NCBI GenBank assembly: GCA_964413645.1 | Contig: CAYPSA010000001.1 | Coordinates: forward strand, 159,129-223,128 | Origin: an uncultured Gammaproteobacteria bacterium | Lineage (GTDB): Bacteria; Patescibacteriota; Microgenomatia; UBA1406; HO2-37-13b | Reading direction: 5' to 3' | DNA length: 64,000 nt | Shown here: positions 1-64,000 of the stretch, one piece after another | Layout of the letters: each line of letters begins with the position of its first letter | Position numbering within the stretch: position 1 is the stretch's first letter | Program-made: the position numbers and the translations under genes | The notes under the pieces: model-generated | What the model saw: only the letters and a program-made list of their open reading frames with translations | What the model was told of the DNA's origin: nothing | Databases searched by the model: none

Positions 1-930
1 ATTGCGCGTGCGGCAGCAGAACAAGCCTTTAGTTTTTATGGCACTACGCAACGAGGATTGTTTGGACTAGATATGGTTCTCTTTATTGGTGCAAATCACG
101 TGGTCCGTGTTGAAGCACATTCACACATAGGAGGGTATTCTGGCCACATCGTTGAGGATCATCTAACTGGCATGCGATTTTATTCCAAACGGTGGAAGAG
201 TGTATATGTACCAGAAGTACTTGCAATTGGTGAAGGACCCGCTACATGGAGCGCTTACTTCGGACAACAAATGCGCTGGGCATATGGACTTATACATATC
301 TTATTAACGGAAAGTCCTCGTATATTTCCGACGATGAAAATAAAACATGCAATTAATTATTTTTTGTTACAGCAATACTACTTCGATGGAATTGCCCAAG
401 CAATTGGTATTTTCCTCTTGGTTCTATATTTCTTTTTTGGAATTAATGCTACTCTTATGCCTCTCAGACCATTGCTAGCATTTTTATTGCCGGTCATAAT
501 TTGGCAGCAGGTTATTTCTCTTTGGCTACAAAGATATAATATTAATCCGCGAGAAGAAAGCGGGTTGCTTTTAAAGGGAAAATTACTTAGTTTAGCGGCA
601 TGGCCTGTCTACTTCATGGCATTTTTAAGTGTTTTTGCTGGTAAACGATTAGGATATGAAGTGACTCCCAAAGGAAATGCGCAAATTCAAAAGATAGATC
701 TTTCATTGTTTTTACCCCACGTAATATTTGGAACTGCAACTGCCCTTTGTGTTATTGTGGGAATTTTGAATGATAATACGCCTCCCAATTTAATCGTTAT
801 AGCTCTTCTAAATACAATAGCAATGTATGGTTTTGTGAGCGTGGCTTTTTTGGATAGATTGAAACTGTGGTATCAAGAGAAGTTCATGCAAAAGAATTTG
901 AAGGTAGCAAGGACAACAGTACAAATCTGA
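1..930 (+). CDS. GT2 processive glycosyltransferase (cellulose-synthase-like), C-terminal part; the gene continues upstream of the window
   Basis: The frame is open from base 1. It carries a QxxRW motif (QQMRWAYG) followed by several TM helices, which is typical of GT2 processive synthases. Confidence 0.6.
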   Translation: MARAAAEQAFSFYGTTQRGLFGLDMVLFIGANHVVRVEAHSHIGGYSGHIVEDHLTGMRFYSKRWKSVYVPEVLAIGEGPATWSAYFGQQMRWAYGLIHILLTESPRIFPTMKIKHAINYFLLQQYYFDGIAQAIGIFLLVLYFFFGINATLMPLRPLLAFLLPVIIWQQVISLWLQRYNINPREESGLLLKGKLLSLAAWPVYFMAFLSVFAGKRLGYEVTPKGNAQIQKIDLSLFLPHVIFGTATALCVIVGILNDNTPPNLIVIALLNTIAMYGFVSVAFLDRLKLWYQEKFMQKNLKVARTTVQI

Positions 931-1021
931 GGTTTACCCAACTACCTTCAAAATTCTTAACGTTCTATAATCATTCTTGCAAATAAGAATAGTCATGTCA
1001 ATATGGAGTATTTACTAAGAC

Positions 1022-1050
1022 TTGTTAAAGTTATTTTGTAGTGCTATAAT
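1022..1050 (+). promoter_or_regulatory. sigma70-like promoter TTGTTA-17-TATAAT, with the ATG 9 nt downstream (near-leaderless)
   Basis: TTGTTA at 1022-1027, a 17-nt spacer and TATAAT at 1045-1050; the ATG is at 1059. Confidence 0.55.
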
Positions 1051-1058
1051 ACGGCTCC

Positions 1059-1664
1059 ATGAAACAATTTAAGCGCCTATCAACAAAGCAAATTCTATTT
1101 ATTGCATTTCTTGCAACTGCCCTTGTTAGTTTTATTCTCGGCTTTTTTATTCACAATGTATTGCCTATTGCGCAGGTAAATGGTGAATTTATTAGTCGTG
1201 GAACATTCTTAAAAAAACTTGCGATTACAAATGGTCAAGGAGTATTGGAAGCAATGATTGCTGAGAAACTAATTGCACAATCTCTTACAGAAAATAAGAT
1301 TATTGTTACTGAAAAGGAAATAGATACCAAAATTGCAGTTATGAAAAAAGACTTAGCACTCCAGAAAACAACCTTTGAACAACTTCTTGTGAGTACTCGT
1401 CAAACACTACCTCAATTTAGAAATGAACTGCGAACACAATTGGGAGTTGAAAAATTGCTCAAAAAACAAATTACGGTAACGGATAAAGAGATTAGTGATT
1501 ATTTTGTACGAAATAAAATAGTCAAAGGCAAGAATGCAATTCTACGAAGTCAGCTATTATCAATCCGCGACACCATTTATCGAGCAAAGCTTCGACAAGC
1601 ATTCTTAAATTGGTATCAGCTACAAAAAGGTAAGACAAAGGTGCAGTATTACACGGGAATGTAA
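1059..1664 (+). CDS. membrane-anchored SurA N-terminal-domain-like chaperone protein
   Basis: N-terminal TM helix followed by a helical domain resembling the SurA/PpiD N-terminal region; no PPIase domain is seen. Confidence 0.4.
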   Translation: MKQFKRLSTKQILFIAFLATALVSFILGFFIHNVLPIAQVNGEFISRGTFLKKLAITNGQGVLEAMIAEKLIAQSLTENKIIVTEKEIDTKIAVMKKDLALQKTTFEQLLVSTRQTLPQFRNELRTQLGVEKLLKKQITVTDKEISDYFVRNKIVKGKNAILRSQLLSIRDTIYRAKLRQAFLNWYQLQKGKTKVQYYTGM

Positions 1665-1686
1665 TAAAATACTGTAGAATAAGTTC

Positions 1687-2367
1687 ATGATATCTGTTGC
1701 AATTCTTACTTCCACGCAGGATTCTGTTTCAAAAAAAACCCTCGATTCGCTAGCATTTATCACCGACATTGTATATTTTCGTGTAGATGCTGATTTTGCA
1801 CATGCCCGAAACAAGGGAATGGAAAATGCTAAGAATGATTGGATTCTATTTGTCGACAGCGATGAAGAGATTTCAAAAGAGCTTGCACAAAGCATCTCTC
1901 ATTTAGATCTAAAGAATAGTGAAATTGGTGCGTATTTTATTCCTCGCCGTGATTTTTTCTGGGGAAAAGAAATGAAATACGGAGAAACGAGTTCGGCACG
2001 TAATCATGGGATTATTCGATTAGTTAAAAAGAGAAGTGGGAAGTGGGTGGGTAAAGTTCACGAGGTATTTCGGGCATCGGGAAGAACTGAGCGATTAGAC
2101 GGATTTATTAATCATTATCCTCATCAGACAATTGCAGCATTTTTAGAGTCTATTAATAATTACTCCACGCTGCGCGCGCAAGAGTTACGCAGCAAGGGAA
2201 TCCGTACAAATGTTTTTCAAATTATATTGTACCCATTGAGCAAGTTTTGGTACACCTATATAGTTAAATTGGGATTTTTAGATGGGCCAGGAGGTTTTGT
2301 ATATAGCTTTATGATGAGTTTTCATTCTTTTTTAGTTAGATCCAAATTGTACTTAAAACAGCAATGA
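1687..2367 (+). CDS. glycosyltransferase family 2 protein
   Basis: ARNKGMENAKNDWILFVDSDEE matches the GT2 A-R-N-x-G ... DxD signature. Confidence 0.6.
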   Translation: MISVAILTSTQDSVSKKTLDSLAFITDIVYFRVDADFAHARNKGMENAKNDWILFVDSDEEISKELAQSISHLDLKNSEIGAYFIPRRDFFWGKEMKYGETSSARNHGIIRLVKKRSGKWVGKVHEVFRASGRTERLDGFINHYPHQTIAAFLESINNYSTLRAQELRSKGIRTNVFQIILYPLSKFWYTYIVKLGFLDGPGGFVYSFMMSFHSFLVRSKLYLKQQ

Positions 2368-3491
2368 AGGCTTTATTGTATTTATTTTTTATACTACTTT
2401 CACTCGGGCAACTTATCCGCATTACTCCTTATCCTTCTATTTCTATTTTAGGGTATGAATTTGTAATGCTGCTCATTATTCTAGTCCGATCAAGTAAGGT
2501 CTCATTTGATGAAGCACGATTTAAATCATATTTTAATGACAACGTGGTTCGTACATGGATCATTTTCTTAGAAATATTACTCATGACTCTCGTTATCAGT
2601 CTTCATAAATTCACCGGAGCACAGAATTTAGTTGCGGGAGCTTATTTAATGCGCCTTGTACTTTATTGCTCATTCTTTTTTTCTTTGTCTGGAATCAAGG
2701 AACAAGTGTTACAAAAGGGGATTCATCTTTTTACTGGCCTAACAATATTTTTCTCTTTCTTACAATATATATTTTTTCCTCGCATAGGGAAATTGGTAAA
2801 TATTGGTTGGGATCCGCATGAATTTAGAGTTTTTGGCACTTTTCTCGATGTAACTCCTACGGGAATAATTTTCACGTTATTATTCTTTTACTACTTGGTT
2901 CGCTATGTATTTGTGCCACGACGCCATTTGTGGAGCGTGGTAATAGTAAGCTTTCTATTTTTACTGATTCTCCTTACTTATTCTCGAATTACGTACATTG
3001 GATTTGTCTGTGGGCTCATTATTCTTATGCTTAGGAAAATTGCAGTACCTACAGTGCTAGGAATCGCCGCGGTATTTATACTAGGTATATTTCTGATTCC
3101 ATCAATCCCAGGTGAAAGTACTAATTTGAAGCGCACATTCTCTATTGAATCACGCTATGAAAACATGCAAAAAGGTATTGCCTTTTGGAAAGATAATAGA
3201 TTGTTTGGTGTTGGGTACAATCAACTTTCTTCATTGCTTGCGAGTAGTGGACCATATGATCATGCGGATTCTGCCTTCAGTTCAAGCTATGTAACGATAC
3301 TTGCAAGTGCAGGAATAGTGGGATTATTGGCATTAATATTTCTGCTTATGAAGATTTACTTAAATGTTTCATTCCTTGGCAAAGTGCTCGTAAGCATTGT
3401 CGCGATTACTTCATTATTTGAAAATGTGTTTTTAGTTGGAGTTGTTCTTGCTGTTTTTCTGCCGTTAATTGCTCTCGAAGATAGCCGTTAG
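2364..3491 (+). CDS. O-antigen ligase / polymerase-like (Wzy_C) polytopic membrane protein
   Basis: About ten predicted TM helices with a large loop, as in Wzy/WaaL; the start overlaps the preceding GT2 gene by 4 nt. Confidence 0.5.
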   Translation: MKALLYLFFILLSLGQLIRITPYPSISILGYEFVMLLIILVRSSKVSFDEARFKSYFNDNVVRTWIIFLEILLMTLVISLHKFTGAQNLVAGAYLMRLVLYCSFFFSLSGIKEQVLQKGIHLFTGLTIFFSFLQYIFFPRIGKLVNIGWDPHEFRVFGTFLDVTPTGIIFTLLFFYYLVRYVFVPRRHLWSVVIVSFLFLLILLTYSRITYIGFVCGLIILMLRKIAVPTVLGIAAVFILGIFLIPSIPGESTNLKRTFSIESRYENMQKGIAFWKDNRLFGVGYNQLSSLLASSGPYDHADSAFSSSYVTILASAGIVGLLALIFLLMKIYLNVSFLGKVLVSIVAITSLFENVFLVGVVLAVFLPLIALEDSR

Positions 3492-4145
3492 CTCTTGCGT
3501 TTCAACAGTTCCTGCGCGATTGGTTGCAGTTATGACAATTTTATTTTCACCTTCTTTGATCCGAATAGAAGCCGAAAACTTTCCTTCTGCATTTGCAATA
3601 GTAGGTGATCCATTTACCCTAACTGATACATCTGGATCGGTTGATCCGCTAACAGTAATATCAGTTTGACTAATTCGTGATCCATTGGTTGGTGAATCAA
3701 TAATAAGCTTGGGTTTTTCATTTTGGTAAAGCACCGAGTACGTGTCCGATTTTTTGAAAATATTTAGTTTCTTCATGCGCATTTCTACATAAATTTCATT
3801 GAGTCCTTTTTGTAATAAAATATTTGTATCAAATGTATCTCCGTCAACTACCAATTCCTCCTGATTCGCGCCATTCACAATAATCGAAAGCTGTGAGCCA
3901 TCTGTTGCTGTTCCATGAACCGCAAGTGACGCAGAACTTGTCGCATCTGGAAGTGAAAGTAATTCTGGAGCTAGGACGAAATCCTGGGAATTGATCGTTG
4001 AAGACCCCCGTGATCCACTCGTAATATTGGCGATGAATAGAGAAGTATTGATAAGTAATTTAAATCCAATTGTAGCAAAGAAAATTATCAGTAACACTGC
4101 AAAAATCATTACGGTTAGCAATTGATTTTTCTTTTTTGGGCGCAT
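3465..4145 (-). CDS. membrane-anchored protein with two Ig-like (Big) repeats
   Basis: The ORF is trimmed to the Met at 4145 (MRPKKKNQ...), because the longer ORF would run through tRNA-Thr. It has an N-terminal TM helix and two repeated beta-rich segments. Confidence 0.5.
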   Translation of the reverse strand: MRPKKKNQLLTVMIFAVLLIIFFATIGFKLLINTSLFIANITSGSRGSSTINSQDFVLAPELLSLPDATSSASLAVHGTATDGSQLSIIVNGANQEELVVDGDTFDTNILLQKGLNEIYVEMRMKKLNIFKKSDTYSVLYQNEKPKLIIDSPTNGSRISQTDITVSGSTDPDVSVRVNGSPTIANAEGKFSASIRIKEGENKIVITATNRAGTVETQELTAIFESN

Positions 4146-4174
4146 GTTGTAATTTGGTTTGCCTTCAGGCAGGG

Positions 4175-4247
4175 AGCCAACGGTGGGAGTTGAACCCACG
4201 ACCTCTGCTTTACGAAAGCATTGCTCTACCAACTGAGCTACGTTGGC
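4175..4247 (-). tRNA. tRNA-Thr(CGU)
   Basis: A cloverleaf was folded by hand: acceptor GCCAACG/CGTTGGC, D-arm GCTC-AGTTGGTA-GAGC, anticodon loop TTCGTAA and T-arm GTGGG-TTCAACT-CCCAC. CCA is not encoded. Confidence 0.8.
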
Positions 4248-4318
4248 AACTCCTGTTAAATTATACCACGGCTTATAACTACTTGCATTTGAACTAGAGT
4301 GTATTTTATGATGAAGAT

Positions 4319-5686
4319 ATGAGTCAAGATAAGTTTGAAAAAGTGGTAAGTGCACCAGCAGAAGCACTTGATTCTACTGTGCAGGCATCCAGGCAACTGG
4401 CTCAAAGTATTTCTGGTCAGCAATCAGTTAAAAAGGCAAATAAATTCTGGAAAAATTTAGGACCAGGCCTGACAACTGGCGCTGCAGACGATGATCCTTC
4501 GGGAATTGCTACGTATTCTCAGGCAGGCGCACAATATGGTCTTGGTTTGTTGTGGCTTGCGGGTTTCACCTTTCCCCTTATGGCGATAATTCAGGAAATG
4601 TGCGCGCGATTGGGCATGGTTTCAGGTCGAGGCCTTGCGGGAAACATTCGAAAATATTATCCGCGAAGAGTTTTATATTTCATAACACTCCTTTTATTCA
4701 TTGCAAATACAGTGAATATTGGAGCAAATTTGGGAGCAATGGCAAAGGCAAGCCAATTACTTTTTCCAAACGTATCGTTTGTAGTGCTGATCGTTTTTTT
4801 TACTGTAATAAGCTTGGGTTTACAGATTTACAGCACATATGAAAAATTTGCTCGTTACCTTAAGTACTTAGCCCTTATTTTAGTTTCCTATGTAATTTCA
4901 GGTTTTCTTGTTGGACTCTCATTTACAGAGCTCTTCAAGAGTACCGTATTTCCATCAATCGTTTTTAATCGAGAGCAAATTATACTTATCTGTGCCATAT
5001 TAGGAACCACTATTTCTCCGTATCTATTTTTTTGGCAAACGAGTCAAGAAGTTGAAGAAAGCATTTTGGAAGGGAAACTTACTCTGCGCGAGCGACAAAT
5101 GGTGACTAAGCGAGACATTCGAAATATGCGAGTTGATGTGTGGTCGGGAATGTTTGTTTCAAATTTAGTTATGTATTTTATTATTGCAACGTGTGCCGCA
5201 ACGCTTTTTGCCACGGGAATTACAACAATCAATTCTGCTGCCGATGCAGCCGCAGCACTTCGTCCTCTAGCAGGTGAGTCGGCATATTTGCTGTTTACCT
5301 TAGGAATTGTCGGAACAGGTCTTTTGTCTGTACCAGTTCTAGCAGGATCTTCTTCGTATGCTATAAGTGAGAGTTTTGGGTGGAAATTCGGACTGCATAA
5401 AAAACTTAAGCGAGCCACATCTTTTTATGGAGCTATCATGATTTCTATGCTTATTGGTCTCGCGATGAATTTTAGTGGAATTGATCCAATAAAAGCGCTT
5501 ATTTATTCTGCTGTTTTAAACGGTCTCATTGCGCCGTTTATTATTGTCTTTATCGTTCTTCTCAGTAGTAATGAAAGAATTATGGGAGGTTTCAAAAATC
5601 ATCCATTTACCACCTTCATTGGTTGGTTTGTAGCCGGACTTATGGCGTTTGCAGGGGCTGCGACTATCTGGGCACTGTTTTGGTAA
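4319..5686 (+). CDS. mntH: Nramp-family divalent metal (Mn2+/Fe2+) transporter
   Basis: DDPSGIATYSQAGAQYG matches the Nramp DPGN-IATD-QAGA signature; the product is a polytopic membrane protein. Confidence 0.8.
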   Translation: MSQDKFEKVVSAPAEALDSTVQASRQLAQSISGQQSVKKANKFWKNLGPGLTTGAADDDPSGIATYSQAGAQYGLGLLWLAGFTFPLMAIIQEMCARLGMVSGRGLAGNIRKYYPRRVLYFITLLLFIANTVNIGANLGAMAKASQLLFPNVSFVVLIVFFTVISLGLQIYSTYEKFARYLKYLALILVSYVISGFLVGLSFTELFKSTVFPSIVFNREQIILICAILGTTISPYLFFWQTSQEVEESILEGKLTLRERQMVTKRDIRNMRVDVWSGMFVSNLVMYFIIATCAATLFATGITTINSAADAAAALRPLAGESAYLLFTLGIVGTGLLSVPVLAGSSSYAISESFGWKFGLHKKLKRATSFYGAIMISMLIGLAMNFSGIDPIKALIYSAVLNGLIAPFIIVFIVLLSSNERIMGGFKNHPFTTFIGWFVAGLMAFAGAATIWALFW

Positions 5687-5694
5687 AATTGGAT

Positions 5695-6858
5695 ATGAAA
5701 CCCAGCCTATCACAGTTATATCTTCTGCATGTTCTTAATGATGGAGTACGTACGGCACTTGTTGTCCTTCTCCCATTTATCGCAAAGGATTTGTCTTTGA
5801 GTCTTACACAAGTTGGATTTTTAGGATCTTCCCAAGGGCTTTTAATGATGCTTTTGGGAATTCCAGCAGGCTTGCTTGCAGCACGGCTCGGAGGTCTTCG
5901 GCTGCTTAGCTTTGCGCTCATTTTATACTCAATTTCCGTAATAGCTATTGCGTTTTCTACAAATATTGCTCTTGTTGTGCTAGCTTTTTACGCAGCAGCG
6001 GTTGGTTTCGGAGTATTTCATCCCGTTGGGTTTGCTTCTATTGCAAAGTATGCTCCCATAGATCAAATAGGTATTTCTATGGGAAAATTTAGTTCTTTGG
6101 GAGAAATTGGACGTATGGGAATTCCCCCTGCGGCAATTTTAGCAACATCGTTTATCGGCTGGCGACCGACCATGATGGTTATGGGAGGTATTGGTTGTCT
6201 TTTATTTATACTCATCAAATTTCTATATAAAATACCCGAGGAACATTCATCGCAAGAAGTAGAACATCATACGGATTGGTTAAAGATGCTTGTATACCTT
6301 GCCAAACAACCTAAAATTCTTTTTTCTGCTTTCTCAAATATGATTGATTCAAGCGCTTCAAATATTGTTACTATTTTTTACCCTTTTGTAATTCTTGCAA
6401 AAGGAGTTACACCTTTTATGTTGGGAATTATGACAGGAGTATATTTTATCGGAGGGCTTTGTGGAAAGATGGTATTGGGTCATGGGGCAGATAAGATGAA
6501 AACATCAACGTTATTTATTACTGCTGAATTAATGATGGCCATTTTGCTTGTTTTTTTAGCACTTTCTACTAATCTTTACGTACTCTTTATGCTTTCATTT
6601 TTCTTGGGAATTTTTACAAAAGGAACTTCATCGGTTGTACAAACACTTATTTCAGAAAGTGCTCAAGAAGCTCATTTTGAAAAGGTTTTTTCAATCAGTG
6701 AAACGCTTTCGGGAGTTGCAGCAGCATCAGCGCCGCTTATAGCAGGGGTAATGGCAGATTCATTTGGTGTACTTTCGACATTGTATTTAGCAGCTTTTGT
6801 TGCTCTATTAGCAATAGTACCTGCATATTTGTCACAGAGTTCTCAAAGAGAGGCTTAG
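5695..6858 (+). CDS. MFS transporter
   Basis: Two times six TM helices. The start is moved to the Met at 5695 (MKPSLSQ...) so that it does not overlap the Nramp gene. Confidence 0.55.
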   Translation: MKPSLSQLYLLHVLNDGVRTALVVLLPFIAKDLSLSLTQVGFLGSSQGLLMMLLGIPAGLLAARLGGLRLLSFALILYSISVIAIAFSTNIALVVLAFYAAAVGFGVFHPVGFASIAKYAPIDQIGISMGKFSSLGEIGRMGIPPAAILATSFIGWRPTMMVMGGIGCLLFILIKFLYKIPEEHSSQEVEHHTDWLKMLVYLAKQPKILFSAFSNMIDSSASNIVTIFYPFVILAKGVTPFMLGIMTGVYFIGGLCGKMVLGHGADKMKTSTLFITAELMMAILLVFLALSTNLYVLFMLSFFLGIFTKGTSSVVQTLISESAQEAHFEKVFSISETLSGVAAASAPLIAGVMADSFGVLSTLYLAAFVALLAIVPAYLSQSSQREA

Positions 6859-6871
6859 GTTCGGATTTACA

Positions 6872-7522
6872 TCACACAATTCCAGCAACAAAAATCATGG
6901 CTTTTACTGGATTACTTTGATCTTTTCGATGCGAAAAAAAAGTACTCGATTGGCAATAGGTACAAACATCACTCGTTTCGATGTTTGACGCTTGAACTCC
7001 TAAATTGGTTAATTGATTTTGGGCAATTTTTTTAAGATCAAGAAATATATTTGAATCTCTTTTGATGACTGCATCGGAGTATTGAGAGAATTTTTCAGTG
7101 ACATCTTTGCCTACCTCATAATGACATGGACCAATTGCTGGACCGATACCGACAAGGAGTTCGGCAGCACTCACTCCATAAGTCACTTGGAAAGTTGTAA
7201 GAGCCTTTTTAATAATTTTACTTTCCAATCCTCTCCATCCGGCGTGTAGTAAGCATAGTATTTCTTTTTCCGGGTGAAAGATCACAATCGGCAAGCAGTC
7301 TGCAACAGTGATTGAGAGATAAACGCCTTTTTCTGAAGTAATCAACCCATCGGTGTGAGGAACAATTTGTCCTTTATCAGCCGCAAAGACAGTTCTAATA
7401 TTATTTCCATGTTCTAGCTCCGCGCTCACAACGCTCTGTGGATCTATGGAGTGTTTTTCAAGAAAAGTATACCTATTACGAGTAATCTCATCGCTTTCCA
7501 ACTGATTACCTGGTAGTTTCAT
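6872..7522 (-). CDS. pgeF: PgeF/YfiH family purine nucleoside phosphorylase / laccase-domain protein (DUF152)
   Basis: Carries the LLHAGWRG motif. The ORF start is trimmed because the longer ORF overlaps tRNA-Gly; an alternative Met at 7570 would abut the tRNA. Confidence 0.65.
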   Translation of the reverse strand: MKLPGNQLESDEITRNRYTFLEKHSIDPQSVVSAELEHGNNIRTVFAADKGQIVPHTDGLITSEKGVYLSITVADCLPIVIFHPEKEILCLLHAGWRGLESKIIKKALTTFQVTYGVSAAELLVGIGPAIGPCHYEVGKDVTEKFSQYSDAVIKRDSNIFLDLKKIAQNQLTNLGVQASNIETSDVCTYCQSSTFFSHRKDQSNPVKAMIFVAGIV

Positions 7523-7569
7523 GCTCCCATCGGTGCGAAGAGAGATTACTGAGAAAATTTGTGAGCTCA

Positions 7570-7642
7570 TGAGCGGGATACGAGAATCGAACTCGCATCT
7601 CATCCTTGGGAAGGATGCATACTACCACTGTACTAATCCCGC
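7570..7642 (-). tRNA. tRNA-Gly(CCC)
   Basis: Acceptor GCGGGAT/ATCCCGC, anticodon stem CATCC/GGATG with loop TTCCCAA, and T-arm GCGAG-TTCGATT-CTCGT. Confidence 0.8.
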
Positions 7643-7668
7643 GTTAGCACAATTATACCAGTTTATGA

Positions 7669-8214
7669 CTATTTCCCTGGCAATGTTAGTAGGCTTCCTG
7701 TGTAAATTAAGTCAGGATTTGAAATTTTATTGAATTTTGCAATTTCAGGCCAACGGTAACCATCTCCGTATGCGCGAACAGATATATCCCATAAGGTGTC
7801 TCCATCTTTTATCGTGTATTTAGCGTCATTTAACGTTACTTGAGTGGTTTGAATGCTTGTTACGCTGCCTTGTTGCATTAAGATAGGCGTAACGTTAGGA
7901 ATAGTAAGTTCGGCACCAGCCGCAATGGTATTTGGATCAGAAATATTATTTGCTTTCGCAATGTCGTACGCATTATAGCCCGACCCAATTTCTTTTTCTG
8001 CAATGCTCCACAAGGTTTCACCAGCTTTTACTGTATGAACATTTTTCTGTTCCTGCGCTTCGGTCATAGCGGCTTCCTGCTGCTTTACTTTATTTAGCTG
8101 GTTTGTTACTAGTTTATAAGAAACACCCAGACCAATTAAAAATACAAGAAGTCCAACGACGATTGATTGATAGTTATCTAGCGCAATCTCTCGAGCTGAA
8201 CTGTTTTTTATCAT
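7669..8214 (-). CDS. LysM-domain peptidoglycan-binding protein (two LysM repeats, N-terminal TM anchor)
   Basis: HTVKAGETLWSIAEK and YTIKDGDTLWDISVRAYG are LysM signatures. Confidence 0.75.
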   Translation of the reverse strand: MIKNSSAREIALDNYQSIVVGLLVFLIGLGVSYKLVTNQLNKVKQQEAAMTEAQEQKNVHTVKAGETLWSIAEKEIGSGYNAYDIAKANNISDPNTIAAGAELTIPNVTPILMQQGSVTSIQTTQVTLNDAKYTIKDGDTLWDISVRAYGDGYRWPEIAKFNKISNPDLIYTGSLLTLPGK

Positions 8215-8307
8215 ACTGCGTACCGTGCATTATAGGAGTATTAATTGATTTATTGCAATATGATCAACTATAACGAAATAGTATAAGACTATACATTAAT
8301 TTTTTTC

Positions 8308-9387
8308 TTAGCGTTCACGCTTCAAGTGTTCACTTATATAGCGAACCTGGAAGGGAGTTAATAGTGGTTGACCTGCTTTTTGACGTGTGCGGACACTTTG
8401 TGAATTAGCCCATCTCATTAAGTTAAAACCATCGAAACTTGGGTCATGTCGAGCAAAGACTTGTTTGCCATTAACTACAGTTCCGGTTGGGATTAATTTA
8501 TCTGGTCTCTGGGGATCAAACGCAGCACGTGCTTCATCTTCAGTATATTGATGTCCAAATGTAAGTTCAGATGAAGTAAGCACTTTATCATACGTAATGT
8601 TATGTCTGTATCCATCGTCAAGTCCAAGTAAATGGCCACCCTCATGAAGTGCAACGTACAATGATTCCGGATTGTGTAAGGCAGTAAAAGCAATGTCGTG
8701 CTTGGTGGTATAATTTGTTGTGCCAAAAAAAATGTCAGTGTTAAGAAAAACTAGGGCTTTATCATAATTTCTACCTGTACTTTTCCGTATTGCGTCCATT
8801 ACGGCCTCAGATTCTTCTGGTCCTCTAACCAGTCGCTCATTAGCTCTTGTAAAAGGAATCGGTACAGGTTTTCTAAGATAAGAAATAGTAATGGGTAACT
8901 GTTCAAAGGCTTGCATAAATTCACGAGCGATATAATGAATTTTACAATTTTCCGATTCATCTCCATCAACCTGCATTAGTAAGATATGTGTATTCTCAGA
9001 ATGTGTTGGTCTACCATCTTGTTCAAAAAACAGAGCATCTTCAGAAGTTTGGTTGGTGCCCATGTCAACAAAGTCTGAAGCTTGAAAAGTTAGCTTTTGA
9101 AGAGATGCAATCTCCTGAGTATCCTGTGGCAAACAAATTATATCGGCGCCTGGTTTAGTGTCGTATGTAGTTTCTCCTACGCGCCCAGCAATATAAGAAG
9201 GTGGTCCATAAAAATCAGGAATGTCATAATGAATAGTTTCTCTAGAAACTGCTAAAGGTGAAAAAAGGGCTGCGCCTATAGCGCCTACTCGTAGCATTCG
9301 ACGTGCATTAATTGACTCCCTGACTCGTTTAAATTTAGTACTGACTGAGCTTTCTGGATTATTGGGAAGTGACTCAAGATGTGCCAT
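8308..9387 (-). CDS. metzincin-like zinc metallopeptidase
   Basis: HEGGHLLGLDDGYRH is an HExxHxxGxxD/H zinc-binding motif. The start is trimmed to the Met at 9387 because the upstream part of the ORF is made of tRNA-like repeats. A later Met at 9297 is followed by a signal-peptide-like MLRVGAIGAALFSPLAVS. Confidence 0.6.
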   Translation of the reverse strand: MAHLESLPNNPESSVSTKFKRVRESINARRMLRVGAIGAALFSPLAVSRETIHYDIPDFYGPPSYIAGRVGETTYDTKPGADIICLPQDTQEIASLQKLTFQASDFVDMGTNQTSEDALFFEQDGRPTHSENTHILLMQVDGDESENCKIHYIAREFMQAFEQLPITISYLRKPVPIPFTRANERLVRGPEESEAVMDAIRKSTGRNYDKALVFLNTDIFFGTTNYTTKHDIAFTALHNPESLYVALHEGGHLLGLDDGYRHNITYDKVLTSSELTFGHQYTEDEARAAFDPQRPDKLIPTGTVVNGKQVFARHDPSFDGFNLMRWANSQSVRTRQKAGQPLLTPFQVRYISEHLKRER

Positions 9388-9404
9388 GATTCTAAAAACA
9401 AGTT

Positions 9405-9708
9405 GCGCGACTGACCGGACTGCCAACCGGCGACCTGTCCGACAACTGTCGGACCGCTCTAACCAACTGAGCATATGTATGCGCGACTGACCGGACTGCC
9501 AACCGGCGACCTGTCCGACAACTGTCGGACCGCTCTAACCAACTGAGCATATGTATGCGCGACTGACCGGACTGCCAACCGGCGACCTGTCCGACAACTG
9601 TCGGACCGCTCTAACCAACTGAGCATATGTATGCGCGACTGACCGGACTGCCAACCGGCGACCTGTCCGACAACTGTCGGACCGCTCTAACCAACTGAGC
9701 ATATGTAT
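9405..9708 (-). repeat. four perfect 76-bp tandem repeats, each a tRNA-Asp-derived pseudo-tRNA
   Basis: The unit gcgcgactgaccggactgccaaccggcgacctgtccgacaactgtcggaccgctctaaccaactgagcatatgtat recurs at 9405, 9481, 9557 and 9633. Each unit keeps the D-arm, variable loop and T-stem of the adjacent tRNA-Asp. The anticodon arm is replaced by a perfect 7-bp stem with a 4-nt loop, the T-loop is 8 nt, and the 5' acceptor strand is degenerate. Confidence 0.9.
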
Positions 9709-9709
9709 G

Positions 9710-9783
9710 CGCGACTGACCGGACTCGAACCGGCGACCTTCCGCGTGACAGGCGGACGCTCTAACCAACTGAGCTACAATCGC
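9710..9783 (-). tRNA. tRNA-Asp(GUC)
   Basis: Acceptor GCGATTG/CAGTCGC, D-arm GCTC-AGTTGGTTA-GAGC, anticodon stem TCCGC/GCGGA with loop CTGTCAC, and T-arm GCCGG-TTCGAGT-CCGGT. Confidence 0.85.
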
Positions 9784-10040
9784 TTTAAAGATATTTTTTT
9801 ATTCGTAACTATTTTATCAATTATTTCCTTACTTTTAAGCTTTTTCAGGCTGCTCTCAATCCTACGTGCTTCAATCAAAGTTTCAAACTGCTGACAAAAC
9901 ACCATTGTAAATGGTAATGTTGATTTCGTTGCTTTCACTTTTCCTCTATTGTGCTCATCTAATCTTCGGTCGATATCACTCGATGAGCCAATATAATATC
10001 TCTTATTCTTATCTGACTGTAAAATATAAACGAAACTCAT
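9774..10040 (-). CDS. small GIY-YIG nuclease family protein (UPF0213/YhbQ-like, 88 aa)
   Basis: MSFVYILQSDKNKRYYIGSSSDIDRRLDEHNRGKV is a canonical GIY-YIG core. The ORF is AT-rich between GC-rich tRNA-like flanks, and its last codons AAG-CGA-TTG-TAG overlap the 5' acceptor stem of tRNA-Asp. Confidence 0.8.
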   Translation of the reverse strand: MSFVYILQSDKNKRYYIGSSSDIDRRLDEHNRGKVKATKSTLPFTMVFCQQFETLIEARRIESSLKKLKSKEIIDKIVTNKKISLKRL

Positions 10041-10097
10041 AACCGGCGACCTGTCCGACAACTGTCGGACCGCTCTAACCAACTGAGCTACAATCGC
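10041..10097 (-). repeat. partial pseudo-tRNA(Asp-like) copy: 5' acceptor, D-arm and pseudo anticodon hairpin, truncated at the T-stem where the GIY-YIG ORF starts
   Basis: GCGATTGTAGCTCAGTTGGTTAGAGCGGTCCGACAGTTGTCGGACAGGTCGCCGGTT is followed directly by the GIY-YIG ATG. Confidence 0.8.
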
Positions 10098-10139
10098 TTT
10101 GTTAAATTATACCATTTTTTATTCCAGTATAATAGAATA

Positions 10140-11906
10140 ATGCGTCCTTCCAACAAACAAATTGCTCACATTCTTCGATCGGTTGCTGCGGTATATGAAC
10201 TTAAAGGGGCGAATCGTTTTCGAATTATTGCGTACAATAATGCCGCGGATACGATTGATAATTTAAATAGGGAACTAGTTGATATTTGGGAGAACAAAGA
10301 ACTCTCAAAAATCGCAGGAATTGGATCGTCCATGACTGAGCGGCTTGCTGAGTATTTTGAAAAGGGAGATGATTCATATTTAATAAAAACGATTCAGGAG
10401 GTTCCGGCTCCTATTTTTGATTTAATGCGTGTACCAGGAATTGGGGTAAAAAAAGCGTTCAAGCTTGTATCAAATCTGCACTTAGAACAGTCTAAAGATA
10501 TATTTAGCGACATTATTGACCAAGCAAAAGCCGGAAATATTGCTCCACTTGATTCATTTGGTGAAAAATCGCAAGTAGAAATTATTGCAGCGGTTGAATT
10601 GTATGAAAAATCAAAGGGAAATGCAGATCGTATGCCATTACCTATTGCTCATGAACTGGCAATGGAGGTAATTGCGTACGTAAAAAAACATCCTCATGTT
10701 GGTGAAGTTGAAGCGCTCGGGTCACTGCGCCGATGGATGAGTACGATAGGAGATATTGATTTGGTTGCAATAGTGCCTACGGAGCATTTTGCATCGGTTA
10801 TCGAGCATTTTGTTAAATTTCCAGGAGCTGCCAAAATTGAAGCACAAGGAGAAAATAAGGCATCAATAATTTTGGCAAATGGTCGACGGATTGATCTGCG
10901 CGTCGTAGAGAGTGGGGTCTACGGGTCGATGATCCAGTATTTTACTGGTAGCAAAGCGCATAATATTAAGCTTCGAGAATTAGCGCTCAAAAAGGGATAC
11001 TCAATCTCCGAATACGGTATTGGCGATAAGAGCGAGAAAGGAACAATCGGACGGTCAAAAACATTTGCATCCGAAAAGGATTTTTATGAATATTTAGGTG
11101 TAGATTGGATTCCGCCTGAACTACGTGAAGGAACGAGTGAGGTTGATATTGCGGTTAAACACGAGATTCCGGAGCTCGTAAAAGTTTCCGATGTAAAAGG
11201 AGATTTTCATATACATTCTAATTACGATTTAAACACTTCTCACGATCTTGGCCACGAAAGCGTTGTCGACATAGCTCAAAAAGCTCAATCACTCGGTTAT
11301 GAATATATTGCAATTTCCGATCACAATCCTGCTCAAAATGTCCCTAAGGAGAAAGTAATTGAAATAATGAAAAAAAGATTCGAACATATGAAATCGCAAA
11401 AAACTGTAATTCCATGTTTTGTTTCGCTTGAAATAGATATTACTCCTAGCGGAGATCTTGCACTGCCCGAAGAAGCATTTAACTATTTAGATATGGCAGT
11501 CGTTTCATTGCACAGTTCATTTCGACAAAGTCGTACCGACATGACAAAACGAGTTTTAAAAGCGCTTTCACACGAAAAAGTAAAAATCTTTGGGCATCCA
11601 ACCGGTCGACAATTGGGTAAGCGACCTGAAGTAGATGTTGATTGGACGACTGTTTTTAAGTTTTGTAAAGAAAAAAATATAGCACTTGAAATTAATAGTT
11701 GGCCTGAACGGTTAGATCTTCCTGACATGCTCGTCCGTGAAGCAAAGGAGATCGGATGTAAATTCACCATCGATACCGATGCCCATGCTATCTCACAAAT
11801 GGATAACATGTTTTATGGCGTTTCCGTTGCACGTCGCGGGTGGCTTGACAAGAATGATATAATGAACTGTAAGGGGTATAAAGAAGTAGTTAAATGGATT
11901 GGCTAG
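10140..11906 (+). CDS. polX: DNA polymerase X family protein with C-terminal PHP phosphoesterase domain
   Basis: N-terminal HhH/pol-beta-like region followed by PHP motifs (HIHSNYD, DHN). TATAAT at 10128-10133 lies 6 nt before the ATG, so the mRNA is probably leaderless. Confidence 0.8.
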   Translation: MRPSNKQIAHILRSVAAVYELKGANRFRIIAYNNAADTIDNLNRELVDIWENKELSKIAGIGSSMTERLAEYFEKGDDSYLIKTIQEVPAPIFDLMRVPGIGVKKAFKLVSNLHLEQSKDIFSDIIDQAKAGNIAPLDSFGEKSQVEIIAAVELYEKSKGNADRMPLPIAHELAMEVIAYVKKHPHVGEVEALGSLRRWMSTIGDIDLVAIVPTEHFASVIEHFVKFPGAAKIEAQGENKASIILANGRRIDLRVVESGVYGSMIQYFTGSKAHNIKLRELALKKGYSISEYGIGDKSEKGTIGRSKTFASEKDFYEYLGVDWIPPELREGTSEVDIAVKHEIPELVKVSDVKGDFHIHSNYDLNTSHDLGHESVVDIAQKAQSLGYEYIAISDHNPAQNVPKEKVIEIMKKRFEHMKSQKTVIPCFVSLEIDITPSGDLALPEEAFNYLDMAVVSLHSSFRQSRTDMTKRVLKALSHEKVKIFGHPTGRQLGKRPEVDVDWTTVFKFCKEKNIALEINSWPERLDLPDMLVREAKEIGCKFTIDTDAHAISQMDNMFYGVSVARRGWLDKNDIMNCKGYKEVVKWIG

Positions 11907-11980
11907 TTGTCTTTTCGAAGGAGTGAAATGACTGAGAAATCTCTGAAGATGCGAAAACATTATAAATTGCAAATATAAAT

Positions 11981-12535
11981 ATGAATATAACCATGATACT
12001 GATTGTCGTATTAGTTTTGTTTGTTGGGTATGTTTTTGCAACATACAACAGTCTCGTTACACTTAGAAATCGCATTAAAGAAGCATTTTCTCAAATTGAT
12101 GTGCAGCTTAAACGACGGGTGGATTTAATTCCGAATTTAATTGAAACCGTTAAAGGCTATGCAAAACATGAGAAAACTGTTTTTGAAAATGTAACCAAAG
12201 CACGCTCTGCTTTAATGGGAGCAACAACTAAGCAAGCAAAGTCAGATGCAGATAATATGCTCACCGACGCTCTTAAGAGCTTATTTGCTGTTGCAGAAGC
12301 GTATCCAGATCTTAAGGCTTCAGAAAATTTTTCTCAATTGCAACGTCAGCTTGAAGACACAGAAGATAAAATTGCTTATTCACGACAGTTTTATAACAGC
12401 AATGTGCTAGATTACAACAATAAAATTCAAACGGTTCCAAGCAGTGTAATTGCTAATATGTTTAACTTTAAAGAAGAAGCTTTCTTTGAAGCAACCGAAG
12501 CCGAGAAAAAAAATGTTAACGTAAAATTTGATTAA
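11981..12535 (+). CDS. lemA: LemA family protein
   Basis: N-terminal TM helix followed by the conserved LemA region [43 protein letters not shown]. Confidence 0.85.
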
Positions 12536-12549
12536 CGAAGTAAATTCTT

Positions 12550-13449
12550 ATGACGACACATAACCAAGTTGCCGGTAATAAAGCAAAAACATATGTAATT
12601 ATGTTTTTCTTTGTGGCGTTTGTGTCATTTTTCTTTTACTTAATCGGTAAAAATTTAGGTGACTCGTCATTTTATTTAGCTTTTGGACTTATTTTCTCTC
12701 TTATATCTTCAGTGGGAAGTTACTTTTACTCAGATAAGCTTGTATTGGCAATGAGTGGAGCAAAACCCGCCGACAAAAAAACATATTTTGATTTGTATAC
12801 CGTTACCGAGAATATGGCAATTGCAGCCGGCGTTCCCATGCCGCGGGTATATGTTATTGAAGACAGCGCAATGAACGCTTTTGCAACTGGTCGCGATCCG
12901 CAGCATGCAGTCGTTGTTGCTACAACGGGGATTCTCAGCAAATTAAATCGTGCCGAACTTGAAGGTGTTATTGCTCATGAGCTATCACACATAAAAAATT
13001 ACGATATTCGATTAATGGCTGTAGTTGCAGTACTTGTTGGAACCGTTGTTTTTGTTGCTGATTGGATAACTCGAAGTTTCATGTGGGGTGGCATGCGAGA
13101 TTCGGATGACGATTCTGCAAGCGGTAAAGCAAGTTTTATTTTGTTTATAATCTTCCTTTTCGTTACTCCAATTATTGCAACACTTATTCAATTGGCAGTT
13201 TCTCGTCGTCGCGAGTATTTAGCTGATGCTTCAGGAGCACTTCTTAATCGTAATCCCGATGCACTTGCCGATGCACTTTTAAAGATTTCAGGAGATAGCA
13301 AAATCCTAGCAAAAGCATCCAACGCAACCGCACATTTATTTATTGAAAATCCATTTAAAAAAGATTCAAAAAAGACCAATTTTGTAGCCGGCTTATTTAG
13401 TACACATCCACCGGTCGACGAACGAATCAGGCTTTTGAGAGAGATGTAG
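12550..13449 (+). CDS. htpX: HtpX-like M48 zinc metalloprotease
   Basis: HELSHIKNYD is an HExxH motif, and four TM helices are predicted. LemA-HtpX pairs are common in other bacteria. Confidence 0.85.
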   Translation: MTTHNQVAGNKAKTYVIMFFFVAFVSFFFYLIGKNLGDSSFYLAFGLIFSLISSVGSYFYSDKLVLAMSGAKPADKKTYFDLYTVTENMAIAAGVPMPRVYVIEDSAMNAFATGRDPQHAVVVATTGILSKLNRAELEGVIAHELSHIKNYDIRLMAVVAVLVGTVVFVADWITRSFMWGGMRDSDDDSASGKASFILFIIFLFVTPIIATLIQLAVSRRREYLADASGALLNRNPDALADALLKISGDSKILAKASNATAHLFIENPFKKDSKKTNFVAGLFSTHPPVDERIRLLREM

Positions 13450-13456
13450 ACTTTTA

Positions 13457-13527
13457 GTCATTCTGAGTGACGCTACTGTCATTCTGAGCCAGAGGCGACC
13501 TGCCTGCCGGCAGGCAGGAGAATGACA
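13457..13527 (+). repeat. MITE-like palindromic repeat (GTCATTCTGAG family), two tandem 5' half-copies plus a GC palindrome
   Basis: gtcattctgag at 13457 and 13478, the perfect palindrome cctgcctgccggcaggcagg at 13499-13518, and a terminal gagaATGACag that supplies the nth start codon. Confidence 0.8.
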
Positions 13528-14202
13528 GCTAATTTTATGATTAAAAACGAAACCCCCGAAGACATTCTAGATCGCAAAGAACGTGCAAAAATTGTAAATC
13601 AACAACTCACCAAGCTTTTTCCTGAACCAAAAGTAGAACTAAATTATTCAAATGTGTGGGAGCTTTTGGTAGCAGTTATTTTGTCTGCCCAGTGCACCGA
13701 TAAACGAGTCAATATTGTTACAGAAAAATTATTCAAAAAGTATCCAACAATTACCGACTACTGTAATGTTTCATCTGAAGAATTTGAAAAAGATGTCGCA
13801 TCTATTAATTTCTTTCGTAACAAAACTAAAAATATTCTTGCGGCTGCAAAATTAATTCATAATAGTTTTGGAGGAGTAGTACCCAAAACTATGGCAGAGC
13901 TCATGTCTGTTCCAGGAGTAGCTCGTAAAACTGCAAATGTAATATTGAACGACGGATATGATATACAGGAAGGCATAATTGTAGATACTCACGTAATACG
14001 ATTGTCTAATAAATTTAAACTTACCGACGAAAAAGATCCAGTAAAAATCGAACGTGATCTTATGGAAATAGTTCCGAAGAAAGAGTGGAAATATTTTTCA
14101 CATCGTTTAGTGCATTATGGACGACGAATTTCAAAAGCACGTCATACGCTCAGCAATGATGATCCAGTGAGTGTGGCTCTTGCAGCCGCGCATTTAGCCT
14201 AG
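13522..14202 (+). CDS. nth: endonuclease III family DNA glycosylase (HhH-GPD) lacking the C-terminal [4Fe-4S] cysteine cluster
   Basis: LVAVILSAQCTDKRVN and VPGVARKTANVIL carry the catalytic Lys, and VDTHVIR carries the catalytic Asp. There are no Cys residues in the C-terminal 60 aa. Confidence 0.8.
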   Translation: MTANFMIKNETPEDILDRKERAKIVNQQLTKLFPEPKVELNYSNVWELLVAVILSAQCTDKRVNIVTEKLFKKYPTITDYCNVSSEEFEKDVASINFFRNKTKNILAAAKLIHNSFGGVVPKTMAELMSVPGVARKTANVILNDGYDIQEGIIVDTHVIRLSNKFKLTDEKDPVKIERDLMEIVPKKEWKYFSHRLVHYGRRISKARHTLSNDDPVSVALAAAHLA

Positions 14203-14234
14203 ATTTTCATTCTAACGTGCAGTACAATAGCTGC

Positions 14235-14528
14235 ATGAATATAGACGTTAAAAGGATTGCGAAATTGGCTCGTTTAACGATTCCCGACGAACAGATTCCG
14301 ACATTGGAAAAAGAGATTTCTTCAATTATTACCTACATCGATACACTTCAAGAATTAGATACTTCTGAAGTTGTTCCAACAAACCAGGTAACTGGACTTA
14401 CCCACGTAGTACGCCAAGATACCGTTGAATATAACACAATTTTAGCCCCGGAATTAGCGCTTTCAAATGCGCCCCAAGTAAAAGATAATTATTTTGTTGT
14501 TAAAGCAGTTTTTGAAAATAATGAATAA
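14235..14528 (+). CDS. gatC: Asp-tRNA(Asn)/Glu-tRNA(Gln) amidotransferase subunit C
   Basis: MNIDVKRIAKLARLTIPDEQ... is typical of GatC. The ATG at 14235 is preferred to the upstream GTG. Confidence 0.85.
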   Translation: MNIDVKRIAKLARLTIPDEQIPTLEKEISSIITYIDTLQELDTSEVVPTNQVTGLTHVVRQDTVEYNTILAPELALSNAPQVKDNYFVVKAVFENNE

Positions 14529-15951
14529 TATAAGCGATCTTACCATTGAAAAAGCTCAAGAGCTCCTTAGAAATAAAGAGCTTTCTGCTTCGGATCTTGT
14601 TGGCGCATGTATGGATAATATCATCAAGCATAATCCCACATTGAATGCTGTACTTACTGTCAATGGCACCGCGCTTGCCGATGCAAAAGAAGCAGATGCT
14701 CTTATTGCGCAAGACCCAAATATTTTTCAAGAGAAGCCACTTTTGGGTATTCCATTGCTCCATAAAGATGTTTATTCGACTAAAAATCTACGAACTACCG
14801 CAGCTTCAAAAGTTTTGGAAGAATATATTCCTCCGTATGATGCCACCGTCGTAAAGAAATTGCAAGAAGCTGGCGCTATAACGTTGGGAAAGACAAATCT
14901 AGACGCATGGGCGCACGGATCATCCGGTGAAAATTCAGATTTTGGTGCTACAAAAAATCCATATGACTTAGAAAGAACTCCAGGGGGATCAAGTAGCGGG
15001 TCTGCTGCCGCACTAGTGGCAGGTATGAGTTTGGTTACAACTGGCACAGACACGGGAGGATCAATTCGACTGCCAGCAGCTTTTTGCAACATCGTGGGTC
15101 TGAAACCAACATACGGTCGAGTGTCGCGATATGGAATTATAGCAATGGGATCTTCATTTGATTCCATTGGTCATTTTACACGAACAGTAACTGATAGTGC
15201 CAAAATTCTTTCTGTAACTGCTGGTTTAGACCGTCACGACGGTACAACAGTTCCACATACTCCCCCCCAGTATCATGAGAATTTGTCAGCGACCTCACTC
15301 AAAGGAAAAAAAATTGGAATCGTTAAAGAATTTGATCAAACAGGTTCCGATAAAGAAGTATCAGACGTGACAAAAAAAGCAATTCAAAAAATACAATCAC
15401 TTGGAGCAGAAATTGTAGAAATATCACTTCCACATGCAAAGTATGCTATTGCAACCTATTATATTCTTATACCTGCGGAAGTAAGCTCTAACTTGGGTCG
15501 TATGACAGGAACACGCTTTGGTAAGGGGTTTGAGGCTTTCGGCGATGAAGCAAAACGACGTATTATTATTGGCACCTACACATTATCGGCAGGGTATTAT
15601 GATGCGTATTATAATAAAGCGCTCAAAGTTCGCACGCTTATTAAAAATGATTTTGACAAAGCATTTGAAAAAGTTGACGCACTTGTATGCCCGGTTTCTC
15701 CAACCGTTCCATTTAAACTTGGCGAAAAAGCCAAAGATCCATTAGCGATGTATTTATGTGATGTGTTTATAGCTCCCATGAGCTTGGCCGGCGTTCCATC
15801 ACTATCAGTTCCAGCCGGATCAGTCAATGGTTTGCCGGTGGGAATTCAATTTGTGACAAAACATTTCGATGAAGAAAGTCTTTATAAGATTGCCTTTGCC
15901 TACGAGCAGGCGAGAGGAGATATTGAAGGATTAAATAAAGTGTCATCCTGA
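14521..15951 (+). CDS. gatA: Glu-tRNA(Gln) amidotransferase subunit A (amidase)
   Basis: Amidase signature GGSSSGSAAALVAG. The start MNNISDL overlaps the gatC stop by 8 nt. The stop TGA lies inside a GTCATCCTGA repeat. Confidence 0.9.
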   Translation: MNNISDLTIEKAQELLRNKELSASDLVGACMDNIIKHNPTLNAVLTVNGTALADAKEADALIAQDPNIFQEKPLLGIPLLHKDVYSTKNLRTTAASKVLEEYIPPYDATVVKKLQEAGAITLGKTNLDAWAHGSSGENSDFGATKNPYDLERTPGGSSSGSAAALVAGMSLVTTGTDTGGSIRLPAAFCNIVGLKPTYGRVSRYGIIAMGSSFDSIGHFTRTVTDSAKILSVTAGLDRHDGTTVPHTPPQYHENLSATSLKGKKIGIVKEFDQTGSDKEVSDVTKKAIQKIQSLGAEIVEISLPHAKYAIATYYILIPAEVSSNLGRMTGTRFGKGFEAFGDEAKRRIIIGTYTLSAGYYDAYYNKALKVRTLIKNDFDKAFEKVDALVCPVSPTVPFKLGEKAKDPLAMYLCDVFIAPMSLAGVPSLSVPAGSVNGLPVGIQFVTKHFDEESLYKIAFAYEQARGDIEGLNKVSS

Positions 15952-15992
15952 ACGATCAGTCTGTCATCCTGAGGCAGAGCCGAAGGAGCTCA
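15942..15992 (+). repeat. MITE-like repeat, GTCATCCTGA half-copy pair plus hairpin
   Basis: gtcatcctga at 15942 and gtcatcctgag at 15963, followed by gcagagccgaaggagctcag. Confidence 0.75.
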
Positions 15993-16008
15993 GTAAAATA
16001 CTAATATT

Positions 16009-17358
16009 ATGAATAATTACAAACCAACAATCGGACTTGAAATTCATGTAGAGCTTTCAACTAAAAGTAAAATGTTTTGTAGTTGTCCTGCTGACTGGTT
16101 TGGAAAAAAACCAAATACTCATACGTGTCCAGTTTGTTTAGGATTACCAGGAGCTCTTCCTGTTGCCAACGAAAAAGCAATTGAATGGACAATAAAAATT
16201 GCTCAGGCACTTAACTGCACCATTCCATCAATCTCAAAGTTCGATCGAAAGCATTATATTTACCCCGATCTTCCAAAAAGCTTTCAGCTTAGTCAATATG
16301 ACGAACCTATTGGACAAAAGGGAAGCCTAAGTGTGCATTTTGATTCAATTGATAGTATCAAAAGCTTTGGAATAACCCGCGTACATTTAGAAGAAGATGC
16401 CGGAAAACTTATTCATAATGGTACTGAGTCTTGGGTTGATTACAATCGATCTGGAGTTCCGTTAGTAGAAATAGTAACTGAACCAGATTTCCATTATTCT
16501 TCAGAAGTAAAAAAATTTCTTGAAGAATTACATAACCTTATTAGGGCATTAGAAGTTTCGGATGCGAATATGGAAGAAGGTTCTATGCGACTTGAGCCGA
16601 ATATATCCGTTGGCTTGTCATCTTCGACCTCGCTGCCTCCATATAAAGTTGAGGTAAAAAATATCAATTCATTCAAGTTTGCTAAAAATGCAATTGATTA
16701 CGAAGTAAAACGACATATAGAAATTCTTGAAAAAGGAGAAATTCCGGTGCAAGAAACTCGAGGATATGTAGAAAAGAATGCATCTACTATTTCCCAACGT
16801 ATTAAGGAAGAAGCACAAGATTACCGATATTTTCCAGAACCCGATATTCCACCACTGATGTTCTCAAATGAGTATGTCGAGAGTATTAAGCGTACAATTC
16901 CCGAATTACCCTCCGCACGACTTGTTCGATATGTAAAAAATGAGGGAGTCTCGTTTAACGATGCTTATATCATTACGCGCAGTGTAGAACTTACAGAGTA
17001 TTTTGAAAAACTCATCGTCATTCTGAGATCCTTGCCTGCCGGCATGCAGGAAGCGAAGAATCCGAGTGTTACATCATCTAGACTCGCTTCTATGCTCGTA
17101 AACAAACGCATTTCGATGGCCGATTCTCCTAAGGACTCAATCAAAAAAGCAGTCGACTCATCTTCTCCAATCCAGACAGACGAATCAGCGCTCTCAGAAG
17201 CAATTAAAAAAGTAATTTCCGAGCAACCCAAAGCCGTAGCAGAGTACAAATCAGGCAAGGAAACAGTCCTTATGTTCCTAGTTGGAATGGTTATGCGTGA
17301 AATGAAAGGTCAGGCAGATGCGAATACGGTGAAAGAAAGCCTGATTAAATCTCTCTAG
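16009..17358 (+). CDS. gatB: Asp-tRNA(Asn)/Glu-tRNA(Gln) amidotransferase subunit B
   Basis: MNNYKPTIGLEIHVELSTKSKMFCSCPA at the N-terminus and a GatB/YqeY-like C-terminus. Confidence 0.9.
   Translation: MNNYKPTIGLEIHVELSTKSKMFCSCPADWFGKKPNTHTCPVCLGLPGALPVANEKAIEWTIKIAQALNCTIPSISKFDRKHYIYPDLPKSFQLSQYDEPIGQKGSLSVHFDSIDSIKSFGITRVHLEEDAGKLIHNGTESWVDYNRSGVPLVEIVTEPDFHYSSEVKKFLEELHNLIRALEVSDANMEEGSMRLEPNISVGLSSSTSLPPYKVEVKNINSFKFAKNAIDYEVKRHIEILEKGEIPVQETRGYVEKNASTISQRIKEEAQDYRYFPEPDIPPLMFSNEYVESIKRTIPELPSARLVRYVKNEGVSFNDAYIITRSVELTEYFEKLIVILRSLPAGMQEAKNPSVTSSRLASMLVNKRISMADSPKDSIKKAVDSSSPIQTDESALSEAIKKVISEQPKAVAEYKSGKETVLMFLVGMVMREMKGQADANTVKESLIKSL
17017..17075 (+). repeat. MITE-like repeat copy embedded in-frame inside gatB
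   Basis: gtcattctgagatccttgcctgccggcatgcaggaagcgaagaatccgagtgttaca begins on codon 337 and reads VILRSLPAGMQEAKNPSVT. Confidence 0.7.
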
Positions 17359-18079
17359 CCCCAAATTCTCGGGGAATCATGCGAACATATAGCCCATTGT
17401 TCCAGTTTGTAAATTCGGATAAAGCGCCGTACTCACCCTCAAATCTGTCTGTATTGATAGTATGAAGCGGCATATCCTCTCCTTTGTCGTAAGGTGTTAT
17501 TTCGTGTAATCCACTTGATCGATTGACCGCCTCCTTTAAAGGATAGAGCAGCGTAAGGTAGCTGTCAGAAACAGCGTCAATACGAAACCCTGCTTTTAAT
17601 TTAGCTTGAATAGAAGCGGGCTTGCTTAATTTTACTCGAGTTACTACGAGGGGTAGATTACTTTGTGAAGCCCACCCAACGCGTGCTTGAGTAATTTGAG
17701 TATTTAGCCCGTGTCCACGGTATTCAGCTTGAGTAAATGCATCAGTTATAAATGCATAGCGAGATTTCGCTGATAAATGATAATAAGGATAATGACAGCT
17801 TTGAGCACGAACACTACCAGCAGCAATTATTTGATTTTGATCGAATACTGCAAAAACTGCAGGATCTAAATAACTATCTCCAGTTCCAACAAGCCCGTTT
17901 GTGTCTAAAATATTTTCGTAATACTTAAATTTTCTAGATTTGTGATCATCTGAAAGAGGATGCCCATCATGAGCATTTTTCCAGATTTCCCAGTCTACCA
18001 GTTCATTAACGGTCTGTAGTCTTCTGGCTGGACCCACTCTCAATACGTCCTTGGGTGGCTCTAAAAGTATTTCTTTCAT
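17345..18079 (-). CDS. hypothetical protein, possibly GNAT-fold acyltransferase-like
   Basis: AFITDAFTQAEYRGHGLNTQI weakly resembles GNAT motif A; no other recognisable domain. Confidence 0.3.
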   Translation of the reverse strand: MKEILLEPPKDVLRVGPARRLQTVNELVDWEIWKNAHDGHPLSDDHKSRKFKYYENILDTNGLVGTGDSYLDPAVFAVFDQNQIIAAGSVRAQSCHYPYYHLSAKSRYAFITDAFTQAEYRGHGLNTQITQARVGWASQSNLPLVVTRVKLSKPASIQAKLKAGFRIDAVSDSYLTLLYPLKEAVNRSSGLHEITPYDKGEDMPLHTINTDRFEGEYGALSEFTNWNNGLYVRMIPREFGAREI

Positions 18080-18103
18080 GTCCTATATATATCAAATCGC
18101 ACG

Positions 18104-18132
18104 TAGACACTCTCCCGCATCTTTTGTATACT
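18104..18132 (+). promoter_or_regulatory. promoter TAGACA-17-TATACT, with the dnaE ATG 7 nt downstream (leaderless)
   Basis: TAGACA at 18104-18109, TATACT at 18127-18132, ATG at 18139. Confidence 0.5.
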
Positions 18133-18138
18133 GTGCAC

Positions 18139-21100
18139 ATGTCGTTTACCCATTTACATGTTCACTCCGAATATTCATTGCTCGATGGACTCACTAAAAT
18201 TGACAAACTCGTTGAAGCTGCCAAAGAACAAGGTAGTAGCGCAATTGCTCTTACCGATCATGGAGCAATGTATGGAGCATTTCGATTCTATAAATCTGCA
18301 AAAGCGGCTGGAATTAAGCCAATTATAGGGGTAGAAGCGTATAAGGCAAAAAAAAGCAGATTCGATCAAGCGGGTACCGAGCGTGACCAACATCACCTCC
18401 TTCTTCTGGCAAAAGATAATACTGGCTACAAAAATTTAATGAAGCTTGTTACAAAAGCGCACCTTGAAGGGTATTACTATAAACCTCGCATGGATTTTGA
18501 GATTCTTAAAGAACATTCAGAAGGGATTATCGCAACATCTGGTTGTCTGAATGCCGATATTCCCTCGCTTATTCGCAATGATCAAATAGAAGAAGCCGAG
18601 GACGTTTTAAAGCAGTATTTAGATGTCTTCAAAGATAATTTTTACATTGAGTTGCAGCGATACAGAAACATAGATGATTTAGACCGGGTCAACAAAAAGT
18701 TGCTTGAATTTTCTCGAAAATTCGGTGTTCCTTTAATAGCAACAAATGATGTTCATTATCTAAAACCCGAAGATGCATATGCTCAGGAAGTTCTTCTTTG
18801 TATCCAGACACAGCACAATATGCATGAAAAGAATAGGCCGATGTCTATGCTTGAAACTCCTGAATTTTACTTAAGAACTCCCGATGAAATGAAAACGTTG
18901 TTTTCAGATCTTCCGGAAGCAATTGAAAACACGAATAAGATAGCTGACGTGTGTAATGTAGAAATTCCATCAGGTACGTGGATTGTTCCAAACTACCCAT
19001 TGCCTGAAAATAGGAATTCCTCAGAACATCTTATGGACCTAATACTAGAACGAGCACCAGCTCGAAACCTCGATGCGAATGATCCGGTAATTAGAAAAAG
19101 GATTGATTATGAATTTGATGTTATTTCAACAAAAGGGTACGCAACATATTTTCTTATTGTTGCAGATTTTGTTAACTGGTCGAAAGATCAAGGAATTGCT
19201 GTTGGACCTGGCCGAGGATCAGTGGCAGGGTCAATTATTAGTTATATTCTGCGTATTACCGATATCAATCCACTAGATTACAACCTCCCGTTTGAACGTT
19301 TCTTAACGATGGATCGACCGACACCTCCTGATATTGATATTGATTTTGCCGATACACGACGCGATGAAGTGCTTGCCTACGTTACCCAGAAATATGGCAA
19401 AGAAAAAGTCGCTCAAATTATTACTTTTGGACGAATGGAGGCACGAATGGCAGTGCGTGACACTGCTCGCGCCTTGGGTCACACATACTCACAGGGTGAT
19501 CGAATTGCTAAAATGATTCCTCTTGGAAAACAGGGATTTGCAATGACTATTGATCGTGCGCTCGACGAGAACCCCGTACTTAAAATTGCATATACAACCG
19601 AGGAAGAAACTAAAAAAGTTCTCGATATCGCGCGGAAAGTAGAAAGTATGGCTCGACACTCATCTGTTCATGCGGCTGGCGTAGTTATTGCTGATAAGGA
19701 TCTAACAGAGTATGTGCCGCTTCAGCGTGAATCTAAAGGAGATCGAATAATTACTCAGTATGACATGTATTGTTTAGATCTAAATGCCGTTTCCGATGGT
19801 CAAGCAGTTGGACTAATGAAAATGGACTTTTTGGGTCTACGAAATCTGACCATTTTGGAAAACGCAATCAAGTTCGTGCAAGAAACGACTGGAAATAAAA
19901 TAGATATCCATACAATCTCGCTTGAAGACAAGAAAACATATGAGCTCATGGCTAAAGGTCAAACTATTGGAGTATTTCAACTTGAATCGAGTGGCATGAG
20001 AAAGCTTGCTAAAGAACTTGCACCTAATAAGATGACCGATATTTCAGCTATGGTGGCTCTATATCGCCCCGGACCTATGGATCTTATTCCTAGTTTTTTG
20101 GCGGGAAAGAAGAATCCAGGCAAAATACGATACTTACATCCCGCACTCAAACCGATTCTAGAAGAAACTTATGGAATTCTCGTGTACCAAGAACAGGTCA
20201 TGGAAATAGCTCATCGACTTGCTAGTTTTACACTCTCAGAAGCTGATACATTCCGTATGGCTATTGGAAAGAAAAAGAAAGCGCTTATGAAAATTAGTGA
20301 AGCGAAATTTCGCGAAGGCGCACATAAAAATGGATACTCCAAGGATGTTGTCGATAAAATTTATGGATTTATCGAGAAATTTGCTTCATACGGTTTTAAC
20401 AAAGCACACTCAGCTTCATACGCACTTATTGCTTATTGGACGGGGTACATGAAGGCAAATTATCCCGTAGAGTATATGACGGCATTGCTTTCAGCGGAGT
20501 TGCATGGGTCAGCCGGATCTATTCGCGAGCTAAAAATGTTTCAGGCTATTGAAGAATGTCGCATATTAGACATCACTGTCTTGCCTCCAGATATTAATAA
20601 ATCATTTAATGATTTCTCAATTGAAGATGGTGTTATTCGATTCGGCCTTTCCGCAATTAAAAATGTTGGCGCATCAGCCATCGAATCGATTATTTCTTCA
20701 AGGGCTCAAGGACCATTCACAAGTCTTAAGGATTTGCTAACCCGTATCGACACTCGACGGGTGAATAAAAAAACGGTAGAAAGTCTTATTAAGGCAGGAG
20801 CACTCGATGCATTTGGTGACAGACTTGCCGTGCTAACCTATTATCCCGTCGTTTTGGAAGAAGTTGGTCGTTCTAAAAAAGACACACAACTTGGTCAGTT
20901 CACGCTCTTTGCATCTTCAAATGACAGTAGCTTGCTCGATGATTTGGATACGACTCTAGTTGCCACTACGAGTGATTTGCTAAGCATGGAACGGGAAGTC
21001 TTAGGTTTTTCGATTGATAAAAACCCGCTCGCACAATTTGAAGCAATTATTACGCGCAAAGTTACCAAAAAGATAGGAGAAATTACCATAGAAGATGTCG

Positions 21101-21372
21101 GACAAACATTCATTATGGCAGGAAATGTGGGTCGAGTAAAAAATGTTATAACAAAGAAAAATAATAGTAAAATGGCGTTTGCTTCAGTATTCGATGAAAC
21201 AGGTGCCATTGAGACAATAGTTTTTCCCAAGACTTTTGACTCAACAAAAGATATTTGGTCAGCAAATACTGCAATTTTGTTCAAGGGCAAAATCGATTCC
21301 AAAGATGATGAGATTACCGTTATAATTGAAAATGCAGTTGATCTCGACAAATATTCCAAAAACAATGAGTAA
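18139..21372 (+). CDS. dnaE: DNA polymerase III alpha subunit
   Basis: The PHP N-terminus starts MSFTHLHVHSEYSLLDG, followed by polymerase core motifs and a C-terminal OB fold. The start is set to this Met rather than the upstream extension. Confidence 0.92.
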   Translation: MSFTHLHVHSEYSLLDGLTKIDKLVEAAKEQGSSAIALTDHGAMYGAFRFYKSAKAAGIKPIIGVEAYKAKKSRFDQAGTERDQHHLLLLAKDNTGYKNLMKLVTKAHLEGYYYKPRMDFEILKEHSEGIIATSGCLNADIPSLIRNDQIEEAEDVLKQYLDVFKDNFYIELQRYRNIDDLDRVNKKLLEFSRKFGVPLIATNDVHYLKPEDAYAQEVLLCIQTQHNMHEKNRPMSMLETPEFYLRTPDEMKTLFSDLPEAIENTNKIADVCNVEIPSGTWIVPNYPLPENRNSSEHLMDLILERAPARNLDANDPVIRKRIDYEFDVISTKGYATYFLIVADFVNWSKDQGIAVGPGRGSVAGSIISYILRITDINPLDYNLPFERFLTMDRPTPPDIDIDFADTRRDEVLAYVTQKYGKEKVAQIITFGRMEARMAVRDTARALGHTYSQGDRIAKMIPLGKQGFAMTIDRALDENPVLKIAYTTEEETKKVLDIARKVESMARHSSVHAAGVVIADKDLTEYVPLQRESKGDRIITQYDMYCLDLNAVSDGQAVGLMKMDFLGLRNLTILENAIKFVQETTGNKIDIHTISLEDKKTYELMAKGQTIGVFQLESSGMRKLAKELAPNKMTDISAMVALYRPGPMDLIPSFLAGKKNPGKIRYLHPALKPILEETYGILVYQEQVMEIAHRLASFTLSEADTFRMAIGKKKKALMKISEAKFREGAHKNGYSKDVVDKIYGFIEKFASYGFNKAHSASYALIAYWTGYMKANYPVEYMTALLSAELHGSAGSIRELKMFQAIEECRILDITVLPPDINKSFNDFSIEDGVIRFGLSAIKNVGASAIESIISSRAQGPFTSLKDLLTRIDTRRVNKKTVESLIKAGALDAFGDRLAVLTYYPVVLEEVGRSKKDTQLGQFTLFASSNDSSLLDDLDTTLVATTSDLLSMEREVLGFSIDKNPLAQFEAIITRKVTKKIGEITIEDVGQTFIMAGNVGRVKNVITKKNNSKMAFASVFDETGAIETIVFPKTFDSTKDIWSANTAILFKGKIDSKDDEITVIIENAVDLDKYSKNNE

Positions 21373-21556
21373 TTTAGTGCTTGCCAAATCCCTGAATATC
21401 GGTTATTATTTACTTACTCCACTTTTAGTTGGAGTTTTTTTGGGTATAGCTCTTGATAAAATATTCCAAACAAAAGGAATATTTGTAATTTCCCTCATTG
21501 TATTAGGAGCAATTAGCAGCTTTTACAACTTGTATAAATTAACTAAAGAATCGTAA
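21365..21556 (+). CDS. ATP synthase protein I-like small membrane protein (AtpI/AtpZ)
   Basis: A 63-aa protein with two TM helices immediately upstream of atpB. The ATG overlaps the dnaE stop. Confidence 0.45.
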   Translation: MSNLVLAKSLNIGYYLLTPLLVGVFLGIALDKIFQTKGIFVISLIVLGAISSFYNLYKLTKES

Positions 21557-22290
21557 TGCTACATATTAGTATAAAACCGGAAGTCCTTACGCATATATTT
21601 GGTATCGACATAACGAACTCGCTCGTTACTTCATTATTACTTACCGTATTGTTCATATTTACCTCTTTCCTGTTTAAATACAAATCTAGTGATTCTAATT
21701 CAAAATTCGCTTTTTTCATTCGATTTGTATTGCTTAAAATCTATGGATTATTTGAATCAATTCTTAAAGAAAAGGCAGTTGTCTTTTTTCCTCTATTAGG
21801 CGCATTTTTCTTATATATATTACTTTCAAACTGGATAGGACTTGTTCCAGGAGTTGGAAGTATTCTTATTGATGTTATGCATGAAGGTCATGTTGTGCAT
21901 GTGCCTCTGTTGCGAGCCGCAACAGCAGATTTAAACACAACTATTGCTCTTGCATTAATTTCCGTTGTACTTATTCAGGCATATGGTATAAAATATCTAG
22001 GTATCAAGAAGTATATTGGTAAATTTATTACCTTTAGTAGTCCCATTGCTTTTTTCTTGGGAATTCTTGAAATAGTTTCGGAATTCTCAAAAGTCCTTTC
22101 ATTTGCATTTCGACTTTTTGGTAATATTTTTGCGGGTGAAGTACTTATTGCAGTAGTATCGTTCTTGATTCCAGTACTAGCATCATTTCCGTTCTTGATG
22201 CTAGAAATATTTGTAGGACTTGTTCAAGCACTGGTTTTTTCACTATTAAGTGCAGTGTTCCTTAACATGTCAACAGAAAGTCATCATTGA
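21556..22290 (+). CDS. atpB: F0F1 ATP synthase subunit a
   Basis: Carries FRLFGNIFAGE with the conserved Arg; the product is a polytopic membrane protein. Confidence 0.9.
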   Translation: MLHISIKPEVLTHIFGIDITNSLVTSLLLTVLFIFTSFLFKYKSSDSNSKFAFFIRFVLLKIYGLFESILKEKAVVFFPLLGAFFLYILLSNWIGLVPGVGSILIDVMHEGHVVHVPLLRAATADLNTTIALALISVVLIQAYGIKYLGIKKYIGKFITFSSPIAFFLGILEIVSEFSKVLSFAFRLFGNIFAGEVLIAVVSFLIPVLASFPFLMLEIFVGLVQALVFSLLSAVFLNMSTESHH

Positions 22291-22315
22291 TTATTATAAA
22301 TTTACATAAATATAT

Positions 22316-22543
22316 ATGGATGCAGATAGTGCAAAATTAATTGGAACTGCGTTAGCAATTGGTCTTGGTGCCCTTGGCCCAGGAATTGGTATTGGTCTTA
22401 TTGGAGCCGGTGCAATGAATGCATTGGGTAGAAATCCAGAAGCTGAAGGTCAAGTTAGAACTGCTATGATTTTGGCAATCGCATTTGCTGAAGCAGTTGC
22501 TATTTACGCATTGGTTATCGCGCTTATTATTAAATTTACATAA
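22316..22543 (+). CDS. atpE: F0F1 ATP synthase subunit c
   Basis: A helical-hairpin proteolipid with a Gly-rich helix 1 and the conserved acidic residue (AFAEAVAIY). Confidence 0.9.
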   Translation: MDADSAKLIGTALAIGLGALGPGIGIGLIGAGAMNALGRNPEAEGQVRTAMILAIAFAEAVAIYALVIALIIKFT

Positions 22544-22548
22544 ATTAC

Positions 22549-23043
22549 ATGGAAGCTTTAGGCATTGATCCAAAACTACTTTTAGCGCAAATGGTTAATT
22601 TCGGTATATTTTTTGTTCTTTTTAAGAAATTCATGGCAAAACCGCTCATGGATTTTATTAAAAAGAACCATGATATTGAGAAAGAACGCGAGCGACTAGC
22701 GCAAAAAGCGCTTGCTGATGAAGAAAAGAATGCTGCAAAAGTCGAAGAGGCTCTTTCAAAAGCGCGTCAAGAAGCTGCGGAGATCGTTAACGATGCTAAG
22801 ACAACTGCCAAGAAAGTAGAAGAACAACTCCTTAAAAAAGCACAAGATGATGTGGTGGCTATGAAAGCGAAAGCTGCTACTCAGCTTGAACAAGATAAAA
22901 AAGAACTGCTTGCTCAAGAGCATGATGCAGTAGTAAAGGCAAGTAGTTCCTTGGTAAAAGCAGTATTAGCCGATGTTCTTGATAAAAAATCACAGGAACA
23001 GATTATGGATGCATTTCTCAAAAAAGCAAAATCAGTTAATTAA
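22549..23043 (+). CDS. atpF: F0F1 ATP synthase subunit b
   Basis: A single N-terminal TM helix followed by a long charged coiled coil; its position in the operon is also consistent. Confidence 0.8.
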   Translation: MEALGIDPKLLLAQMVNFGIFFVLFKKFMAKPLMDFIKKNHDIEKERERLAQKALADEEKNAAKVEEALSKARQEAAEIVNDAKTTAKKVEEQLLKKAQDDVVAMKAKAATQLEQDKKELLAQEHDAVVKASSSLVKAVLADVLDKKSQEQIMDAFLKKAKSVN

Positions 23044-23051
23044 CAGTCATC

Positions 23052-23327
23052 ATGGAACTTACACCAGCATTAAGGCTAAAACTAAAATCACTGATATCTG
23101 AAAAAGTACGGGAACTAGCTGATCAGCAGATTGTAATAACATCTGCGGTCGCGCTTTCAGATTCACAAAAGAAAGATTTTGTGGCAGCGTTTCCAAAACT
23201 AAAAGGGGCATCTGTAACATACAAACAAGACAATGCTCTTATAGCCGGATTTGTTATCGAATTTGGATCATCGGTTATCGATGCTTCCTTGGCATCACAA
23301 ATTGATGCAACACTAAAAATAAACTAA
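23052..23327 (+). CDS. atpH: F0F1 ATP synthase subunit delta, short form (C-terminal OSCP domain only, 91 aa)
   Basis: Aligns only to the C-terminal half of OSCP/delta; it lies between atpF and atpA. Confidence 0.65.
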   Translation: MELTPALRLKLKSLISEKVRELADQQIVITSAVALSDSQKKDFVAAFPKLKGASVTYKQDNALIAGFVIEFGSSVIDASLASQIDATLKIN

Positions 23328-23329
23328 TT

Positions 23330-24832
23330 ATGAATATCGCCGATCAAATAATCGCTGAAATTGAAGCTTCTGCAAAAAAGAAACCCGCACTAACGGCTTC
23401 AAATGTTGGAATCGTTGCACAGGTAAAAGACGAAGTTGTATTCATTGAAGGTATGAGCGGTGTTGGATACGGAGAAACACTCGTATTTAAGAATGGAGCA
23501 ACTGGAATCGTGATTGATTTGCTTGAAGATGGTGTCGGAGCAATTGTTTTCGGTGACTACATCTCAATCTCACAAGGCGAAACCGTTAAAGCAACCGGTG
23601 AAGTATTAAGCATTCCTGTTTCAGAAAATTATATTGGTCGCGTGGTGGATGGTGTCGGGAATCCTATCGACGGTAAAGGTCCTATCGCTTCTAAAAAAAT
23701 GTATCCAGTCGAAAAAGTTGCCCCAGGAATTATTTATCGAAAATCAGTTTCAGAACCAGTCCAAACAGGAATTAAAGCGGTTGACGCACTTGTTCCAATT
23801 GGACGAGGACAACGAGAACTTATTATTGGTGACCGAGGAACCGGAAAGAGTACGATTGCAATCGATGCGATTTTGAATCAGAAAAACGAGAACATGATAT
23901 GTATCTATAACATTATCGGTCAAAAGCGATCAAATACGGCGACAATTATTGAACTTTTACGCTCTAAAGGAGCGTTGGACTACACCATTGTAGTTGCTGC
24001 AACAGCAAGTGATCCTGCAGCTATGCAGTACATTGCTCCATATTCAGCTACCGCAATTGCAGAATACTTTTTAGATCAAGGAAAAGATGTGCTTATTGTG
24101 TATGATGATTTAACTAAACATGCTTGGGCGTATCGACAAATTTCACTTATTTTGCGTCGTCCAGCAGGTCGCGAAGCATATCCAGGAGACGTTTTCTACT
24201 TACATTCAAGACTTTTGGAAAGAGCATGTAAAATTGACACAAAATACGGCGGAGGCTCTATTACTGCACTTCCTATTATTCAAACACTTGAAGGCGACGT
24301 TTCAGCCTACATTCCAACAAACGTCATTTCAATTACTGACGGTCAAATTTTCTTGGAATCAGATCTTTTCAATGCGGGAATTCGACCAGCCATTAACGTT
24401 GGAGTCTCTGTTTCACGTGTTGGAAGCTCAGCTCAAACCAAAGCTATGAAACAAGTTGCGGGAAAGCTTAAAAATGACTTGGCACAATATCGTGAACTAG
24501 CCGCTTTTGCACAATTTGAGTCTGAACTGGATGAAAAAACCAAGAAGTTTATTGATCGTGGAGCTCGTATGACACAACTGTTACGACAAAATAAGAATGT
24601 ACCTTTGTCATTAGCTTCTCAAGTGACACTTCTTTGGGCTGGAGCAAACGGCTACTTAGATACAATTCCAACCAAAGAAATTCAAAAATTTGAAGCTGCA
24701 TACGTGGAATTTATGCAAGCAAGCCATGCAGATTTACTTAAGAAGATTGATACAGACAAAAAAATTGATGATAAAAGTGAGGAAGAATTGAAAAAGATTG
24801 TCGAAAAATACCTAAAAACAGTTAGTAAGTAA
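23330..24832 (+). CDS. atpA: F0F1 ATP synthase subunit alpha
   Basis: Walker A GDRGTGKST and the alpha-specific C-terminus. Confidence 0.95.
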   Translation: MNIADQIIAEIEASAKKKPALTASNVGIVAQVKDEVVFIEGMSGVGYGETLVFKNGATGIVIDLLEDGVGAIVFGDYISISQGETVKATGEVLSIPVSENYIGRVVDGVGNPIDGKGPIASKKMYPVEKVAPGIIYRKSVSEPVQTGIKAVDALVPIGRGQRELIIGDRGTGKSTIAIDAILNQKNENMICIYNIIGQKRSNTATIIELLRSKGALDYTIVVAATASDPAAMQYIAPYSATAIAEYFLDQGKDVLIVYDDLTKHAWAYRQISLILRRPAGREAYPGDVFYLHSRLLERACKIDTKYGGGSITALPIIQTLEGDVSAYIPTNVISITDGQIFLESDLFNAGIRPAINVGVSVSRVGSSAQTKAMKQVAGKLKNDLAQYRELAAFAQFESELDEKTKKFIDRGARMTQLLRQNKNVPLSLASQVTLLWAGANGYLDTIPTKEIQKFEAAYVEFMQASHADLLKKIDTDKKIDDKSEEELKKIVEKYLKTVSK

Positions 24833-24840
24833 AATACCAA

Positions 24841-24876
24841 GTCATCCTGAGCGACCGAAGGGAGTCGAAGGATCCC
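24841..24876 (+). repeat. MITE-like repeat, short copy
   Basis: gtcatcctgag followed by the hairpin cgaccgaagggagtcg and then aaggatccc. Confidence 0.7.
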
Positions 24877-24923
24877 AAACAAGGAGATGTTGAAACAAGT
24901 TCAACATGACTAAATGAAAACAT

Positions 24924-27162
<2,239 letters not shown>

Positions 27163-27164
27163 TT

Positions 27165-27226
27165 GTCATTCTGAATGACGGTCATGTCATTCTGAGCGTA
27201 AACGAGAAGCTCGGTGTTACATTCCA
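27165..27226 (+). repeat. MITE-like repeat (two half-copies)
   Basis: gtcattctgaatgac hairpin, then gtcattctgagcgtaaacgagaagctcggtgttacattcc. Confidence 0.75.
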
Positions 27227-27227
27227 T

Positions 27228-27635
27228 ATGAACTTACAAATAATCACTCCGCAAAAAATCACGTTTGAGGGAGAAGTAAACTCTATTACCGTTCCATCTG
27301 CTTCCGGGGAGATAACTATCCTTAAAAATCACGAGGCTCTTTTTGCCATGCTTAATGCGGGAATAATTAAGATCGCAAAATCCGCAGGTGATGAATTTTT
27401 AGCCATCGGAGGTGGATATTTAGAAACGAATAAAGAAAAAACTACACTCATCGTGTCTCGTGCATATGGCCAAGATGAAATTGACGCGGGGGAAATTAAG
27501 CGAGCACAGGAAGATGCAGAAAAAAATCTTAAAACCGCTGTTACAGATGCTGAACGTCAGGAGGCTCTTGAACTCTTCCGCCGATCAGCAATTGATGCAA
27601 AATTACTCTCAAAAGTCTCCCGTAAGAAGCACTAG
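27228..27635 (+). CDS. atpC: F0F1 ATP synthase subunit epsilon
   Basis: An N-terminal beta-sandwich followed by a helical C-terminus; last gene of the operon. Confidence 0.85.
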   Translation: MNLQIITPQKITFEGEVNSITVPSASGEITILKNHEALFAMLNAGIIKIAKSAGDEFLAIGGGYLETNKEKTTLIVSRAYGQDEIDAGEIKRAQEDAEKNLKTAVTDAERQEALELFRRSAIDAKLLSKVSRKKH

Positions 27636-27654
27636 ATTCTTCTCTACAATCCCA

Positions 27655-27683
27655 TTGACACATGCGTACTTGTTTGGTATCAT
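27655..27683 (+). promoter_or_regulatory. consensus sigma70 promoter TTGACA-17-TATCAT for the tRNA-Ala / 23S rRNA transcription unit
   Basis: TTGACA at 27655-27660 and TATCAT at 27678-27683. Confidence 0.6.
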
Positions 27684-27827
27684 ACTTCTAATGAATATGC
27701 TCAATAAGCATTTGGTATAAGGCACTATTGGCGATCACAATTCGATCTCCCAAACAGCCTTCAAAAAAGCATATCTTTGGACGTTTTGCTGTTTAACGGG
27801 TAATCCAAGGATAAAAGTTAGAATTCT

Positions 27828-27903
27828 GGGCCCATGGCGCAATTGGTAGCGCACCTCGTTTGCAACGAGGGGGTTAGGAGTTCGAATCTCCTTGGGTCCA
27901 CCA
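27828..27903 (+). tRNA. tRNA-Ala(UGC), CCA encoded
   Basis: Acceptor GGGCCCA/TGGGTCC with the G3:U70 Ala identity pair, anticodon loop TTTGCAA, T-arm AGGAG-TTCGAAT-CTCCT, and 3' ACCA. Confidence 0.85.
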
Positions 27904-27986
27904 ATTTAGGGGTAAGGAAGTAGTAATCACCCAGAAGGTGATTGCCAGTTCCTAACTTCTAAGTTTGTAAAAAGTCGCACATTAAC

Positions 27987-28001
27987 AATTAGCAGTATAA
28001 G
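27987..28001 (+). other. 5' strand of the pre-23S processing stem; it pairs with 30964-30978
   Basis: aattagcagtataag is the exact reverse complement of cttatactgctaatt, which lies downstream of the 23S. Confidence 0.6.
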
Positions 28002-28092
28002 GTAGAAAAGTCGCATCTAATTTTTTTTAATGTTTATATTTCCCGTGTTTGGGGAAATATATTCTGATTTGTGAGACATTGTCTCAAATTTT

Positions 28093-30920
<2,828 letters not shown>

Positions 30921-31002
30921 GTTTGAGTGCCAATGGCTCACAAATCAGAAACTTTTCTATAAACTTATACTGCTAATTATTACTGTGAGGCTAAACTCAC
31001 TT

Positions 31003-31067
31003 GTCATCCTGAGTGATCCGCCCACTGGCGGAGATCGAAGAATCTCAGTAATCCGTTATCCTGAACT
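31003..31067 (+). repeat. MITE-like repeat copy
   Basis: gtcatcctgagtgatccgcccactggcggagatcgaagaatctcagtaatccgttatcctgaac. Confidence 0.75.
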
Positions 31068-31089
31068 TGTTTACTGCTATAATTACACA

Positions 31090-33129
31090 ATGCAACTAAT
31101 TATCGTCGAGTCGCCCACTAAGGCTAAAACATTTGGAAAATTTTTGGACAGCAAAAAATTCCGCGTGGAAGCTACCATGGGCCATATTCGCGATTTACCC
31201 GAAAGCAAGCTCGGTGTAGATACTAAGAATAATTTCAAGCCTGACTATGTAGTCTCAACTAAAAAGAAAAAGGTTGTTACTGATATAAAGGCATTAGCAA
31301 AAAAAGCAGACACTATTATTCTTGCAACGGACGCAGATCGTGAAGGAGAAGCTATTTCATACCACATTGCCTATGTTTTGGGCCTTATCGATGAAAATTG
31401 GCCTAAAATTTCCTTTAAAAAAAATGTAAAAGTAAAGCGCATTGTTTTCCATGAAATTACCCGAGAAGCACTTGAAGAAGCGCTTAAAACACCCGGCGAG
31501 CTTAATATGTCTCTTATCGACTCTCAACAAGCTCGACGCATTCTCGATCGTTTGGTAGGTTACAAGGTTTCTCCAATTCTATGGAAGAAAATTGGCAAAC
31601 GGTGGCTTTCTGCCGGAAGAGTGCAAACGGTTGCGCTCCGCTTCATCGTTGAACGTGAGAAAGAAATCGAGAAATTTACTTCGGAACCGTTCTTTAAAGT
31701 AACCGGATTGTTCTCCGACAAGAGCGTAAAAAAAGAAATTGAGGCTCGGCTTGTTTCCAAAGATGGCATTGCGTACGAGAAAAAATATACTATTCACCTA
31801 TTTGATGGAAATTATACTTACACAAAAACAGATATTTACGAAAAGGACGTTCCGATAATCAAGCAGGACCTTGAAGGAGGTGCTTTTACGATTAATGACG
31901 TGGTTGAAAAAGTCTCGAAACGCTCTCCGTTGCCACCTTTCATTACGTCTACGCTTCAGCAAGAAGCTGCACAGAAACTCGGATACTCTTCTAAGAACAC
32001 CATGAGAGTTGCACAACAACTTTATGAGCATGGGTTAATTACGTATCACCGAACTGACTCGGTCACACTCTCAAGCAAGTTTCTTACAGAGGCGACTTCC
32101 TACATTCAAAAAACGTATGGTGCTGAATATACACTACCAACGCCTCGATCATTTACTGCTAAATCCAAACTTGCCCAAGAGGCCCACGAAGCAATTCGAC
32201 CCACCAAACTCAATCCTACGCTGGTTGAAGAAGGCGCCATAACATCTGGGCATAAAAAACTCTATGACCTTATTTTTAAACGTGCAGTTGCCAGCCAAAT
32301 GAAAGAAGCTCAAATTCGAAACACTAAAATTGAGATCATGAGCGATAAAAAATATCTGTTTCAATCGAATTTTGACACAATTGTCTTTGATGGATTTTTA
32401 GCACTTTATGAGCGAAAAGATGCTAAGGACAATTTTTTGCCAAAAAAAGGTGATGCAATTGATCTAGATAAACTAGATTTTCTAGAAACGCAAACCACGC
32501 CTCCTCCACGTTATAACGAAGCATCTCTCATCAAGACACTCGAGGCGCGAGGTATCGGTCGCCCATCAACTTACGCTCCTACAATCTCAACTATTCAAGA
32601 CAGGCTTTATGTAGAAAAAAGAGAAGGTAGGTTCTATCCTACAATTTTAGGAACGACTGTCTGCGATTATCTTTCTAAGGCTTTTGCCAGCATATTTGAA
32701 ATCGACTTTACTGCTAATTTAGAAAACAAACTTGATGAAATTGCCCATAAAAAGGCAGATATGATTCAGGTATTGTCGGACTTTAATAAGCCATTTGAAA
32801 TATCACTCGATGAAGCAGCTGCTGATAAGTCATTTATTGATGTGCAAGAAAAAACCGATGAGACATGCCCCACTTGTGGTAAAAACTTAGTCGTTCGCTT
32901 TTCTAAATTCGGAAAATTTTACGCATGTTCAGGATTTCCTGATTGTAAATTTACCAAAGCCTTTTATGAAACGGTTAAAGAAGTTTGTCCAAAATGCGCT
33001 GGAGCAATTGTAATTCGCTACACAAAGCGCAAAAAGAAGTTTTATGGATGCTCAAATTACCCCAAATGCGACTTTGCCGCATGGAAACTCAACGAGTTTA
33101 AGAAAGCAGAAGTTCCGTCGACTAATTAA
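31090..33129 (+). CDS. topA: DNA topoisomerase I with two C-terminal C4 zinc ribbons
   Basis: The Toprim N-terminus starts MQLIIVESPTKAKT. The two zinc ribbons are CPTCGKN...CSGFPDC and CPKCAG...CSNYPKC. The upstream ORF extension is derived from the repeat and is discarded. Confidence 0.9.
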   Translation: MQLIIVESPTKAKTFGKFLDSKKFRVEATMGHIRDLPESKLGVDTKNNFKPDYVVSTKKKKVVTDIKALAKKADTIILATDADREGEAISYHIAYVLGLIDENWPKISFKKNVKVKRIVFHEITREALEEALKTPGELNMSLIDSQQARRILDRLVGYKVSPILWKKIGKRWLSAGRVQTVALRFIVEREKEIEKFTSEPFFKVTGLFSDKSVKKEIEARLVSKDGIAYEKKYTIHLFDGNYTYTKTDIYEKDVPIIKQDLEGGAFTINDVVEKVSKRSPLPPFITSTLQQEAAQKLGYSSKNTMRVAQQLYEHGLITYHRTDSVTLSSKFLTEATSYIQKTYGAEYTLPTPRSFTAKSKLAQEAHEAIRPTKLNPTLVEEGAITSGHKKLYDLIFKRAVASQMKEAQIRNTKIEIMSDKKYLFQSNFDTIVFDGFLALYERKDAKDNFLPKKGDAIDLDKLDFLETQTTPPPRYNEASLIKTLEARGIGRPSTYAPTISTIQDRLYVEKREGRFYPTILGTTVCDYLSKAFASIFEIDFTANLENKLDEIAHKKADMIQVLSDFNKPFEISLDEAAADKSFIDVQEKTDETCPTCGKNLVVRFSKFGKFYACSGFPDCKFTKAFYETVKEVCPKCAGAIVIRYTKRKKKFYGCSNYPKCDFAAWKLNEFKKAEVPSTN

Positions 33130-33238
33130 GTAAGTGCCGATATTGAGACTATTTCATAAGCATAATTAGAGAACGCTTTTATACCTATCTAAATCTGCCA
33201 CGCTAGATTAATTAATATACATATGAGATCATTAATAA

Positions 33239-33715
33239 ATGAAAAGTAGCTTGATTAACACTTTTAGATTCTTAATAATCTCAATTTTATATTTGAGTGG
33301 AGTATATTCATGGTTCTTCAATAATTCCCCTTCCACATTTTCGTTACATGTAATAGTTTTCGAGTTAGTGATATTTAGTACGATATTGTTCATCCTGTTT
33401 TTATCGCTAAAAATATCATCGCATGTACAAAGTCCAATACCTGCTTCATCGACTCAAAAAGACTTTCTAATCGCGATTAGTGCGGGTCATAATTTTGTTT
33501 TTGCACTTATGGTATTGTCTACTCAAATGTGGACACCTATTTTACCTTTGTACGTAATTATTGCGTATATTTTTAGTCTAATTTTCATGACACTAATTTA
33601 TAAAAATATGTACACTAATGTAGGAATCGGGGAAGTTACTATTAAAGGGCTTGGTATTTCTGTCATAGTTATGATTATATTTTACCTTTTTTTCTTTGCT
33701 CGCGCTTCTCTCTAA
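33239..33715 (+). CDS. hypothetical polytopic membrane protein
   Basis: Four or five hydrophobic helices and no recognisable motif. Confidence 0.35.
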   Translation: MKSSLINTFRFLIISILYLSGVYSWFFNNSPSTFSLHVIVFELVIFSTILFILFLSLKISSHVQSPIPASSTQKDFLIAISAGHNFVFALMVLSTQMWTPILPLYVIIAYIFSLIFMTLIYKNMYTNVGIGEVTIKGLGISVIVMIIFYLFFFARASL

Positions 33716-33766
33716 AAAATTTGAGATTGTAATTTTGATTATCCCACTGTAGAATGTAATTCCGTA

Positions 33767-35437
33767 GTGAAAAAGAAATATATCTTCGTTTCAGGTGGCG
33801 TCATTTCTGGCCTTGGAAAAGGAATTTCAACCGCCTCTATCGCTCTTTTACTCAAGAATTCTGGTTACAAAGTAACTCCTATTAAATTTGAAAACTATCT
33901 TAATATCGACGCTGGCACTATTAATCCTATCGAGCATGGAGATCCTTTTTTGTGCGACGATGGCACTGAAGCCGATATGGACATGGGAACGTATGAAAAG
34001 TACTTAGATATGAACATGAGTCGGGTAAATTTTATAACGATGGGTCAAATTTACCGAGAAGTTATTGAAAAAGAACGCCGATTTGAATATATGGGGGAAG
34101 ATGTTCAGGAAGTGGTACATATAACAGGAGAAATCATTAAACGTATTGAAACCGCTCTAAGTACTACAAAATCTGACATTGCCGTTATTGAACTTGGAGG
34201 AACGGCAGGGGAATATCAGAATATATTGTATTATGAAGCATCGCGCATGCTTACTTTCCGTAACCCAGGAGATGTTATTCATGTTCACGTCAGCTATTTG
34301 CCCACTCCGCACCATTTGGGCGAACCAAAAACAAAACCCGCACAGCTTTCTGTACGCACTGTAAATTCCATGGGAATTCAACCCGACATGCTTATTGCTC
34401 GTTCCGATAAACCTATCGACGATCGTCGCAAGGAACGTTTGGCTCTTTTTTGTAATATCCACGAAGAAGATGTAATTTCAAGCTACGATGTTCCTAATGT
34501 GTACCAAATTCCTATGATTATGGAAAAACAACATATTACTGAACGTATTTGTAAAAAACTGGGAATTCCCTATAAAAAGCCCAATATGACCAAATGGAAT
34601 GCAATGGTTGAACGCATTCTAGCAAAGAAAAAAAAGAGTATTACGATTGCAATTGTCGGCAAATATTTCTCAACAGGCGATTATCAACTAAAAGATTCGT
34701 ATGCCGCTCTTTTTGATGCTATTGACCATGCTTCCGTTCCAAACGATGTTGCCGTTGAAATCAAATGGGTAAGTGCAGAAAAGATTGAAAAAGAAGGTCC
34801 AGAAAAGTATCTTATCGGAGTTGATGGAATAATTGTTCCTATTGGATGGGGTAAACGTGGTGCGCAAGGCATGATTACCGCTGCGTCCTATGCACGCAAA
34901 CACAAAATTCCATACTTAGGACTATGTTATGGTATGCAGTTGGCTGCTGTAGCGTTCGCCCGCGATGTTCTTAAACTTTCAAGTGCTAATACTTTTGAAA
35001 ATGAGCCAAAAGGCAAACATTCGGTTATTCATTTAATTCCTTCACAAGCCGATATTATTAAACGAAGAGCATATGGTGGAACGATGCGATTAGGTTCATG
35101 GGAAGCAAAAATCGATAAAAGCTCGTACGCCTATAAAATATACAATAAGTATGATGGTCTAACTGACAAGGCGAAAGGCATCATATGGGAACGACATCGC
35201 CATCGCTATGAGTTCAACGATGAATATGCTGATCAATTTGAAAAGGCAGGCATGCACATTAGTGCTCGATCTACCGTAGAGAGTTTGGCTGAGATCATAG
35301 AACTTGATCCCAAAACTCACCCTTTCTACATTGGAATCCAAGGACACCCAGAATATAAGAGCCGTCCGCTCTCGCCACACCCACTTTTTCTGGGTTTTAT
35401 AAAAGCTTGTATTGATAGCCAAAAAATGGTAAAATAA
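33767..35437 (+). CDS. pyrG: CTP synthase
   Basis: MKKKYIFVSGGVISGLGKGI at the N-terminus and a GATase domain with GLCYGMQ. It starts with GTG. Confidence 0.95.
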   Translation: MKKKYIFVSGGVISGLGKGISTASIALLLKNSGYKVTPIKFENYLNIDAGTINPIEHGDPFLCDDGTEADMDMGTYEKYLDMNMSRVNFITMGQIYREVIEKERRFEYMGEDVQEVVHITGEIIKRIETALSTTKSDIAVIELGGTAGEYQNILYYEASRMLTFRNPGDVIHVHVSYLPTPHHLGEPKTKPAQLSVRTVNSMGIQPDMLIARSDKPIDDRRKERLALFCNIHEEDVISSYDVPNVYQIPMIMEKQHITERICKKLGIPYKKPNMTKWNAMVERILAKKKKSITIAIVGKYFSTGDYQLKDSYAALFDAIDHASVPNDVAVEIKWVSAEKIEKEGPEKYLIGVDGIIVPIGWGKRGAQGMITAASYARKHKIPYLGLCYGMQLAAVAFARDVLKLSSANTFENEPKGKHSVIHLIPSQADIIKRRAYGGTMRLGSWEAKIDKSSYAYKIYNKYDGLTDKAKGIIWERHRHRYEFNDEYADQFEKAGMHISARSTVESLAEIIELDPKTHPFYIGIQGHPEYKSRPLSPHPLFLGFIKACIDSQKMVK

Positions 35438-35441
35438 CTCC

Positions 35442-35762
35442 ATGGCAAACGCAATTACGATAAAAGACACCACCTTAGGTATCGGCGACACAGTAAAAGT
35501 TCATTATTCGTTTAATGAAGCCGGAAAGAAAAAACTTCAAATTTTTGAAGGCATTCTGATGGCTATTAAAGGAATGAATGAAAATAAAATGTTTACGGTT
35601 CGAAAAATGACCAAAAGCAAAGTTGGAGTAGAAAGAATTTTCCCTGTAAACTCACCATTTATCGACAAAGTCGATGTAGCAAAAAAAGGTATTGTACGAC
35701 GAGCAAAAATCTATTTTATTCGTGGCATGTCGGACCGACTTATCCGAGAACGCTTAAGTTAA
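35442..35762 (+). CDS. rplS: 50S ribosomal protein L19
   Basis: GDTVKVHY ... RRAKIYFIRG is a bL19 signature. Confidence 0.85.
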   Translation: MANAITIKDTTLGIGDTVKVHYSFNEAGKKKLQIFEGILMAIKGMNENKMFTVRKMTKSKVGVERIFPVNSPFIDKVDVAKKGIVRRAKIYFIRGMSDRLIRERLS

Positions 35763-35766
35763 GCAT

Positions 35767-36120
35767 ATGCAGTCACTTGGCGCTATTGGCGAACAAGAGG
35801 CAGCACGATATCTACAAGAACGCGATTTCCAAATTCTACATACTAATTTTCGTACCAAAATAGGCGAGCTTGATATTGTTGCACAAAAGAAAGAAACGCT
35901 TGTTTTAGTGGAAGTAAAATCGCGAATCGGAGATTTTAGAGGTAAGCCGTATGAGGCGGTAAATAAACGAAAAATTGATCATATTAAGCGAACTGGCTAC
36001 GCGTATCTTTTGGTAAACAAAATTAAGCATGCAACGCTGCGGATTGATGTTGTTTCAATTGAATATAATTCGGATTTAAGCGTCAAGAAGCTGCAACATT
36101 TCGAAAATATAACCCAGTAA
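35767..36120 (+). CDS. yraN: YraN family (UPF0102) endonuclease
   Basis: GEQEAARYLQERDFQIL ... LVLVEVKSR is a UPF0102 signature. Confidence 0.7.
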   Translation: MQSLGAIGEQEAARYLQERDFQILHTNFRTKIGELDIVAQKKETLVLVEVKSRIGDFRGKPYEAVNKRKIDHIKRTGYAYLLVNKIKHATLRIDVVSIEYNSDLSVKKLQHFENITQ

Positions 36121-36192
36121 TGTAAAGCAAAATTAGATTTGTGTTTCAGGCACAAGGTGTAGCAGTTTTGTGGTAAAATATATACGTGACCT

Positions 36193-36266
36193 GGCCCCAT
36201 CGTCTAGTGGCCTAGGACGTCGGGCTTTCATCCCGAAAATCGCGGGTTCGACTCCCGCTGGGGTCA
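36193..36266 (+). tRNA. tRNA-Glu(UUC)
   Basis: Acceptor GGCCCCA/TGGGGTC, D-arm GTC-TAGTGGCCTAG-GAC, anticodon stem TCGGG/CCCGA with loop CTTTCAT, and T-arm GCGGG-TTCGACT-CCCGC. An extended -10 (TGGTAAAAT) lies at 36171-36179. Confidence 0.85.
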
Positions 36267-36417
36267 CAACGTATCACTGAGAAGCACTTAGGCTGCTGAA
36301 TATAGCACGAGCAGACAGTTACTCCTTTTTTCCCCATTCCATTCTTCTGGTAATTACATTACCATGTAGTGCAAATGTATCTTAAAAGATTATTTCGTAC
36401 GAAAGGGGGTGAAAAAT

Positions 36418-37245
36418 ATGAATATTAAAAAAACTTTCGTTGGAAGTATGGCAAGTGCTGGGGCATTTTTTATTGTAGCCGCATCAGTTTTTGCTGCAGG
36501 CACAGTGATGATTTCTGGTAACACTACATCAGTCGAGAATACATCCGGATGGATGTTTGGCCGAGACCCTGGCAACTATACACCGCATGAATTTAACACA
36601 AATCAAGCAAGTATAGGTCAGGGAAGTTTATATGTATTACCAATAGGCACACCTGCTGCTGCTAAATTCATTGGTGAGAATTTTATTAATACAGCAATTG
36701 CCAATGTTAATACAATCTCTTACGACTTTATGATTGGGTCGGGTGGTACTGTCGCCGATGCAAACCATTTTTACATGAATGTATATGCGAATTTTGGCGT
36801 GTCGCCTGATAATAAGTTCTATGATTGTCGATACAATGTTGTGCCGACAACCGGATCTGTATCTGGCTTTACAACAGTAACTTTTGATCCAACACAAGCG
36901 TATCCGGTTGCAAAAAGTGGGTCATCCCCATTTACTACCTGCCCTGCGGTACCAGCAGATATGGATCTACAAAGCGCGGGTTCAAATATACGAGCCTTTG
37001 CCCTTAATGTAGGTGACACATCTGTAAACGATCTGGGTCTTGATGGCTATCTAGACAATGTTGTTGTAAACCTCAATGGAGATGTTACAACATACGATTT
37101 TGAACCAATACTTTCACCCTCAACCAAGGATGATTGTAAGTCTGGTGGATGGATGATATTTAACACTCCTGTCTTCAAGAACCAAGGAGACTGTGTAAGC
37201 TACGTGCAAAGTAGTGAAAAAGCTGTCGGTAATAAATCAAAGTGA
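36418..37245 (+). CDS. secreted hypothetical protein (signal peptide, four Cys)
   Basis: SD-like AAAGGGGG sits 8 nt upstream of the ATG at 36418. The N-terminus MNIKKTFVGSMASAGAFFIVAASVFAAG is hydrophobic. Confidence 0.55.
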   Translation: MNIKKTFVGSMASAGAFFIVAASVFAAGTVMISGNTTSVENTSGWMFGRDPGNYTPHEFNTNQASIGQGSLYVLPIGTPAAAKFIGENFINTAIANVNTISYDFMIGSGGTVADANHFYMNVYANFGVSPDNKFYDCRYNVVPTTGSVSGFTTVTFDPTQAYPVAKSGSSPFTTCPAVPADMDLQSAGSNIRAFALNVGDTSVNDLGLDGYLDNVVVNLNGDVTTYDFEPILSPSTKDDCKSGGWMIFNTPVFKNQGDCVSYVQSSEKAVGNKSK

Positions 37246-37265
37246 TTTTTGCTGCAGTTTAGGCA

Positions 37266-37296
37266 AACAACCCGCCGTAATGGTGGGTTGTTTTAT
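37266..37296 (+). terminator. rho-independent terminator
   Basis: An 11-bp stem aacaacccgcc/ggtgggttgtt with a 5-nt loop, followed by a T-run. Confidence 0.7.
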
Positions 37297-37380
37297 ATAG
37301 TCAACTATAAGCCTTCATATTCTCCTATATTGTTTTACCTTACATATACCTGTATAATAGCGCTACTATCGGTCTAATAA

Positions 37381-38621
37381 ATGTACGTAAAGCAAATAAA
37401 ATTCAACAACAGCAATACGCGGCTCGGACAGGATTTGTCGTAGACATTCAGAAAATCGGAAAGAACACCAAGCTTATCGCAACCCGTCAGGTAAAGAAAC
37501 ACAAAAAGATTCGCCCAGGAGTATGGCTTTCCCGAAAATCACATACGTTTGCAGATGGTAATTTTACCAATATCTACGATCTATATTGGAATTCCAAAAA
37601 TACGAGTGTTTTTCCACACATTCATTCAGCAAACTCTACCTACACGCTCTTCGATCAAGTTACCAATGATCAATCAATTCTAGGAGTAATTAACGGATCG
37701 TACTTTTTCCTAGCCGATATTGCAGATCGGCGACCGCATGACCCAACGCTTAACTTTTGTATTCGTGATTACATCCTTATTGGGCTTCCTTCCAGCGATG
37801 AACCAATCTTATATAATCGAAACGGTAAATTGTATACTCGAAATATACGCGCGCGAGGCATGCTTAAAATTGGAAATATTTCCACTTCCTGGATCGGTGA
37901 AAAAAGCAAATTGCGTAAGAATAACCCATTGGCGGCTGTTTTGTACAATTCAAATTCCGCAACTATGCTCCTTGAGCGCCATCCAGTAACGGGTGTAGCA
38001 ATTGATATTTTAGATAGCGTCAATATAACCACTCCTACTGCCGAACATGCAACCGACTTACTTATTGCACACGATTCAGAAAACAGACTTATTGTTAAAG
38101 GTATTATAAAAGGTGGAGGATCACATTTTTTTGAGGGAGTCTTTACGCTTCAGATTACCGGAAATGCAGATTGTTATAATGTGGGCGATATTGTTGAGCC
38201 GGTAACTCTAGACGGATTAAAAATACATGGTATTACAGCTGGAATTTCCATTGGACGACAAATTGTACAGCCATCAAAAAAAACACATTCCGAGTCATTT
38301 ATCCGACACGCTCGATCAGTTATAGCGAAAGATACTAATAACCAAATTCATTTTATAGTATTCGATGGATCTAAATATATTCCTGGATTTAAGGGAGTAT
38401 CAATTAGCGATATTTACTCATATTTTGCACCAAAAAAGTTCAAATGGGCATATTTTTTAGATGGTGGCGGATCATCGCGAATAATTTTAAAAAAGGATGA
38501 TGCATACAAATTTTACGCGAATGAATTTGCATTTCGAAAAATGGATGATGGAAAACACCTATGGGATTGGCAAAACGCACGACAAATTGCTTCATCGATA
38601 TCGTTACGTATACAGAATTAA
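37381..38621 (+). pseudogene. phosphodiester-glycosidase-like (DUF2233) gene with an apparent -1 frame discontinuity near 37396-37402; intact from 37830 onward
   Basis: The ATG at 37381 follows an extended -10 (TGTATAAT at 37351-37358) and stops after 20 codons. The +2 frame is open from 37311 to 38621 and carries INGSYFF and LDGGGSS, which are family motifs, but has no ATG before 37860. Confidence 0.45.
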
Positions 38622-38631
38622 GACTCATTTT

Positions 38632-38660
38632 TTGACAAGAAGCCCATAGTACGGTATACT
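38632..38660 (+). promoter_or_regulatory. consensus promoter TTGACA-17-TATACT, with the ATG 9 nt downstream
   Basis: TTGACA at 38632-38637, TATACT at 38655-38660, ATG at 38669. Confidence 0.55.
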
Positions 38661-38668
38661 AAGGTTTT

Positions 38669-39325
38669 ATGTTATATCAAGAAGGTTCTATTAGATTTGG
38701 AGGAGACGCAAATCTTGGTCCTTTACGCAAACTTGTTAGCTTGCTGGGAGCGAGTCGAGATAGTCGCGCATTAGAAACTGTTGAGATGCCGTATTTCTCA
38801 GGAGAAGCGATGGGGTGGCTTGTTGAGAATCAATATACCGTTGTATATTTGAACGGAGATACCATAGAAGAAAGTATGAAAAAGGGCCTAGTGGTCGAAC
38901 AAGATTCATTAAGAATTACCAAGGAATTAGCTCATCAGCATGCACGTAGAACACAAGTAGCAATACGTACATCAAATCCATTTATTAAATCAACGGGAGA
39001 TAATACCTACCAAGGACATCTGATGCATTTGGAGCAGTACAATTATTATCTTGCAAGCGAGGTGTCGGGGATACAAGCAGCCCTAGGCTCAGTTGCCGAT
39101 TACGCAGAATTCATACGACAATTACGTGCAGAACGAAACGTCATGTTATTCGGTTCAGAGAACAGTTTTAGATCAACTCAAACTTCTACTATTTTGCAAG
39201 ACGGATCTGTAGCGACTATAGGATGTTATTGCGATGCTTATGGTTTATGCGTCAATTCCAATCCAATGACAGGTACCAGACATGACACATATATAGCGCC
39301 AATAATCGTGCCTACTTCGCGATGA
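38669..39325 (+). CDS. hypothetical protein (218 aa)
   Basis: Long ORF with a strong promoter; no recognisable motif. Confidence 0.45.
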   Translation: MLYQEGSIRFGGDANLGPLRKLVSLLGASRDSRALETVEMPYFSGEAMGWLVENQYTVVYLNGDTIEESMKKGLVVEQDSLRITKELAHQHARRTQVAIRTSNPFIKSTGDNTYQGHLMHLEQYNYYLASEVSGIQAALGSVADYAEFIRQLRAERNVMLFGSENSFRSTQTSTILQDGSVATIGCYCDAYGLCVNSNPMTGTRHDTYIAPIIVPTSR

Positions 39326-39368
39326 TCTTCTTAATCATTTACTTGCGTTTTCACGATATAATATACAT

Positions 39369-39866
39369 ATGACAACCTGGGCTCATGGATTACTCGCATT
39401 TTCTATCTATCGACCATTTAAGAAGCTCAGTTGGAAAAAGGCTGTATGGTGGGCCATGTTTCCTGATTTTATATGGCTCATTCCGCTTGGTATCTACCTT
39501 CTTTTTAATCGAGGAGTATCTATTACCGACCTTTCGCACGCGCCTGGTTTCTTTTACCATTTATACGGAGTAGGACATAGTCTCATTTTAAGTTTCTTAG
39601 TAATAGCACTTGTACGATATAAAACAAAAAAATTCCCTCATGAAATGCTTGCGTGGCCATTTATTCATATACTCATGGATATCCCAGGACACACAAGGTT
39701 TTTAACACCATTTTTATATCCTGTTTCAAAGTTTACTGTTCATGGTTTGTTTGAGTGGTGGCATCCTTTGTGGTTCACGCTTTCATGGCTTGTACCTGTC
39801 GTAATAATTGCTAGTACGTGGGTCTATGAAAAAATGAAGGCGCCAAAGCCTCCAAAGTCGGTATAA
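39369..39866 (+). CDS. hypothetical membrane protein, possibly a YdjM-like membrane-bound hydrolase
   Basis: Four TM helices and His-rich loops. TATAAT lies immediately upstream of the ATG. Confidence 0.35.
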   Translation: MTTWAHGLLAFSIYRPFKKLSWKKAVWWAMFPDFIWLIPLGIYLLFNRGVSITDLSHAPGFFYHLYGVGHSLILSFLVIALVRYKTKKFPHEMLAWPFIHILMDIPGHTRFLTPFLYPVSKFTVHGLFEWWHPLWFTLSWLVPVVIIASTWVYEKMKAPKPPKSV

Positions 39867-39873
39867 TGGGTGC

Positions 39874-40551
39874 ATGATTACCGTGTTGTATGGAGAAAAT
39901 AATGCAGATTCACGGAATAAGTTTGTTGCTTTACGACAAGACTACATAGCGAAAGACTTTGAAATTATTGAGCTAACTCCCGAAGTTCTTCCTGAACTAG
40001 ATAAATGGCTATTTGATACACAACTGCTATTTGCTCCAAAAAGAGCGTTTTTCGGACAGAATTTACTAAGTAAAAAAGAACAACGAGAAATTTTAAAAAA
40101 ATATGACAATTCCAGTGTAGAAGCACACTTCGTCCTTTGGGAGGAAAGTATTGATGATAAAACTGCTAAGTATGCTTTTACTAACGCTCAATTAGTTCCA
40201 TTTAAATATCCGCAAAATATTTTTCAGCTGCTTGACGGTTTGTATCCTGGAAATAAGGAGGCCTCACTCTCACTCTTGTCGAGTGTATCTGCATCAGTCG
40301 ATGAAAACATAATCTACTTTATGCTTGTTAAGCGTGCTCGGGAGTTGTTGCTTCTCAAAGAGAATCAAGAAATTCCAAAGCTAGCTGGCTGGCAAAAAAC
40401 ACGACTTGTAAATCAAGCTAATAAATGGCCTCTTGAAAAATTATGTAATTTCTACGATGCACTGTATAGAATTGAAGTACTTAATAAAACAAGTGGCAAA
40501 GCGTATTCGCTTAAAAAAGCCCTTGATATTTTGTTTATATATTCGCTATGA
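39874..40551 (+). CDS. holA: DNA polymerase III delta subunit-like protein (short)
   Basis: MITVLYGENNADSR resembles the (L/I)LYGEE start of HolA, and the fold is helical; this is a weak call. Confidence 0.4.
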   Translation: MITVLYGENNADSRNKFVALRQDYIAKDFEIIELTPEVLPELDKWLFDTQLLFAPKRAFFGQNLLSKKEQREILKKYDNSSVEAHFVLWEESIDDKTAKYAFTNAQLVPFKYPQNIFQLLDGLYPGNKEASLSLLSSVSASVDENIIYFMLVKRARELLLLKENQEIPKLAGWQKTRLVNQANKWPLEKLCNFYDALYRIEVLNKTSGKAYSLKKALDILFIYSL

Positions 40552-40566
40552 TAGTGGTTATCGCTT

Positions 40567-42678
40567 ATGGATACGCTGGAATTAATTAAATCAGGATTCA
40601 CTTCACTTAAGGTTGATGATTCATACAAACAAAAGGCACTTTCGTTCATTTCCGATTGGCTTACAAAGCCTGAATTTGTTGAATACGTTCCTCAAATAGA
40701 GTATTTAGCCAAAGATGGAAAATTCGATGAATTGCTTGATTCTTTTTATCAAATAATTCCATTCGGAACGGGTGGACGTCGTGGATTGGTTGGTATTGGA
40801 CCTAATCGAATCAATACATGGACAATTCAGGCATCTGCTCAAGGTCACAGCCAATACTTGATTAAAAAATTTGGTGAAGATGCCAAAACACGCGGAGTTG
40901 TTATTACATACGACGTACGGAAATATTTGAAAGAGGGAATTTACGATTCTTCTATTCCAAACCCGGTGTGGCAATTAAGCTGTAAAGATTTGGCAGAATC
41001 AGCGGCAAAAGTATATGCTGCAAACGGGGTAAAAGTATATTTGTTTACCACATTCTCGTCTACTCCCGAACTCTCATTTGCCGTTCGTCGAGCCAATGCA
41101 GTCGGAGGCGATATGATAAGCGCAAGTCATAATCCACCAGAATTTAATGGAAAAAAAGTCGTCGATGAAACAGGTGGACAATTATTACCTCCGGGCGATC
41201 AAGAACTGGTAGATGTTGTGGTAAATGAGGTAACAGAAATCAAGGTAGCAGATTTTGATGAAGCTGTTAAAAATGGCCTCATTCATTATTTTTCAGGCGC
41301 AGATCACGAGGCATATCTACAGGCAGCTTCCGGAGTGTCGCTTAACAAAGCGTATCGATCAGCAAAAATCCTATTTAGTCCATTTCACGGTACGTCGTCT
41401 CAATCGGTTTACCCCGTTTTACAACGTCTCGGATTTGATGTGACTATGGACGATGAATCAGGCAAGGAAGATGCGGCATTTTCATCAATTACATTCAATA
41501 TTCCAAATCCTGAAGTTCAAGAAGCATATCAGAACCTAATAGGCCCCGCAGATTCAATTGGCGCAGACATTATTTTAACTACAGACCCCGATGGCGATCG
41601 TATTGGGCTCATGACCAAAGAAGGTGATGGTTGGCATTTTTTCAATGGAAACGAAATTATGGCAATTGTGGTCGGATACATGCTTTCAGAACTTAAAAAT
41701 GAAGGCAAATTAAAGCCAAGCAATGTTATTGTTAAAACACTCGTCACCTCAAATCTCATAACCGCCATAGCTAAAAAATACGACGTGCAAGTCATCGGAG
41801 ACTTGCTAGTTGGCATAAAATATATTGCCTACGAAATGAACAAGCTTGAAAAAGAGGGTCGAATTAGCGACTTTTTGCTAGGTGGAGAAGAAAGTCATGG
41901 CATGGTAAGCGGCAATTACGTGCGTGATAAAGATTCATGTGTTGCAGCAATTCTACTGTCGGAAGCTGCAAGTATGTGTAAAGATCGGGGTATCACACTT
42001 CCGACATATCTAAAAGAAATATATGCCACGTTTGGATATTTTAGAAACTATCTCACAGAAATCCGACTTCCTGGTGCAGAAGGAATGACAAACATGGCAA
42101 AAATACAATCGATATTACGAGCAGATAAACCTAAAATGTTTGGCACGTTTGAAATCGCATCAATGCGCGATATGTGGGACGGTGAGCCATTTTTGTCTGA
42201 AACAGACAAAGTTTCTCGAAACATGCTTGTTTATATGTTAAAGCCAAAAGATCCAGAAACCGTTCATATTCAAGTAACTATTCGACCATCAGGCACAGAA
42301 CCTAAAACAAAAATGTATGTTGAGATCGGTAGAAAGCCAGTTTCTATAGAAAATATTAGCAGTGATATGGCTGCTGCCGATGTTGTTCGTGGAGAAGTAG
42401 AAAAAGCAGTCATAATTGACCTATATAAGATTCTCGGCATTGATTTCCCTGAGCGTGGATTTTTATTGTTTTGGCAACTATCAGCAACCGATAAATTAAA
42501 ATATTTTGATATTGAACCACAAATTGAAGCCTTAAGCTCAGTAACAGATACTAAAGAACGTCAACAAAAACTCGATGAATTACTCAAGTTCCTAGGATCA
42601 AACCCTGTACAAAAAGTAGATAAAGCATTTGAAAAGAAGAACGGCAAGGGAATTAGAGCATATCTACAGCTTACTTAA
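40567..42678 (+). CDS. alpha-D-phosphohexomutase family protein (phosphoglucomutase/phosphomannomutase) with extra N- and C-terminal regions
   Basis: Active-site SASHNPPEFNGKK and a metal-binding loop DPDGDR. Confidence 0.8.
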   Translation: MDTLELIKSGFTSLKVDDSYKQKALSFISDWLTKPEFVEYVPQIEYLAKDGKFDELLDSFYQIIPFGTGGRRGLVGIGPNRINTWTIQASAQGHSQYLIKKFGEDAKTRGVVITYDVRKYLKEGIYDSSIPNPVWQLSCKDLAESAAKVYAANGVKVYLFTTFSSTPELSFAVRRANAVGGDMISASHNPPEFNGKKVVDETGGQLLPPGDQELVDVVVNEVTEIKVADFDEAVKNGLIHYFSGADHEAYLQAASGVSLNKAYRSAKILFSPFHGTSSQSVYPVLQRLGFDVTMDDESGKEDAAFSSITFNIPNPEVQEAYQNLIGPADSIGADIILTTDPDGDRIGLMTKEGDGWHFFNGNEIMAIVVGYMLSELKNEGKLKPSNVIVKTLVTSNLITAIAKKYDVQVIGDLLVGIKYIAYEMNKLEKEGRISDFLLGGEESHGMVSGNYVRDKDSCVAAILLSEAASMCKDRGITLPTYLKEIYATFGYFRNYLTEIRLPGAEGMTNMAKIQSILRADKPKMFGTFEIASMRDMWDGEPFLSETDKVSRNMLVYMLKPKDPETVHIQVTIRPSGTEPKTKMYVEIGRKPVSIENISSDMAAADVVRGEVEKAVIIDLYKILGIDFPERGFLLFWQLSATDKLKYFDIEPQIEALSSVTDTKERQQKLDELLKFLGSNPVQKVDKAFEKKNGKGIRAYLQLT

Positions 42679-42681
42679 CGT

Positions 42682-43458
42682 ATGGACATCTCCAGCGCGC
42701 AACTTAAAACGATTGAGGATCAATGCGCGCCTATAATTCGTGAAGCAGGAAATAAAATTCGTGAAAGTTGGTACTCTATTCAGGATATACAGTATAAAAG
42801 TACTCGAGACCCGGTAACGGAAGTCGATCGAGCAGTTGAGGATTTTATCCGTAGTAAAATTCATGACCTTGTCCCTGGGGCAGGGTTTCTAGTTGAAGAG
42901 GGCACATCTGATAAGCATGAAGAATATAACTGGTCAATTGATCCCATTGATGGAACTAAATATTTTGTTCATCAAGCACCTCTTTTTGTAACGCAACTTG
43001 CTCTTCTAAAAGACGATGTACCCATTTTAGGAATTGTTTATAATCCCATTTCTGATCAGCTATTTAGCGCAAGTCAAGGGAATGGAGCAAATATGAATAG
43101 GAGCCAACTTAAGGTTGTACAGCGCATCTCATTAAATGACGCCATTGTTGATGTTGACTTTGGAGGTATAGTACCCGAAATAGCTATTAAAAACCGTATT
43201 TTTGCTACATTCTCGCAGGAATGCAATAGAATCCGTATGTTAGGGGGAGCATTTAGTATATATGCCGCAAACGGTGCGATTGATATATGTTTAGGATTTA
43301 ATCATAGTAAACTTTTCGATCGGGCGCCTCGCGACATAATTTTACGCGAAGCTGGTATGACTGTTGACTATTTGGAAAAGGAAGGATATACTGGAATTCG
43401 TCTTGCTGCTACACCGGTATTATTTGAATTAGCAGCTCAATTAATTAAATCGGCATGA
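42682..43458 (+). CDS. inositol monophosphatase family protein
   Basis: WSIDPIDGT is an IMPase motif. Confidence 0.8.
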   Translation: MDISSAQLKTIEDQCAPIIREAGNKIRESWYSIQDIQYKSTRDPVTEVDRAVEDFIRSKIHDLVPGAGFLVEEGTSDKHEEYNWSIDPIDGTKYFVHQAPLFVTQLALLKDDVPILGIVYNPISDQLFSASQGNGANMNRSQLKVVQRISLNDAIVDVDFGGIVPEIAIKNRIFATFSQECNRIRMLGGAFSIYAANGAIDICLGFNHSKLFDRAPRDIILREAGMTVDYLEKEGYTGIRLAATPVLFELAAQLIKSA

Positions 43459-44513
43459 CACTCGACGATAAAGCATATATTCAAAAGATAGATTCTGCCA
43501 ATATGATTGGCTCTATTGAACTGCTTGGAAAGCAGATTCAACAAACATGGGATGAAGTAAGCGCACTACCGTTATCAGATTCGTTTAAAGAAATAAAGAA
43601 CATTGTTTTTGCGGGAATGGGAGGATCGGCACTTGGGGCTCATATATTCAAGAACTTGTATGCATCGAGTATTTCCGTTCCTTTTGAAATAGTTAGCGAC
43701 TACAAGCTTCCTTCTTACGTAAATGCAAGCACATTGGTTGTCACTGGAAGCTATTCGGGGACTACTGAAGAAGTATTGAGTTGCTTTGACCAGGCCATTA
43801 CAAAAACGAAAAAAATCATCGTAATTTCTGCTGGAGGACCTTTGGAAGAACGCGCCCATGAAAATAGTATTCCATTTTATAAAATCGATCCCAAGTTTAA
43901 CCCCTGCAATCAGCCACGTATGGGAATTGGGTATTCTATATTTGCACTGCTTACTTTTTTACATACTTTAGGCATAATAACAATTAGTGCTGAAGAGCTC
44001 GCCCAAATCGATGACCTAATTCAAAAAAATAATAGTCAGTTTGGCCTTGCTGCTAATTCAGAAATAAATGTAGCAAAGCAAATTGCTTTTGTTTCACATG
44101 AACAAGTTCCCATACTTATTGCTGGTGAACACTTGGTTGGAGCAATTCATGCTTCTCGTAATCAGATTAACGAGAATGCAAAGTCACTTGCGTTCTACTT
44201 TCCCATTCCTGAACTCAATCATCATCTATTAGAAGGATTAAAATTTCCCACAAGCAACAATGACCACTATGTCCTAATTCATTCCAACGAATACTCTCCA
44301 AAAATCGTGAAACGCATGGAAATTACAAAGGAAGTTTTACAAAAGAGTGGTCACGAAATTACAGAAGTTACTGCTCAAGGAAATTCCAAACTTGCCCAAG
44401 CTATTCAAACTGTGCATTTTGGTTCGTATATCGGATACTACTTAAGCATGTTGTATGGAATCGATCCATCTCCTATTCCAAATGTAGAAAGCTTCAAAAA
44501 GGAACTCGTTTAG
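43455..44513 (+). CDS. bifunctional phosphoglucose/phosphomannose isomerase (SIS-domain, PGI/PMI family)
   Basis: IVFAGMGGSALGAHIF and VVTGSYSGTTEE are SIS motifs. The length and family match archaeal-type PGI/PMI. Confidence 0.7.
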   Translation: MTLDDKAYIQKIDSANMIGSIELLGKQIQQTWDEVSALPLSDSFKEIKNIVFAGMGGSALGAHIFKNLYASSISVPFEIVSDYKLPSYVNASTLVVTGSYSGTTEEVLSCFDQAITKTKKIIVISAGGPLEERAHENSIPFYKIDPKFNPCNQPRMGIGYSIFALLTFLHTLGIITISAEELAQIDDLIQKNNSQFGLAANSEINVAKQIAFVSHEQVPILIAGEHLVGAIHASRNQINENAKSLAFYFPIPELNHHLLEGLKFPTSNNDHYVLIHSNEYSPKIVKRMEITKEVLQKSGHEITEVTAQGNSKLAQAIQTVHFGSYIGYYLSMLYGIDPSPIPNVESFKKELV

Positions 44514-44562
44514 TGATCCGCTAGTTGATTTTACTCCGCCATTTTCTGTACACTAAATATAG

Positions 44563-44664
44563 TCATCCTGAATCCGCAATAGGCGGATGAAGGATCTCGG
44601 TGTGCAAAACACCCAGATTCTTCGTTACCTGCCTGCCGCCAGGCATGGCACTCAGAATGACATA
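44563..44664 (+). mobile_element. full-length ~100-bp MITE-like element with inverted termini GTCATCCTGA...TCAGAATGAC
   Basis: gtcatcctgaatccgcaataggcggatgaaggatctcgg ... ttacctgcctgccgccaggcatggcactcagaatgacat, with an internal hairpin and GC palindrome. The terminal ATGAC supplies the ppsA start codon. Confidence 0.8.
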
Positions 44665-46999
44665 TTATATGCCTAATCAATACATCAAATGGTTCTCCCA
44701 AATCGACAAGCATGACGTTGCTATCGTGGGTGGAAAAGGTGCGAATTTGGGCGAAATGTTTCAAGCAGGTTTTCCTGTGCCATATGGATTTGTTGTAACT
44801 GCCCAAAGCTTTTTTTACTTCATAGAACAGAACAATTTGGAAGCAAAAATATTGCACATGCTCTCGACACTTAACTACGAGAACCCCAAGGAACTTTCCG
44901 ATGTTTCAGGAGATATTCGGAAACTTATTTTAAAAAGTCCTATTCCCAACAAACTAATCAGTGAAATTTTAGACCATTATGAACGACTCGAAATCGAGGA
45001 GTCTAAGCAGTATAAAAATAGGTCGGGAATTTCACAAGTACTAACTCGTCTTAAACATGTATATGATGCGCCATTGGTAGCCGTTCGATCATCTGCTACC
45101 GCAGAAGATTTGCCCGACGCATCGTTTGCAGGACAACAAGAAACATACTTAAACGTAAAAGGAGAGAACCATTTAATCCATAAAATACGAGAGGCATGGG
45201 CTTCTCTTTACACAGAAAGGGCTTGTTATTATCGTCATGCTCAAAAGTACGATCATATCCGAGTAGGTTTAGCCGCAGTAGTTCAACGCATGGTACAATC
45301 GGAAAAATCGGGAATAGCCTTTTCAATTGACCCTGTAACAAATAATAAATCAGTTATTACAATCGAGGCAATCTATGGTTTGGGGGAATACATTGTGCAA
45401 GGGCAGGTAACTCCTGACCACTACGAAGTCGATAAAAAATCATTCTCAATTATTAAGAATCAAATTAAAATACAAAAGGTTAAATTTGTTAAGAAGGGTG
45501 TTGAAAACGTTGAACTTGCTGTTTCAAAAAGTGATGGCGAAAAACAGAAAATAACCGATGAACAAATAATTGATTTAGCAAAAATAGTTGCCAACATTGA
45601 AAAGCACTATTTTTTTCCACAAGACATTGAATGGGCAATAGAAGGCAATTCAATTTACATAGTCCAATCACGTCCAATCACAACAATGAATGAGCATGTC
45701 GCTCAAAATACATCCACATCTCCAAATCAGCGATTACTTGTCAAAGGCGATCCAGCCTCCCCAGGAATTCGATCTGGTAGACCTGTCGTAATAAATTCTC
45801 CAAAAGAAATAGACAAAATCAAAAAAGGCGATGTATTAGTTGCAATGCACACAAATCCCGATTATGTGCCGGCTATGAAAAAAGCAGCGGGAATTATTAC
45901 TGAAACAGGAGGCCGAACAAGTCATGCGGCAATTGTTTCCCGTGAGCTTGGAGTACCAGCTGTAGTAGGCGCAGAAAATGCCACATCACTTTTGCGACAT
46001 GAAAAATTTGTTACCGTTAACGGGGGAACCGGAGAAGTGTTTCGTGGAAATGTACTCATTTCTGATAAGCAGACAGATGAAGAAGAGCACCCCAAGGTGC
46101 AACACCACACTCTTACTCATGTATACGTAAATATGGCTGAAGCTGATCAAGCTCACAAAGTAGCACAAATGCATGTAGATGGCGTTGGTTTGCTCCGTGC
46201 AGAATTTATGATTGCCGATATGGGTACTCATCCAAAAGTTTATGTGCAAGAAGGACGAGAGAAAGAATTTATTAATAAACTCGCGGCTAAATTAACTATT
46301 TTTGCAAAGGAATTTTCACCTCGACCAGTCGTGTACCGTGCTACTGACTTTAAGACAAATGAGTATAAGAATTTAAAAGGCGGAGCTCAGTTCGAACAGC
46401 ATGAGGAAAATCCAATGATAGGTTTTCGAGGCGCAAGTAGATATTTGGCCGACAAAAAAGTATTCGCAATGGAACTTGATGCAATTAAAAAGGTTCGTGA
46501 TGCAGGATATAAAAATGTTAACCTTATGATCCCATTTGTACGTAATCCGCAAGAAATTCGAGATATAAAACAGTTCCTAAGCGACCAGGGCTTTGACGAT
46601 CTACCGTCATTTAAATTATGGGCAATGATCGAAGTTCCAAGTGCAGTAATTATGCTTGATGAAATTCTGGATGCAGGAATCGATGGTATTTCTGTGGGGA
46701 CCAATGATTTGACCATGCTTCTTATGGGCGTTGATCGCGATAATCAAGAAATTGCCTACCTATACGATGAAAGAAGCCCAGCAGTGCTGTGGGCACTTGA
46801 AAAAATTGTTAAAACAGCCCGCAAACACGGCGTCACCGTTTCCGTATGCGGCCAGGCACCTTCCGATTACCCAGAACTTGTTGAGAAACTCGTTGGATGG
46901 GGAGTCACCAGTTTATCGTTGAATCCGGATGCAGTAGATAGAACCAGAGAATTGATTTTTAATGAAGAGAAAAAAATGAAAAGAACAGACGGGCGATGA
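44657..46999 (+). CDS. ppsA: phosphoenolpyruvate synthase (pyruvate, water dikinase)
   Basis: Phospho-His domain GGRTSHAAIVSRELGVPAVVG and a PEP-utilizing C-terminal TIM barrel. The start is set at MTYYMPNQ. Confidence 0.85.
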   Translation: MTYYMPNQYIKWFSQIDKHDVAIVGGKGANLGEMFQAGFPVPYGFVVTAQSFFYFIEQNNLEAKILHMLSTLNYENPKELSDVSGDIRKLILKSPIPNKLISEILDHYERLEIEESKQYKNRSGISQVLTRLKHVYDAPLVAVRSSATAEDLPDASFAGQQETYLNVKGENHLIHKIREAWASLYTERACYYRHAQKYDHIRVGLAAVVQRMVQSEKSGIAFSIDPVTNNKSVITIEAIYGLGEYIVQGQVTPDHYEVDKKSFSIIKNQIKIQKVKFVKKGVENVELAVSKSDGEKQKITDEQIIDLAKIVANIEKHYFFPQDIEWAIEGNSIYIVQSRPITTMNEHVAQNTSTSPNQRLLVKGDPASPGIRSGRPVVINSPKEIDKIKKGDVLVAMHTNPDYVPAMKKAAGIITETGGRTSHAAIVSRELGVPAVVGAENATSLLRHEKFVTVNGGTGEVFRGNVLISDKQTDEEEHPKVQHHTLTHVYVNMAEADQAHKVAQMHVDGVGLLRAEFMIADMGTHPKVYVQEGREKEFINKLAAKLTIFAKEFSPRPVVYRATDFKTNEYKNLKGGAQFEQHEENPMIGFRGASRYLADKKVFAMELDAIKKVRDAGYKNVNLMIPFVRNPQEIRDIKQFLSDQGFDDLPSFKLWAMIEVPSAVIMLDEILDAGIDGISVGTNDLTMLLMGVDRDNQEIAYLYDERSPAVLWALEKIVKTARKHGVTVSVCGQAPSDYPELVEKLVGWGVTSLSLNPDAVDRTRELIFNEEKKMKRTDGR

Positions 47000-47086
47000 T
47001 ACCCGTTTTGCGAAGTCAATTGGGGCCCCTGAGGGGTGAATTGCGAGCAAAATGCGGTATCGAGCGAGTCTGTTCTTCAATAATAT

Positions 47087-48358
47087 ATGTCAACAATAAA
47101 ACAAATCACTGCACGAGAAATTCTCGATTCCCGAGGGTATCCTACGCTTGAAGCCACACTTCTGATGGATACGGGCGAGTCGGTTTTTGCGCAGGCTCCT
47201 TCTGGCGAATCGTTGGGAAAATTCGAAGGCACCGAACTTCGTGACCGCACCGAATCCCGATATGCTGGCATGGGAGTATTACGAGCAGCTTCCTACATTT
47301 CCGATCTCATTGGTCCAAAATTAATTGGCGTTGATGTAACTCGTCAGGCAGATATTGATGCATGGCTACTAAAAGCTGACGGCAGTAAAGATTCATCTAA
47401 GCTCGGTGTTAATACCATCATGACAATTTCGCAGCTTGTTCTAAAAGCAGCGGCAGCTGCACATAAGCAACCAATATATCGCTATTTTAATTCTTTGTAT
47501 AATAGCCAATTTGAAGAAAAAATCACGCTTGAAAAAATGCCCGCTCCGGTAATAAACATGATAAATGGTGGTAAGCATGGTACCAAAAACCTAGAATTTC
47601 AGGAGTTTCATATCATCCCTTCAACGTCACTTTCATTTGCAAAAGCACTTGAAGTTGGAGCAAGTCTATACCTGGCCGTCAAGAACGTTCTAGAATATCG
47701 AAATGCAGGAATTTCTGTTTCCGAAGAGGGTGGTTTTACTCCCAACTTACTCACCAATAGTGATGCTTTAGAAGTTATGCGCGAAACAGTTATTTCCCAA
47801 AAGATGAATTTAGGCGTAGATGTATTTTTTGGACTCGATTGCGCACCGTCATTTTATTACAAAAAGGGAAAATATGTAGTTAAAGATATGCCGCAACCGC
47901 TTTCAGTCGACGAATATGTAAATTTTATTGTTGAACTTGTCAATAAATATACTATTTTATTCCTAGAAGATCCTATCGACGAAGAAGATTATGATGGCTG
48001 GAAAAAAATCATGGAAAGAACGGGAGAAAAAACATATGTTGTAGGAGACGATTTCGTAGCAGGTAATCACGAACGGCTTACTAAGGCTATCAAAGAGAAC
48101 GCGTGCAACAGTATACTAGTCAAATTCAATCAGGTTCCTACAATCACCGACATTCTCACCTACGTCAATACAATAAAAAAAGCAGGTCACAAAGTTATTT
48201 TCTCTCATCGACTAGGGGAAACTACCGATACGATTATTGCCGACCTTGCCGTTGCTATTCAAGCGGATTTTGTAAAATTTGGTGCGCCGGTACGTGGTGA
48301 ACGCGTAGCAAAATACAATCGACTGCTAGCAATTGAAAAAGAGCTTACAAACAAGTAG
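47087..48358 (+). CDS. eno: enolase
   Basis: MSTIKQITAREILDSRGYPTLEA and SHRLGETTD. Confidence 0.95.
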   Translation: MSTIKQITAREILDSRGYPTLEATLLMDTGESVFAQAPSGESLGKFEGTELRDRTESRYAGMGVLRAASYISDLIGPKLIGVDVTRQADIDAWLLKADGSKDSSKLGVNTIMTISQLVLKAAAAAHKQPIYRYFNSLYNSQFEEKITLEKMPAPVINMINGGKHGTKNLEFQEFHIIPSTSLSFAKALEVGASLYLAVKNVLEYRNAGISVSEEGGFTPNLLTNSDALEVMRETVISQKMNLGVDVFFGLDCAPSFYYKKGKYVVKDMPQPLSVDEYVNFIVELVNKYTILFLEDPIDEEDYDGWKKIMERTGEKTYVVGDDFVAGNHERLTKAIKENACNSILVKFNQVPTITDILTYVNTIKKAGHKVIFSHRLGETTDTIIADLAVAIQADFVKFGAPVRGERVAKYNRLLAIEKELTNK

Positions 48359-48369
48359 AATGACTCTGT

Positions 48370-50001
48370 ATGACACCTGTAATATTGATAGTGCTTGATG
48401 GTTTTGGAGTAGCTCCTGCAGGCCCAGGAAATCCCGTTTCAGCAGCTACTATTACGCATATCGACTCTTTCCTGCGTATGTATCCAACAACGCAACTTAA
48501 GGCATCTGGCGAGTCTGTAGGACTTCCAGCAACAGAACCCGGGAACACGGAAGTCGGCCATCTAAACATGGGAGCAGGAAGAGTTATTTACCAAAGTCTG
48601 CCCCGGATAAATTTAGCAATTGGAGATGGATCATTTAATACAAACGAGGTTTTTTTAAAAGCTTTAGATGGGGTAAAAAAATCTGGTAAAAATCTTCATA
48701 TACTGGGTCTGGTGGGTGCGGGTACAGTCCATGCAAGTATTGATCATTTATTCGCGCTCTTAGCACTTTGTCAAAAACAAGATGTCCAAAATGTCTTTAT
48801 TCATCCAATAACTGATGGTCGAGATTCACCTCCCCAATCGGCTCAAACATTCCTTGAACAAATTGATTCGAAATGTAAGGAATATGGACGAGGTAAGATA
48901 GCATCAATAAGCGGACGCTACTACGCAATGGACCGCGATAAACGATGGGACCGAATTGAGAAAGCATATAACTGTTACACACAAGGAGTCGGAGAAAAAG
49001 CTGCAACGTGGCAAGATGCAATAAAACAATCGTATGACAGTAAAGCTACTGATGAGTTTATTTTACCAACGAATATTATTGAAAACGGGCAACCGGTCGC
49101 ACTAGTAAAAGAAGGAGATGTAGTGATTTTCTTTAATTACCGTATTGATCGACCTCGTGAACTTACTCGAGCATTTACCCTTGAAAATTTTGAGGAACAA
49201 GCTAATAAAATCACGTCATACGATCCTTTCGCTACAAAGTATTTTAAAAAACACGTAGACGTTAACGAGCAAATTATCCAACCGCCATTTAAACGAGGTC
49301 CCCGAATTCCTAATTTGACATTTATTACCATGGTAGAATATGAAAAAGATGTTCCTGTCCAGGTTGCATTTCCACCACACGGTGTTGCAATGCCACTGGG
49401 AAGAGTTTTATCAGATCATCAAATACCACAATTACGAATTTCTGAGAGTGAAAAAGAGCGTTTCGTAACGTTCTATTTCAATGGATTACGCGAAGGAGCA
49501 TTTCCACTGGAAGATCATCTGATCGTACCATCTCCAAAAGTTCCAATGTATAACCAAAAACCGGAAATGTCGGCATATGAAATTACAGATATTCTTGTAA
49601 AAAAAATCCACGAAAAAAAATATCAGTTTATCTTAGTTAATTACGCCAATCCCGATATGGTCGGCCATACTGGCGACATTACTGCCTGCATAAAGGCTAT
49701 TAGCACCATCGATGACTGTTTAGGAAAAGTTGTTGATGCAGCTCTGCAAAGCGATTATGCAGTGCTTATTACAGCCGATCACGGAAATGTAGAAGAGAAA
49801 CTCAACAAAGTTACGGGTGAAATGTCAACAGAGCACACGAGTAACCCTGTCCCATTTCTTGCAATAAGTAACAAATTGAAAGGCAAGCCAGTACGTCTTC
49901 AATCGGGAATTTTGGCTGATGTAGCGCCTACAGTATTATCGCTTCTTGGAGTATCGGTACCTCGCGACATGATGGGAAGAAACCTCTTAGAGGAAATCTA
50001 A
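48370..50001 (+). CDS. gpmI: 2,3-bisphosphoglycerate-independent phosphoglycerate mutase
   Basis: MTPVILIVLDGFGVAP and ADHGN are iPGM motifs. Confidence 0.9.
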   Translation: MTPVILIVLDGFGVAPAGPGNPVSAATITHIDSFLRMYPTTQLKASGESVGLPATEPGNTEVGHLNMGAGRVIYQSLPRINLAIGDGSFNTNEVFLKALDGVKKSGKNLHILGLVGAGTVHASIDHLFALLALCQKQDVQNVFIHPITDGRDSPPQSAQTFLEQIDSKCKEYGRGKIASISGRYYAMDRDKRWDRIEKAYNCYTQGVGEKAATWQDAIKQSYDSKATDEFILPTNIIENGQPVALVKEGDVVIFFNYRIDRPRELTRAFTLENFEEQANKITSYDPFATKYFKKHVDVNEQIIQPPFKRGPRIPNLTFITMVEYEKDVPVQVAFPPHGVAMPLGRVLSDHQIPQLRISESEKERFVTFYFNGLREGAFPLEDHLIVPSPKVPMYNQKPEMSAYEITDILVKKIHEKKYQFILVNYANPDMVGHTGDITACIKAISTIDDCLGKVVDAALQSDYAVLITADHGNVEEKLNKVTGEMSTEHTSNPVPFLAISNKLKGKPVRLQSGILADVAPTVLSLLGVSVPRDMMGRNLLEEI

Positions 50002-50029
50002 TAATCTATCCACCTGGAAGATTGCCAAT

Positions 50030-50932
50030 TCAATTTGCTCCGACTTTCTCAATTATTTTATGCGCGTATAAACTTGCAGCTTTCATAGATTCTTCTATCG
50101 ACATTTCTTTCAAATACGCTGAAATAAATCCTGCACAAAATGCATCGCCTGCACCGGTAGTATCTACCACATCAGCTTTCAAAGCAGGTTGGTGATGCAC
50201 TTTACCACTATCATAAACATAACTTCCGTTTGGTCCGTCTGTAATAATTAGAATCTTCTTTTCAAAACCAACAGCTTTGGCGCAATCGCTATTTAAATCA
50301 ATTTTTTCCTTAACTTTCTTAACCAAATCCGCATACTCATGACCATTCATCGCTAAAACTTGTGCAAGATTTAAAAGTGGCGCAATTTTTTCTAATCCTT
50401 CTGCAATTTCCAGTGCTCCAAGCGCGAGTACGATTTTCTTTTGTGCATCTGCAAAATGCGTAAGCAAATTCACGCGCTCTGCAAGCGAGATACCTGGTAA
50501 ACTCCCCATGTATACAGCTTTCGTATTCAACATATTCTTTTTCATTGCATCTGGAATTTCCAGCGTTTCATGCGGCGTTGCATAATGGATAACTGTTTTC
50601 TCTCCGCTCTCAGACAGAAGTATTGAAGAAACATTCATATATCCGGAATCTACTAGCAAAAACTCGGTGGAAACCATTTTCTTGAGCAACTTCTGCAAAA
50701 TAATTTGTTTAAAACTATTTTCTCCAACTTTAGCTAATACCGCTGTGCTTAAGCCTTGATTACTAGCTCCAATAGCAACATTTGCTCCACTTCCACCAAC
50801 ACTTTCATGAAAATAATCGATGGGGTATTTTCCACCAATCGATAAATTGAAATGGCCGTCTTTTGTACTTAATGACTTCCCTTTGAAATATAGATCCATG
50901 ACTACATTCCCAATCGTAATTAGGTCATACAT
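50030..50932 (-). CDS. PfkB-family carbohydrate kinase (ribokinase-like)
   Basis: DTTGAGDAF is the PfkB signature 2; the N-terminus is GG-rich. Confidence 0.8.
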   Translation of the reverse strand: MYDLITIGNVVMDLYFKGKSLSTKDGHFNLSIGGKYPIDYFHESVGGSGANVAIGASNQGLSTAVLAKVGENSFKQIILQKLLKKMVSTEFLLVDSGYMNVSSILLSESGEKTVIHYATPHETLEIPDAMKKNMLNTKAVYMGSLPGISLAERVNLLTHFADAQKKIVLALGALEIAEGLEKIAPLLNLAQVLAMNGHEYADLVKKVKEKIDLNSDCAKAVGFEKKILIITDGPNGSYVYDSGKVHHQPALKADVVDTTGAGDAFCAGFISAYLKEMSIEESMKAASLYAHKIIEKVGAN

Positions 50933-50968
50933 AATTTAAGTATAGTGAAAATGCACTGGAAATTTCAA

Positions 50969-50997
50969 TTGACAAAACACGCGTAGTTAACTACCAT
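50969..50997 (+). promoter_or_regulatory. promoter TTGACA-17-TACCAT, with the ATG 7 nt downstream (leaderless acs)
   Basis: TTGACA at 50969-50974, TACCAT at 50992-50997, ATG at 51004. Confidence 0.45.
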
Positions 50998-51003
50998 GAA
51001 TAT

Positions 51004-52731
51004 ATGCATATCCCTAAAATAATACATAAGGAAAAATTCAAGAAAACGCCAAACTTAGAAAATTACGACGCTGTTAACAAATACTTTGATTACGCCAGAT
51101 ATACCGAAGAGCTCGTATGGTTTGAACATGACAAAATAAATGCAGCTTATAACGCGATTACAAAAAATGCTTTGGGAGACCGGAAAAATAAGATTGCGCT
51201 CTATTGGGAAGGAGATAATGGAGAAAGTAAAAAATATACTTTTCTAGAAATTGAAGAAATTTCAAACCAAATTGCAAATTATTTGAAAAGCTTGGGAGTT
51301 ACTAAGGGTGACCGAGTATTTTTATTTTTACCCCGTGTTCCAGAATTATATTGTGCGTTTATTGCTGCATTAAAGATAGGAGCAGTTGCCGGAACAATGT
51401 TTAGCGCATTTGGTCCACAGGCATTATTTGACCGTCTTGATCAATCGCAAGCAAAAGTCCTTATTACCACCAGTGAACTTTCAAAACGACTTGAAACAGT
51501 ACGCAAAGACCTTACTCATTTGAAAAGAGTTTTATTGATCGACAAAGGATTTGAACATGAAATAAGTATGCAATCCAAAAATCTGCACGTCATGCATACT
51601 AACCAAGACGATGATGCATTTATGTTGTATACATCGGGCACAACTGGCAAACCCAAAGGAGTAGTGCATAAACACAAAGCAATTATTCATGAGTATCTTT
51701 CGTCCAAATGGGTCCTCGATATTCGGGAAGATGATATTTACTGGTGTACTGCTGATCCTGGGTGGGTAACAGGCATTGTATATGAAATTCTAGGAACATG
51801 GGCGTGCGGAGCATCTATGGTAGTTCACGCAGGACGTTTTGATCCGGCAATTTGGTATGAAATTATTCAAAAATATCGAGTTAACGTGTGGTATACAGCA
51901 CCCACTGCCATTCGCATGCTTGCGGCTGCAGGGGATAACTTAGTTGAAAAGTACGATCTTTCATCGCTTCGACACATTGCAAGCGTAGGCGAGCCGCTCA
52001 ATCCAGAACTCGTCGTATGGAGCGAGAAAGTGTATGGATTGCCTTTTCACGACACGTATTGGCAAACAGAAACCGGAGGAATTATTATGTCAAATTTCCC
52101 AACACTTCCTATAAAACCGGGAAGCATGGGTAAACCATTCCCGGGAATTATTCCACATATTGTTTCTGACGAAGGCGAAATTCTAAAAACTGGCCAAACC
52201 GGCAGACTCGCATTTGAGCCTAATTGGCCTTCGATTATGAAGAAATTATGGCGTCGACCCGTTAAATTTGAATCGTATTTTGAACGGGTAAAAGGACTTG
52301 CAAATAAACAGCTATATTTTACCGGAGATCAGGCCATGAAAGATGAAGATGACTATTATTGGTTTGTAGGTAGAGCAGATGATGTCATAAAGACATCCGG
52401 AGAACGTGTTGGGCCATTTGAGGTTGAGTCTGCACTTGTTGAGCATGAAGCAGTTGTAGAAGCAGGAGTCATTGGAAAACCTGACGCCGTCCGTGGATCA
52501 ATTATTAAGGCGTTTGTCGTAATAAAACAAGGATTTAAACCTACCGAGCAACTCAAGCATGAACTTTCTGAATACGTTAAGAAAAATTTGGCTGGTCATG
52601 CGTATCCTAAGGAAATTGAATTTATTGACAAACTCCCCAAAACTAGATCTGGAAAAATCATGCGCCGTGTTTTGCGAGCAAAAGAACTTGGGTTGCCAAT
52701 AGGGGATACGTCTACGTTGGAGGAATATTAA
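51004..52731 (+). CDS. acs: AMP-forming acyl/acetyl-CoA synthetase
   Basis: AMP-binding motif LYTSGTTGKPKGV, plus YWQTETGG and the C-terminal TRSGKIMRR. Confidence 0.85.
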   Translation: MHIPKIIHKEKFKKTPNLENYDAVNKYFDYARYTEELVWFEHDKINAAYNAITKNALGDRKNKIALYWEGDNGESKKYTFLEIEEISNQIANYLKSLGVTKGDRVFLFLPRVPELYCAFIAALKIGAVAGTMFSAFGPQALFDRLDQSQAKVLITTSELSKRLETVRKDLTHLKRVLLIDKGFEHEISMQSKNLHVMHTNQDDDAFMLYTSGTTGKPKGVVHKHKAIIHEYLSSKWVLDIREDDIYWCTADPGWVTGIVYEILGTWACGASMVVHAGRFDPAIWYEIIQKYRVNVWYTAPTAIRMLAAAGDNLVEKYDLSSLRHIASVGEPLNPELVVWSEKVYGLPFHDTYWQTETGGIIMSNFPTLPIKPGSMGKPFPGIIPHIVSDEGEILKTGQTGRLAFEPNWPSIMKKLWRRPVKFESYFERVKGLANKQLYFTGDQAMKDEDDYYWFVGRADDVIKTSGERVGPFEVESALVEHEAVVEAGVIGKPDAVRGSIIKAFVVIKQGFKPTEQLKHELSEYVKKNLAGHAYPKEIEFIDKLPKTRSGKIMRRVLRAKELGLPIGDTSTLEEY

Positions 52732-52738
52732 TTATTTA

Positions 52739-53257
52739 CTATTGTCTTTCACCTGATGTATCTCCACTTCGATTTTGTAACTTTAAAATAATATCACCCA
52801 ATGCTAGAATTTCGCTGAACGTGCTATCTTGGATTTGTAATTCCGATTCATCAGAAGTTTCTCTAGATATCTTAGTAATTTCCCAAAGATTACTAAGTCT
52901 TCTATGAAGATGGCCTGCGATCTCAGACCTTAATTCTTCTTCGAAAATACCAAAATTTCTCCATGCCAATAGTCGATCATCAAGTGGTCGTTCATCATCG
53001 GCACGCTTCAACAGAGTGGCAAAAGTTCCTACACCATAAGACTGTACAACTGAAATTGCCGTACGCATTACTACATAATTATCAAATTCAAGAACGTACC
53101 GAGAAAATGCATCTGGGTCTACTTGTCTACTTTTTTGGGCGTCGTCTAAGATATACGTGATGTTATCTTGATCATTGGGATTCTCAATATCTACAAAATC
53201 GATCAAACATTCTGATAATGTATACGCAAAGGGTTTTCCATGCTCTCGGCTGTTCAT
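52739..53257 (-). CDS. hypothetical protein (172 aa)
   Basis: ORF only; no recognisable motif. Confidence 0.4.
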   Translation of the reverse strand: MNSREHGKPFAYTLSECLIDFVDIENPNDQDNITYILDDAQKSRQVDPDAFSRYVLEFDNYVVMRTAISVVQSYGVGTFATLLKRADDERPLDDRLLAWRNFGIFEEELRSEIAGHLHRRLSNLWEITKISRETSDESELQIQDSTFSEILALGDIILKLQNRSGDTSGERQ

Positions 53258-53268
53258 AATGGCTCATA

Positions 53269-53961
53269 TTATATCACAAGTCGCATTGCAACAGTCAGTT
53301 CGCCCTTGTATGACTCTTTGGTAAGTTCCTCCGGAGTACCTCGTAACACCTCTTCAAACTTCTTCGTCATTTCTCTACATATGGCTAATTGAGACGTTGG
53401 GGCTTTTTGAGTAATTAATGAAAGTGTTTCATTAATTCTAAAAGGGGATTCGTAGAAAGTAAAAATGGGCTGTTCTAAATTCTGTGCAGTCGCAGTCATC
53501 TTGTCCAAAGCTTTAAGCACTTCTGACTTCTTCTTTGGCAAAAATCCCACATGAACAATTGATTTGAATTTAAAACCAGAAAGTGTAGCAGCATTTACAA
53601 ATGCCGTTGGACCAGGAATAACTGTAAATTCGATATTGTTGGACGTTAAATGTTGAACAAGCGGAGATCCAGGGTCAGAAATAAGCGGCATGCCAGATTC
53701 TGAAATAAGTGCAATATCTAAACCGTCTTCCAGCCATTCAAGTACCGATGGGAGTCGTTCGAACTCATTGTCTTTATATAAACTCACAATCTGTTGTTCT
53801 TTAGCAGGTGAAAGTTTATATAACTCCTGGATAATCGGGTAGAAAGTTGCAAACGAACGCGTGTCTTCGGCCAAAATAACATCAGCATTCGTAAGCGTTT
53901 CAACGGCTCGCAAGGAAATGTCACGGGCGTTTCCTAGAGGTGTGCCAACGATGTATAACAT
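53269..53961 (-). CDS. rsmI: 16S rRNA (cytidine1402-2'-O)-methyltransferase
   Basis: MLYIVGTPLGNARDISLRAVETL is a tetrapyrrole-methylase-fold RsmI N-terminus. It is trimmed to this Met; the longer ORF continues to 54051. Confidence 0.75.
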   Translation of the reverse strand: MLYIVGTPLGNARDISLRAVETLTNADVILAEDTRSFATFYPIIQELYKLSPAKEQQIVSLYKDNEFERLPSVLEWLEDGLDIALISESGMPLISDPGSPLVQHLTSNNIEFTVIPGPTAFVNAATLSGFKFKSIVHVGFLPKKKSEVLKALDKMTATAQNLEQPIFTFYESPFRINETLSLITQKAPTSQLAICREMTKKFEEVLRGTPEELTKESYKGELTVAMRLVI

Positions 53962-53974
53962 GTACCTATTATAC

Positions 53975-54030
53975 TCCACATACAGATTCTTCGTCGCAAT
54001 TCGCCAGCTGGCGAAGGTAAAACGCTCAGA
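53975..54030 (-). repeat. MITE-like repeat copy, reverse orientation
   Basis: The reverse complement reads gtcattctgagcgttttaccttcgccagctggcgaattgcgacgaagaatctg. Confidence 0.65.
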
Positions 54031-54062
54031 ATGACCCCATTTATGGTACAATAGTAGGTCAC

Positions 54063-56078
54063 ATGCAATTTAAAGTTCACTCCCAATTTTCCCCGATCGA
54101 CGAACAAATTAAGGCAGCAAACCAGCTCGTGGAAGGTATTCATGCGAATAAAAAGAACCAGGTCCTTTTAGGCGTAACCGGTTCCGGAAAAACGTTTACG
54201 ATGGCTCAGGTTATTGCACAGTCGCAAATGCCTGCACTCATAATCTCACACAATAAGACTCTTGCTGGTCAACTGTATCAAGAAATGCGTGATTTTTTCC
54301 CAGAAAACGCAGTTTCATACTTTGTTTCCTATTACGATTATTACCAACCTGAAGCATACATTCCATCTACCGATACCTATATTGAAAAAGAAGCGCAAAT
54401 CAATGAAACAATCGACAAACTACGACTTGCTTCTACGAGTAATATTCTCACACGACCCGATCCTATCGTAGTTGCTTCCGTTTCTTGTATTTATAACATC
54501 GGCTCTCCAATAGAGTTTGGCAAGTTTATTCTCGAAATTAAAGTAGGACACATGTACGATCAAAAAGACATTATGAAGCGACTAATCGAATTGCAATATG
54601 AGCGTTCAGAATATGATTTCAAGCGAGGGTCATTTAGAGTTCGCGGGGAACATATTGATATGTACCCAGCATCTGATGATTACGGGTATCGCGCCGAACT
54701 GCAAAATGGAAAAGTAGTGCAAATTACCAAAATGGACCCGCTAACCGGGGAAACGATCGAGAAAAAAACAAATCTAGACGAGTCGATAATCCTATACCCA
54801 GCAAAACAATACATGACAAGCATGGATGCTCTTGAAGACGCAGAAGCGCAAATTCGGGCAGATTTAGAGAAAGAATATAAGCAGCTTATCAAAAAAGATA
54901 AAGAGTTTGAGGCGCGTCGATTACTAAAAAAAGTAAATTACGACCTGGAAATGCTTAAGGAGATGGGGTACGTAAATGGAATTGAAAATTATTCTCGATA
55001 TTTCGATGGACGTATGCCCGGAGATCCTCCAAATTCACTCCTTGGCTATTTTAACCACCGATTCGGAAAAGATTGGCTGGTTTTTGTGGACGAATCACAC
55101 ATGACGTTGCCTCAAATTCGTGGAATGTATAACGGTGATCAAGCTCGAAAACGGACACTTATTGATTATGGATTTCGATTGGAATCAAGTTTAGATAATC
55201 GTCCTATGAAATTTAACGAATTCTACAATAATATGCATAGAGCCATTTATGTTTCGGCAACACCAAATGAATATGAAGTGGAACTTGCTGAGAATAAAGT
55301 TGTAGAACAGCTTGTTCGTCCAACGGGCATTGTCGATCCTCCAGTAAGTATTCGAAAAAGCAGCAGCGAAATTCCTGATTTAGTTGAAGAAATTAAAAAG
55401 CGTGTCGCCAAAAAAGAGCGAGTACTTGTCGCCTCTCTTACAAAGAGGATCGCAGAAGATTTAACAACATATTTAAAAGAAGCTGGTGTTAAAGCAGAAT
55501 ATTTACATTCCGATATTCACACGCTTGATCGCTCTGAAATTCTTAATAAACTACGACTGGCCGAATTTGATGTGCTCGTCGGCATTAACTTGCTTCGAGA
55601 AGGAATTGATATTCCCGAAGTAACACTAGTCGCAATTTTAGATGCGGATAATGAGGGGTTTTTAAGAAGTAAAACGGCGCTTATTCAAACCATGGGACGA
55701 GCAGCTCGAAACATTGGCGGTGAAGTAATTATTTATGCCGATAAAATGACTAAATCTATTCAAGCAGCAGTAGATGAAGTTAAACGTCGTCGTGAATATC
55801 AATTGAAGTATAATAAGACGCACAATATTACGCCGACAACTATTATTAAGGAGATTAAGAAGGACATTATTAAACAAGAACAAAAACGCCAAGATGATAT
55901 GTCACTTCTAGCAGCATACGAAGCAATTGAGTCAATTAATATAACCTCGCTTACACCACAAGATAAAAAGAATTTAATTGATAGCTTACGGAAAGAAATG
56001 AAAAAGCAAGCACGCGAGCTTCACTTTGAAGCAGCCATCGCCATTAGAAATAAAATTACAGAAATTGAAAAATCATAA
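54063..56078 (+). CDS. uvrB: excinuclease ABC subunit B
   Basis: Walker A GVTGSGKT, a helicase core and a C-terminal UVR motif. An extended -10 (TGGTACAAT) lies at 54040-54048. Confidence 0.95.
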
Positions 56079-56081
56079 TAT

Positions 56082-58958
56082 ATGAATGACACAATCGTAA
56101 TCAAAGGAGCTCGAGAACACAATCTTAAGGACGTTGACCTGACTATTCCAAAAAATAAAATGGTGGTATTTACCGGTGTGTCTGGTTCAGGTAAATCATC
56201 ACTTGCATTTGACACTATTTATGCAGAAGGCCAGCGACGATATGTAGAGTCGCTCTCATCATACGCTCGACAGTTCTTAGGAGTTATGGACAAGCCGGAT
56301 GTCGATTTTATCGAAGGGTTATCGCCATCTATTTCAATTGATCAAAAATCAGTTGGTAAAAATCCTCGATCAACAGTCGGAACAATAACGGAAATTTACG
56401 ACTATTTGCGTTTATTGTTTGCTCGAGTTGGTGTACCATATTGTCCTAATGATGGAACACTCATTAGCAGACTTTCTATTGATGAAATTACTGAGAAGAT
56501 CATCGAGTACTCGATTGAGTACACAAAAAAATATAAATTAGCACCCCAACAGTTTTTACTTCTTTCTCCGATCGTTACTGAACGTAAGGGAGAATTCACG
56601 CCTCTCTTTGGAAATTTGCGTGCAAAAGGGTATACAGACTTAATTGTCGACGGTACCCGATATACGTCAGACGAAATCCCATCTCTTGAGAAGAATAATA
56701 AACATACAATTTCTGCGGTAATAATGAGCTTTGCACTTTCTCATTCGGACACCAAAAATACTGATTTAATTATTGGCCTAAAAAAAAGAATTGCTGAAAT
56801 CGTTGAGCAGGGAGTTAAATTGTCAGATGGTAAGATTCTGTTACAGGCCCCAGAAAGTAGCCATTTATTTTCTGAAAAGTTTGCCTGTCCTAAATGCGAT
56901 TTTGCTTTGGCCGAAATTGAACCTCGAATGTTTTCATTCAATTCCCCAGTTGGAGCTTGTGAAACGTGTAAAGGCTTAGGCTACATTGTGCGCATTGCTC
57001 CAGAACTAGTATTAAATCGTCGATTGTCAATTGAACAAGGCGCAATTATTCCTTTCGGAAAAATATTGGCATTTAATACTTGGTACGCACGAACTATTAA
57101 AACTGTTCTTGATGACCTAGGTATCGACACCTCTGCAAATCTTCAATACGTTGACGAAGATAAAATACAAGTCCTACTTCATGGAAACAACAAAACGTAT
57201 ACGGTTCATGGGCAAAATAGGTTTGGAGACGATACAATAATTAAAGAAACATTCATAGGTGTTATCCCTGAATTATACCGACGTTATGGTGAAAGTTCTT
57301 CGGAATTTATGTCGCACGAAATTGAAAAGTACATGACTGATGAAGAATGTACTGCTTGTAAAGGACAACGATTGAAGCCAGAAGTCTTGAGTATTAAAAT
57401 TGATGAAAAGAACATTATTGAACTCGCAACTCTATCAATTGCAACATTGCTAAAATTTACAAAAAATATTCATCAAAATTTATCAGGATACGATAAAGAA
57501 GTTTCACAAAATATTATTTCTGAAATTGTGGCGCGCTTAACATTTCTTGAGAATGTTGGCCTTACGTACCTCACATTAGCGAGAACTGCCGCAAGTCTTT
57601 CAGGTGGAGAATCACAACGTATTCGACTTGCTTCTCAAATTGGAAGTGGACTTACCGGAGTTATTTATGTTCTTGATGAGCCATCAATCGGACTGCACCC
57701 TAAAGATGTTTCTGCGCTGGTGGATTCTCTGCGAAATTTATGTAAACTAGGTAATACGCTCATTGTTGTAGAACATGATACAGAGACTATTTTAGCTGCC
57801 GATCATATTGTAGATTTTGGACCTAAAGCGGGCAAACATGGAGGAAAAGTTATTTTTCAAGGACCACTTAATGAGCTCAGGAAAAGCAAAGATTCTTTGA
57901 CTGCAAAGTATATGTTCAAAAAAAATGTCGCTCAAGAACACACACTCACTGCAAAGAATTATGGCTACATAGAACTTTCTGGAGCTAAACAATTTAACCT
58001 AAAGAATGTCTCAATTAAAATCCCACTAGGTAACTTAATTAGCGTTACCGGAGTTTCAGGATCGGGAAAGTCAACGCTTATCGTCGAAACACTATACAAA
58101 GCATTGCGATATTATTTAGAGGGATCTTTTAAACTATCACAAGGAACATTTGATCAGTTACTTGGTTATCAGTACTTAGACAAAGTGTATTTAGTTGATC
58201 AATCCACCATAGGCAAAACGCCACGTTCTAACCCCGCAACTTACATGGGAATTTTTGACTATATTCGAGATATTTTTGCTCAAACACCTGACGCTAAAAT
58301 TAGAGGATTTGCAAAAGGCAGATTTTCTTTTAACGTTAAAGGTGGGCGATGTGAAAAATGCCAAGGTGCAGGGACGATCAAAATTGAAATGCAGTTTTTA
58401 CCAGATGTGTATGTAAAGTGTGACGTATGTAAAGGAGCACGATACAATAGTCAAACACTCGAAGTACTCTACAAGGGTAAAAGTATTAAAGATGTTTTGG
58501 ATATGCCTATCGATGAAGCTGCGGAATTTTTCAAAAGTATTCCACAGCTTGCTCCGAAACTCAAAACACTTCAAGATGTCGGCGTAGGGTATATGGAACT
58601 TGGGCAAAGTGCACCCACACTCTCAGGAGGAGAAGCTCAGCGTATTAAACTTGCTAATGAACTTGCAAAAAAGGAATCGGGTAGAACCTTGTACATTCTT
58701 GATGAGCCTACTACTGGTCTTCACATGTATGATGTCGAAAAACTTATGGCGACACTGTACAAACTTGTCGAAAAAGGTAATACTGTGGTTGTAATCGAAC
58801 ACAATTTAGAAGTCATAAAAAATAGCCAGTATGTCATTGATATGGGGCCACTGGGCGGAGAAGGAGGAGGGCAACTTCTGTATCAAGGACCACTGGGAGG
58901 TTTGCTCGAGAACAAAGATTCCTTCACGGGTAAATACTTATCGGAATATTTAGGGTAA
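56082..58958 (+). CDS. uvrA: excinuclease ABC subunit A
   Basis: Two ABC modules ([18 protein letters not shown]) and zinc-finger Cys pairs. Confidence 0.95.
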
Positions 58959-58967
58959 AATATACGT

Positions 58968-60797
58968 ATGAACTTTTTTGGACGGGTATCTGTTTTCGTA
59001 ACATTCATTTTTTTGGTGGCAATATCTCTTTTAACACCTAAAAGTGTTGCTGCTACTCCGTATAAAGTCGTTTATAACGCGGAATATACACCTATCAATG
59101 AATCAGACCTAGCAGTAAAGCTCCTTATTTCTTTACAAAACCTACGATCCGATGTATACATTCGAGAATTCAGTATTAATTTACCACCTCACTTCGCAAT
59201 TGTTAATCCGCAAACCAAAATAGAGAACGAAGTGGCACAAGCCCAAATAAAATCAGAAAAGAACAGTACCCAAATTACTTTTTCTCTTCCCGAAAGTTCT
59301 GCAAGCAATAAAACTCAAACCAACCTAGAACTTACGTATACACAAAAAAATGGCATACGACATGTGGGCTCAATTTGGGAAGTGATTCTACCTACTATTT
59401 CAAATAAAGAAAACTCATCGTTTTCTGCTTTGTTTCATGTCCCGCCAAGAGTTGACAGGCATGTTGGAGTAATCAAACCTGCTCCAACTGAAGTTTCAGG
59501 CGAAATCATTCGATGGGATAATGTTAAACAATCAGTTATCTATATTGCTTTTGGAACTTCTCAACGGTATCAATCAAATTTAACGTATACCATCAAGAAT
59601 CCTGATTTATTGACAAAAAAAACATCTATCGCGCTTCCACCACATACATCCTATCAAAAAATTTATGAAAATTTTATCGATCCCCAACCCGCACGAACAT
59701 ATATTGATTCCGATGGAAATTATCTTGCAGAATATACTCTCAGACCAAAGCAAGAGATGATGATTCATTATTCAGGAATAGTAGAAGTTTTTGCCCGTCC
59801 TAATAATGACATGAGGCCGTTTAATGAAATTGCGTATAACGAACAGAAAAAATATATTTTCAATAATGTTTCTTACTGGAATGTTCCAAAGTCGTACGAA
59901 TTTCCCGAAAAAATCACCTCTGTTAAAGACGTTTTTGATCGTGTAGTGAATCATCTTAGTTACGATAAGGAACAAATCAAATCATCTGGATCGCGTAAAG
60001 GCGCTCAATTTGCCCTTACAAATCCCAATCAAGCTGTTTGTACTGAATATACCGATTTATTTGTGGCTCTTGCTCGAAATGCCAATTTTCCAGCTCGTGA
60101 AATCGAAGGATTTGCATATAGTGATGACCCAACATTGCGTCCACAATCATTTTCTGGCGATATTTTACATTCTTGGCCCGAGTATTATGACGAATCTCAA
60201 AGCTTGTGGATTCCCACAGATCCTACTTGGGCTGATACATCCAACATAGATTACTTTAGCTCTTTTGACTTGAATCACATTGTACTTGCAATTCATGGAA
60301 AGGATCCCGTATATCCACTACCTGCAGGAATGTATAAAGTGCGTGATCAAAAAGATATAGATATTAAGCCAATCGCCACACTTCCCAAGGAAATAAAAAA
60401 TATCAGCGCAACAATTTCCATGAATGAAACCGTTGCTCCGCTTTCCACAGCACACGGATCAGTTATTATCGAGAATAAGAGTAATGTGTTTTTAGTTGAT
60501 CCTTCATTTAGACTAAAAAGCTCCTCGTTAACGTTTAAACCAAACGTGCTTTCAACCAAACTAATTGCGCCAAATGAAAAGCGCGAAATTAAATTTAGCT
60601 ACACAGTTTCAAAGAATGCGTCGGAAACGAACAAAGCTCGTGTATCACTACTTCTGGATGAAAATGAAATTGCTTACGAAGATCTATCTATACAATCATC
60701 TTTTGAATCAATTTTAAATTATGTAATTGGTATCGCAATTGCTCTCATCATACTTGTTCTTGTTTTCTTCAAATACATTAAACATCGAATTTCATGA
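58968..60797 (+). CDS. transglutaminase-like domain protein with N-terminal signal/TM and C-terminal TM anchor
   Basis: QAVCTEYTDLFVALARNANFPAREIEGFAY contains the catalytic Cys of a transglutaminase-like core. Both ends are hydrophobic. Confidence 0.6.
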   Translation: MNFFGRVSVFVTFIFLVAISLLTPKSVAATPYKVVYNAEYTPINESDLAVKLLISLQNLRSDVYIREFSINLPPHFAIVNPQTKIENEVAQAQIKSEKNSTQITFSLPESSASNKTQTNLELTYTQKNGIRHVGSIWEVILPTISNKENSSFSALFHVPPRVDRHVGVIKPAPTEVSGEIIRWDNVKQSVIYIAFGTSQRYQSNLTYTIKNPDLLTKKTSIALPPHTSYQKIYENFIDPQPARTYIDSDGNYLAEYTLRPKQEMMIHYSGIVEVFARPNNDMRPFNEIAYNEQKKYIFNNVSYWNVPKSYEFPEKITSVKDVFDRVVNHLSYDKEQIKSSGSRKGAQFALTNPNQAVCTEYTDLFVALARNANFPAREIEGFAYSDDPTLRPQSFSGDILHSWPEYYDESQSLWIPTDPTWADTSNIDYFSSFDLNHIVLAIHGKDPVYPLPAGMYKVRDQKDIDIKPIATLPKEIKNISATISMNETVAPLSTAHGSVIIENKSNVFLVDPSFRLKSSSLTFKPNVLSTKLIAPNEKREIKFSYTVSKNASETNKARVSLLLDENEIAYEDLSIQSSFESILNYVIGIAIALIILVLVFFKYIKHRIS

Positions 60798-62092
60798 TTA
60801 CTTCCAAAGATATTTCATCGATTCCATCAACGACTGGAGTGTATTTTTTCTATAAAAACGATATTCCGATTTACATCGGAAAGGCAGTTAATTTGAAAGC
60901 TCGATTAACGTCGCACTTGCAGAATGCTAAATTAGACAGAAAAGAAGCCGCAATAATCGAACAAGCAGACCGAGTTGACTACACGCAAACCCTTTCAGAT
61001 TTTGAGGCAATAATTTTGGAAGCAAACTTAGTGCGCAAATTCATGCCGCAATACAATATTCAGCTCAAAGATGATAAGAGTTATTTATATATAAAAATTT
61101 CAATCAAAGATAAGTATCCAAAGATATCCTTAGTTCGACGTGAAAATGATGGAAATTCGCTTTACTTTGGTCCATTCCAATCAAATCGCTTAACCCGATC
61201 ACTTCTTTCACATATACGAAAAATAGTATCATTTTGTACCCAAAAAAAACTAGGAAGAACCGGATGTTTTTACTCTAAAATTGGGCTTTGCAATCCATGT
61301 CCTTCGGCTGTTGATCGCCTGGAAGATCAAACACTCAAAAAAGTTCTTCATCAACAGTATTTACACAACATTAAATTAATTGTAAAAATTTTTGATGGAA
61401 ACTCATCCTTCGTGCTCAAGCATTTAGAAAAAGATCTTCTTATTGAAACTCAGAAAGAAAATTATGAAAAAGCTTTAGTAATCCGTGACAAACTATTACT
61501 TCTCGAGAATTTACTCCATACACGCTCCTTTTCGTCTTGGGACGACATTCGTATTACCAATAAGGCCAGCATTAGGACGGCAATAGAAGAGTTTATGCTA
61601 GCAAATTTTGCCGCCTCACAAATCTCGACGAGCTTTAGGATCGAATGTTACGACATTAGTAATCTATTCGGGAAAGACGCCACTGCATCAATGGTTGTTT
61701 TTCAAGATGGGGGAATAGAGAAAAAGGAATACAGACGTTTCAAAATTAGAACTGTACAGGGGATTTCGGATTTTGCAATGCTTCAGGAAGTTTTAACCCG
61801 TCGATTTAATCAAAGTAAATGGCAGCGTCCCGATTTGCTTGTTATCGACGGAGGACCCCCGCAACTACGAGCTACTCGCAAAATACTTGAAGAATTACAG
61901 ATTTCTATTCCCATGATTGGCATAGCAAAACACCCTGACCGACTTTTTAAAGTTGCAGGACGTATTTCGCCAGCTTTATATAGACGTAATTCAACTTTTT
62001 TTAGAATAATTCAAGAAATCCGCGACGAATCACATCGTTTCGCAAAAAAATACCATTTACTTCTACGGAACAAAAAAATGGTGTATAATTAA
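60794..62092 (+). CDS. uvrC: excinuclease ABC subunit C, short form lacking the C-terminal (HhH)2 domain
   Basis: N-terminal GIY-YIG (GVYFFYKNDIPIYIGKA...RL..H), a UVR-like helix, and the endonuclease domain motifs VIDGGPPQL and IRDESHRFA. The protein ends after 432 aa. Confidence 0.85.
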   Translation: MITSKDISSIPSTTGVYFFYKNDIPIYIGKAVNLKARLTSHLQNAKLDRKEAAIIEQADRVDYTQTLSDFEAIILEANLVRKFMPQYNIQLKDDKSYLYIKISIKDKYPKISLVRRENDGNSLYFGPFQSNRLTRSLLSHIRKIVSFCTQKKLGRTGCFYSKIGLCNPCPSAVDRLEDQTLKKVLHQQYLHNIKLIVKIFDGNSSFVLKHLEKDLLIETQKENYEKALVIRDKLLLLENLLHTRSFSSWDDIRITNKASIRTAIEEFMLANFAASQISTSFRIECYDISNLFGKDATASMVVFQDGGIEKKEYRRFKIRTVQGISDFAMLQEVLTRRFNQSKWQRPDLLVIDGGPPQLRATRKILEELQISIPMIGIAKHPDRLFKVAGRISPALYRRNSTFFRIIQEIRDESHRFAKKYHLLLRNKKMVYN

Positions 62093-62096
62093 GCCT

Positions 62097-62303
62097 ATGT
62101 TACTTATCGCAACAATCATTTTAAGTCTACTTATAACAGTGCTTATTCTTATGCAAGGCCGCGGCGCTGGGCTCGGAAGTGCATGGGGTGGCGGAGGAGA
62201 ATTCTTCCAAACACGTCGTGGAATTGAAAAAGTTACACTCCAATTAACCGTTGTTTTGATTGTACTCTTCTTTATTGTTTCAGTGATTAACTTGGTTTCG
62301 TAA
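62097..62303 (+). CDS. secG: preprotein translocase subunit SecG
   Basis: Two TM helices flanking a Gly-rich loop LMQGRGAGLGSAWGGGGEFF. Confidence 0.8.
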   Translation: MLLIATIILSLLITVLILMQGRGAGLGSAWGGGGEFFQTRRGIEKVTLQLTVVLIVLFFIVSVINLVS

Positions 62304-62307
62304 GCTT

Positions 62308-63651
62308 GTGAATAAAAAGATTCGATACTACTATTGGCTCATTCGAGCATTTTTAGGCAAGAATGCTCGCTTCATGATTATAAGCGCCATCGGCAGCTTT
62401 TTTCTAATTTTTTCTATTATCAATTTCTATCCAGTCATTGATGCATCACTATTCACCCAAAAAGAGATCATTGGTATGGTAGGTGAATACCAAGTACAAT
62501 CTCCTCCATCAGAAATTGCAGCACATATTTCAAATCCGCTCATCAATATTAACGACAAAGGCCAAATCGTTCCGCTTCTTATTGATTCATGGAGCATGAG
62601 CAAAGATGGAAAAACATATCGATTCAATTTGAAAAAGAATCTTTATTGGAGCGATAAAAAGCCGTTCACTGCTCATGATATTAGGTATAAATTCAACGGT
62701 ATTACTATGAAAGTTATCGACGATATGACTATCGAATTTCATCTTTCCCAAAAACTTGCTACGTTTCCAATCTATTTAACACGTCCATTAATTAAGTATC
62801 CGCTCATTGGAATTGCTGGCGTATATGATAGACAAAGCTATAAGGCATCAAAAGGCAACATTACCGAGATGCGTTTGATTCCAAACAAAAAAGATCTTCC
62901 AACTATTACATATAAAATGTACACAAATGATAAAGCGCTTGTAAATGCGTATAAACGCGGAGAAATTAGAAATTTTAATACATCTCGTAAATCGATCGCA
63001 GATGTGTTTGAAACATGGAAGAATTCAACAGTAACAAAATCTGTCGACTATAGTCAAATAATGACGCTTTTTTATAATACTCAAGCCGGAATTTTGGAAG
63101 ATAATGATTTTAGACGTGCGCTTAATTATGCAACTCCACCTGAAAAAACGAATGGACAACCTGCAAGTGGCCCAATTCCACCCACTTCGTGGGCATACTA
63201 CTCTAATTTGAAACGGTATGCATATGACCCAGAAAAGGCACAAGGCATTGTTGAAAAGAAAACCGCATCTGAATCTGCAACGCTTTCGCTTACAACTTTC
63301 TATGAGAATATTACCCTAGCAGAGGAACTTAAGAAGAATTTTGAAGCAATTGGAATTAAGGTAAATCTAAAAATTCTGTCTTACATCCCCGACGATTTTG
63401 AATTACTACTAACTGCATGGAGCCCTCCGCAAGATCCTGATCAGTATTTTTTCTGGCACTCAACACAAAATGAAGGAAATATTACCAAGCTGAAAGATGT
63501 AAAAATTGATAAAGAGCTTGAGGATGGTCGAAATTATATTCAAGTTGCCCGTCGAAAAGCCGTGTATCAGCAGTTTCAGAAATCTCTAGTTGATGAAGCC
63601 CCTGCAAACTTTTTGTACTATCCGTATCAATACGAAGTGAAGCGAAAATAA
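62308..63651 (+). CDS. ABC transporter substrate-binding protein, family 5-like (peptide/nickel type), N-terminal TM anchor
   Basis: The length, domain order and the WSPPQDPDQYF region resemble SBP_bac_5. It starts with GTG. Confidence 0.5.
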   Translation: MNKKIRYYYWLIRAFLGKNARFMIISAIGSFFLIFSIINFYPVIDASLFTQKEIIGMVGEYQVQSPPSEIAAHISNPLININDKGQIVPLLIDSWSMSKDGKTYRFNLKKNLYWSDKKPFTAHDIRYKFNGITMKVIDDMTIEFHLSQKLATFPIYLTRPLIKYPLIGIAGVYDRQSYKASKGNITEMRLIPNKKDLPTITYKMYTNDKALVNAYKRGEIRNFNTSRKSIADVFETWKNSTVTKSVDYSQIMTLFYNTQAGILEDNDFRRALNYATPPEKTNGQPASGPIPPTSWAYYSNLKRYAYDPEKAQGIVEKKTASESATLSLTTFYENITLAEELKKNFEAIGIKVNLKILSYIPDDFELLLTAWSPPQDPDQYFFWHSTQNEGNITKLKDVKIDKELEDGRNYIQVARRKAVYQQFQKSLVDEAPANFLYYPYQYEVKRK

Positions 63652-63652
63652 G

Positions 63653-63982
63653 TTAATCCATACTGTCTATAACTATAGAGGCATCCAGCGTATTCACTCT
63701 TTTATCATTGTTAATGTCCTCGGCTAAATTTTCACCTGATTGACCGTATTTATTAACGAGAATTCTGTAATCTGCCCAGTCAACTATTCCATCTCCATTT
63801 AAGTCTTGCGTCTTGATCTTTCTGAACTCGTTTATAGTATCGCGATTAAATGGTTTTATATTACAATCTGCTTGACAGTTATTAACGTCCTCACCAATGG
63901 CCTTGTCGCAAATATTATTACCACACATATTCTTCGGAGTAACAGCAACCTGTTTTGGAATATTGAAATCGCTTAATTTCAT
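63653..63982 (-). CDS. small dockerin-repeat protein
   Basis: DLNGDGIVDWADYRIL and DINNDKRVNTLDASIV are a dockerin type-I Ca-binding repeat pair. Confidence 0.55.
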   Translation of the reverse strand: MKLSDFNIPKQVAVTPKNMCGNNICDKAIGEDVNNCQADCNIKPFNRDTINEFRKIKTQDLNGDGIVDWADYRILVNKYGQSGENLAEDINNDKRVNTLDASIVIDSMD

Positions 63983-64000
63983 AACCAGTTTTTCTTTTCC

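Follow-up and report, generated by a model that had tools for sequence, protein, structure and literature searches.

A candidate nuclease/hairpin element embedded in partial duplicates of a tRNA-Asp gene

The tRNA-Asp(GUC) gene in the 64-kb stretch of DNA analysed here (the window) is accompanied by a gene for a small GIY-YIG nuclease and by partial tRNA copies in which a palindromic hairpin takes the place of the anticodon arm. The explanation favoured here, with a probability of roughly 60%, is that the locus belongs to a widespread family of tRNA-gene elements, in which an ~88-aa GIY-YIG nuclease and its cognate hairpin (CCGA-Y/N4/R-TCGG) reside in partial tRNA duplicates, and for which a nick/repair mechanism is proposed. 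By analogy with the Ssn family of single-stranded DNA (ssDNA) nucleases, the locus is interpreted as a nuclease/hairpin element of Ssn-like type lodged in partial duplications of the tRNA. It is established by observation how the locus is built, that this arrangement recurs, that hairpin type co-varies with nuclease clade and that related genomes differ.

All features of the locus lie on the minus strand, where a 57-nt copy of the 5′ part of tRNA-Asp (10097-10041) is followed by the 88-aa GIY-YIG open reading frame (ORF; 9774..10040), the intact tRNA-Asp(GUC) and four 76-bp units devoid of an ORF (9405..9708). This order and its coordinates had been proposed from the sequence alone, and they hold throughout. 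The intact tRNA is recognized by ARAGORN (gtc, 9709-9783) and by the Rfam model RF00005 (9710-9783, 71.4 bits). The upstream pseudo-tRNA is built from three blocks, the two tRNA-derived ones being identical to the intact gene. Its 5′ block of 27 nt (10071..10097; tRNA positions 1-26, namely the acceptor 5′ strand, the D arm and G26) matches 9783-9757 in 27/27 positions. It is followed by the 18-nt hairpin GTCCGAC-AGTT-GTCGGAC (10053..10070), which replaces the anticodon arm, and by the 12 nt AGGTCGCCGGTT (10041..10052; tRNA positions 44-55), which comprise the variable loop, the 5′ strand of the T stem and the first two T-loop bases. The tRNA homology stops at the ATG of the GIY-YIG ORF. At the opposite end, the last nine coding nucleotides and the TAG stop of the ORF (9783-9774) lie inside tRNA-Asp, the TAG (9776-9774) coinciding with tRNA positions 8-10 (U8-A9-G10). 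About 9 nt upstream of the pseudo-tRNA, an extended -10-like motif was read from the sequence (TGGTATAAT, 10106..10114, minus strand). It also stands upstream of the orthologous pseudo-tRNA in a relative (locus L001), and it is missing from the promoter consensus scan because its -35 hexamer is poor. This motif is likely to mark the putative start of one transcript comprising the pseudo-tRNA, the ORF, the tRNA and the array.

The hairpin GTCCGACAGTTGTCGGAC occurs five times in the window, always at this locus (9437, 9513, 9589, 9665 and 10053), compared with 0.04 occurrences in shuffled sequences. The upstream copy (10070-10053) ends 12 nt before the ATG of the ORF. The other four lie downstream, past the tRNA, at 9665..9682, 9589..9606, 9513..9530 and 9437..9454, one in each successive unit. 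A match of CCGAYNNNNRTCGG at 60866, inside a uvrC-like coding sequence, was dismissed as chance.

The four 76-nt units, a copy number that comes from a single assembly, are one identical string (100% identity by repeat search and by script), as the sequence-only reading had stated. Tandem Repeats Finder (TRF) reports a period of 76 bp and 4.9 copies (score 670, 9404-9774), a count that takes in the related tRNA. Each unit consists, in order, of the linker (C)ATACATAT, tRNA positions 10-26, the hairpin, tRNA positions 44-53, the T loop, the 3′ strand of the T stem and the 3′ acceptor strand with G73. The linker CATACATAT stands in place of the 5′ acceptor strand, and the T loop is TTGGCAGT in place of TTCGAGT. 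Thus the 7-bp hairpin, the widened T loop and the replaced acceptor strand are all as first described. The units lack a 5′ acceptor strand and carry a stem–loop of 7 bp with a 4-nt loop, whereas in a functional tRNA the acceptor stem is paired and the anticodon loop has 7 nt. ARAGORN finds no tRNA among them and the Rfam tRNA model gives no match even at E<=10; Rfam has no family for the units. They abut head to tail without spacers, unlike a CRISPR array, a point on which the first description was also right. An ATG survives in the unit linker, and the 388-aa ORF at 8308-9474, which begins at such an in-repeat ATG within the array, is an artefact of the kind that had been predicted to spoil the N-terminus of the neighbouring protein. 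This neighbour (8308..9387, minus strand), which has an HEGGH motif and no Pfam match and lies outside the element, most likely starts at 9387, since the resulting 359 aa is the length called for the syntenic gene in L001.

Pfam confirms the call of a GIY-YIG gene (PF01541, E=1.5e-15), the domain covering residues 2-71 of the 88-aa protein. The catalytic residues Y5, Y16 and E62 (Tyr, Tyr, Glu) are invariant across 80 homologues, and the AlphaFold2 model predicts a single domain (pLDDT 89). A sequence search of the PDB with the family profile retrieves 1zg2 (UPF0213 protein BH0048, E=1.2e-12), 1ywl (EF2693, 1.2e-7) and Slx1 (7e-4), and Foldseek ranks 1zg2 and Slx1 (7cq3) first, with a TM score of 0.65 and an rmsd of 1.5 Å. 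A search with a six-sequence profile yields 4427 homologues or clusters at E<=1e-5. The nuclease is therefore of the minimal, single-domain UPF0213/Slx1/Ssn-like type and is distinct from the classical homing endonucleases, which carry a DNA-binding domain. In particular, an enzyme of the I-TevI/Seg type was rejected, as 88 aa correspond to the catalytic domain alone and leave no separate DNA-binding domain. The NCBIfam model grpIintron_endo gives 31.5 bits against a cut-off of 56 and covers residues 1-39 only. A group I intron was likewise rejected, as Rfam detects no intron at the locus; the 35/36 introns of Nakagawa 2026 (PMC13011429) are without GIY-YIG.

The same arrangement recurs at other tRNA genes. 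A scan with the window hairpin, its loop bases being left free, returned 21 loci. In at least 12 of them, on contigs from several Patescibacteria lineages, the layout is repeated at genes for tRNA-Arg, Val, Pro, Ala or Asp; several of these sit at contig ends. Matches in high-GC sequences (L009, L010, L013, L019-L021 and L023) and in 16S rRNA (L017 and L025) were set aside as unrelated. Independently of the hairpin, 80 metagenome loci were selected by the protein motif RYYIGSTN alone, in other words by one sub-motif, and the bin labels of some may be wrong. In this hairpin-blind sample, 35 of the 65 non-redundant complete ORFs stop inside the 5′ end of an intact tRNA on the same strand, at the U8-A9-G10 TAG, and for a further 17/65 the tRNA starts 0-150 nt past the stop. 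The arrangement is also found in contigs labelled Elusimicrobia and Planctomycetes.

Two layouts are distinguished. In layout 1, which is that of the upstream side of the window locus, the order is [tRNA 1-26][hairpin][tRNA 44-55][ORF][intact tRNA], with the ORF ending at the U8-A9-G10 TAG. Layout 2, scored in 4 hairpin-blind loci and seen in 3 additional truncated examples (L049, L083 and L099), is [intact tRNA][ORF][tRNA ~19-26][hairpin][variable loop, T arm, 3′ acceptor strand]. The L111 contig shows tandem iteration with ORFs, namely tRNA-Ala, ORF1, unit, ORF2, unit. Single equivalents of the 76-bp units follow intact tRNAs at L006/L018, L011, L012, L015, L016, L022, L090 and L107, and equivalents bearing an ORF are present at L061, L063, L083, L084, L097 and L111. 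The other tandem arrays among the fetched loci are short (43 nt x3.1 in L081, 62 nt x2 in L088 and 122 nt x2 in L103). We read the array of the window as an amplified derivative without an ORF, its units being layout-2 units minus the ORF. Clustered or nested hairpin arrays also occur, for example in L029, L051, L075, L081 and L110.

The point at which the hairpin enters the tRNA sequence is rather constant, at about position 26/27 (range 23-30 in 43 loci), and in ~30 of these 43 loci the 25-27 nt before it share 85% or more of their bases with the adjacent tRNA. In L068, L087 and L089, the D arm of the pseudo-copy differs from that of the adjacent tRNA, which fits an import from another lineage. 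The block after the upstream hairpin ends variably, between tRNA positions 44 and 59. Throughout the family, the parts that derive from the tRNA are cut short or overwritten to varying extents, and the hairpin alone is retained. Full-text literature searches yielded no description of this tRNA-embedded arrangement. The family of tRNA-adjoining nuclease/hairpin elements is thus undescribed in the searchable literature, while its kind is known from Ssn-like systems, the closest described.

Comparison of the loci defines the replacement of the anticodon arm as a palindrome of the form NN-CCGA-Y/N4/R-TCGG-NN, the arms of which vary with compensatory changes. Among 59 core hairpins outside ORFs, 46 lie at most 120 nt upstream of an ORF, 6 right after its stop and 3 past the tRNA. 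The arms are perfectly complementary in 54/59, giving 10 distinct perfect arm pairs, and in imperfect arms C·A mismatches are as frequent as G·T pairs. The outer loop bases are complementary in 42/59 hairpins, compared with ~25% by chance. Hairpin type largely tracks the nuclease clade, and the tRNA less so. For instance, the Ala-GGC loci L024 and L042 have GTCCGAY hairpins and nucleases that cluster with those of Val and Asp loci; L046 is an exception. The hairpin is a conserved signature of the element and not a local accident. Derivation from the local anticodon stem was rejected, as the same hairpin stands in for the anticodon arm at Arg, Val, Pro and Ala tRNAs, which have unrelated arms. 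A likeness to the Hpy188I site (TCNGA) was also considered and fails for arms of the TCCCGA type.

The syntenic loci L001 and L002 have an identical tRNA-Asp preceded by the same 18-nt hairpin, with neither the ORF nor the array. The nucleotide identity of L001 to the window is ~89% in PolX and 68% in the gene for the 359-aa protein (flanking genes differ by 11-32%). With an identity of only ~68-89%, the presence/absence difference could reflect an old loss rather than a recent gain.

In the mechanism proposed for the family, the nuclease would bind its own hairpin in single-stranded DNA, exposed by replication or by heavy transcription of the tRNA, and would nick nearby, as Ssn enzymes do. 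Repair would then proceed via the short homologies derived from the tRNA. Layout 1 would result from a crossover on the 5′ side of the hairpin and layout 2 from one on its 3′ side. After either crossover the locus would again hold a complete tRNA, next to a partial copy with the hairpin. Tandem arrays could arise, and their copies remain identical, through several such rounds or through unequal exchange promoted by breaks within units. Since GIY-YIG enzymes cut DNA by hydrolysis, without rejoining it, the insertion steps would have to be performed by host recombination, which is a conjecture. The ORF and hairpin lie inside partial duplicates of the host tRNA, and therefore the intact tRNA is always kept. 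A wider reading, put forward tentatively and with less than even odds, is that these loci constitute a new class of tRNA-resident elements, in which an Ssn-type ssDNA nuclease and its hairpin use a tRNA as scaffold, promoter, stop codon and homology donor and copy themselves by hairpin-directed nicking and tRNA-rebuilding repair. Maturation of the tRNA by RNase P would remove the stop codon of the ORF and thereby throttle nuclease expression, and in arrays such as the 4 x 76 bp the nuclease would drive the dynamic expansion of non-autonomous copies.

The array on its own might suggest a plain minisatellite, in which slippage or unequal crossing-over amplified one pre-existing hairpin unit, with the GIY-YIG gene as an unrelated passenger or in decay. 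The perfect identity of four copies is expected from recent slippage, a single downstream unit is present at most other loci, and the arrays of L081, L088 and L103 are short. However, this account is rather unlikely, as it leaves unexplained the origin of the unit, the agreement between hairpin type and nuclease clade, the ORFs and hairpin units beside tRNAs in dozens of unrelated loci and the tRNA-ORF-unit-ORF-unit order of L111. The term tRNA-derived minisatellite, one of three interpretations offered in the sequence-only reading, is correct as a description and explains nothing. Slippage may have been the last expansion step, in which case it is a partial account and not a true rival. Another view concerns the number four alone and not the nature of the element: the array would be an assembly artefact, a de Bruijn-graph cycle traversed arbitrarily often, in a genome that has one or two units. 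This is unlikely, given that the unit-to-unit junction (...GTCGCGCATACATATGCTCAG...) needs at least two adjacent units and that many independent loci bear out both the unit and the upstream copy. It is nonetheless true that a perfect 304-bp tandem repeat is uncountable from short reads, that related contigs often break at these repeats (L006/L018, L003-L005, L007 and L008) and that exact-protein look-ups (the 88-aa and 102-aa readings of the GIY-YIG protein, P0001 and PolX) found no independent assembly of the source genome on record.

Partial tRNA gene fragments beside intact tRNAs are a well-known product of element integration, and such fragments next to an intact tRNA are what the locus contains; stacked att sites left by classical integrase elements that target tRNA genes are nevertheless hardly credible. 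No integrase-like ORF overlaps 7000-13000, and Pfam finds no integrase domain in five neighbouring proteins. The copies follow one another with a period of 76 bp and have no cargo between them, the upstream copy is a 5′ and not a 3′ fragment, and every copy has a foreign hairpin for its anticodon arm, which att duplication does not produce. Quite improbable, too, is that the units are functional tRNA-like RNAs co-transcribed with tRNA-Asp, which might, for example, divert tRNA-binding enzymes or toxins as decoys, serve in processing or stability, or work like Y-RNA modules. It is true that they follow the tRNA immediately and on its strand, with the shared promoter-like TGGTATAAT upstream; D-arm-like and T-arm-like hairpins persist in the folded units, and the hairpin arms show compensatory changes. 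Weak matches to YrlA (Rfam RF02553; 20 bits, E=0.33) across unit boundaries, which arise because tRNA-derived D and T arms stand in tandem, are far under the gathering score of 69, and the tRNA model has no match, as mentioned above. The tRNA-derived structure is not conserved within the family: T arms are shortened, changed or replaced by additional hairpins, and the 3′ half is missing altogether from upstream copies. The palindrome reaches into the loop in the 42/59 hairpins, leaving 2 central bases, too small for an RNA loop and thus fitting a DNA palindrome. The equal frequency of C·A mismatches and G·T pairs in imperfect arms also speaks against an RNA, and SsnA does not bind RNA (PMC11893778). 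The decoy proposal of the sequence-only reading is thus unsupported, for within the family only the hairpin is kept. Its third proposal, the footprint of GIY-YIG homing and duplication, came closest of the three, in view of the family found beside tRNAs in dozens of loci and of L111, but the nuclease is not of the classical homing type. The role of the hairpin as signature, the U8-A9-G10 stop, the minimal nuclease type and the Ssn analogue (PMC11893778) had escaped that reading.

If the nuclease/hairpin element family is real, it would provide a biological context for a very large set of small unnamed 'GIY-YIG nuclease family proteins' (the 4427 clusters) and would link them to Ssn ssDNA nucleases. 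It would also represent a new way to occupy an essential single-copy gene without destroying it, by means of a part-duplicated tRNA with its anticodon arm overwritten by a recognition hairpin and with the tRNA promoter and stop borrowed. Problems with uncultured genomes would find an explanation, notably assemblies that break at tRNA loci, false ORFs such as the 388-aa reading and pseudo-tRNA fragments in Patescibacteria. Finally, natural nuclease/hairpin pairs with distinct arms are candidate enzymes of new specificities for ssDNA tools.

Several known systems share features with these elements. REP/BIME sequences and their RAYT enzymes (IS200/IS605-like) resemble them in pairing one small nuclease gene with a family of short hairpins, which forms clusters and nested arrays with non-autonomous copies. 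However, RAYTs have the HUH/Y1 fold and chemistry instead of GIY-YIG, and REPs are dispersed between genes, whereas the present hairpins are embedded in tRNA-derived scaffolds. Among homing endonucleases, SegB and I-TevI are larger proteins with a separate DNA-binding domain, unlike the bare 88-aa catalytic domain of the window protein, and we know of no hairpin-substituted tRNA copies in Seg elements. The genes of the free-standing GIY-YIG homing endonucleases of the T4 SegB type (PMC2330249) likewise lie among or against tRNA genes, their presence or absence differs between related genomes and their spread is presumed to occur via break repair with co-conversion of flanks; SegB cuts double-stranded DNA. 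Integrative elements (cf. PMC9897764) similarly leave partial non-functional tRNA copies beside an intact tRNA, but here there is neither integrase nor cargo, both 5′ and 3′ fragments are found and the anticodon arm of every fragment has the signature hairpin. Among solved structures, the best sequence and fold matches are UPF0213 or prokaryotic Slx1-like proteins (BH0048, 1ZG2; EF2693, 1YWL; Dunin-Horkawicz et al. 2006, PMC1564403), which share the stand-alone minimal domain. The literature searched assigns UPF0213 no function, no hairpin partner and no link to tRNA, and eukaryotic Slx1 differs in that it requires Slx4 and has a RING domain.

In organization, the elements come closest to the Ssn nucleases (CDD cd10448; Chenal et al., Nat Commun 2025, PMC11893778), which are ~94-aa GIY-YIG enzymes acting on ssDNA, with cognate flanking hairpins (NTS/SRM). 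SsnA, a single-domain protein of 94 aa, binds the hairpin repeat in ssDNA and cuts a few nucleotides upstream; it is inactive on double-stranded DNA and RNA. The gene layout SRM-ssnA-SRM is common, and tRNA is never mentioned in that paper. The likeness is drawn from the published description, the best solved relatives of the window protein being UPF0213 and Slx1. The window hairpins fail the SRM consensus HGTCWYN(0-2)YYVSBRHN(0-5)WNVSBRGN(0-2)RNCYNB, which has 0 matches on either strand of the window. In the 80 sampled loci, its single match (L090) carries little weight, because the consensus is so loose that 0.56 matches are expected by chance. Other differences are that the window hairpins are confined to the tRNA locus within 64 kb, whereas NTS are dispersed in Neisseria, that the hairpin here replaces the anticodon arm of a partial tRNA copy and that the ORF is fused to an intact tRNA from which it borrows the TAG stop. 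The similarities concern both partners. Each system has a single-domain GIY-YIG protein of ~90 aa with corresponding residues (Y5, Y16 and E62 in the window protein; Y6, Y17 and E64 in SsnA), a cognate hairpin-forming inverted repeat on both sides of the gene and a hairpin sequence that co-varies with nuclease lineage. The arms TCCCGAT/ATCGGGA found in the present family are close to TCCCGCG/CGCGGGA of NTS. Moreover, near-canonical NTS copies adjoin two family members: L090, whose protein is 48% identical to that of the window, has two of them upstream together with a CCGAY-type unit downstream of its tRNA-Asp, and L103 has one ~1,350 nt upstream of its ORF.

The tRNA-Asp locus on the minus strand of the window is real, and every element listed in the sequence-only reading lies where that reading placed it. 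It opens with a pseudo-tRNA copy (10097-10041) composed of 27 nt matching tRNA positions 1-26, a hairpin and 12 nt matching positions 44-55. An 88-aa GIY-YIG ORF follows (10040-9774; Pfam GIY-YIG, E=1.5e-15), then an intact tRNA-Asp(gtc) (9709-9783 by ARAGORN; 9710-9783, 71.4 bits, by the Rfam tRNA model) and an array of four units (9405-9708; Tandem Repeats Finder, period 76 bp, score 670). A point absent from the earlier reading is that the ORF stop TAG (9776-9774) coincides with U8-A9-G10 of tRNA-Asp. The perfect identity claimed for the four units is upheld by both the repeat search and direct string comparison, and their proposed non-tRNA nature agrees with the absence of ARAGORN calls and of Rfam tRNA matches at E<=10; apart from this, Rfam gives nothing but a weak YrlA signal (20 bits; gathering score 69), to which the tandem T and D arms give rise. 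The 64-kb window contains five copies of the 18-nt hairpin GTCCGAC-AGTT-GTCGGAC, all of them at the locus, as against 0.04 in shuffled sequences. The unit linker CATACATATG retains an ATG 8 nt past the tRNA end. ORFs begun at the in-repeat ATG are artefacts, as had been suspected, and so is the extended N-terminus of the neighbouring gene; a start at 9387 gives 359 aa, matching the call in the syntenic relative.

This neighbour (8308-9387, minus strand) carries a HEGGH zinc-protease-like motif and has no match in Pfam or NCBIfam. Its protein identity with the syntenic counterpart is only 62%, as against 89% DNA identity for the adjacent PolX gene; it is a fast-evolving metalloprotease-like protein and is probably secreted. 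Elsewhere in the window, the longest reading (243 aa) of a Cu-oxidase_4 ORF (6872-7603, minus strand) overlaps tRNA-Gly(ccc) (7571-7642) by ~30 nt. Since the gene in the relative was called at 216 aa, this long start, too, is probably an artefact of extending an ORF into a tRNA. Outside the tRNA-Asp locus, CCGAY-N4-RTCGG matches the window just once (60866-60879), inside a uvrC-like ORF (60794-62092, plus strand); the match coincides exactly with the P-I-Y-I-G codons of that ORF's GIY-YIG motif and was set aside as chance (0.09 expected per window).

Syntenic contigs from other genomes (L001-L005) were reached through a PolX protein of the same 90%-identity cluster. The minus strand of L001 presents, in order, the same TGGTATAAT motif, GCGATTGTAGCTC, a small hairpin TCCGCC-TTCT-GGCGGA, TGGTTAGCGCG, an identical GTCCGACAGTTGTCGGAC, 11 nt, an identical intact tRNA-Asp and the 359-aa gene; at this locus both the GIY-YIG ORF and the array are absent. 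Although the genomes are not close (nucleotide identity 89% for PolX and 68% for the 359-aa gene), no base of the 18-nt hairpin has changed. The pseudo-copy that bears it is therefore either old or under constraint; the lineages differ in the ORF and in the array. The small hairpin (L001:3507-3522, minus strand) interrupts the D loop of the relative's pseudo-tRNA and resembles a short-looped version of the genuine tRNA-Asp anticodon arm (TCCGCC-TGTCAC-GCGGA), so that this pseudo-copy would be a mosaic of rearranged tRNA pieces. In L001, PolX and the tRNA locus are also separated by an extra 127-aa gene (3588-3971) without a Pfam match; the window lacks this gene and has 42 nt (10098-10139) between the pseudo-tRNA and the start of PolX.

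An exact scan with GCGGTCCGACNNNNGTCGGACAG over 185,579 species genomes returned 21 loci. Seven high-GC matches were dismissed as chance, and two fall in 16S rRNA. At least 12 of the 21 are Patescibacteria contigs, with labels including Uhr-, Sacchari-, Jorgensen-, Parcu- and Colwellbacteria; several of these loci sit at the end of a contig. The window's arrangement recurs at tRNA-Arg (L006), Val (L014), Pro (L022) and Asp (L026) as tRNA positions 1-26, hairpin, variable loop with T-stem 5' strand, GIY-YIG ORF and intact tRNA, the ORF terminating in the same frame at T8-A9-G10. At tRNA-Ala (L024), the ORF is followed by a second hairpin copy lacking an ORF, then the tRNA. ORF-less units of the window type (D-arm 3' part, hairpin, variable loop, T arm, 3' acceptor) stand 3' of intact tRNAs in L006/L018, L011, L012, L015, L016 and L022. 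Six nucleases share 41-50% pairwise identity. As for the 16S matches, GCGGTCCGAC-N4-GTCGGACAG fits a short helix near the 5' end of the rRNA (L017:85-107, L025:7353-7375; context GCAAGTCGA-GCGGTCCGAC-NNNN-GTCGGACAG-CGGCAGACG) in one gene labelled Colwellbacteria and another in a Gammaproteobacteria-labelled MAG; although the 7-bp stem is the same, this is probably a coincidence with a truncated helix.

Since the scan fixed the stem sequence, loci were sampled a second time by protein. A profile search gave 4427 homologous clusters at E<=1e-5, nearly all of which measure 87-100 aa and have either no name or the label 'GIY-YIG nuclease family protein'. A metagenome scan seeded solely by the peptide RYYIGSTN, the hairpin not being used, yielded 80 loci. 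The stop lies within the first 10 nt of a same-strand tRNA in 35 of 65 non-redundant complete ORFs, and in 17 more a tRNA starts 0-150 nt past the stop. A second layout, scored at four loci with three further truncated examples (L049, L083, L099), has the intact tRNA ending 2-5 nt ahead of the ATG, a stop formed by the TAG of a D-loop remnant (GGT-TAG-AGCG) and, 4 nt further, the hairpin followed by variable loop, T arm and 3' acceptor. The tRNAs concerned include Ala (GGC, TGC, CGC), Val, Asp, Gly, Asn, Ile, Thr, Phe, Glu, Arg and Pro, and the overall architecture is seen again in a Planctomycetes-labelled MAG (tRNA-Arg) and, at tRNA-Gly, on a contig of 642 kb labelled Elusimicrobia. The nuclease/hairpin/tRNA arrangement is widespread. 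In L111, tRNA-Ala(CGC) is followed by ORF1, a hairpin unit, ORF2 and a hairpin unit, each ORF beginning right behind a ...CTCCAC 3' end; the window's four units look like an ORF-less form of this tandem array. Separately, L103:1778-2026 consists of two perfect tandem copies of a 122-nt unit made up of most of tRNA-Val(GAC) and a CTCCGAC hairpin piece; as the duplication reaches the end of the contig, it may be either a true array or a cycle in the assembly.

The core CCGA-Y/N4/R-TCGG occurs outside ORFs as 59 hairpins in the protein-chosen sample: 46 at most 120 nt upstream of the ORF, six just past its stop, three past the tRNA and four elsewhere. The search pattern fixes this core; the outer two pairs and the loop-closing pair vary with compensation (TCCCGAT/ATCGGGA, GTCCGAT/ATCGGAC, CCCCGAT/ATCGGGG, CTCCGAY, ATCCGAC), and the arms are perfectly complementary in 54 of 59. 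Loop bases 1 and 4 also pair in 42 of 59, so that the element is an 8+2+8 palindrome, which suits a DNA-level signal better than an RNA loop. Across 43 loci the hairpin starts at about tRNA position 26/27 (range 23-30); in ~30 of them the adjacent tRNA shares at least 85% identity with the 25-27 nt ahead of the hairpin, and the collinear tRNA block behind it ends variably at positions 44-59. In L068, L087 and L089, the D arm of the pseudo-copy is unlike the adjacent tRNA and like tRNA-Ala of other lineages, which suggests import from elsewhere. Extra or nested hairpins in many loci (L029, L051, L075, L081, L082, L085, L086, L102, L110) indicate that the hairpin itself proliferates. In a neighbour-joining tree, hairpin type largely tracks nuclease clade and tRNA identity less so (exception L046), and both layouts occur among close relatives at tRNA-Val(GAC). 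An array of hairpins only, without tRNA-derived parts, lies directly upstream of the GIY-YIG ORF at a tRNA-Asn (L081:242-372; 43-nt unit x3.1, 96% match, interlocking GTCCGAC/GTCGGAC and GTCGGAG hairpin halves).

We infer a mechanism in which recombination between a hairpin-bearing tRNA segment with its ORF and a tRNA gene would yield both layouts: a crossover 5' of the hairpin would leave pseudo-5'-copy, ORF and intact tRNA, and one 3' of it intact tRNA, ORF and pseudo-3'-copy. In both layouts the stop sits in the element's own tRNA-like segment, which would explain why the reading frame is fixed. Breaks could be supplied by hairpin-directed nicking of single-stranded DNA, as in the Ssn nucleases, and host repair via short tRNA homologies would then insert the element, iterate it in tandem and homogenise the copies. 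When RNase P matures the tRNA, the ORF would lose its stop codon, which would limit nuclease expression. The last step in the growth of the array could be due to slippage alone, and its copy number of four depends on a single assembly, no second assembly with the window's own proteins being on record. A classical I-TevI/Seg homing-endonuclease model does not fit, because domain searches find no DNA-binding domain in the 88-aa protein.

A profile of the window nuclease's family finds its best matches in UPF0213 proteins, BH0048 (E=1.2e-12) and EF2693, followed by Slx1; the AlphaFold model (pLDDT 89) consists of the GIY-YIG domain alone, and its best fold matches are the same proteins. The closest described system is the Ssn family, single-domain GIY-YIG proteins of ~94 aa (cd10448). 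Their binding to a hairpin repeat (NTS; in general form, SRM) is restricted to single-stranded DNA, which they cut a few nucleotides upstream of the repeat, and their genes commonly have hairpins on both sides (Chenal et al. 2025, PMC11893778). Common to the window and the Ssn family are the type of protein, the hairpins on either side and the hairpin-nuclease co-variation; however, the window's hairpins do not fit the SRM consensus, occur nowhere in the window but at the locus and are embedded in tRNA copies, whereas tRNA is never mentioned in PMC11893778. A literature search found no paper describing the nuclease/hairpin/tRNA arrangement. Near-canonical Neisseria-type NTS/dRS3 repeats (TGTCATTCCCGCG...GCGGGAATC) adjoin tRNA-linked GIY-YIG genes of the window nuclease's family on two environmental contigs (L090:449-537, L103:144-171), in L103 ~1,350 nt upstream of the ORF. 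In L090, the ORF, whose product is 48% identical to the window nuclease, abuts tRNA-Asp; upstream lie two NTS copies of this near-canonical kind, and downstream a pseudo-tRNA unit of the CCGAY type. This locus is a direct bridge between window-type elements and the Ssn system. The window element is classified as a putative Ssn-like nuclease/hairpin pair whose tRNA-embedded form appears to be new.

Follow-up and report, generated by a model that had tools for sequence, protein, structure and literature searches.

The window analysed here, a stretch of 64,000 nt of DNA from an ultra-small bacterium of the Patescibacteria, carries a short GIY-YIG open reading frame (ORF) lodged between a tRNA-like fragment and an intact tRNA-Asp gene. 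We asked what kind of element this ORF belongs to, and whether its association with a tRNA is peculiar to this locus or shared by related genomes. A first-pass annotation had read the arrangement as a freestanding GIY-YIG cassette inserted into the T-loop of a tRNA-Asp-like copy, with a tRNA-targeting or homing role; that interpretation as a whole is partly supported by the results given below.

Organization of the locus

All features of the cassette are located on the minus strand of the window and are the following.

10106..10114, minus strand: extended -10 promoter-like box TGGTATAAT, identified from the sequence, about 8 nt 5' of the pseudo-tRNA leader
10071..10100 and 9757-9786, minus strand: 30-nt direct repeat AAAGCGATTGTAGCTCAGTTGGTTAGAGCG, identified from the sequence and by comparison with the related locus L097
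10041..10097, minus strand: Psi5' pseudo-tRNA leader of 57 nt, corresponding to tRNA-Asp positions 1-27 and 44-55
10053..10070, minus strand: hallmark palindrome GTCCGACA-GT-TGTCGGAC of 18 nt, at tRNA positions 27-43 of Psi5'
9774..10040, minus strand: GIY-YIG ORF of 88 aa, ATG at 10040 and TAG at 9776-9774
9709..9783, minus strand: intact tRNA-Asp(GTC), detected by ARAGORN and by Rfam (tRNA, 71.4 bits)
9405..9708, minus strand: array of four Psi3' units of 76 nt in tandem, identified by TRF, repeat search and identity check
9665-9682, 9589-9606, 9513-9530 and 9437-9454, minus strand: palindromes of the array, one per Psi3' unit

Comparison of Psi5' with the real tRNA-Asp revealed identity at 27/27 bases over positions 1-27 and at 12/12 bases over positions 44-55. 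The leader comprises the 5' acceptor strand, the D arm, the variable region, the T-stem 5' strand and T54-T55, where it terminates as ...AGGTCGCCGGTT at 10041, and the ATG of the ORF is the very next triplet. The start of the ORF directly after the T-stem of a tRNA-Asp-like copy, at a T-loop breakpoint, was thus correctly placed by the first-pass annotation. The same annotation considered the upstream copy to be a truncated tRNA; a fragment of 57 nt is indeed present, but more than truncation is involved: the palindrome stands in place of the anticodon arm, so that decoding was never possible. Psi5' was called a tRNA neither by ARAGORN nor by Rfam. At its 3' end the ORF reads AAG CGA TTG TAG, and 10 of these 12 bases (9783-9774) are positions 1-10 of tRNA-Asp, in agreement with the overlap of ten nucleotides already recognised; the stop TAG is U8-A9-G10 of the intact tRNA. 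The 267 nt between the two tRNA pieces are coding throughout. The G+C content of the ORF is 31-32%, that of the tRNA-like DNA 58-64% and that of the window 39% (host DNA, 39-40%), which agrees with the earlier description of an AT-rich ORF within GC-rich tRNA-like DNA.

The same TGGTATAAT box precedes tRNA-Asp or the leader at equal spacing in the related loci L001, L097 and L099. It is presumed to be the tRNA-Asp promoter, which would now drive the leader, the ORF, the tRNA and the array; a consensus scan also placed other promoter-like sites near it.

The four Psi3' units are 100% identical to each other. In each, a linker of 7-8 nt leads into tRNA positions 10-55, which include the hallmark palindrome; an altered T loop of 8 nt (TTGGCAGT) follows, and then the 3' strands of the T stem and of the acceptor stem. 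A stretch of 48 nt of Psi5' is 100% identical to every Psi3' unit, and a 31-nt pseudo-tRNA pattern occurs five times in the window while none was found in 100 shuffles. The number of units may be wrong, given how short-read assemblies handle identical repeats. The neighbouring gene, coding for 360 aa, is annotated with a wrong start inside the array. The tRNA-embedded GIY-YIG ORF is confirmed as a real feature of the locus.

The ORF codes for a minimal Slx1/UPF0213-type protein

A search against Pfam matched the 88-aa product to GIY-YIG (PF01541) with E=1.5e-15 and 57.7 bits (cut-off 22.6), and so the domain recognised by eye in the first-pass annotation is verified by a profile. Alignment of 30 homologues of the family showed that Y5, Y16, R26 and E62 are invariant. 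The closest PDB sequences found by phmmer were 1zg2 (1.4e-6) and 1ywl (3.4e-6). An AF2 model (pLDDT 92.6) gave UPF0213 and Slx1 structures as best Foldseek matches, with 1zg2 at E=5e-4 and the Slx1 entries 6seh, 7cq3 and 4xlg superposing with rmsd 1.5-3.0 A at 28-33% identity, while I-TevI was matched only at E=0.35; over about 70 residues the fit to Slx1 has an rmsd of 1.5-2.2 A. Pfam, the PDB sequence matches and Foldseek thus agree on the UPF0213/Slx1-like identity suggested earlier.

The whole 88-aa chain is catalytic domain, and no separate DNA-binding domain, of the kind that known homing GIY-YIG enzymes carry, is present. By sequence and fold it belongs to the minimal GIY-YIG proteins of the Slx1/UPF0213 type and not to the I-TevI/Seg type. 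In the UvrC/I-TevI lineage a C-terminal Asn is typical; the sequence alignment of homologues (A1) revealed no invariant Asn after E62. In the ORF family dN/dS ranges from 0.09 to 0.27, indicating purifying selection, and an internal stop was found in only one of 64 complete ORFs. The ORF is predicted to encode a working protein with nuclease activity.

Allelic states of the tRNA-Asp locus

Comparison of related genomes revealed a presence/absence polymorphism of the ORF at a conserved tRNA-Asp site. L097 carries a plain tRNA-Asp of the same sequence as that of the window, L099 and L001, the two closest relatives, carry an ORF-less leader (scar) with a palindrome and a tRNA-Asp 100% identical to that of the window, and the window carries the full cassette with the array, which was not found in L001, L097 or L099. 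The palindrome of the L099 scar is the identical 18-mer. A plain tRNA-Asp also occurs in seven more distant relatives (L003, L005, L007, L010, L011, L013 and L014) and, together with L097, these are the empty sites expected by the first-pass annotation.

Relative to L097, the extra DNA of the window amounts to 313 nt and 304 nt only, with continuous synteny on both sides; the 313-nt insertion, made up of the remainder of Psi5' and the ORF, is flanked by the two copies of AAAGCGATTGTAGCTCAGTTGGTTAGAGCG. The syntenic neighbours are PolX, the 360-aa gene and LysM. The 360-aa gene was considered as cargo and rejected, its synteny being ancestral in L097 and L099. The ORF-less junction is common to L099, the closest relative, and L001, and a single loss would explain it only if the tree of the locus differs from that of PolX. 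A look-up of further L099-type contigs gave no additional alleles.

Among the loci compared, no two ORFs with identity above 90% were found in differing genomic contexts, and recent transfer is therefore undocumented. L029 and L031, whose ORFs are identical at 8% overall divergence, were considered as a possible sweep; this was rejected because the divergence is confined to a downstream variable block in two close strains and gives no evidence of a sweep.

Linkage to tRNA genes in the family

A word-index protein search with the ORF returned only the self match and an exact look-up no contig; homologues were recovered by an exhaustive HMMER search combined with a pattern scan of metagenomes, giving 67 unique metagenomic loci. 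In 56 of these a tRNA lies within 40 nt of the ORF, on the same strand in every case, against a background density of 0.097 tRNA per kb. The linkage of related loci to tRNA genes that the homing proposal required is thus found, and it is supported as a property of the whole subfamily. Where a tRNA follows the ORF, the stop codon coincides with tRNA positions 8-10 in 30 of 40 loci, and three further loci keep the frame unchanged with TGG at these positions. Upstream fragments lose homology to tRNA at positions 49-60, in the T arm, and the N-terminal extensions of many database homologues are translated tRNA. A mirror form, in which tRNA, ORF and the 3' part of a pseudo-tRNA follow each other, was also seen; here the stop is the TAG of the D arm.

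The ORF is found at many different tRNAs in different genomes, and nearest neighbours among the ORFs share the tRNA species in 27 of 56 cases, compared with 14% by chance. Members of the family are chromosomal genes of Patescibacteria and hardly occur in viral contigs, 2.9 million of which gave only three weak matches; a viral origin was rejected on this count.

The pseudo-tRNA module and its palindrome

The pseudo-tRNA pieces match the adjoining tRNA except for the anticodon arm, which is always swapped for a conserved 18-nt CCGA..TCGG palindrome. Palindromes of this 8+2+8 class adjoin the homologous ORFs in most loci, their density being 3.19 per kb beside ORFs and 0.17 per kb in the rest of the loci. 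The core, CCG/CGG, does not vary, its conservation far exceeding the neutral expectation, and the outer pairs covary. The eighth pair, which lay outside the selection criteria, was found in 37 of 42 cases. Around the palindrome, G26/A44 and the tRNA geometry are kept. The asymmetry of G-U and A-C mismatches, which would separate selection on RNA from selection on DNA, offers few informative mismatches. The pseudo-tRNA is a conserved module and not a decayed copy. The first-pass annotation recognised neither this module with its palindrome, nor that the array is built from it, nor the ORF-less scar alleles.

Arrays resembling that of the window occur in L039, L063, L080 and L096, and tandem ORFs in P0002 and L039; tandem ORF or pseudo-tRNA units thus recur in independent data (L039, L063, L080 and P0002), including a Sanger GOS contig. 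Tail units are present in only about one quarter of type A loci. Rfam holds no described RNA family corresponding to the module. The weak YrlA matches that it returned were rejected, as they join the T arm of one unit to the D arm of the next. An interpretation of the pseudo anticodon loop as a tRNA-Asn (GTT) or as a hidden group I intron was ruled out by the 8+2+8 parse and by the published introns (PMC13011429). Pseudo-tRNAs are also annotated as tRNAs with odd anticodons.

Interpretation of the cassette

Starting from the architecture, its conservation across the family, the presence/absence alleles, the purifying selection and the conservation of the palindrome, all observed directly, we consider it somewhat better than an even chance that the ORF is part of a small homing-like break-and-repair cassette residing inside tRNA units of Patescibacteria. 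The cassette is compact, about 0.3-0.6 kb within a tRNA transcription unit. It begins with a copy of part of the host tRNA, a pseudo-tRNA segment in which the 18-nt palindrome has taken the place of the anticodon arm, and continues with an ORF that starts at the T-loop breakpoint without a stop of its own, runs into the intact tRNA and ends at U8-A9-G10; one or more tail pseudo-tRNA units often follow. Transcription would probably proceed from the tRNA promoter, and a cassette that rides on this promoter and keeps a working tRNA should cost the host little. RNase P cutting at tRNA +1 would remove the stop codon and so may limit expression.

The nuclease is proposed to break tRNA-like DNA, putatively beside the palindrome, in the flanking T loop or D loop, or at conserved tRNA boxes, and repair of the breaks by homologous recombination, with the tRNA-derived repeats as homology arms, would copy the cassette and allow it to spread and persist. 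Repeated cycles of this kind could yield tandem pseudo-tRNA or ORF units, comparable to the amplification of tRNA loci by SegB. Several points speak against a homing-like cassette: the intact tRNA that it contains would stay a target if the enzyme recognises tRNA boxes, the protein is without the separate DNA-binding domain of known homing GIY-YIG enzymes, recent transfer is undocumented, L099 and L001 have their ORF-less junction in common, and the model does not account for a change of tRNA species in which the flanks stay identical to the new tRNA. Furthermore, the fidelity of ORF lineages to tRNA species and the strong purifying selection also fit a long-term function retained by the host.

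A more specific form of the break-and-repair cassette, which we advance only tentatively and hold to be possible but doubtful, takes the palindrome as the site recognised by a minimal GIY-YIG nuclease acting as a dimer, so that landing pad and nuclease would form a self-contained pair. The enzyme would then cut on both sides, a few bases away, at those sites in the D loop and T loop where all ORF insertions and unit boundaries are found; propagation would take place in pseudo-tRNA DNA beside the essential tRNA, and the real tRNA would never be cut. With an essential tRNA between the repeats, the cassette would also be shielded from deletion.

Among the alternatives, a function retained by the host is rather unlikely but survives best. 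A structure-specific Slx1-like enzyme, co-expressed with tRNAs, would here work for the cell: it might resolve hairpins, R-loops or stalled forks where tRNA and rRNA genes are heavily transcribed, or process a tRNA-like transcript, and the pseudo-tRNA modules would be regulatory or substrate elements. The Slx1-like fold, the low dN/dS with nearly no pseudogenes, the ORF clades that follow tRNA species, the lack of visible recent transfers, the near absence from viral contigs and the fusion of UPF0213 to tRNA methyltransferases in some bacteria (PMC1564403) are all in its favour. On the contrary, the ORF is absent from the three closest and the seven distant relatives that retain the tRNA-Asp locus, many different tRNAs hold it across genomes, its G+C content is low, and ORF-less scars as well as duplicated ORFs and units occur; this patchy distribution disfavours a housekeeping role.

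An addiction or RNA-partner module, in which an anticodon-less pseudo-tRNA RNA, as a single unit or in tandem, binds and restrains the nuclease in the manner of the repeat RNA of type III toxin-antitoxin systems, or directs it, and in which loss of the cassette would be costly, appears quite improbable. The adjacency of tandem identical structured units to a small nuclease gene, the conservation of the palindrome core and the retained G26/A44 and tRNA geometry would suit such a module, but an eighth complementary pair, flanking a centre of 2 nt, points to a palindrome at the DNA level more than to a hairpin in RNA, most type A loci are without tail units, and the array is not placed as in ToxIN. 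GIY-YIG enzymes are DNases, and we know of none that is regulated by RNA.

Two further origins are very improbable and are already contradicted by the synteny, size and Rfam tests: an integrase-borne island that left the tRNA pieces behind as att-type duplications, and a group I intron in the tRNA for which the ORF would be the homing gene. Partial tRNA genes do usually derive from integrating elements (PMC9897764), and group I introns are known in Patescibacteria tRNA-Asp and tRNA-Asn (PMC13011429); nevertheless, the little DNA gained relative to L097 holds no integrase, it is the 5' part of the tRNA that is duplicated, nothing interrupts the tRNA-Asp, an Rfam scan of 9300-10200 gave only tRNA and chance-level YrlA matches, and the interval between the tRNA pieces is entirely coding. 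An assembly artefact or chance ORF, to which the complete identity of the array units and the mishandling of repeats by short-read assemblers could point, is practically negligible given the same architecture in dozens of independent metagenomes, a Sanger contig among them, and the strong Pfam match within a conserved family.

Significance

No account of minimal GIY-YIG cassettes embedded in tRNA genes was found in our literature search, and the recurring precise layout points to a family of small elements, selfish or linked to tRNAs, that is apparently undescribed. Structures of bacterial Slx1-like/UPF0213 (YhbQ-type) proteins have been available since 2005, and to our knowledge no function has been assigned to them; the tRNA-fused subfamily offers a lead, with tRNA-shaped or palindromic DNA as candidate substrate. 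The cassette appears to represent a third way of parasitising an essential RNA gene, beside intron splicing and integrase att duplication, in which a 0.3-kb ORF duplicates part of a tRNA, borrows its promoter and borrows the universal U8-A9-G10 as a stop. Should the palindrome prove to be the recognition site, a nuclease of 88 aa that reads a site of 18 bp could be a useful tool. Under the full landing-pad reading, the cassettes would be a new class of intron-less and recombinase-less mobile element, and a first biology would be assigned to the bacterial Slx1/UPF0213 family. The results also bear on annotation, as regards pseudo-tRNAs with odd anticodons, ORFs overextended into tRNA and the mis-started 360-aa neighbour.

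Comparison with known systems

SegB is a free-standing GIY-YIG homing endonuclease from the tRNA cluster of T4/T6-like phages (PMC2330249, PMC13096335). It cuts inside tRNA genes, with RAWTSGAAC as reported motif, and its activity leads, through recombination, to the tandem amplification of a segment that contains a tRNA (PMC13096335). In our reading, the reverse complement of this motif, GTTCSAWTY, would match the T-loop consensus GTTCGAAT. As with SegB, the GIY-YIG genes of the window family lie among tRNA genes of many isotypes, and the window shows a SegB-like layout of a GIY-YIG gene beside a tRNA and a 4 x 76 nt array of a tRNA-like segment. On the contrary, SegB belongs to the I-TevI/Seg lineage and is a phage enzyme with two domains, while the window protein is an 88-aa Slx1/UPF0213-type domain, without the joined sequence-reading DNA-binding domain of Seg/Mob-type enzymes, from a chromosomal family almost absent from viral contigs. 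The in-frame tRNA fusion, the partial tRNA leader and the hallmark palindrome are all found in the window family and do not occur at SegB loci.

With UPF0213/YhbQ/prokaryotic Slx1-like proteins (1zg2, 1ywl; PMC1564403) the window protein shares fold, size and the lack of an auxiliary domain. Those described so far have been assigned to housekeeping or repair, whereas the window subfamily is fused to tRNA genes and its presence varies between close relatives; the survey of the family makes no mention of linkage to tRNA genes and reports fusions of some members to tRNA methyltransferases (PMC1564403).

The ToxIN-like type III systems carry a tandem RNA repeat array upstream of an endoribonuclease toxin, which processes and binds the repeats, whereas the array of the window lies downstream of a tRNA and the protein has a DNase fold. 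A ToxIN-like arrangement was not found at the locus, where the GIY motif was matched by PADLOC, but no more than weakly.

GIY-YIG ORFs have also been reported, as sparse, from insertions in CPR rRNA genes that are not introns, and their spread by homing was judged unlikely (PMC11270868). They resemble the window cassette in belonging to the same phylum and in placing a GIY-YIG ORF in a structural-RNA gene without a group I or II intron, but they reside in rRNA genes, and no tRNA context, pseudo-tRNA module or palindrome has been described for them (PMC11270868). Integrase islands and prophages measure 9-23 kb and carry an integrase and short identical att repeats (PMC9897764). As in these islands, a partial and an intact tRNA bracket the insert and the intact tRNA is preserved; unlike them, the window has an insert of about 0.3 kb without a recombinase, the duplication covers the 5' part of the tRNA, and the anticodon arm is systematically remodelled. 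Finally, the group I introns of Patescibacteria tRNA-Asp and tRNA-Asn are inserted at position 35/36, restore the tRNA by splicing and carry homing genes of the HNH type (PMC13011429). Phylum, tRNA species and the behaviour of a selfish element that spares tRNA function are common to both, but the cassette is without a ribozyme and keeps the tRNA intact through a partial duplication at the DNA level.

Organization of the cassette in the window

Analysis of the window revealed that the 88-aa GIY-YIG ORF is enclosed by a tRNA-Asp-like leader (Psi5') and an intact tRNA-Asp gene, which is followed by an array of tRNA-like tail units (Psi3'). The first-pass annotation had placed the gene between a truncated tRNA-like copy and tRNA-Asp, with its stop codon inside the tRNA 5' end, and this architecture is confirmed with high confidence.

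Features of the tRNA-Asp cassette
10114-10106 (-): extended -10-like box TGGTATAAT, read from the sequence
10097-10041 (-): Psi5', 57-nt tRNA-like leader
10040 (ATG) to 9776-9774 (TAG) (-): 88-aa ORF
9783-9709 (-): tRNA-Asp(GTC), intact, sharing the last 10 nt of the ORF (ARAGORN, Rfam)
9708-9405 (-): four 76-nt Psi3' units, head-to-tail
9390 (ATG) (-): start of the 360-aa gene

The ORF has a GC content of 31-32%, whereas the tRNA-like DNA reaches 58-64% and the window as a whole, like the neighbouring genes, 39-40%, in agreement with the AT-rich gene beside GC-rich DNA initially described. ARAGORN and Rfam called the real tRNA-Asp only, and none of the tRNA-like pieces of the cassette. The four Psi3' units are mutually identical, and each shares with Psi5' a 48-nt stretch (tRNA positions 10-57) at 100% identity. 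Psi5' is identical to the real tRNA-Asp at positions 1-27 (27/27) and 44-55 (12/12), while in Psi5' and each Psi3' an 18-nt palindrome, GTCCGACA-GT-TGTCGGAC, takes the place of the 17-nt anticodon arm. The window pseudo-tRNAs are, by sequence, remodelled tRNA-Asp copies and not decay products; the upstream copy is tRNA-Asp-like and broken at the T loop, as had been proposed, but not simply truncated. In all four Psi3' units the T loop TTCGAGT is changed to TTGGCAGT, at the same place where the ORF breaks Psi5'. In principle, a palindrome arm in one unit could pair with an arm in its neighbour. Sub-threshold Rfam matches to YrlA (Y-RNA-like) at window 9509-9758 and at 1751-1851 of metagenomic locus L041 (20-31 bits; gathering score 69) were judged trivial, as they reflect the succession of a T arm and the D arm of the adjoining tRNA-like unit.

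The encoded protein

The ORF product matched Pfam GIY-YIG at E=1.5e-15, as anticipated, and the family alignment shows no variation at residues Y5, Y16, R26 and E62. The nearest solved sequences were the UPF0213 proteins BH0048 (1zg2) and EF2693 (1ywl). The AlphaFold model, computed with 30 homologues as input, was confident (pLDDT 92.6), and its top structural matches were UPF0213 and the Slx1 nuclease domain (rmsd 1.5-2.2 A over about 70 residues, 30-33% identity), while the I-TevI catalytic domain matched at E=0.35 only. Known Slx1 enzymes are structure-specific nucleases. The protein belongs to the minimal Slx1-like GIY-YIG branch described by Dunin-Horkawicz et al. (PMC1564403) and not to the Seg/I-TevI homing branch.

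Linkage to tRNA genes across the family

An exhaustive HMMER search yielded 4668 cluster representatives at E<=1e-3 and 340 at E<=1e-10, many homologues being annotated with N-terminal extensions that are translated tRNA (...VAQLVER..., ...VAGSNPA..., ...RFES...). A metagenome scan recovered 80 loci, 67 of them unique, with homologues 43-60% identical. A tRNA gene lies <=40 nt from the ORF in 56 of the 67 unique loci, always on the same strand (56/56); the tRNA density in the remainder of these loci is 0.097 per kb. The linked tRNA is most commonly Ala-GGC, then Ala-TGC, Ala-CGC, Gly, Ile, Thr, Val, Asp, Pro, Met, Lys, Arg and His.

Two layouts were distinguished. Type A (40 loci, window included) consists of Psi5', ORF and intact tRNA; the stop codon coincides exactly with tRNA positions 8-10 (U8-A9-G10) in 30/40, three further loci carry TGG there and continue in the same frame to the following stop, and the tRNA homology of Psi5' breaks off at or within the T loop (positions 49-60), with the ATG following a few bases later. 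Type B (16 loci) is the mirror arrangement, in which the intact tRNA is followed after 4-9 nt by the ATG, and the ORF ends on the TAG of the D-arm sequence TAGAGC in a Psi3' segment that runs on through palindrome, T arm and acceptor 3' strand; in many cases a Psi5' was also found upstream of the tRNA. About a quarter of the type A loci carry at least one Psi3' unit 3' of the tRNA: one each in L096, L026 and L027, two full-length units in L063, two 141-nt units in L080, and at least five 74-nt units together with a duplicated ORF in L039. Since comparable units recur in other type A loci, including the Sanger GOS contig L039, an assembly artefact is contradicted and the window array is a recurrent feature of the family.

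Palindrome-bearing pseudo-tRNAs at L063 2376-2543 and L049 1933-2006 were called by ARAGORN as real tRNAs, its labels on pseudo-tRNAs being a 4-base anticodon (gtcc), an intron-containing tRNA-Pro or tRNA-Val(tac); pseudo-tRNAs probably contaminate Patescibacteria tRNA gene sets. At L081 1992-2823 two distinct GIY-YIG ORFs, of which the second shares only 27% identity with the query, lie on either side of consecutive tRNA-Ile(GAT) and tRNA-Ala(TGC) genes. This combination of tRNAs is typical for spacers of rRNA operons, and both tRNAs are involved in many cassette loci.

The hallmark palindrome

Hairpins built on a CCGA..TCGG core are frequent near the ORFs, with 3.19 per kb from -150 to +250 nt, and fall to 0.17 per kb elsewhere in the loci. 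The prevailing form (43/65 perfect cases) has 8-nt arms and a 2-nt centre, with arms TCCCGATG, GTCCGATG, CCCCGATG, GTCCGACG or CTCCGACG, and the palindrome fills tRNA positions 27-43 exactly, G26 and A44 being retained. For closer comparison, 42 distinct examples were chosen solely on GC content and on having seven perfect pairs. All of them keep the CCG/CGG core, whereas their outer pairs covary (U-A 19, G-C 13, C-G 10); the eighth pair, beside the 2-nt centre, is complementary in 37/42 although it lies outside the selection criteria. Since a 2-nt loop is not feasible in RNA, the symmetry looks more like that of a DNA palindrome (dimer site or cruciform) than of an RNA hairpin. The core is kept across cassettes whose ORFs are saturated at synonymous sites while the anticodon stems of real tRNAs vary freely, so the palindrome is under selection at the sequence level. 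Some pseudo-tRNAs harbor additional palindromes in the D loop or T loop. Rfam holds no family for the pseudo-tRNA module or the palindrome.

The window 23S rRNA gene (28094-30919, in the region 27828-30919) carries two CCGA..TCGG-type hairpins, at 28662 and 29785, which look like native helices; it is without insertion, is preceded by tRNA-Ala(TGC), and has no adjacent 16S or 5S in the window.

Allelic states at the tRNA-Asp locus

The PolX / tRNA-Asp / (360-aa gene) / LysM neighbourhood is conserved in Microgenomates-type Patescibacteria, and plain, scar and full alleles have the tRNA-Asp sequence in common.

Alleles at the tRNA-Asp locus
Plain: L097 (PolX 83% identical to the window); promoter, tRNA-Asp, 16 nt, 360-aa gene
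Plain: L003, L005, L007, L010, L011, L013, L014; more distant relatives
Scar (ORF-less leader): L099 (PolX 93%, closest relative) and L001 (PolX 86%)
Full (Psi5', ORF, tRNA, four Psi3'): window only, among the alleles compared at this locus

The plain alleles are the empty sites that the first-pass annotation had proposed to look for. The window differs from the plain allele by two insertions only (313 and 304 nt), each bounded by tRNA-derived direct repeats, and no recombinase was found near them. In the scar leader, an acceptor strand and a D arm whose loop bears an extra palindrome are followed by the hallmark palindrome, the junction ...GGACAG plus TAGCAGAAA, and then the tRNA; the hallmark palindrome of L099 is identical to the window 18-mer. 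Since L099 and L001 share this junction although, of the two, L099 is nearer to the window, either the locus has had its own history or the ORF re-entered a site already bearing the palindrome. The 9-nt junction reads S-R-K before R-L-stop in the ORF frame, against S-L-K in the window, and might be a remnant of the ORF 3' end.

An extra 127-aa gene with no family match separates PolX from the tRNA-Asp promoter in L099 (3405-3788), and also occurs in L100 and L106-L108; the window, L001 and L097 are without it. L001 (3186-3890) has no 360-aa gene, the LysM gene directly following tRNA-Asp, and since the 360-aa gene is kept in L097 and L099 the downstream flank is also a site of gene loss. Another ORF-less tRNA-Asp-like leader was found in L006, about 100 nt upstream of tRNA-Asp (locus 1-76, minus), between the PolX-side promoter region and the tRNA, as GGGGGCGTAGCTCAGTTTGG, a long hairpin unlike the hallmark palindrome, and then TTAGAGCGG....

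The neighbouring protein P0152 (window 8308-9474, minus) is annotated publicly with 388 aa from ATG 9474, inside the pseudo-tRNA array. As its three known homologues (359-361 aa) begin at the equivalent of ATG 9390, its first 28 residues are translated pseudo-tRNA. It carries an HEGGH motif and had no match in Pfam, NCBIfam, PADLOC or PHROG, and just the three homologues in 5.8 billion proteins.

Evolutionary behaviour

The ORFs are functional, as only one of 64 complete copies contains an internal stop and dN/dS, where dS could be measured, is 0.09-0.27. The closest ORF neighbour is linked to the same tRNA species in 27/56 cases against 14% by chance; switches of tRNA species are also clear, e.g. 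Met-CAT and Val-TAC at 74% amino-acid identity. No ORF pairs >90% identical in different flanks were found among the loci compared, and the family is essentially absent from viral contigs. The cassettes are thus old and long-lived, patchily gained and lost and not demonstrably spreading now. L029 and L031, considered as a recent transfer, were rejected as such; they are near-identical strains differing by a sharply bounded, very divergent block of about 430 nt (~2362-2790) just 3' of the cassette tRNA-Ala.

Proposed mechanism and alternatives

The ORF is placed in the tRNA transcription unit so that a complete tRNA remains, and conserved tRNA triplets serve in place of a stop codon of its own. 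Every breakpoint, whether ORF insertion point or unit boundary, falls in D-loop or T-loop regions about 6-12 nt from the palindrome, and tandem units are found together with the ORF but not in ORF-less alleles. Transcription would begin at the tRNA promoter, conserved in all alleles, and the purine-rich 3' arm and variable region before the ATG could serve as ribosome-binding site. In type A an RNase P cut at tRNA +1 would strip the stop codon from the message and in type B tRNA 3' processing would leave it nearly leaderless, so that tRNA maturation could throttle nuclease expression.

We somewhat favour a homing-like process of break and repair. The nuclease would break tRNA-like DNA, and homologous-recombination repair with tRNA-derived repeats as homology arms would copy the ORF into related alleles and rebuild the tRNA; a neighbouring unit used as template would give tandem ORFs or pseudo-tRNA units. 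This fits the alteration of the Psi3' T loop exactly at the break site of Psi5'. It also fits the position of the essential tRNA between the 48-nt Psi repeats, which would make deletion by recombination between them lethal. The weak points are that the protein is without a DNA-binding domain, that a nuclease reading tRNA boxes would cut its own tRNA too, and that switches of tRNA species are left unexplained; the palindrome as candidate recognition site would remove the self-cutting problem. The first-pass reading is thus partly supported: its structural part and the empty sites hold, while tRNA targeting and homing are unproven.

That the protein is instead a structure-specific nuclease serving the host would agree with the Slx1-like fold, strong purifying selection and stable clades; we consider it unlikely, given the patchy distribution among near-identical loci, the low GC of the ORF, the ORF-less scars and the duplications. 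More improbable still is an RNA-partner or addiction module, to which the tandem arrays and conserved palindrome core lend their support and nothing else does. An integrase island is contradicted by the small insertions (313 and 304 nt) with no recombinase nearby, and a group I intron by Rfam, which calls the real tRNA-Asp only.

Comparison with known systems

The nearest working analogue of the cassette nuclease is phage SegB, which cuts inside tRNA genes at a reported motif, RAWTSGAAC (PMC13096335), whose reverse complement, GTTCSAWTY, would in our reading match the T-loop consensus. Ladder-like amplification of a tRNA-containing segment by SegB needs its catalytic activity and the phage recombinase (PMC13096335). 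However, neither its domain architecture nor its fold places the window protein in the Seg/I-TevI family, and by family it is a UPF0213/Slx1-like minimal GIY-YIG protein. GIY-YIG ORFs have been reported in non-intron insertions of CPR rRNA genes (PMC11270868) and group I introns in Patescibacteria tRNA-Asp/Asn (PMC13011429), and integrating elements create partial tRNA genes (PMC9897764). A full-text literature search, covering journals open without subscription, found no description of tRNA-fused minimal GIY-YIG ORFs, the pseudo-tRNA palindrome or the associated arrays. We regard the cassette as a free-standing nuclease gene exploiting tRNA genes, a known kind in a new form; that the logic of palindrome plus nuclease is categorically new is less likely, but a real prospect.

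Follow-up and report, generated by a model that had tools for sequence, protein, structure and literature searches.

How a copy of a dispersed palindromic repeat came to be translated as part of an essential protein, and whether the case should be set beside the palindromic elements of Rickettsia, are the questions raised by gatB in the 64-kb stretch of DNA analysed here (the window). The gene (16009–17358, + strand) encodes subunit B of the Asp/Glu-tRNA amidotransferase, 449 aa in length, with the Pfam domains GatB_N at residues 7–291 (3.5e-109) and GatB_Yqey at residues 370–449 (2.1e-17). The gene order gatC-gatA-gatB-dnaE-atp is kept in its relatives.

The gatB copy and its family in the window

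It was confirmed that a dispersed palindromic repeat has a copy in frame inside the gatB ORF. A sequence-only reading had let this copy begin exactly on codon 337 and run without a stop from 17017 to 17075. The coordinates (16009 + 336 × 3 = 17017) and the translation agree with the start and the read-through, while the end had to be drawn back, as 17075 is 2 nt past the nineteenth codon. The insert therefore comprises the 57 nt (19 codons) of 17017–17073, translated as VILRSLPAGMQEAKNPSVT, and is flanked by YFE (residues 331–333) and RLASMLV (residues 358–364). The 5′ half of the element (17016–17027, + strand like all its parts) consists of the tag CGTC (17016–17019), the outer-stem arm ATTCT (17020–17024) and GAG (17025–17027), of which G17025 and A17026 form the 5′ side of a G.A clamp; in the alignment the positions 17016–17027 are invariant in orthologous and paralogous copies. 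DNA alignments delimit a GC-rich apex of 26 nt, ATCCTTGCCTGCCGGCATGCAGGAAG, at 17028–17053, and the 3′ half, CGAAGAATC (17054–17062), supplies the clamp GA, the outer-stem arm AGAAT and then C. The last part of the translated insert is a lineage-specific tail, CGAGTGTTACA (17063–17073; consensus CTCGGTGTTACA), which also follows the intergenic copies at 27186 and, in the related locus L001, at 20437.

The segment 17017–17073 is 83% complementary over 54 nt to 44608–44661, and 12 instances of GTCATTCTGAG, allowing one mismatch at most, were counted in the window where 1.04 were expected; none of 100 shuffles gave as many as 12. The common form of the window copies is GTCATYCTGAG, a GC-rich hairpin and CGAAGRATC; the tag is CGTC in the gatB copy, TGTC in most other window copies and in the orthologues, and AGTC or GGTC in four window copies. 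On the + strand, an intergenic copy at 13457–13528 is made up of a partial unit and a unit with the same CCTGCCTGCCGGCAGGCAGG apex (fold z = −4.65), and two family units recognised by sequence matches occupy the gatA-gatB spacer (15942–15993). A similar spacer element is present in L001, L003 and L247 and absent in L002, L004 and L006, in which gatA and gatB overlap. Further + strand copies lie between atpA and atpG (24841–24874, a C-G stem variant with a 14-nt apex), between atpD and atpC (27165–27221, a partial unit and a degenerate unit with a GGTGTTACA tail), and in the interval that follows the 23S rRNA and precedes the true topA start (31003–31049), where the CCGCCCACTGGCGG apex resembles that of the gatB copy of L003. 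There is also an inverted dimer upstream of a PEP-utilising enzyme gene (44562–44661; 44562–44596 on the + and 44616–44661 on the − strand) and, in the 5′ leader of a TP_methylase gene, a further copy on the − strand (53985–54035). Three ORFs that overlap copies were considered as further intragenic cases in the window and rejected, as Pfam puts the true starts of topA, the PEP-utilising enzyme gene and the TP_methylase gene downstream. In this search, relaxed matching gave 10 matches versus 3.5 in controls, and the extra ones look like chance.

A tagged hairpin across bacteria and phages

Beyond the window, the repeat has the form (T/C)GTC-ATYCT-GA-(variable apex)-GA-AGRAT-C: an unpaired tag, a 5-bp outer stem ATYCT/AGRAT, a tandem G.A/A.G, the apex and a short tail. 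Short-form copies have a GC-GNA-GC mini-hairpin as their apex, the others a longer GC-rich hairpin. At least 15 bacterial phyla and numerous viral contigs contain this hairpin, so that the family is pan-bacterial and neither CPR-specific nor lineage-specific. Its modal centre is 5 nt long (CGNAG; 63 of 178 viral and 76 of 182 genomic copies) in a range of 3–31 nt, within which the gatB copy has 26 nt. Dimers are mainly in the +/− orientation (46, with 8 −/+ and 6 direct). The motif is mostly intergenic; copies inside long ORFs account for 45/180 viral and 22/185 genomic cases, including a NuoG-like protein and phage proteins. In annotation, a peptide like VILSEAK(D/N)L or ...AQ(N/D)D... should be read as a sign of translated repeat DNA, not as a protein motif.

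Pairing between the Y of ATYCT and the R of AGRAT is preserved in 353 copies (T-A 177, C-G 176) and missing in 7. An unbiased search by the centre only returned 437 matches, 139 of them with all five Watson-Crick pairs and several compensated stem variants among these; in the unbiased sample the tags were TGTC in 122, CGTC in 18 and other in 15, and the tail was CTC in 68 and C-T-N in most others. Compensated stems also adjoin other CPR gatB genes in metagenome loci. The covariation is shown, and counts as support for the view that the stem base may be under structure-level selection.

Rfam at the gathering threshold recognised only the 23S rRNA and five tRNAs in the whole window, and permissive searches of the gatB copy and of clustered short-form copies gave chance-level matches only (E ≥ 0.55). 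Searching the literature by the element sequence led to primer matches only, and by typical translations (VILSEAKDL, RFAQNDK and others) to no match. Two known RNA folds, a hammerhead ribozyme (suggested by GUC...CUGA...GAA) and a K-turn or C/D-box, were rejected by inspection, for want of the CUGANGA core, the 3-nt bulge and a stem I.

A mobilising gene was sought around the copies. When the 2418 ORFs lying no more than 1.5 kb from copies at 240 loci were clustered all against all, no family recurred across genomes, the largest cluster of genome ORFs being present at 5 of 120 loci. No transposase-like domain was found in the 35 newly scanned window ORFs (three ORFs of the 54-ORF set, at 60794–63982, lie outside the scan), and no Y1 transposase in the scanned window ORFs or as a recurrent neighbour at the 240 loci. 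Likewise, no parent IS was seen for the gatB element, and the TCATC found on both sides of it in the window, which might recall a target-site duplication, is not common to the orthologues. The original insertion has no evident dedicated transposase, like that of other CGTC-type REPs. The conservation of the motif in many phyla and phages, with neither an Rfam family nor an evident transposase, raises the question of how it is maintained and spread.

Orthologous gatB loci and the history of the element

The element occupies the same codon, in the same frame, in gatB of L001, L002, L003, L006 and L247, with differing centres. It had been supposed that an insertion of about 19 aa was specific to this genome; this did not hold, as relatives of 93%, 84% and 68% identity, the last being Roizmanbacteria, have a 12-aa (36-nt) short form at this very codon. 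The related claim that orthologues have about 10 residues between the flanks is roughly right, the linker between the YFE and RLASMLV segments being variable in length among GatB homologues, but the nearest relatives already hold 12 of the 19 insert residues (VIL-SEAKNPGAT). The supposition that the element is absent from most GatB homologues was borne out by the alignments. Conservation of the residues in homologues whose genomes lack the repeat elsewhere had been named as the finding that would speak against a repeat origin; they are conserved only where the genomes carry other copies, and within the 6–21 kb examined the genomes of the element-bearing relatives do hold other family copies. 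By comparison with the orthologues, only the 26-nt apex is new in this genome. It replaces the CGAAG (5 nt) of the 93%-identical orthologue, with a net gain of 21 nt or 7 aa, and aligns gap-free with the apices at 44616–44661(−) and at L001 18084; by a count from the alignments, 21 of 26 positions match the latter.

Identity at four-fold sites between gatB of the window and those of L002, L003 and L006 is 0.44–0.51, and 0.39 with L247. Over this divergence the element ends are unchanged in L002, have a single base difference in each half in L003, show three differences in L006, where the element is decaying, and differ in L247 only at a compensated pair (ATT...AAT to ATC...GAT). The insertion appears to be old and to precede the divergence to 68% protein identity, because orthologues down to this identity share the element, its codon and its frame. 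In a neighbour-joining tree of 18 GatB sequences, calculated without support values, the element-bearing proteins form one clade, inside which the element-less P0008/9 and P0010 are nested.

The AlphaFold2 model of GatB (mean pLDDT 80) extends a helix at 326–341 that absorbs VILRS, followed by a low-confidence loop at 342–355, with pLDDT below 50 at residues 348–351, and by the next helix at 356–364. When the protein is aligned to solved GatB structures, the match breaks off near residue 340 and is taken up again at 354–390, depending on the structure. By the model, the insert falls within a helix-loop-helix connector of the GatB helical domain, where the 12–19 added residues would make one helix about 5 residues longer and form a flexible loop at the surface. 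Tolerance of the insertion is inferred because the connector stretch varies in length among homologues.

Taken together, these observations suggest, with a probability of roughly 0.8, that a REP-type stem-loop of the CGTC/TGTC class was embedded in gatB of the clade ancestor, has been translated as part of GatB and later had its apex exchanged. The ancestor of a Roizmanbacteria-related clade would have acquired the element in its short form, which together with the lineage-specific tail makes up 36 nt (12 codons, translated as VILSEAKNLGVT), and the unit would have landed in the connector between two helices of the helical domain. The frame starting at GTC, one of the stop-free frames, would have been used. 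The ends would then have been kept in most descendants while the rest of gatB approached synonymous-site saturation, one lineage undergoing the compensated stem change ATT...AAT to ATC...GAT and some others later losing or degrading the element. In this genome the apex would have been swapped, with the frame kept, for one homologous to other genomic copies, most likely because dispersed copies underwent gene conversion or template switching, with their conserved arms serving as microhomology; gene conversion is inferred here from sequence similarity. The ends could have been conserved partly through selection on the peptide (VIL...KN), or because gene conversion homogenised them recently, as against constraint on the hairpin.

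The latter constraint is the core of another explanation, compatible with the embedded-element history, in which the hairpin is kept in gatB for a nucleic-acid role, be it mRNA processing or stability, an inter-domain translational pause or a DNA site for a host factor, and the peptide is incidental. The compensated change in the coding copy of L247, element ends that are better conserved than four-fold synonymous sites and the pan-bacterial stem covariation speak for such a role, and REPs have been proposed as RNA elements (Di Nocera et al. 2013, BMC Genomics 14:522, PMC3733652). Nevertheless, the element has been dispensed with in L004 and L005 and is decaying in L006, and the global sample shows no strand preference relative to flanking ORFs (23 co-oriented vs 17 anti-oriented). 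Moreover, conversion from other copies would also give apparently compensated changes. The apex hairpin of the gatB copy is itself imperfect and folds no better than shuffles (z = −0.27), so that the gatB apex may simply be decaying. We consider this explanation unlikely.

Slightly less probable again is that different family members inserted, or reinserted, independently at one gatB hot spot, which would make the centres of the window, L001/L002, L003 and L247 separate events. The centres are indeed wholly different between orthologues, and each centre type exists elsewhere in the same or related genomes; at the gatA-gatB, atpA-atpG and atpD-atpC sites, too, the form of the element differs between close relatives, which suggests high turnover at preferred sites. 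Against this, five lineages have an identical 5′ junction and reading frame and the common tail GGTGT, the element-bearing proteins are one clade in the tree, and L004 and L005 show apparent 3′ remnants (TCGGT and CAGGTG) instead of clean empty sites. No intragenic copy was found in other GatBs, among 120 proteins listed and 80 metagenome loci, and a metagenome scan for nearer gatB relatives gave only those of ≤65% identity, none with an intragenic copy.

The weakest explanation, a native GatB linker that resembles the repeat by chance or peptide selection, or else an assembly chimera, could appeal to the variability of the region and its poor modelling by Pfam GatB_Yqey (match from residue 370), yet it is effectively refuted: the segment is nucleotide-identical to the family tag, both arms and the tail with nothing alike in shuffles, it is absent from all GatBs examined outside one small clade, the motif is pan-bacterial and mostly intergenic, six independently assembled relatives carry the element, and the gatB sequence recurs without a difference over 3350 nt in a Logan assembly of SRR8893623 that was built independently, which argues against an artefact of assembly.

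With the embedded-element history as the preferred reading, the gatB locus is a clean natural experiment, one site with at least six orthologous states (short form, two long apices, compensated stem, decayed or lost), in which both the mode of change of the element (gene conversion vs decay) and the insertion tolerance of the loop in the GatB helical domain could be measured. A further proposal, which we regard as doubtful, is that the G.A-clamp hairpin (TGTC-ATYCT-GA-(apex)-GA-AGRAT-CTC) is an undescribed module across bacteria and phages, with a base under structure-level selection, possibly for a widely shared trans-acting factor, and a modular, exchangeable apex. If true, gatB would show that the module can survive unbroken in an essential ORF while the proteins diverge to 68% identity, undergoing a compensatory change of the stem and swaps of the apex on the way: a nucleic-acid element which evolves semi-independently of the protein translating it.

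Comparison with known repeat systems

MITEs have IS-related terminal inverted repeats and target-site duplications. The gatB element differs from them in being a single tagged hairpin, for which neither terminal inverted repeats nor a target-site duplication was found. MITEs, among them Correia/NEMIS, ERIC and BOX, are small non-autonomous repeats which can fuse in frame with host ORFs (PMC10969869). The GTAG REPs and REPINs are likewise short tagged hairpins with frequent inverted dimers and occasional intragenic copies, but their tag is GTAG instead of (C/T)GTC, and they are associated with genes for RAYT tyrosine transposases, none of which were seen in the scanned window ORFs or as recurrent neighbours at the 240 loci. 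The first-described RPEs (e.g., RPE-1) are about 150 bp long, were reported in Rickettsia genomes and have a conserved peptide. As with the element in gatB, these long RPEs are palindromic and lie in frame in unrelated, often essential genes, where they are tolerated at surface-exposed permissive positions; the present element differs in its length of 36 nt (short form) to 57 nt and in a motif spread over many phyla.

The closest likeness is to the superfamily of CGTC/TGTC-tagged REPs, which includes RPE-6 (CGTC-1) and RPE-4 (CGTC-4) of Rickettsia conorii and dRS3 of Neisseria (PMC3733652). Its published families have 4–5-nt loops, atypical in some families, and fully paired 8–9-bp stems starting A-T, T-A, and are without an associated transposase (PMC3733652). 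By most of the published characters, the gatB element appears to fit this superfamily. An unpaired CGTC tag, TGTC in many published repeats and CGTC in the gatB copy, is common to both, as are a 3-nt unpaired tail (CTC here vs CCA), the predominance of one inverted dimer type with the other rare and direct dimers negligible, the mostly intergenic location with in-frame copies read as VI(P/L/A)... peptides, the lack of an associated transposase (here in the scanned window ORFs and among neighbours at 240 loci) and the occurrence in several phyla. The stem, ATYCTGAG/CGAAGRAT, also has 8 positions and an AT...AT start, and its outer five pairs covary, but positions 6–7 are G.A/A.G and non-Watson-Crick. 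The loop is GNA within CGNAG, often replaced by hairpins of up to 31 nt, in comparison with the published 4–5 nt. The peptide VILSEAK is not on the paper's list of intragenic REPs (PMC3733652), and the hosts found here go beyond its CGTC list with viral contigs, CPR, Chloroflexota, Acidobacteriota, Nitrospirota and Firmicutes, among others.

The analogy with RPEs drawn by the sequence-only reading is thus apt, RPE-4 and RPE-6 belonging to the very superfamily whose characters the gatB element mostly shares. The idea of a second lineage with palindromic repeats in ORFs is not upheld: the locus is not a second Rickettsia-like case because REPs lying in frame within genes had been recorded before, in numerous species from several phyla (PMC3733652), and the viral and genomic copies in long ORFs counted above point the same way. 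In-frame palindromic repeats in essential genes are rather a general property of tagged REP-type hairpins, which have close counterparts in tiny CPR genomes, than a peculiarity of Rickettsia with a single parallel.

The hairpin copy in gatB and its setting

The gatB ORF (16009-17358, plus strand) encodes 449 residues with the Pfam domains GatB_N (residues 7-291) and GatB_Yqey (370-449), and 3350 nt were found identical in an independent Logan assembly. The sequence-only reading had placed a repeat copy on codon 337, read through in frame, and this was confirmed: codon 337 is at 17017 and 17017-17073 is translated without a stop as VILRSLPAGMQEAKNPSVT. Membership in the repeat family was likewise borne out by 83% complementarity over 54 nt to 44608-44661, by an excess of GTCATTCTGAG (with at most one mismatch, 12 occurrences in the window vs 1.04 expected) and by the layout common to the window copies, GTCATYCTGAG followed by a GC-rich hairpin and CGAAGRATC.

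Solved GatB structures (3AL0, 3H0L, 2DF4 and others) can be aligned in sequence without a break as far as about residue 340, and again from 354 (3H0L) or 390 (3AL0). In an AlphaFold2 model (mean pLDDT 80, pTM 0.74), the final five residues of helix 326-341 are VILRS of the element; then come a short helix (344-348), a loop (348-351) where pLDDT falls below 50, and the next helix (356-364). The model fits an insert that would extend the helix and enlarge the connector, in agreement with the variable linker length among GatB homologues.

Other family copies are intergenic or in leaders (13457-13528, 15942-15993, 31003-31049, 53985-54035 and an inverted dimer at 44562-44661) or lie in the atpA-atpG (24841-24874) and atpD-atpC (27165-27221) spacers. 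Intragenic status was rejected for three other ORF-overlapping copies, as Pfam puts the true protein starts downstream (topA, a PEP-utilising enzyme and TP_methylase), and a relaxed motif search of the window gave extra matches at chance level only. The three overlaps being mechanical and the relaxed matches at chance, the gatB copy is therefore the sole truly intragenic one in the 64 kb. The copy at 31003 begins 84 nt past the 3′ end of the 23S rRNA gene (28094-30919), which is apart from any 16S within the window and has a tRNA upstream (27828-27900).

TGTC-tagged elements were also observed in the orthologous atp spacers of several relatives (18084 and 20437 in L001, 20322-20390 in L002 and 20445-20570 in the Roizmanbacteria locus L247), with stem variants and apices differing between relatives. 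At atpA-atpG, neither the stem type nor the apex of the window is that of its 93%-identical relative. These differences indicate fast turnover at fixed sites.

Elsewhere in the window, the region 9404-10100 holds tRNA-Asp(GTC) (9709-9783, minus strand) and then four tandem 76-nt tRNA-like units, which have a D-arm, an anticodon arm with a GTT-like loop and a disrupted T-loop, and which neither ARAGORN nor Rfam calls. A GIY-YIG endonuclease ORF of 102 aa (9777-10082, minus-strand region) precedes tRNA-Asp and starts directly after another partial tRNA-like unit (10041-10100).

The orthologous series in GatB

Among the best 120 of 8000 scored GatB homologues, element-derived residues at the site were found in the closest clade only. 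They read VIL-SEAKNPGAT in P0002/3 (93% identity to the window protein), VILSE(A/E)KNLGV(T/S) in P0005-7 (83-84%), VILIRPLAEKNLGVS in P0004 (84%) and VILIRQPAEKDLGVVT in the Roizmanbacteria protein P0011 (68%), while P0008/9 and P0010 (80-83%) and all more distant GatBs of this set (at most 62%) are without the element. Of the proposed insertion of about 19 aa relative to orthologues, the 26-nt apex (net +21 nt, 7 aa) alone is peculiar to this genome.

In unambiguous alignments of DNA from seven relatives, the copies have 5′ junction and reading frame in common, together with the arms GTCATYCTGA and GAAGRATC and the tail GGTGT, and the centre varies. It is CGAAG in L001, L002 and the decaying L006, CCGCCCGCTGGCGGA in L003, CCGCCAGCCGGCGGA in L247 and ATCCTTGCCTGCCGGCATGCAGGAAG in the window, where the apex aligns without gaps to those at 44616-44661 and L001 18084, matching the latter at 21 of 26 positions (counted from the alignments). 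The outer stem of L247 shows a compensated ATC...GAT instead of ATT...AAT. Four-fold synonymous identity to the window is 0.44-0.51 for L002, L003 and L006 and 0.39 for L247, and the element ends, with no change in L002, two bases in L003, three in L006 and the compensated pair only in L247, have diverged far less than these sites. A selected nucleic-acid function within gatB, which would be compatible with an old translated insertion, appears unlikely to us.

When the linker is left out, a neighbour-joining tree groups the element-bearing GatBs in one clade, where P0011 branches at the base and P0008/9 and P0010, which lack the element, lie nested. By parsimony, a single old insertion would have preceded at least two centre changes and two losses or decays; recurrent insertion at a gatB hot spot is quite improbable. 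None of 80 more distant gatB loci carries an intragenic copy, and TGTC hairpins adjoin gatB, upstream or downstream, in several of them.

Such hairpins lie directly beside gatB in L251, L254-L256, L264, L297 and L298, from unrelated CPR lineages, with the compensated stems ATTCC/GGAAT, ATGCT/AGCAT and ATTGC/GCAAT, the last with the clamp GAG...CGAAG of the main element. In its catalytic domain, the L247 GatB has a second, Gly/Glu/Arg-rich insertion, ARRGGEDREIGGGGGEEEKLGGG, following EPNISV (residues ~201-225; L247 10586-10720) and encoded by purine-rich GGAGGAG-type repeats unrelated to the hairpin. Between gatB and dnaE, a 244-aa ORF without a Pfam match (17345-18079, minus strand) is convergent with gatB and overlaps its last 14 nt. 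The window, L003, L005 (weak Acetyltransf_3) and L006 (two copies) have this ORF and L001, L002, L004 and L247 do not, which makes it a variable accessory gene of the gatB-dnaE junction.

Anatomy, distribution and translated copies

A scan for GTCATYCTGAG-N(1-31)-CGAAGRATC gave at least 120 loci among viral contigs and at least 120 among species-representative genomes. The genome matches listed include Nitrospirota, Chloroflexota, Acidobacteriota, Bacteroidota (with cultured Lacinutrix and Flavobacterium), Firmicutes, several CPR groups, Deltaproteobacteria, Rickettsiales, Melainabacteria and Omnitrophota. Between the 5′-arm Y and the 3′-arm R, 177 of 360 copies have a T-A pair and 176 a C-G pair; seven are unpaired. 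When the centre alone was fixed (GAGC-NNN-GCGA) and the stem left free, 139 of 437 matches had 5/5 Watson-Crick stem pairs, with the compensated stems ATTCC/GGAAT, ACCCT/AGGGT and ATGCT/AGCAT, TGTC (122) or CGTC (18) tags, a mainly GNA loop and CTC as the most frequent tail. The covariation and this second scan therefore give the structure as tag, 5-bp stem, tandem G.A/A.G and apex, the latter folding as a GC-GNA-GC mini-hairpin or a longer hairpin. Dimers in the sample comprise 46 of one inverted geometry, eight of the other and six direct. Rfam holds no matching family; no recurrent neighbouring gene and no orientation bias to flanking genes appeared across the sampled loci, and no transposase domain in the 35 window ORFs scanned (three at 60794-63982 left out). 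Apparently, this is an uncatalogued pan-bacterial and phage subfamily.

Counting only ORFs that stay open for 60 codons or more to each side, 45 of 180 viral and 22 of 185 genomic copies sampled lie within long ORFs, some of which are spurious high-GC frames. The genomic locus L215 encodes a NuoG-like protein (1012-aa ORF; Pfam Fer2_4, NADH-G_4Fe-4S_3 and Fer4) with many antisense copies clustered and translated at the C-terminal end (...SQNDIVLKTQNDG...NAQNDVMATTRNDI...), an in-frame colonisation much more extreme than in gatB. Long phage ORFs of the viral loci L049, L075, L036 and L048 gave no significant Pfam domain (sub-threshold DUF927 in L049 only); by length and composition they are very probably real proteins. 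With in-frame copies in other proteins of the sample, including the Pfam-confirmed NuoG-like protein, the suggestion of a second lineage with palindromic repeats in ORFs found no support.

Interpretation and known repeat families

We read the gatB copy, with a probability of about 0.8, as a REP-type hairpin of the CGTC/TGTC class, inserted long ago and translated. Element anatomy, family criteria, common orthologous position, centre differences and covariation were observed directly. A single ancestral insertion into gatB would have been followed by apex exchange through gene conversion or template switching, and the insert may be neutral for GatB. The copy is a real, well-defined feature and an instance of a phenomenon already known; its interest lies in the orthologous series, in which apices turn over as modules and one stem is compensated within an essential ORF, and further in the CPR host and the subfamily itself.

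Long RPE, GTAG/RAYT REP and MITE identities were rejected. The CGTC-tagged REP superfamily of Di Nocera et al. 2013 (PMC3733652) has a CGTC, often TGTC, tag, a stem of 8-9 bp with AT at the start, a loop of 4-5 nt and a 3-nt tail; HH dimers predominate and a dedicated transposase is not known. It spans five phyla, with in-frame intragenic units in many species, and R. conorii RPE-6 and RPE-4 are members. VILS-type peptides are absent from its intragenic-unit list; translated units in the supplement, among them VIPAKAGI, VILDGRNIEF and RHSELVSGS, are like VILSEAKN in frame and 5′ half. A second unit type at the Roizmanbacteria locus, GTCATTCCCGCGGAGGCGGGAATC, translated as VIPAEAGI, looks like a CGTC-1-type unit, near VIPAKAGI listed for CGTC-1 when peptides rather than consensus sequences are compared. 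The element in gatB agrees with the superfamily in tag, tail, dimers, lack of a transposase and intragenic copies, but differs in two non-Watson-Crick stem positions, in tail sequence and in its very variable apex.

Follow-up and report, generated by a model that had tools for sequence, protein, structure and literature searches.

The object of about 100 nt that lies 5′ of ppsA in the window, by which we mean the entire 64-kb stretch of DNA (64,000 nucleotides) that was analysed, is a tags-outward pair, or REPIN/BIME-like dimer, of two REP-type units of approximately 40–50 nt each. Judged against the text description of the CGTC-tagged REP superfamily (Di Nocera, De Gregorio and Rocco 2013, BMC Genomics 14:522, PMC3733652), the pair probably belongs to that superfamily or is closely akin to it, its units having been copied into gene junctions, where they would persist as co-transcribed passengers. 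As a kind, the repeat is already known; new, against that description, are its CPR host, the tandem G·A variant of its stem, and a nested 20-nt palindrome, CCTGCCTGCCGGCAGGCAGG. Comparison of closely related Microgenomates shows that copies have entered 5′ leaders and junctions whose genes overlap or nearly touch, and that one has landed in frame in gatB.

The bases that the sequence-only reading had attributed to the element are present, with positions shifted by 1–3 nt, and they resolve into the following parts:

44562–44598, + strand: unit A (covariance-model match 44559–44601, 34.1 bits, E 2.9e-6), made up of tag GTC (44562–64), stem ATCCT (44565–69), GA, centre hairpin ATCCGCAATAGGCGGAT (44572–88), GA, stem AGGAT (44591–95) and tail CTC
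44562–44571: inverted terminus GTCATCCTGA
44572–44588: hairpin ATCCGC-AATAG-GCGGAT
44589–44600: box GAAGGATCTCGG
44599–44613: spacer separating the tails of units A and B, with a small hairpin GGTGTG-CAAAA-CACC(C)
44614–44661, − strand: unit B (covariance-model match 44611–44664, − strand, 33.5 bits, E 4e-6)
44628–44647: imperfect GC palindrome, a mutated CCTGCCTGCCGGCAGGCAGG, central in unit B
44652–44661: inverted terminus TCAGAATGAC, complementary to GTCATCCTGA at 9 of 10 positions

On the minus strand unit B reads GTCATTCTGAG-TGCCATGCCTGGCGGCAGGCAGGTAA-CGAAGAATCTGG, written from 44661 to 44614 as GTC-ATTCT-GAG-TGCCATGCCTGGCGGCAGGCAGGTAA-CGA-AGAAT-CTGG, and the base before GTC makes the tag AGTC in unit A and TGTC in unit B. 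When all copies are compared, the two units are oppositely oriented, with their tails inward and their tags outward. The hairpin and the GC-rich palindrome that had been described are thus real features, and so are the inverted termini, but the latter are the tags of two opposite units and not the ends of an element. Likewise, the box that had been called conserved does occur, but in its exact form it is unique in the window, and with two mismatches allowed it is not enriched (6 versus 3.1); the tail that is in fact conserved, CGAAGRATC, is shorter. Either unit folds alone into a 5-bp stem, a 2×2 GA/GA internal loop and a variable hairpin, and the pair has an alternative four-way fold, with head paired to head. 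Folding of the 121-nt region gives a stable structure, at −52.6 kcal/mol with z −7.2 as RNA and z −6.2 as DNA. Nothing on the element reaches the Rfam gathering threshold, which in the window is attained by rRNA and tRNAs only, and at E ≤10 the best matches to the element have E >3.

A covariance model built solely from copies in other phyla recovers seven window units at E ≤3e-4, including both units 5′ of ppsA, and two weaker ones, and the tally for the window is about nine units and three truncated heads at eight sites. Besides the ppsA pair, these are (model intervals in brackets):

13457–13525, + strand: truncated head (13457–13477) and variant unit from 13478 (weaker; 13475–13529), between the M48 peptidase and HhH-GPD genes
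15942–15993, + strand: truncated head and unit from 15963 (15960–15994, E 7.7e-5), at the gatA–gatB junction
17017–17064, + strand: unit in frame within gatB (17014–17067, E 2e-4)
24841–24874, + strand: unit (24838–24879, E 4e-7) with a probable partner at 24887–24912, − strand, at the atpA–atpG junction
27165–27215, + strand: truncated head and degenerate unit from 27186 (weaker; 27183–27215, E 0.07), at the atpD–atpC junction
31003–31046, + strand: unit (31000–31049, E 2.5e-4) between the 23S rRNA 3′ end and topA
53986–54035, − strand: unit (53980–54038, − strand, E 2.9e-4) in the divergent spacer between a TP_methylase gene (− strand) and uvrB (+ strand)

The earlier count of at least eight further full or partial copies therefore holds, and the family is a real, multi-copy, non-coding palindromic one. 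The window has 12 matches to its head, GTCATYCTGA, where 0.33 would be expected, and none of 100 shuffles reached that count. The truncated heads (13457, 15942 and 27165) consist of GTCATYCTGA and about 10 nt more, and precede their units at a 21-nt period; heads preceding units also occur in other phyla. The variant unit at 13478 contains a perfect palindrome (13499–13518) and ends in AGAATGAC, while the partner at 24887–24912, reading GTCATGTTGAACTTGTTTCAACATC on the minus strand, has a fully paired stem in which the G·A positions are Watson–Crick paired. Fully paired units of the classical CGTC type show no enrichment here (3 in the window versus 1.6 expected). The TP_methylase Pfam domain begins at residue 31 of the listed ORF, and the unit at 53986–54035 probably lies in the 5′ leader of this minus-strand gene. 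Between co-directional genes (seven window sites) the tag strand is always the sense strand, which could reflect the direction of transcription or of replication equally. The centres of the units are GC-rich hairpins in a genome of 39% GC.

Homologues of ppsA and gatB place the host among the CPR bacteria of the Microgenomates group, and contigs of relatives (L122 and L125–L128) gathered through them provide filled and empty versions of the same sites:

pgi–ppsA: empty in L126 (82% PpsA identity), which reads TTGATT-N18-TATACT-GAAACT-ATG; one minimal unit in L125 (95%), orthologous to unit A and with a different centre; two units (the pair) in L122 (92%) and in the window
M48–HhH-GPD: no repeat in L127 and L128, whose spacers measure 4 and 1 nt, respectively; repeat of about 85 nt in the window
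gatA–gatB: genes overlapping (ATGA) and no element in L128; head plus unit in the window and L127
atpA–atpG: empty in L128 (1-nt spacer); filled by different units in the window and L127
atpD–atpC: orthologous 3′ unit in L127 and L128
TP_methylase/uvrB spacer: unit in L122 and L125, absent in L126

Unit B is identical at 43 of 46 positions to a unit that L127 carries at a non-orthologous site, atpA–atpG, and the density of model matches per approximately 21 kb ranges from 4–5 in L127 and 2 in L128 to none in L126. The succession of empty, one-unit and two-unit states at ppsA, together with the empty sites elsewhere, indicates that the family spread recently, during the divergence of these genomes, in agreement with the earlier suggestion that it is active or recently active: insertions are lineage-specific, and the corresponding junctions of relatives are empty, with genes abutting or overlapping. 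The junctions it entered had essentially no DNA to spare.

Such insertions have left traces in the genes themselves. At gatA–gatB the C-terminus of gatA has been rewritten, and its stop codon (TGA, 15949–15951) lies inside the head GTCATCCTGA. In the GatB alignment the window protein has the segment EKLIVILRSLPAGMQEAKNPSVT, with the in-frame unit product VILRSLPAGMQEAKN. Close relatives have VILSEAKNPG or VILSEAKNLG, in which VILSEAKN is encoded by the minimal unit GTCATTCTGAGCGAAGCGAAGAATC, carried in frame by both L127 and L128; the segment is absent from the homologues P0128 and P0130 and from all distant ones. The loop of the window gatB unit is 21 nt longer and contains the palindrome CTTGCCTGCCGGCATGCAGG, the nested insertion occupying 17031–17050. 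An essential gene has thus acquired a fixed unit, whose loop later received a second palindrome, again in frame.

The proposal that the element donates the ppsA start codon fails, since homologues start at ATG 44669 and the element ATG of L122 is out of frame with ppsA, and is followed there by an in-frame TGA. An in-frame ATG (44657–44659, + strand) does lie in the head of unit B (AGAATGAC), and a further one at 44645 is the start picked by the automatic gene caller (P0001), but the conserved start is the ATG at 44669–44671 (+ strand; MPNQYIKW...), downstream of the element. At its position all 40 of the 40 homologues inspected begin, as M-(P/N/S/K...)-...-(W)F; the closest N-termini are MPNQYIKW, MNNQYIKW and MSNQYIKW, and MSAYIKW is also found among homologues. 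The ATGs at 44645 and 44657 are in frame by accident of the window copy. The same false start is seen at 13522 in the HhH-GPD ORF, for which relatives begin at the equivalent of 13537; with ATG 13537 as the true start the protein has 221 aa, matching them. Because TGA and ATG stand on opposite strands of the head, a pair reads stop...start, which explains both the real stops (gatA) and the false annotated starts (ppsA, HhH-GPD). Of the idea that the family tolerates or even creates gene boundaries, toleration and reshaping hold good, as the gatA stop and the in-frame gatB unit illustrate, but the creation of a ppsA start does not.

Across the collection as a whole, the repeating entity is a hairpin unit of about 25–50 nt with the formula (T/C)GTC, 5-bp stem ATYCT, GA, variable centre, GA, partner AGRAT and then C(TC). 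The centre may be as small as a GCGAAGC mini-hairpin or include up to 40 nt of additional palindrome, and measures 8–38 nt in most units; the minimal unit, ATYCU-GA-GC/GAA/GC-GA-AGRAU, has nine stem positions, two of which are G·A. An exact-pattern scan of one genome per species yielded at least 120 loci, to be read against about 140 chance matches estimated for the whole collection from the pattern and the database size, and Y and R were non-complementary in just 2 of 155 listed matches, where chance would give half. At relaxed detection, 86 of the 120 listed loci contained two or more units. More than 15 phyla carry the unit among the matches listed, at a locus GC content of 0.30 to 0.71; the hosts include Chloroflexota, Acidobacteriota, Bacteroidota, Ignavibacteria, Clostridia, Omnitrophota, Planctomycetota, Nitrospirota, several proteobacterial classes, Melainabacteria and CPR groups. 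Viral contigs also carry it in the same scan, the matches listed being a lower bound, and a plasmid BLAST search gave two Planktothrix matches only.

When heads and tails were searched for independently, 244 of 287 pairs were complementary, with 11 different 4-mers. In a 60-sequence alignment a compensatory UA-to-CG change is found in 22 of the 60, the inner pairs covary, and the covariation score exceeds those of all 500 shuffles and all slid controls; columns 7/42 (AU) and 8/41 (UA) are invariant in 60 of 60 sequences, and every window unit agrees with this A-T, T-A stem start. By this covariation the stem is evidently a true helix. Single stem mismatches show no excess of G·U over C·A. Apart from the stem, GTC, GA...GA and C are conserved. 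Among 151 copies the base 5′ of GTC is T in 117 (77%), C in 30 (20%), A in 3 and G in 1, and the base after ATC is T in 113; in the tail, an initial C precedes T (75%) or C (19%), and the third base is C in 46%; CTC outnumbers CCA. The dimer architecture is the rule for the family: among 268 units, 77 tags-outward pairs (spacers 4–105 nt) were counted against 13 tags-inward and 11 direct ones, and at a Lachnospiraceae locus alternating units, joined by conserved linkers, form a BIME-like cluster. Two known motifs were also considered for the fold and rejected. CUGAG...CGAAG resembles the hammerhead ribozyme core CUGAUGA...GAAA, the GAGGAGCGAAGCGACGAAG class being close, but on inspection G8/A9 or A14 is missing and there is no three-helix junction; for a K-turn, there is no 3-nt bulge. 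A full-text search of the literature returned nothing relevant for the head, the tail, the translated peptides or the 20-nt palindrome, and the motif is not mentioned in RepRanger 2025 or in the HUH phylogenomics paper.

A widely conserved structured RNA or ssDNA motif, bound or cut by a universal host factor and kept by selection for that role instead of being selfish, could produce near-identity in genomes of 30–71% GC, in the phyla of the listed matches and in viral contigs, as well as unpaired nucleotides conserved beside a covarying stem, and the tandem G·A. We nevertheless consider this reading improbable, as presence and absence vary in close relatives, copy number depends on the lineage, degenerate and truncated copies exist, and the gene context is not consistent. 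The orientation of units relative to flanking genes across phyla is unbiased (34 sense, 27 antisense, by crude ORF calls), and for this reason an RNA-level function is not supported in general.

The 20-nt GC palindrome CCTGCCTGCCGGCAGGCAGG is nested in three window units. A metagenome scan, in which 11 of its bases were required inside a unit, found 113 loci of 31–70% GC, nearly all with the full CCTGCCTGCCGGCAGGCAGG, located either directly after GAG or directly before the minimal-unit tail. The bare 20-mer was found 42 times, at 35 viral-contig loci and never within a unit; two of the copies are found in tRNA settings, namely the variable loop of a phage-contig tRNA-Met and a tRNA-like D-loop. 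Exact flanking duplications (7, 8 and 14 nt) accompany 3 of 39 distinct palindrome copies, compared with 3 of 5000 controls. The possibility that the palindrome is an assembly artefact was judged unlikely for the window, since diverged orthologous copies are present in independent assemblies. It is a conserved sequence in its own right, across organisms of 31–70% GC. Our most speculative suggestion, which we think unlikely to be correct, is that the GA-type YGTC unit and, separately, the nested CCTGCCTGCCGGCAGGCAGG are pan-bacterial selfish sequences, near-identical across 30–70% GC genomes and phage contigs and copied by a yet-unknown mechanism that targets hairpin loops; if so, there would be an unrecognised movement of 20–50-nt hairpins, of very broad host range and without a linked transposase.

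The sequence-only reading had taken the element for a single, full-length, MITE-like one of about 100 bp. A classical MITE would be a deletion derivative of an IS, moved whole by a DDE transposase that recognises the 10-bp termini and makes target-site duplications. The inverted GTCATCCTGA/TCAGAATGAC termini, the prevalence of tags-outward pairs across phyla and an ATAT on either flank of the window copy would suit such an origin, which is nonetheless very improbable. Single units are frequent, one of them occupying the same site in the relative with 95% PpsA identity, and truncated heads and nested units exist. The supposed terminal repeat continues into the covarying stem, so that it is pairing within a strand that is conserved. 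Four comparisons of empty and filled sites disclosed no consistent target-site duplication, the flanks being AT-rich and partly rewritten. A partner transposase was likewise sought, and none was found in the window, in approximately 14 kb of additional flank or in 2.16 Mb of element-carrying loci. No RAYT gene was seen in about 78 kb of the source contig, which measures at least 230 kb, and no RAYT or IS200-like gene beside any copy; a tblastn search of the 2.16 Mb with a single IS200 TnpA query, of low sensitivity, gave 0 IS200-like matches. Nor does any protein family recur beside the 120 listed loci, where the neighbours are housekeeping genes only (ABC ATPase, SDR, MurD).

Still less credible is the notion of GC-rich palindromes that arose independently, serve as intrinsic terminators or as hairpins that stabilise mRNA, and resemble one another only in composition. 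The centres are indeed GC-rich against a genomic background of 39% GC, and REPs elsewhere have been reported to stabilise upstream mRNA (work cited in PMC3733652). The conserved head and tail, however, are AT-rich and sequence-specific, no terminator-like site was detected in 44300–44800 and no T-run follows the GC hairpin, and units are located inside operons that need downstream expression (the atp operon, gatCAB). Terminators are thereby refuted as the origin, and a stabilising side-effect is possible. In L122 a T-run comes after the same spacer between units A and B, which there has a terminator-like score.

Just 5′ of the insertion point lies one further feature, read by eye:

44525–44554, + strand: promoter-like motif TTGATT-N18-TACACT

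It scores 8/12 in the window, under the scan threshold, and the same position in L126, L125 and L122 has TTGATT-N18-TATACT, at 9/12. Being 3′ of a positionally conserved promoter-like motif, the element is probably part of the ppsA leader, where the pair may form a stable structure and mRNA stability or translation may be affected. The idea that the element is a cis-regulatory RNA dedicated to ppsA, be it a leader, a riboswitch or an attenuator, and conserved for the control of gluconeogenesis, deserves hardly any credence and is largely refuted by distribution: for all its very stable fold and its place between promoter-like motif and start codon, the same units occur at gatA/B, in the atp operon, at 23S/topA, at uvrB and inside gatB, L126 lacks any unit at the ppsA site and L125 carries one, Rfam offers no match, and orientation is unbiased across phyla.

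On the reading we prefer, that of a tags-outward pair of REP-type units, a trans-acting enzyme would recognise the tag and stem of each unit and copy it in the form of a single-stranded hairpin, as RAYT does for GTAG REPs, the candidate enzyme not being encoded nearby. Inserted units, by their position, would be passengers co-transcribed with flanking genes, and at ppsA, where the pair lies between the promoter-like motif and the conserved ATG, this would yield a stable leader structure. For annotation, it follows that gene callers misplace starts because the repeats carry TGA and ATG on opposite strands (ppsA 44645 in P0001; ORF 13522), and true gene ends, e.g. that of gatA, are rewritten as well. 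For genome biology, a CPR genome of roughly the 1-Mb class, with abutting and overlapping genes, appears to accept selfish hairpins of 50–100 nt in essential operons and in gatB, which bears on the real degree of streamlining in CPR genomes. For repeat biology, empty and filled sites in close relatives, together with near-identical copies across phyla and phage contigs, offer material for a search for the mechanism.

Comparison with known repeat systems begins with the REPIN/BIME elements, the GTAG-tagged REPs of Pseudomonas and Enterobacteria, which are copied by RAYT through recognition of tag and stem and which, as REPINs, are species-specific and vertically inherited; such a genome has one RAYT gene, with these REPs on its flanks. 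The units described here resemble them as short imperfect palindromes with a conserved unpaired tag, mostly in inverted pairs with short spacers, with clusters of alternating orientation (as in L045), and as extragenic, multi-copy sequences of lineage-specific abundance; they differ in having YGTC instead of GTAG and in a sequence conserved across phyla, and on account of the tag we do not assign them to the GTAG REPINs. With the Rickettsia palindromic elements (RPE) they share a palindromic repeat kept in frame in an essential gene (the VILSEAKN linker of gatB), although there is one intragenic copy in 64 kb, the rest being mostly intergenic, and the host belongs to the CPR. Correia elements and other bacterial MITEs are similar in being about 100 bp long, non-coding and co-transcribed at gene junctions, with inverted termini, but here there are two separable hairpin units, no target duplication and no parent IS found; with no consistent target-site duplication, and with the unit rather than the pair as its basic entity, the family does not qualify as a classical MITE.

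The closest counterpart is the CGTC-tagged REP superfamily, which includes Neisseria dRS3 and Rickettsia RPE-4 and RPE-6. According to its text description, these REPs have the tag CGTC, often TGTC and also CCTC, a stem that starts with AT and a 3-nt tail of consensus CCA; their families, from five phyla, have fully paired stems of 8–9 bp and loops of 4–5 nt; in-frame intragenic copies occur, stop codons are supplied, N-terminal copies are probably extragenic, and no transposase is associated (PMC3733652). Against that description, our units are set apart by five Watson–Crick pairs followed by tandem G·A and by centres of 8–38 nt or more, only the minimal unit conforming in stem and loop size, and that if the two G·A steps are counted as stem. 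They are distinguished further by truncated heads at a 19–22-nt period, by the 20-nt palindrome nested in some units, and by far wider hosts (CPR, Chloroflexota, Acidobacteriota, Clostridia, Omnitrophota, Planctomycetota and viral contigs, as against the five phyla described). The likenesses, as far as the described features go, extend to a tag with T (77%) or C (20%) before GTC, a stem beginning A-T, T-A, a short unpaired 3′ tail, locations beside or overlapping ORF ends, stop codons, in-frame copies, a patchy presence among relatives and the lack of a linked transposase. Our back-translation of the published CGTC-1 peptide VIPAKAGI would give GTCATTCCCGCGAAAGCGGGAATC, with the head GTCATTC and the tail GAATC in common with the unit, and the intragenic CGTC dimers of Additional file 3 (e.g. 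VIPAKAGI...IPAFAGMT) also have their tags outward. Since tag, AT stem start, in-frame copies and stop codons match, we file the family as a member or variant of the CGTC superfamily, by comparison with its text description.

The interval between gatB and dnaE in the window is about 790 nt long (17359-18144), and, judging from comparison with related Microgenomates contigs, this stretch is an insertion specific to the window lineage, since the corresponding spacer in L127 and L128 measures 55 nt. It carries a reading frame for which the only match, to GNAT, is weak and sub-threshold:

17345-18079, minus strand, ORF of 244 aa between gatB and dnaE

At the relative's empty ppsA site (L126, 9965-10003), a promoter-like motif, TTGATT-N18-TATACT, ends 6 nt upstream of the ppsA ATG, and the ancestral ppsA mRNA may therefore have been leaderless or nearly so. 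In L122, which carries the pair of units, the spacer hairpin between them is followed by a T-run and has a terminator-like score (9931-9956); this T-run has been lost in the window copy of the pair.

Another repeat unit lies directly 3′ of the 23S rRNA gene, which follows tRNA-Ala (the two together spanning 27828-30919); no 16S or 5S gene was found anywhere in the 64-kb window. A tandem repetition is present at tRNA-Asp:

9404-10088, region of the tandem array of four 76-nt copies, ending in tRNA-Asp(GTC)
9709-9783, minus strand, tRNA-Asp(GTC), terminus of the array
10041-10088, fifth copy of the 48-nt core
9774-10082, minus strand, ORF of 102 aa, GIY-YIG domain protein adjoining the array

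On viral contigs, the 20-nt palindrome CCTGCCTGCCGGCAGGCAGG was observed inside the variable loop of a tRNA-Met, which is still called by ARAGORN as a 92-nt tRNA, and also within a tRNA-like D-loop fragment. Its tRNA and tRNA-like settings are as follows:

L385, 2239-2330
L392, 497-545
L363, near 8616

Exact direct duplications flank three free-standing copies (8 nt at L364 1660, 14 nt at L370 8396 and 7 nt at L379 3391), and are absent from most others.

Truncated heads of the unit (GTCATYCTGAG plus about 10 nt) precede a full unit with a 19-22-nt period at window positions 13457, 15942 and 27165, as they do in several phyla (L016, L031, L060 and L080), and may have originated by nested insertion or slippage. 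A BIME-like cluster was also seen in a Lachnospiraceae MAG (L045, 7500-7760), where two unit types alternate in orientation, connected by conserved linkers, ACCTCATT on the head side and TTTACYRACAG on the tail side.
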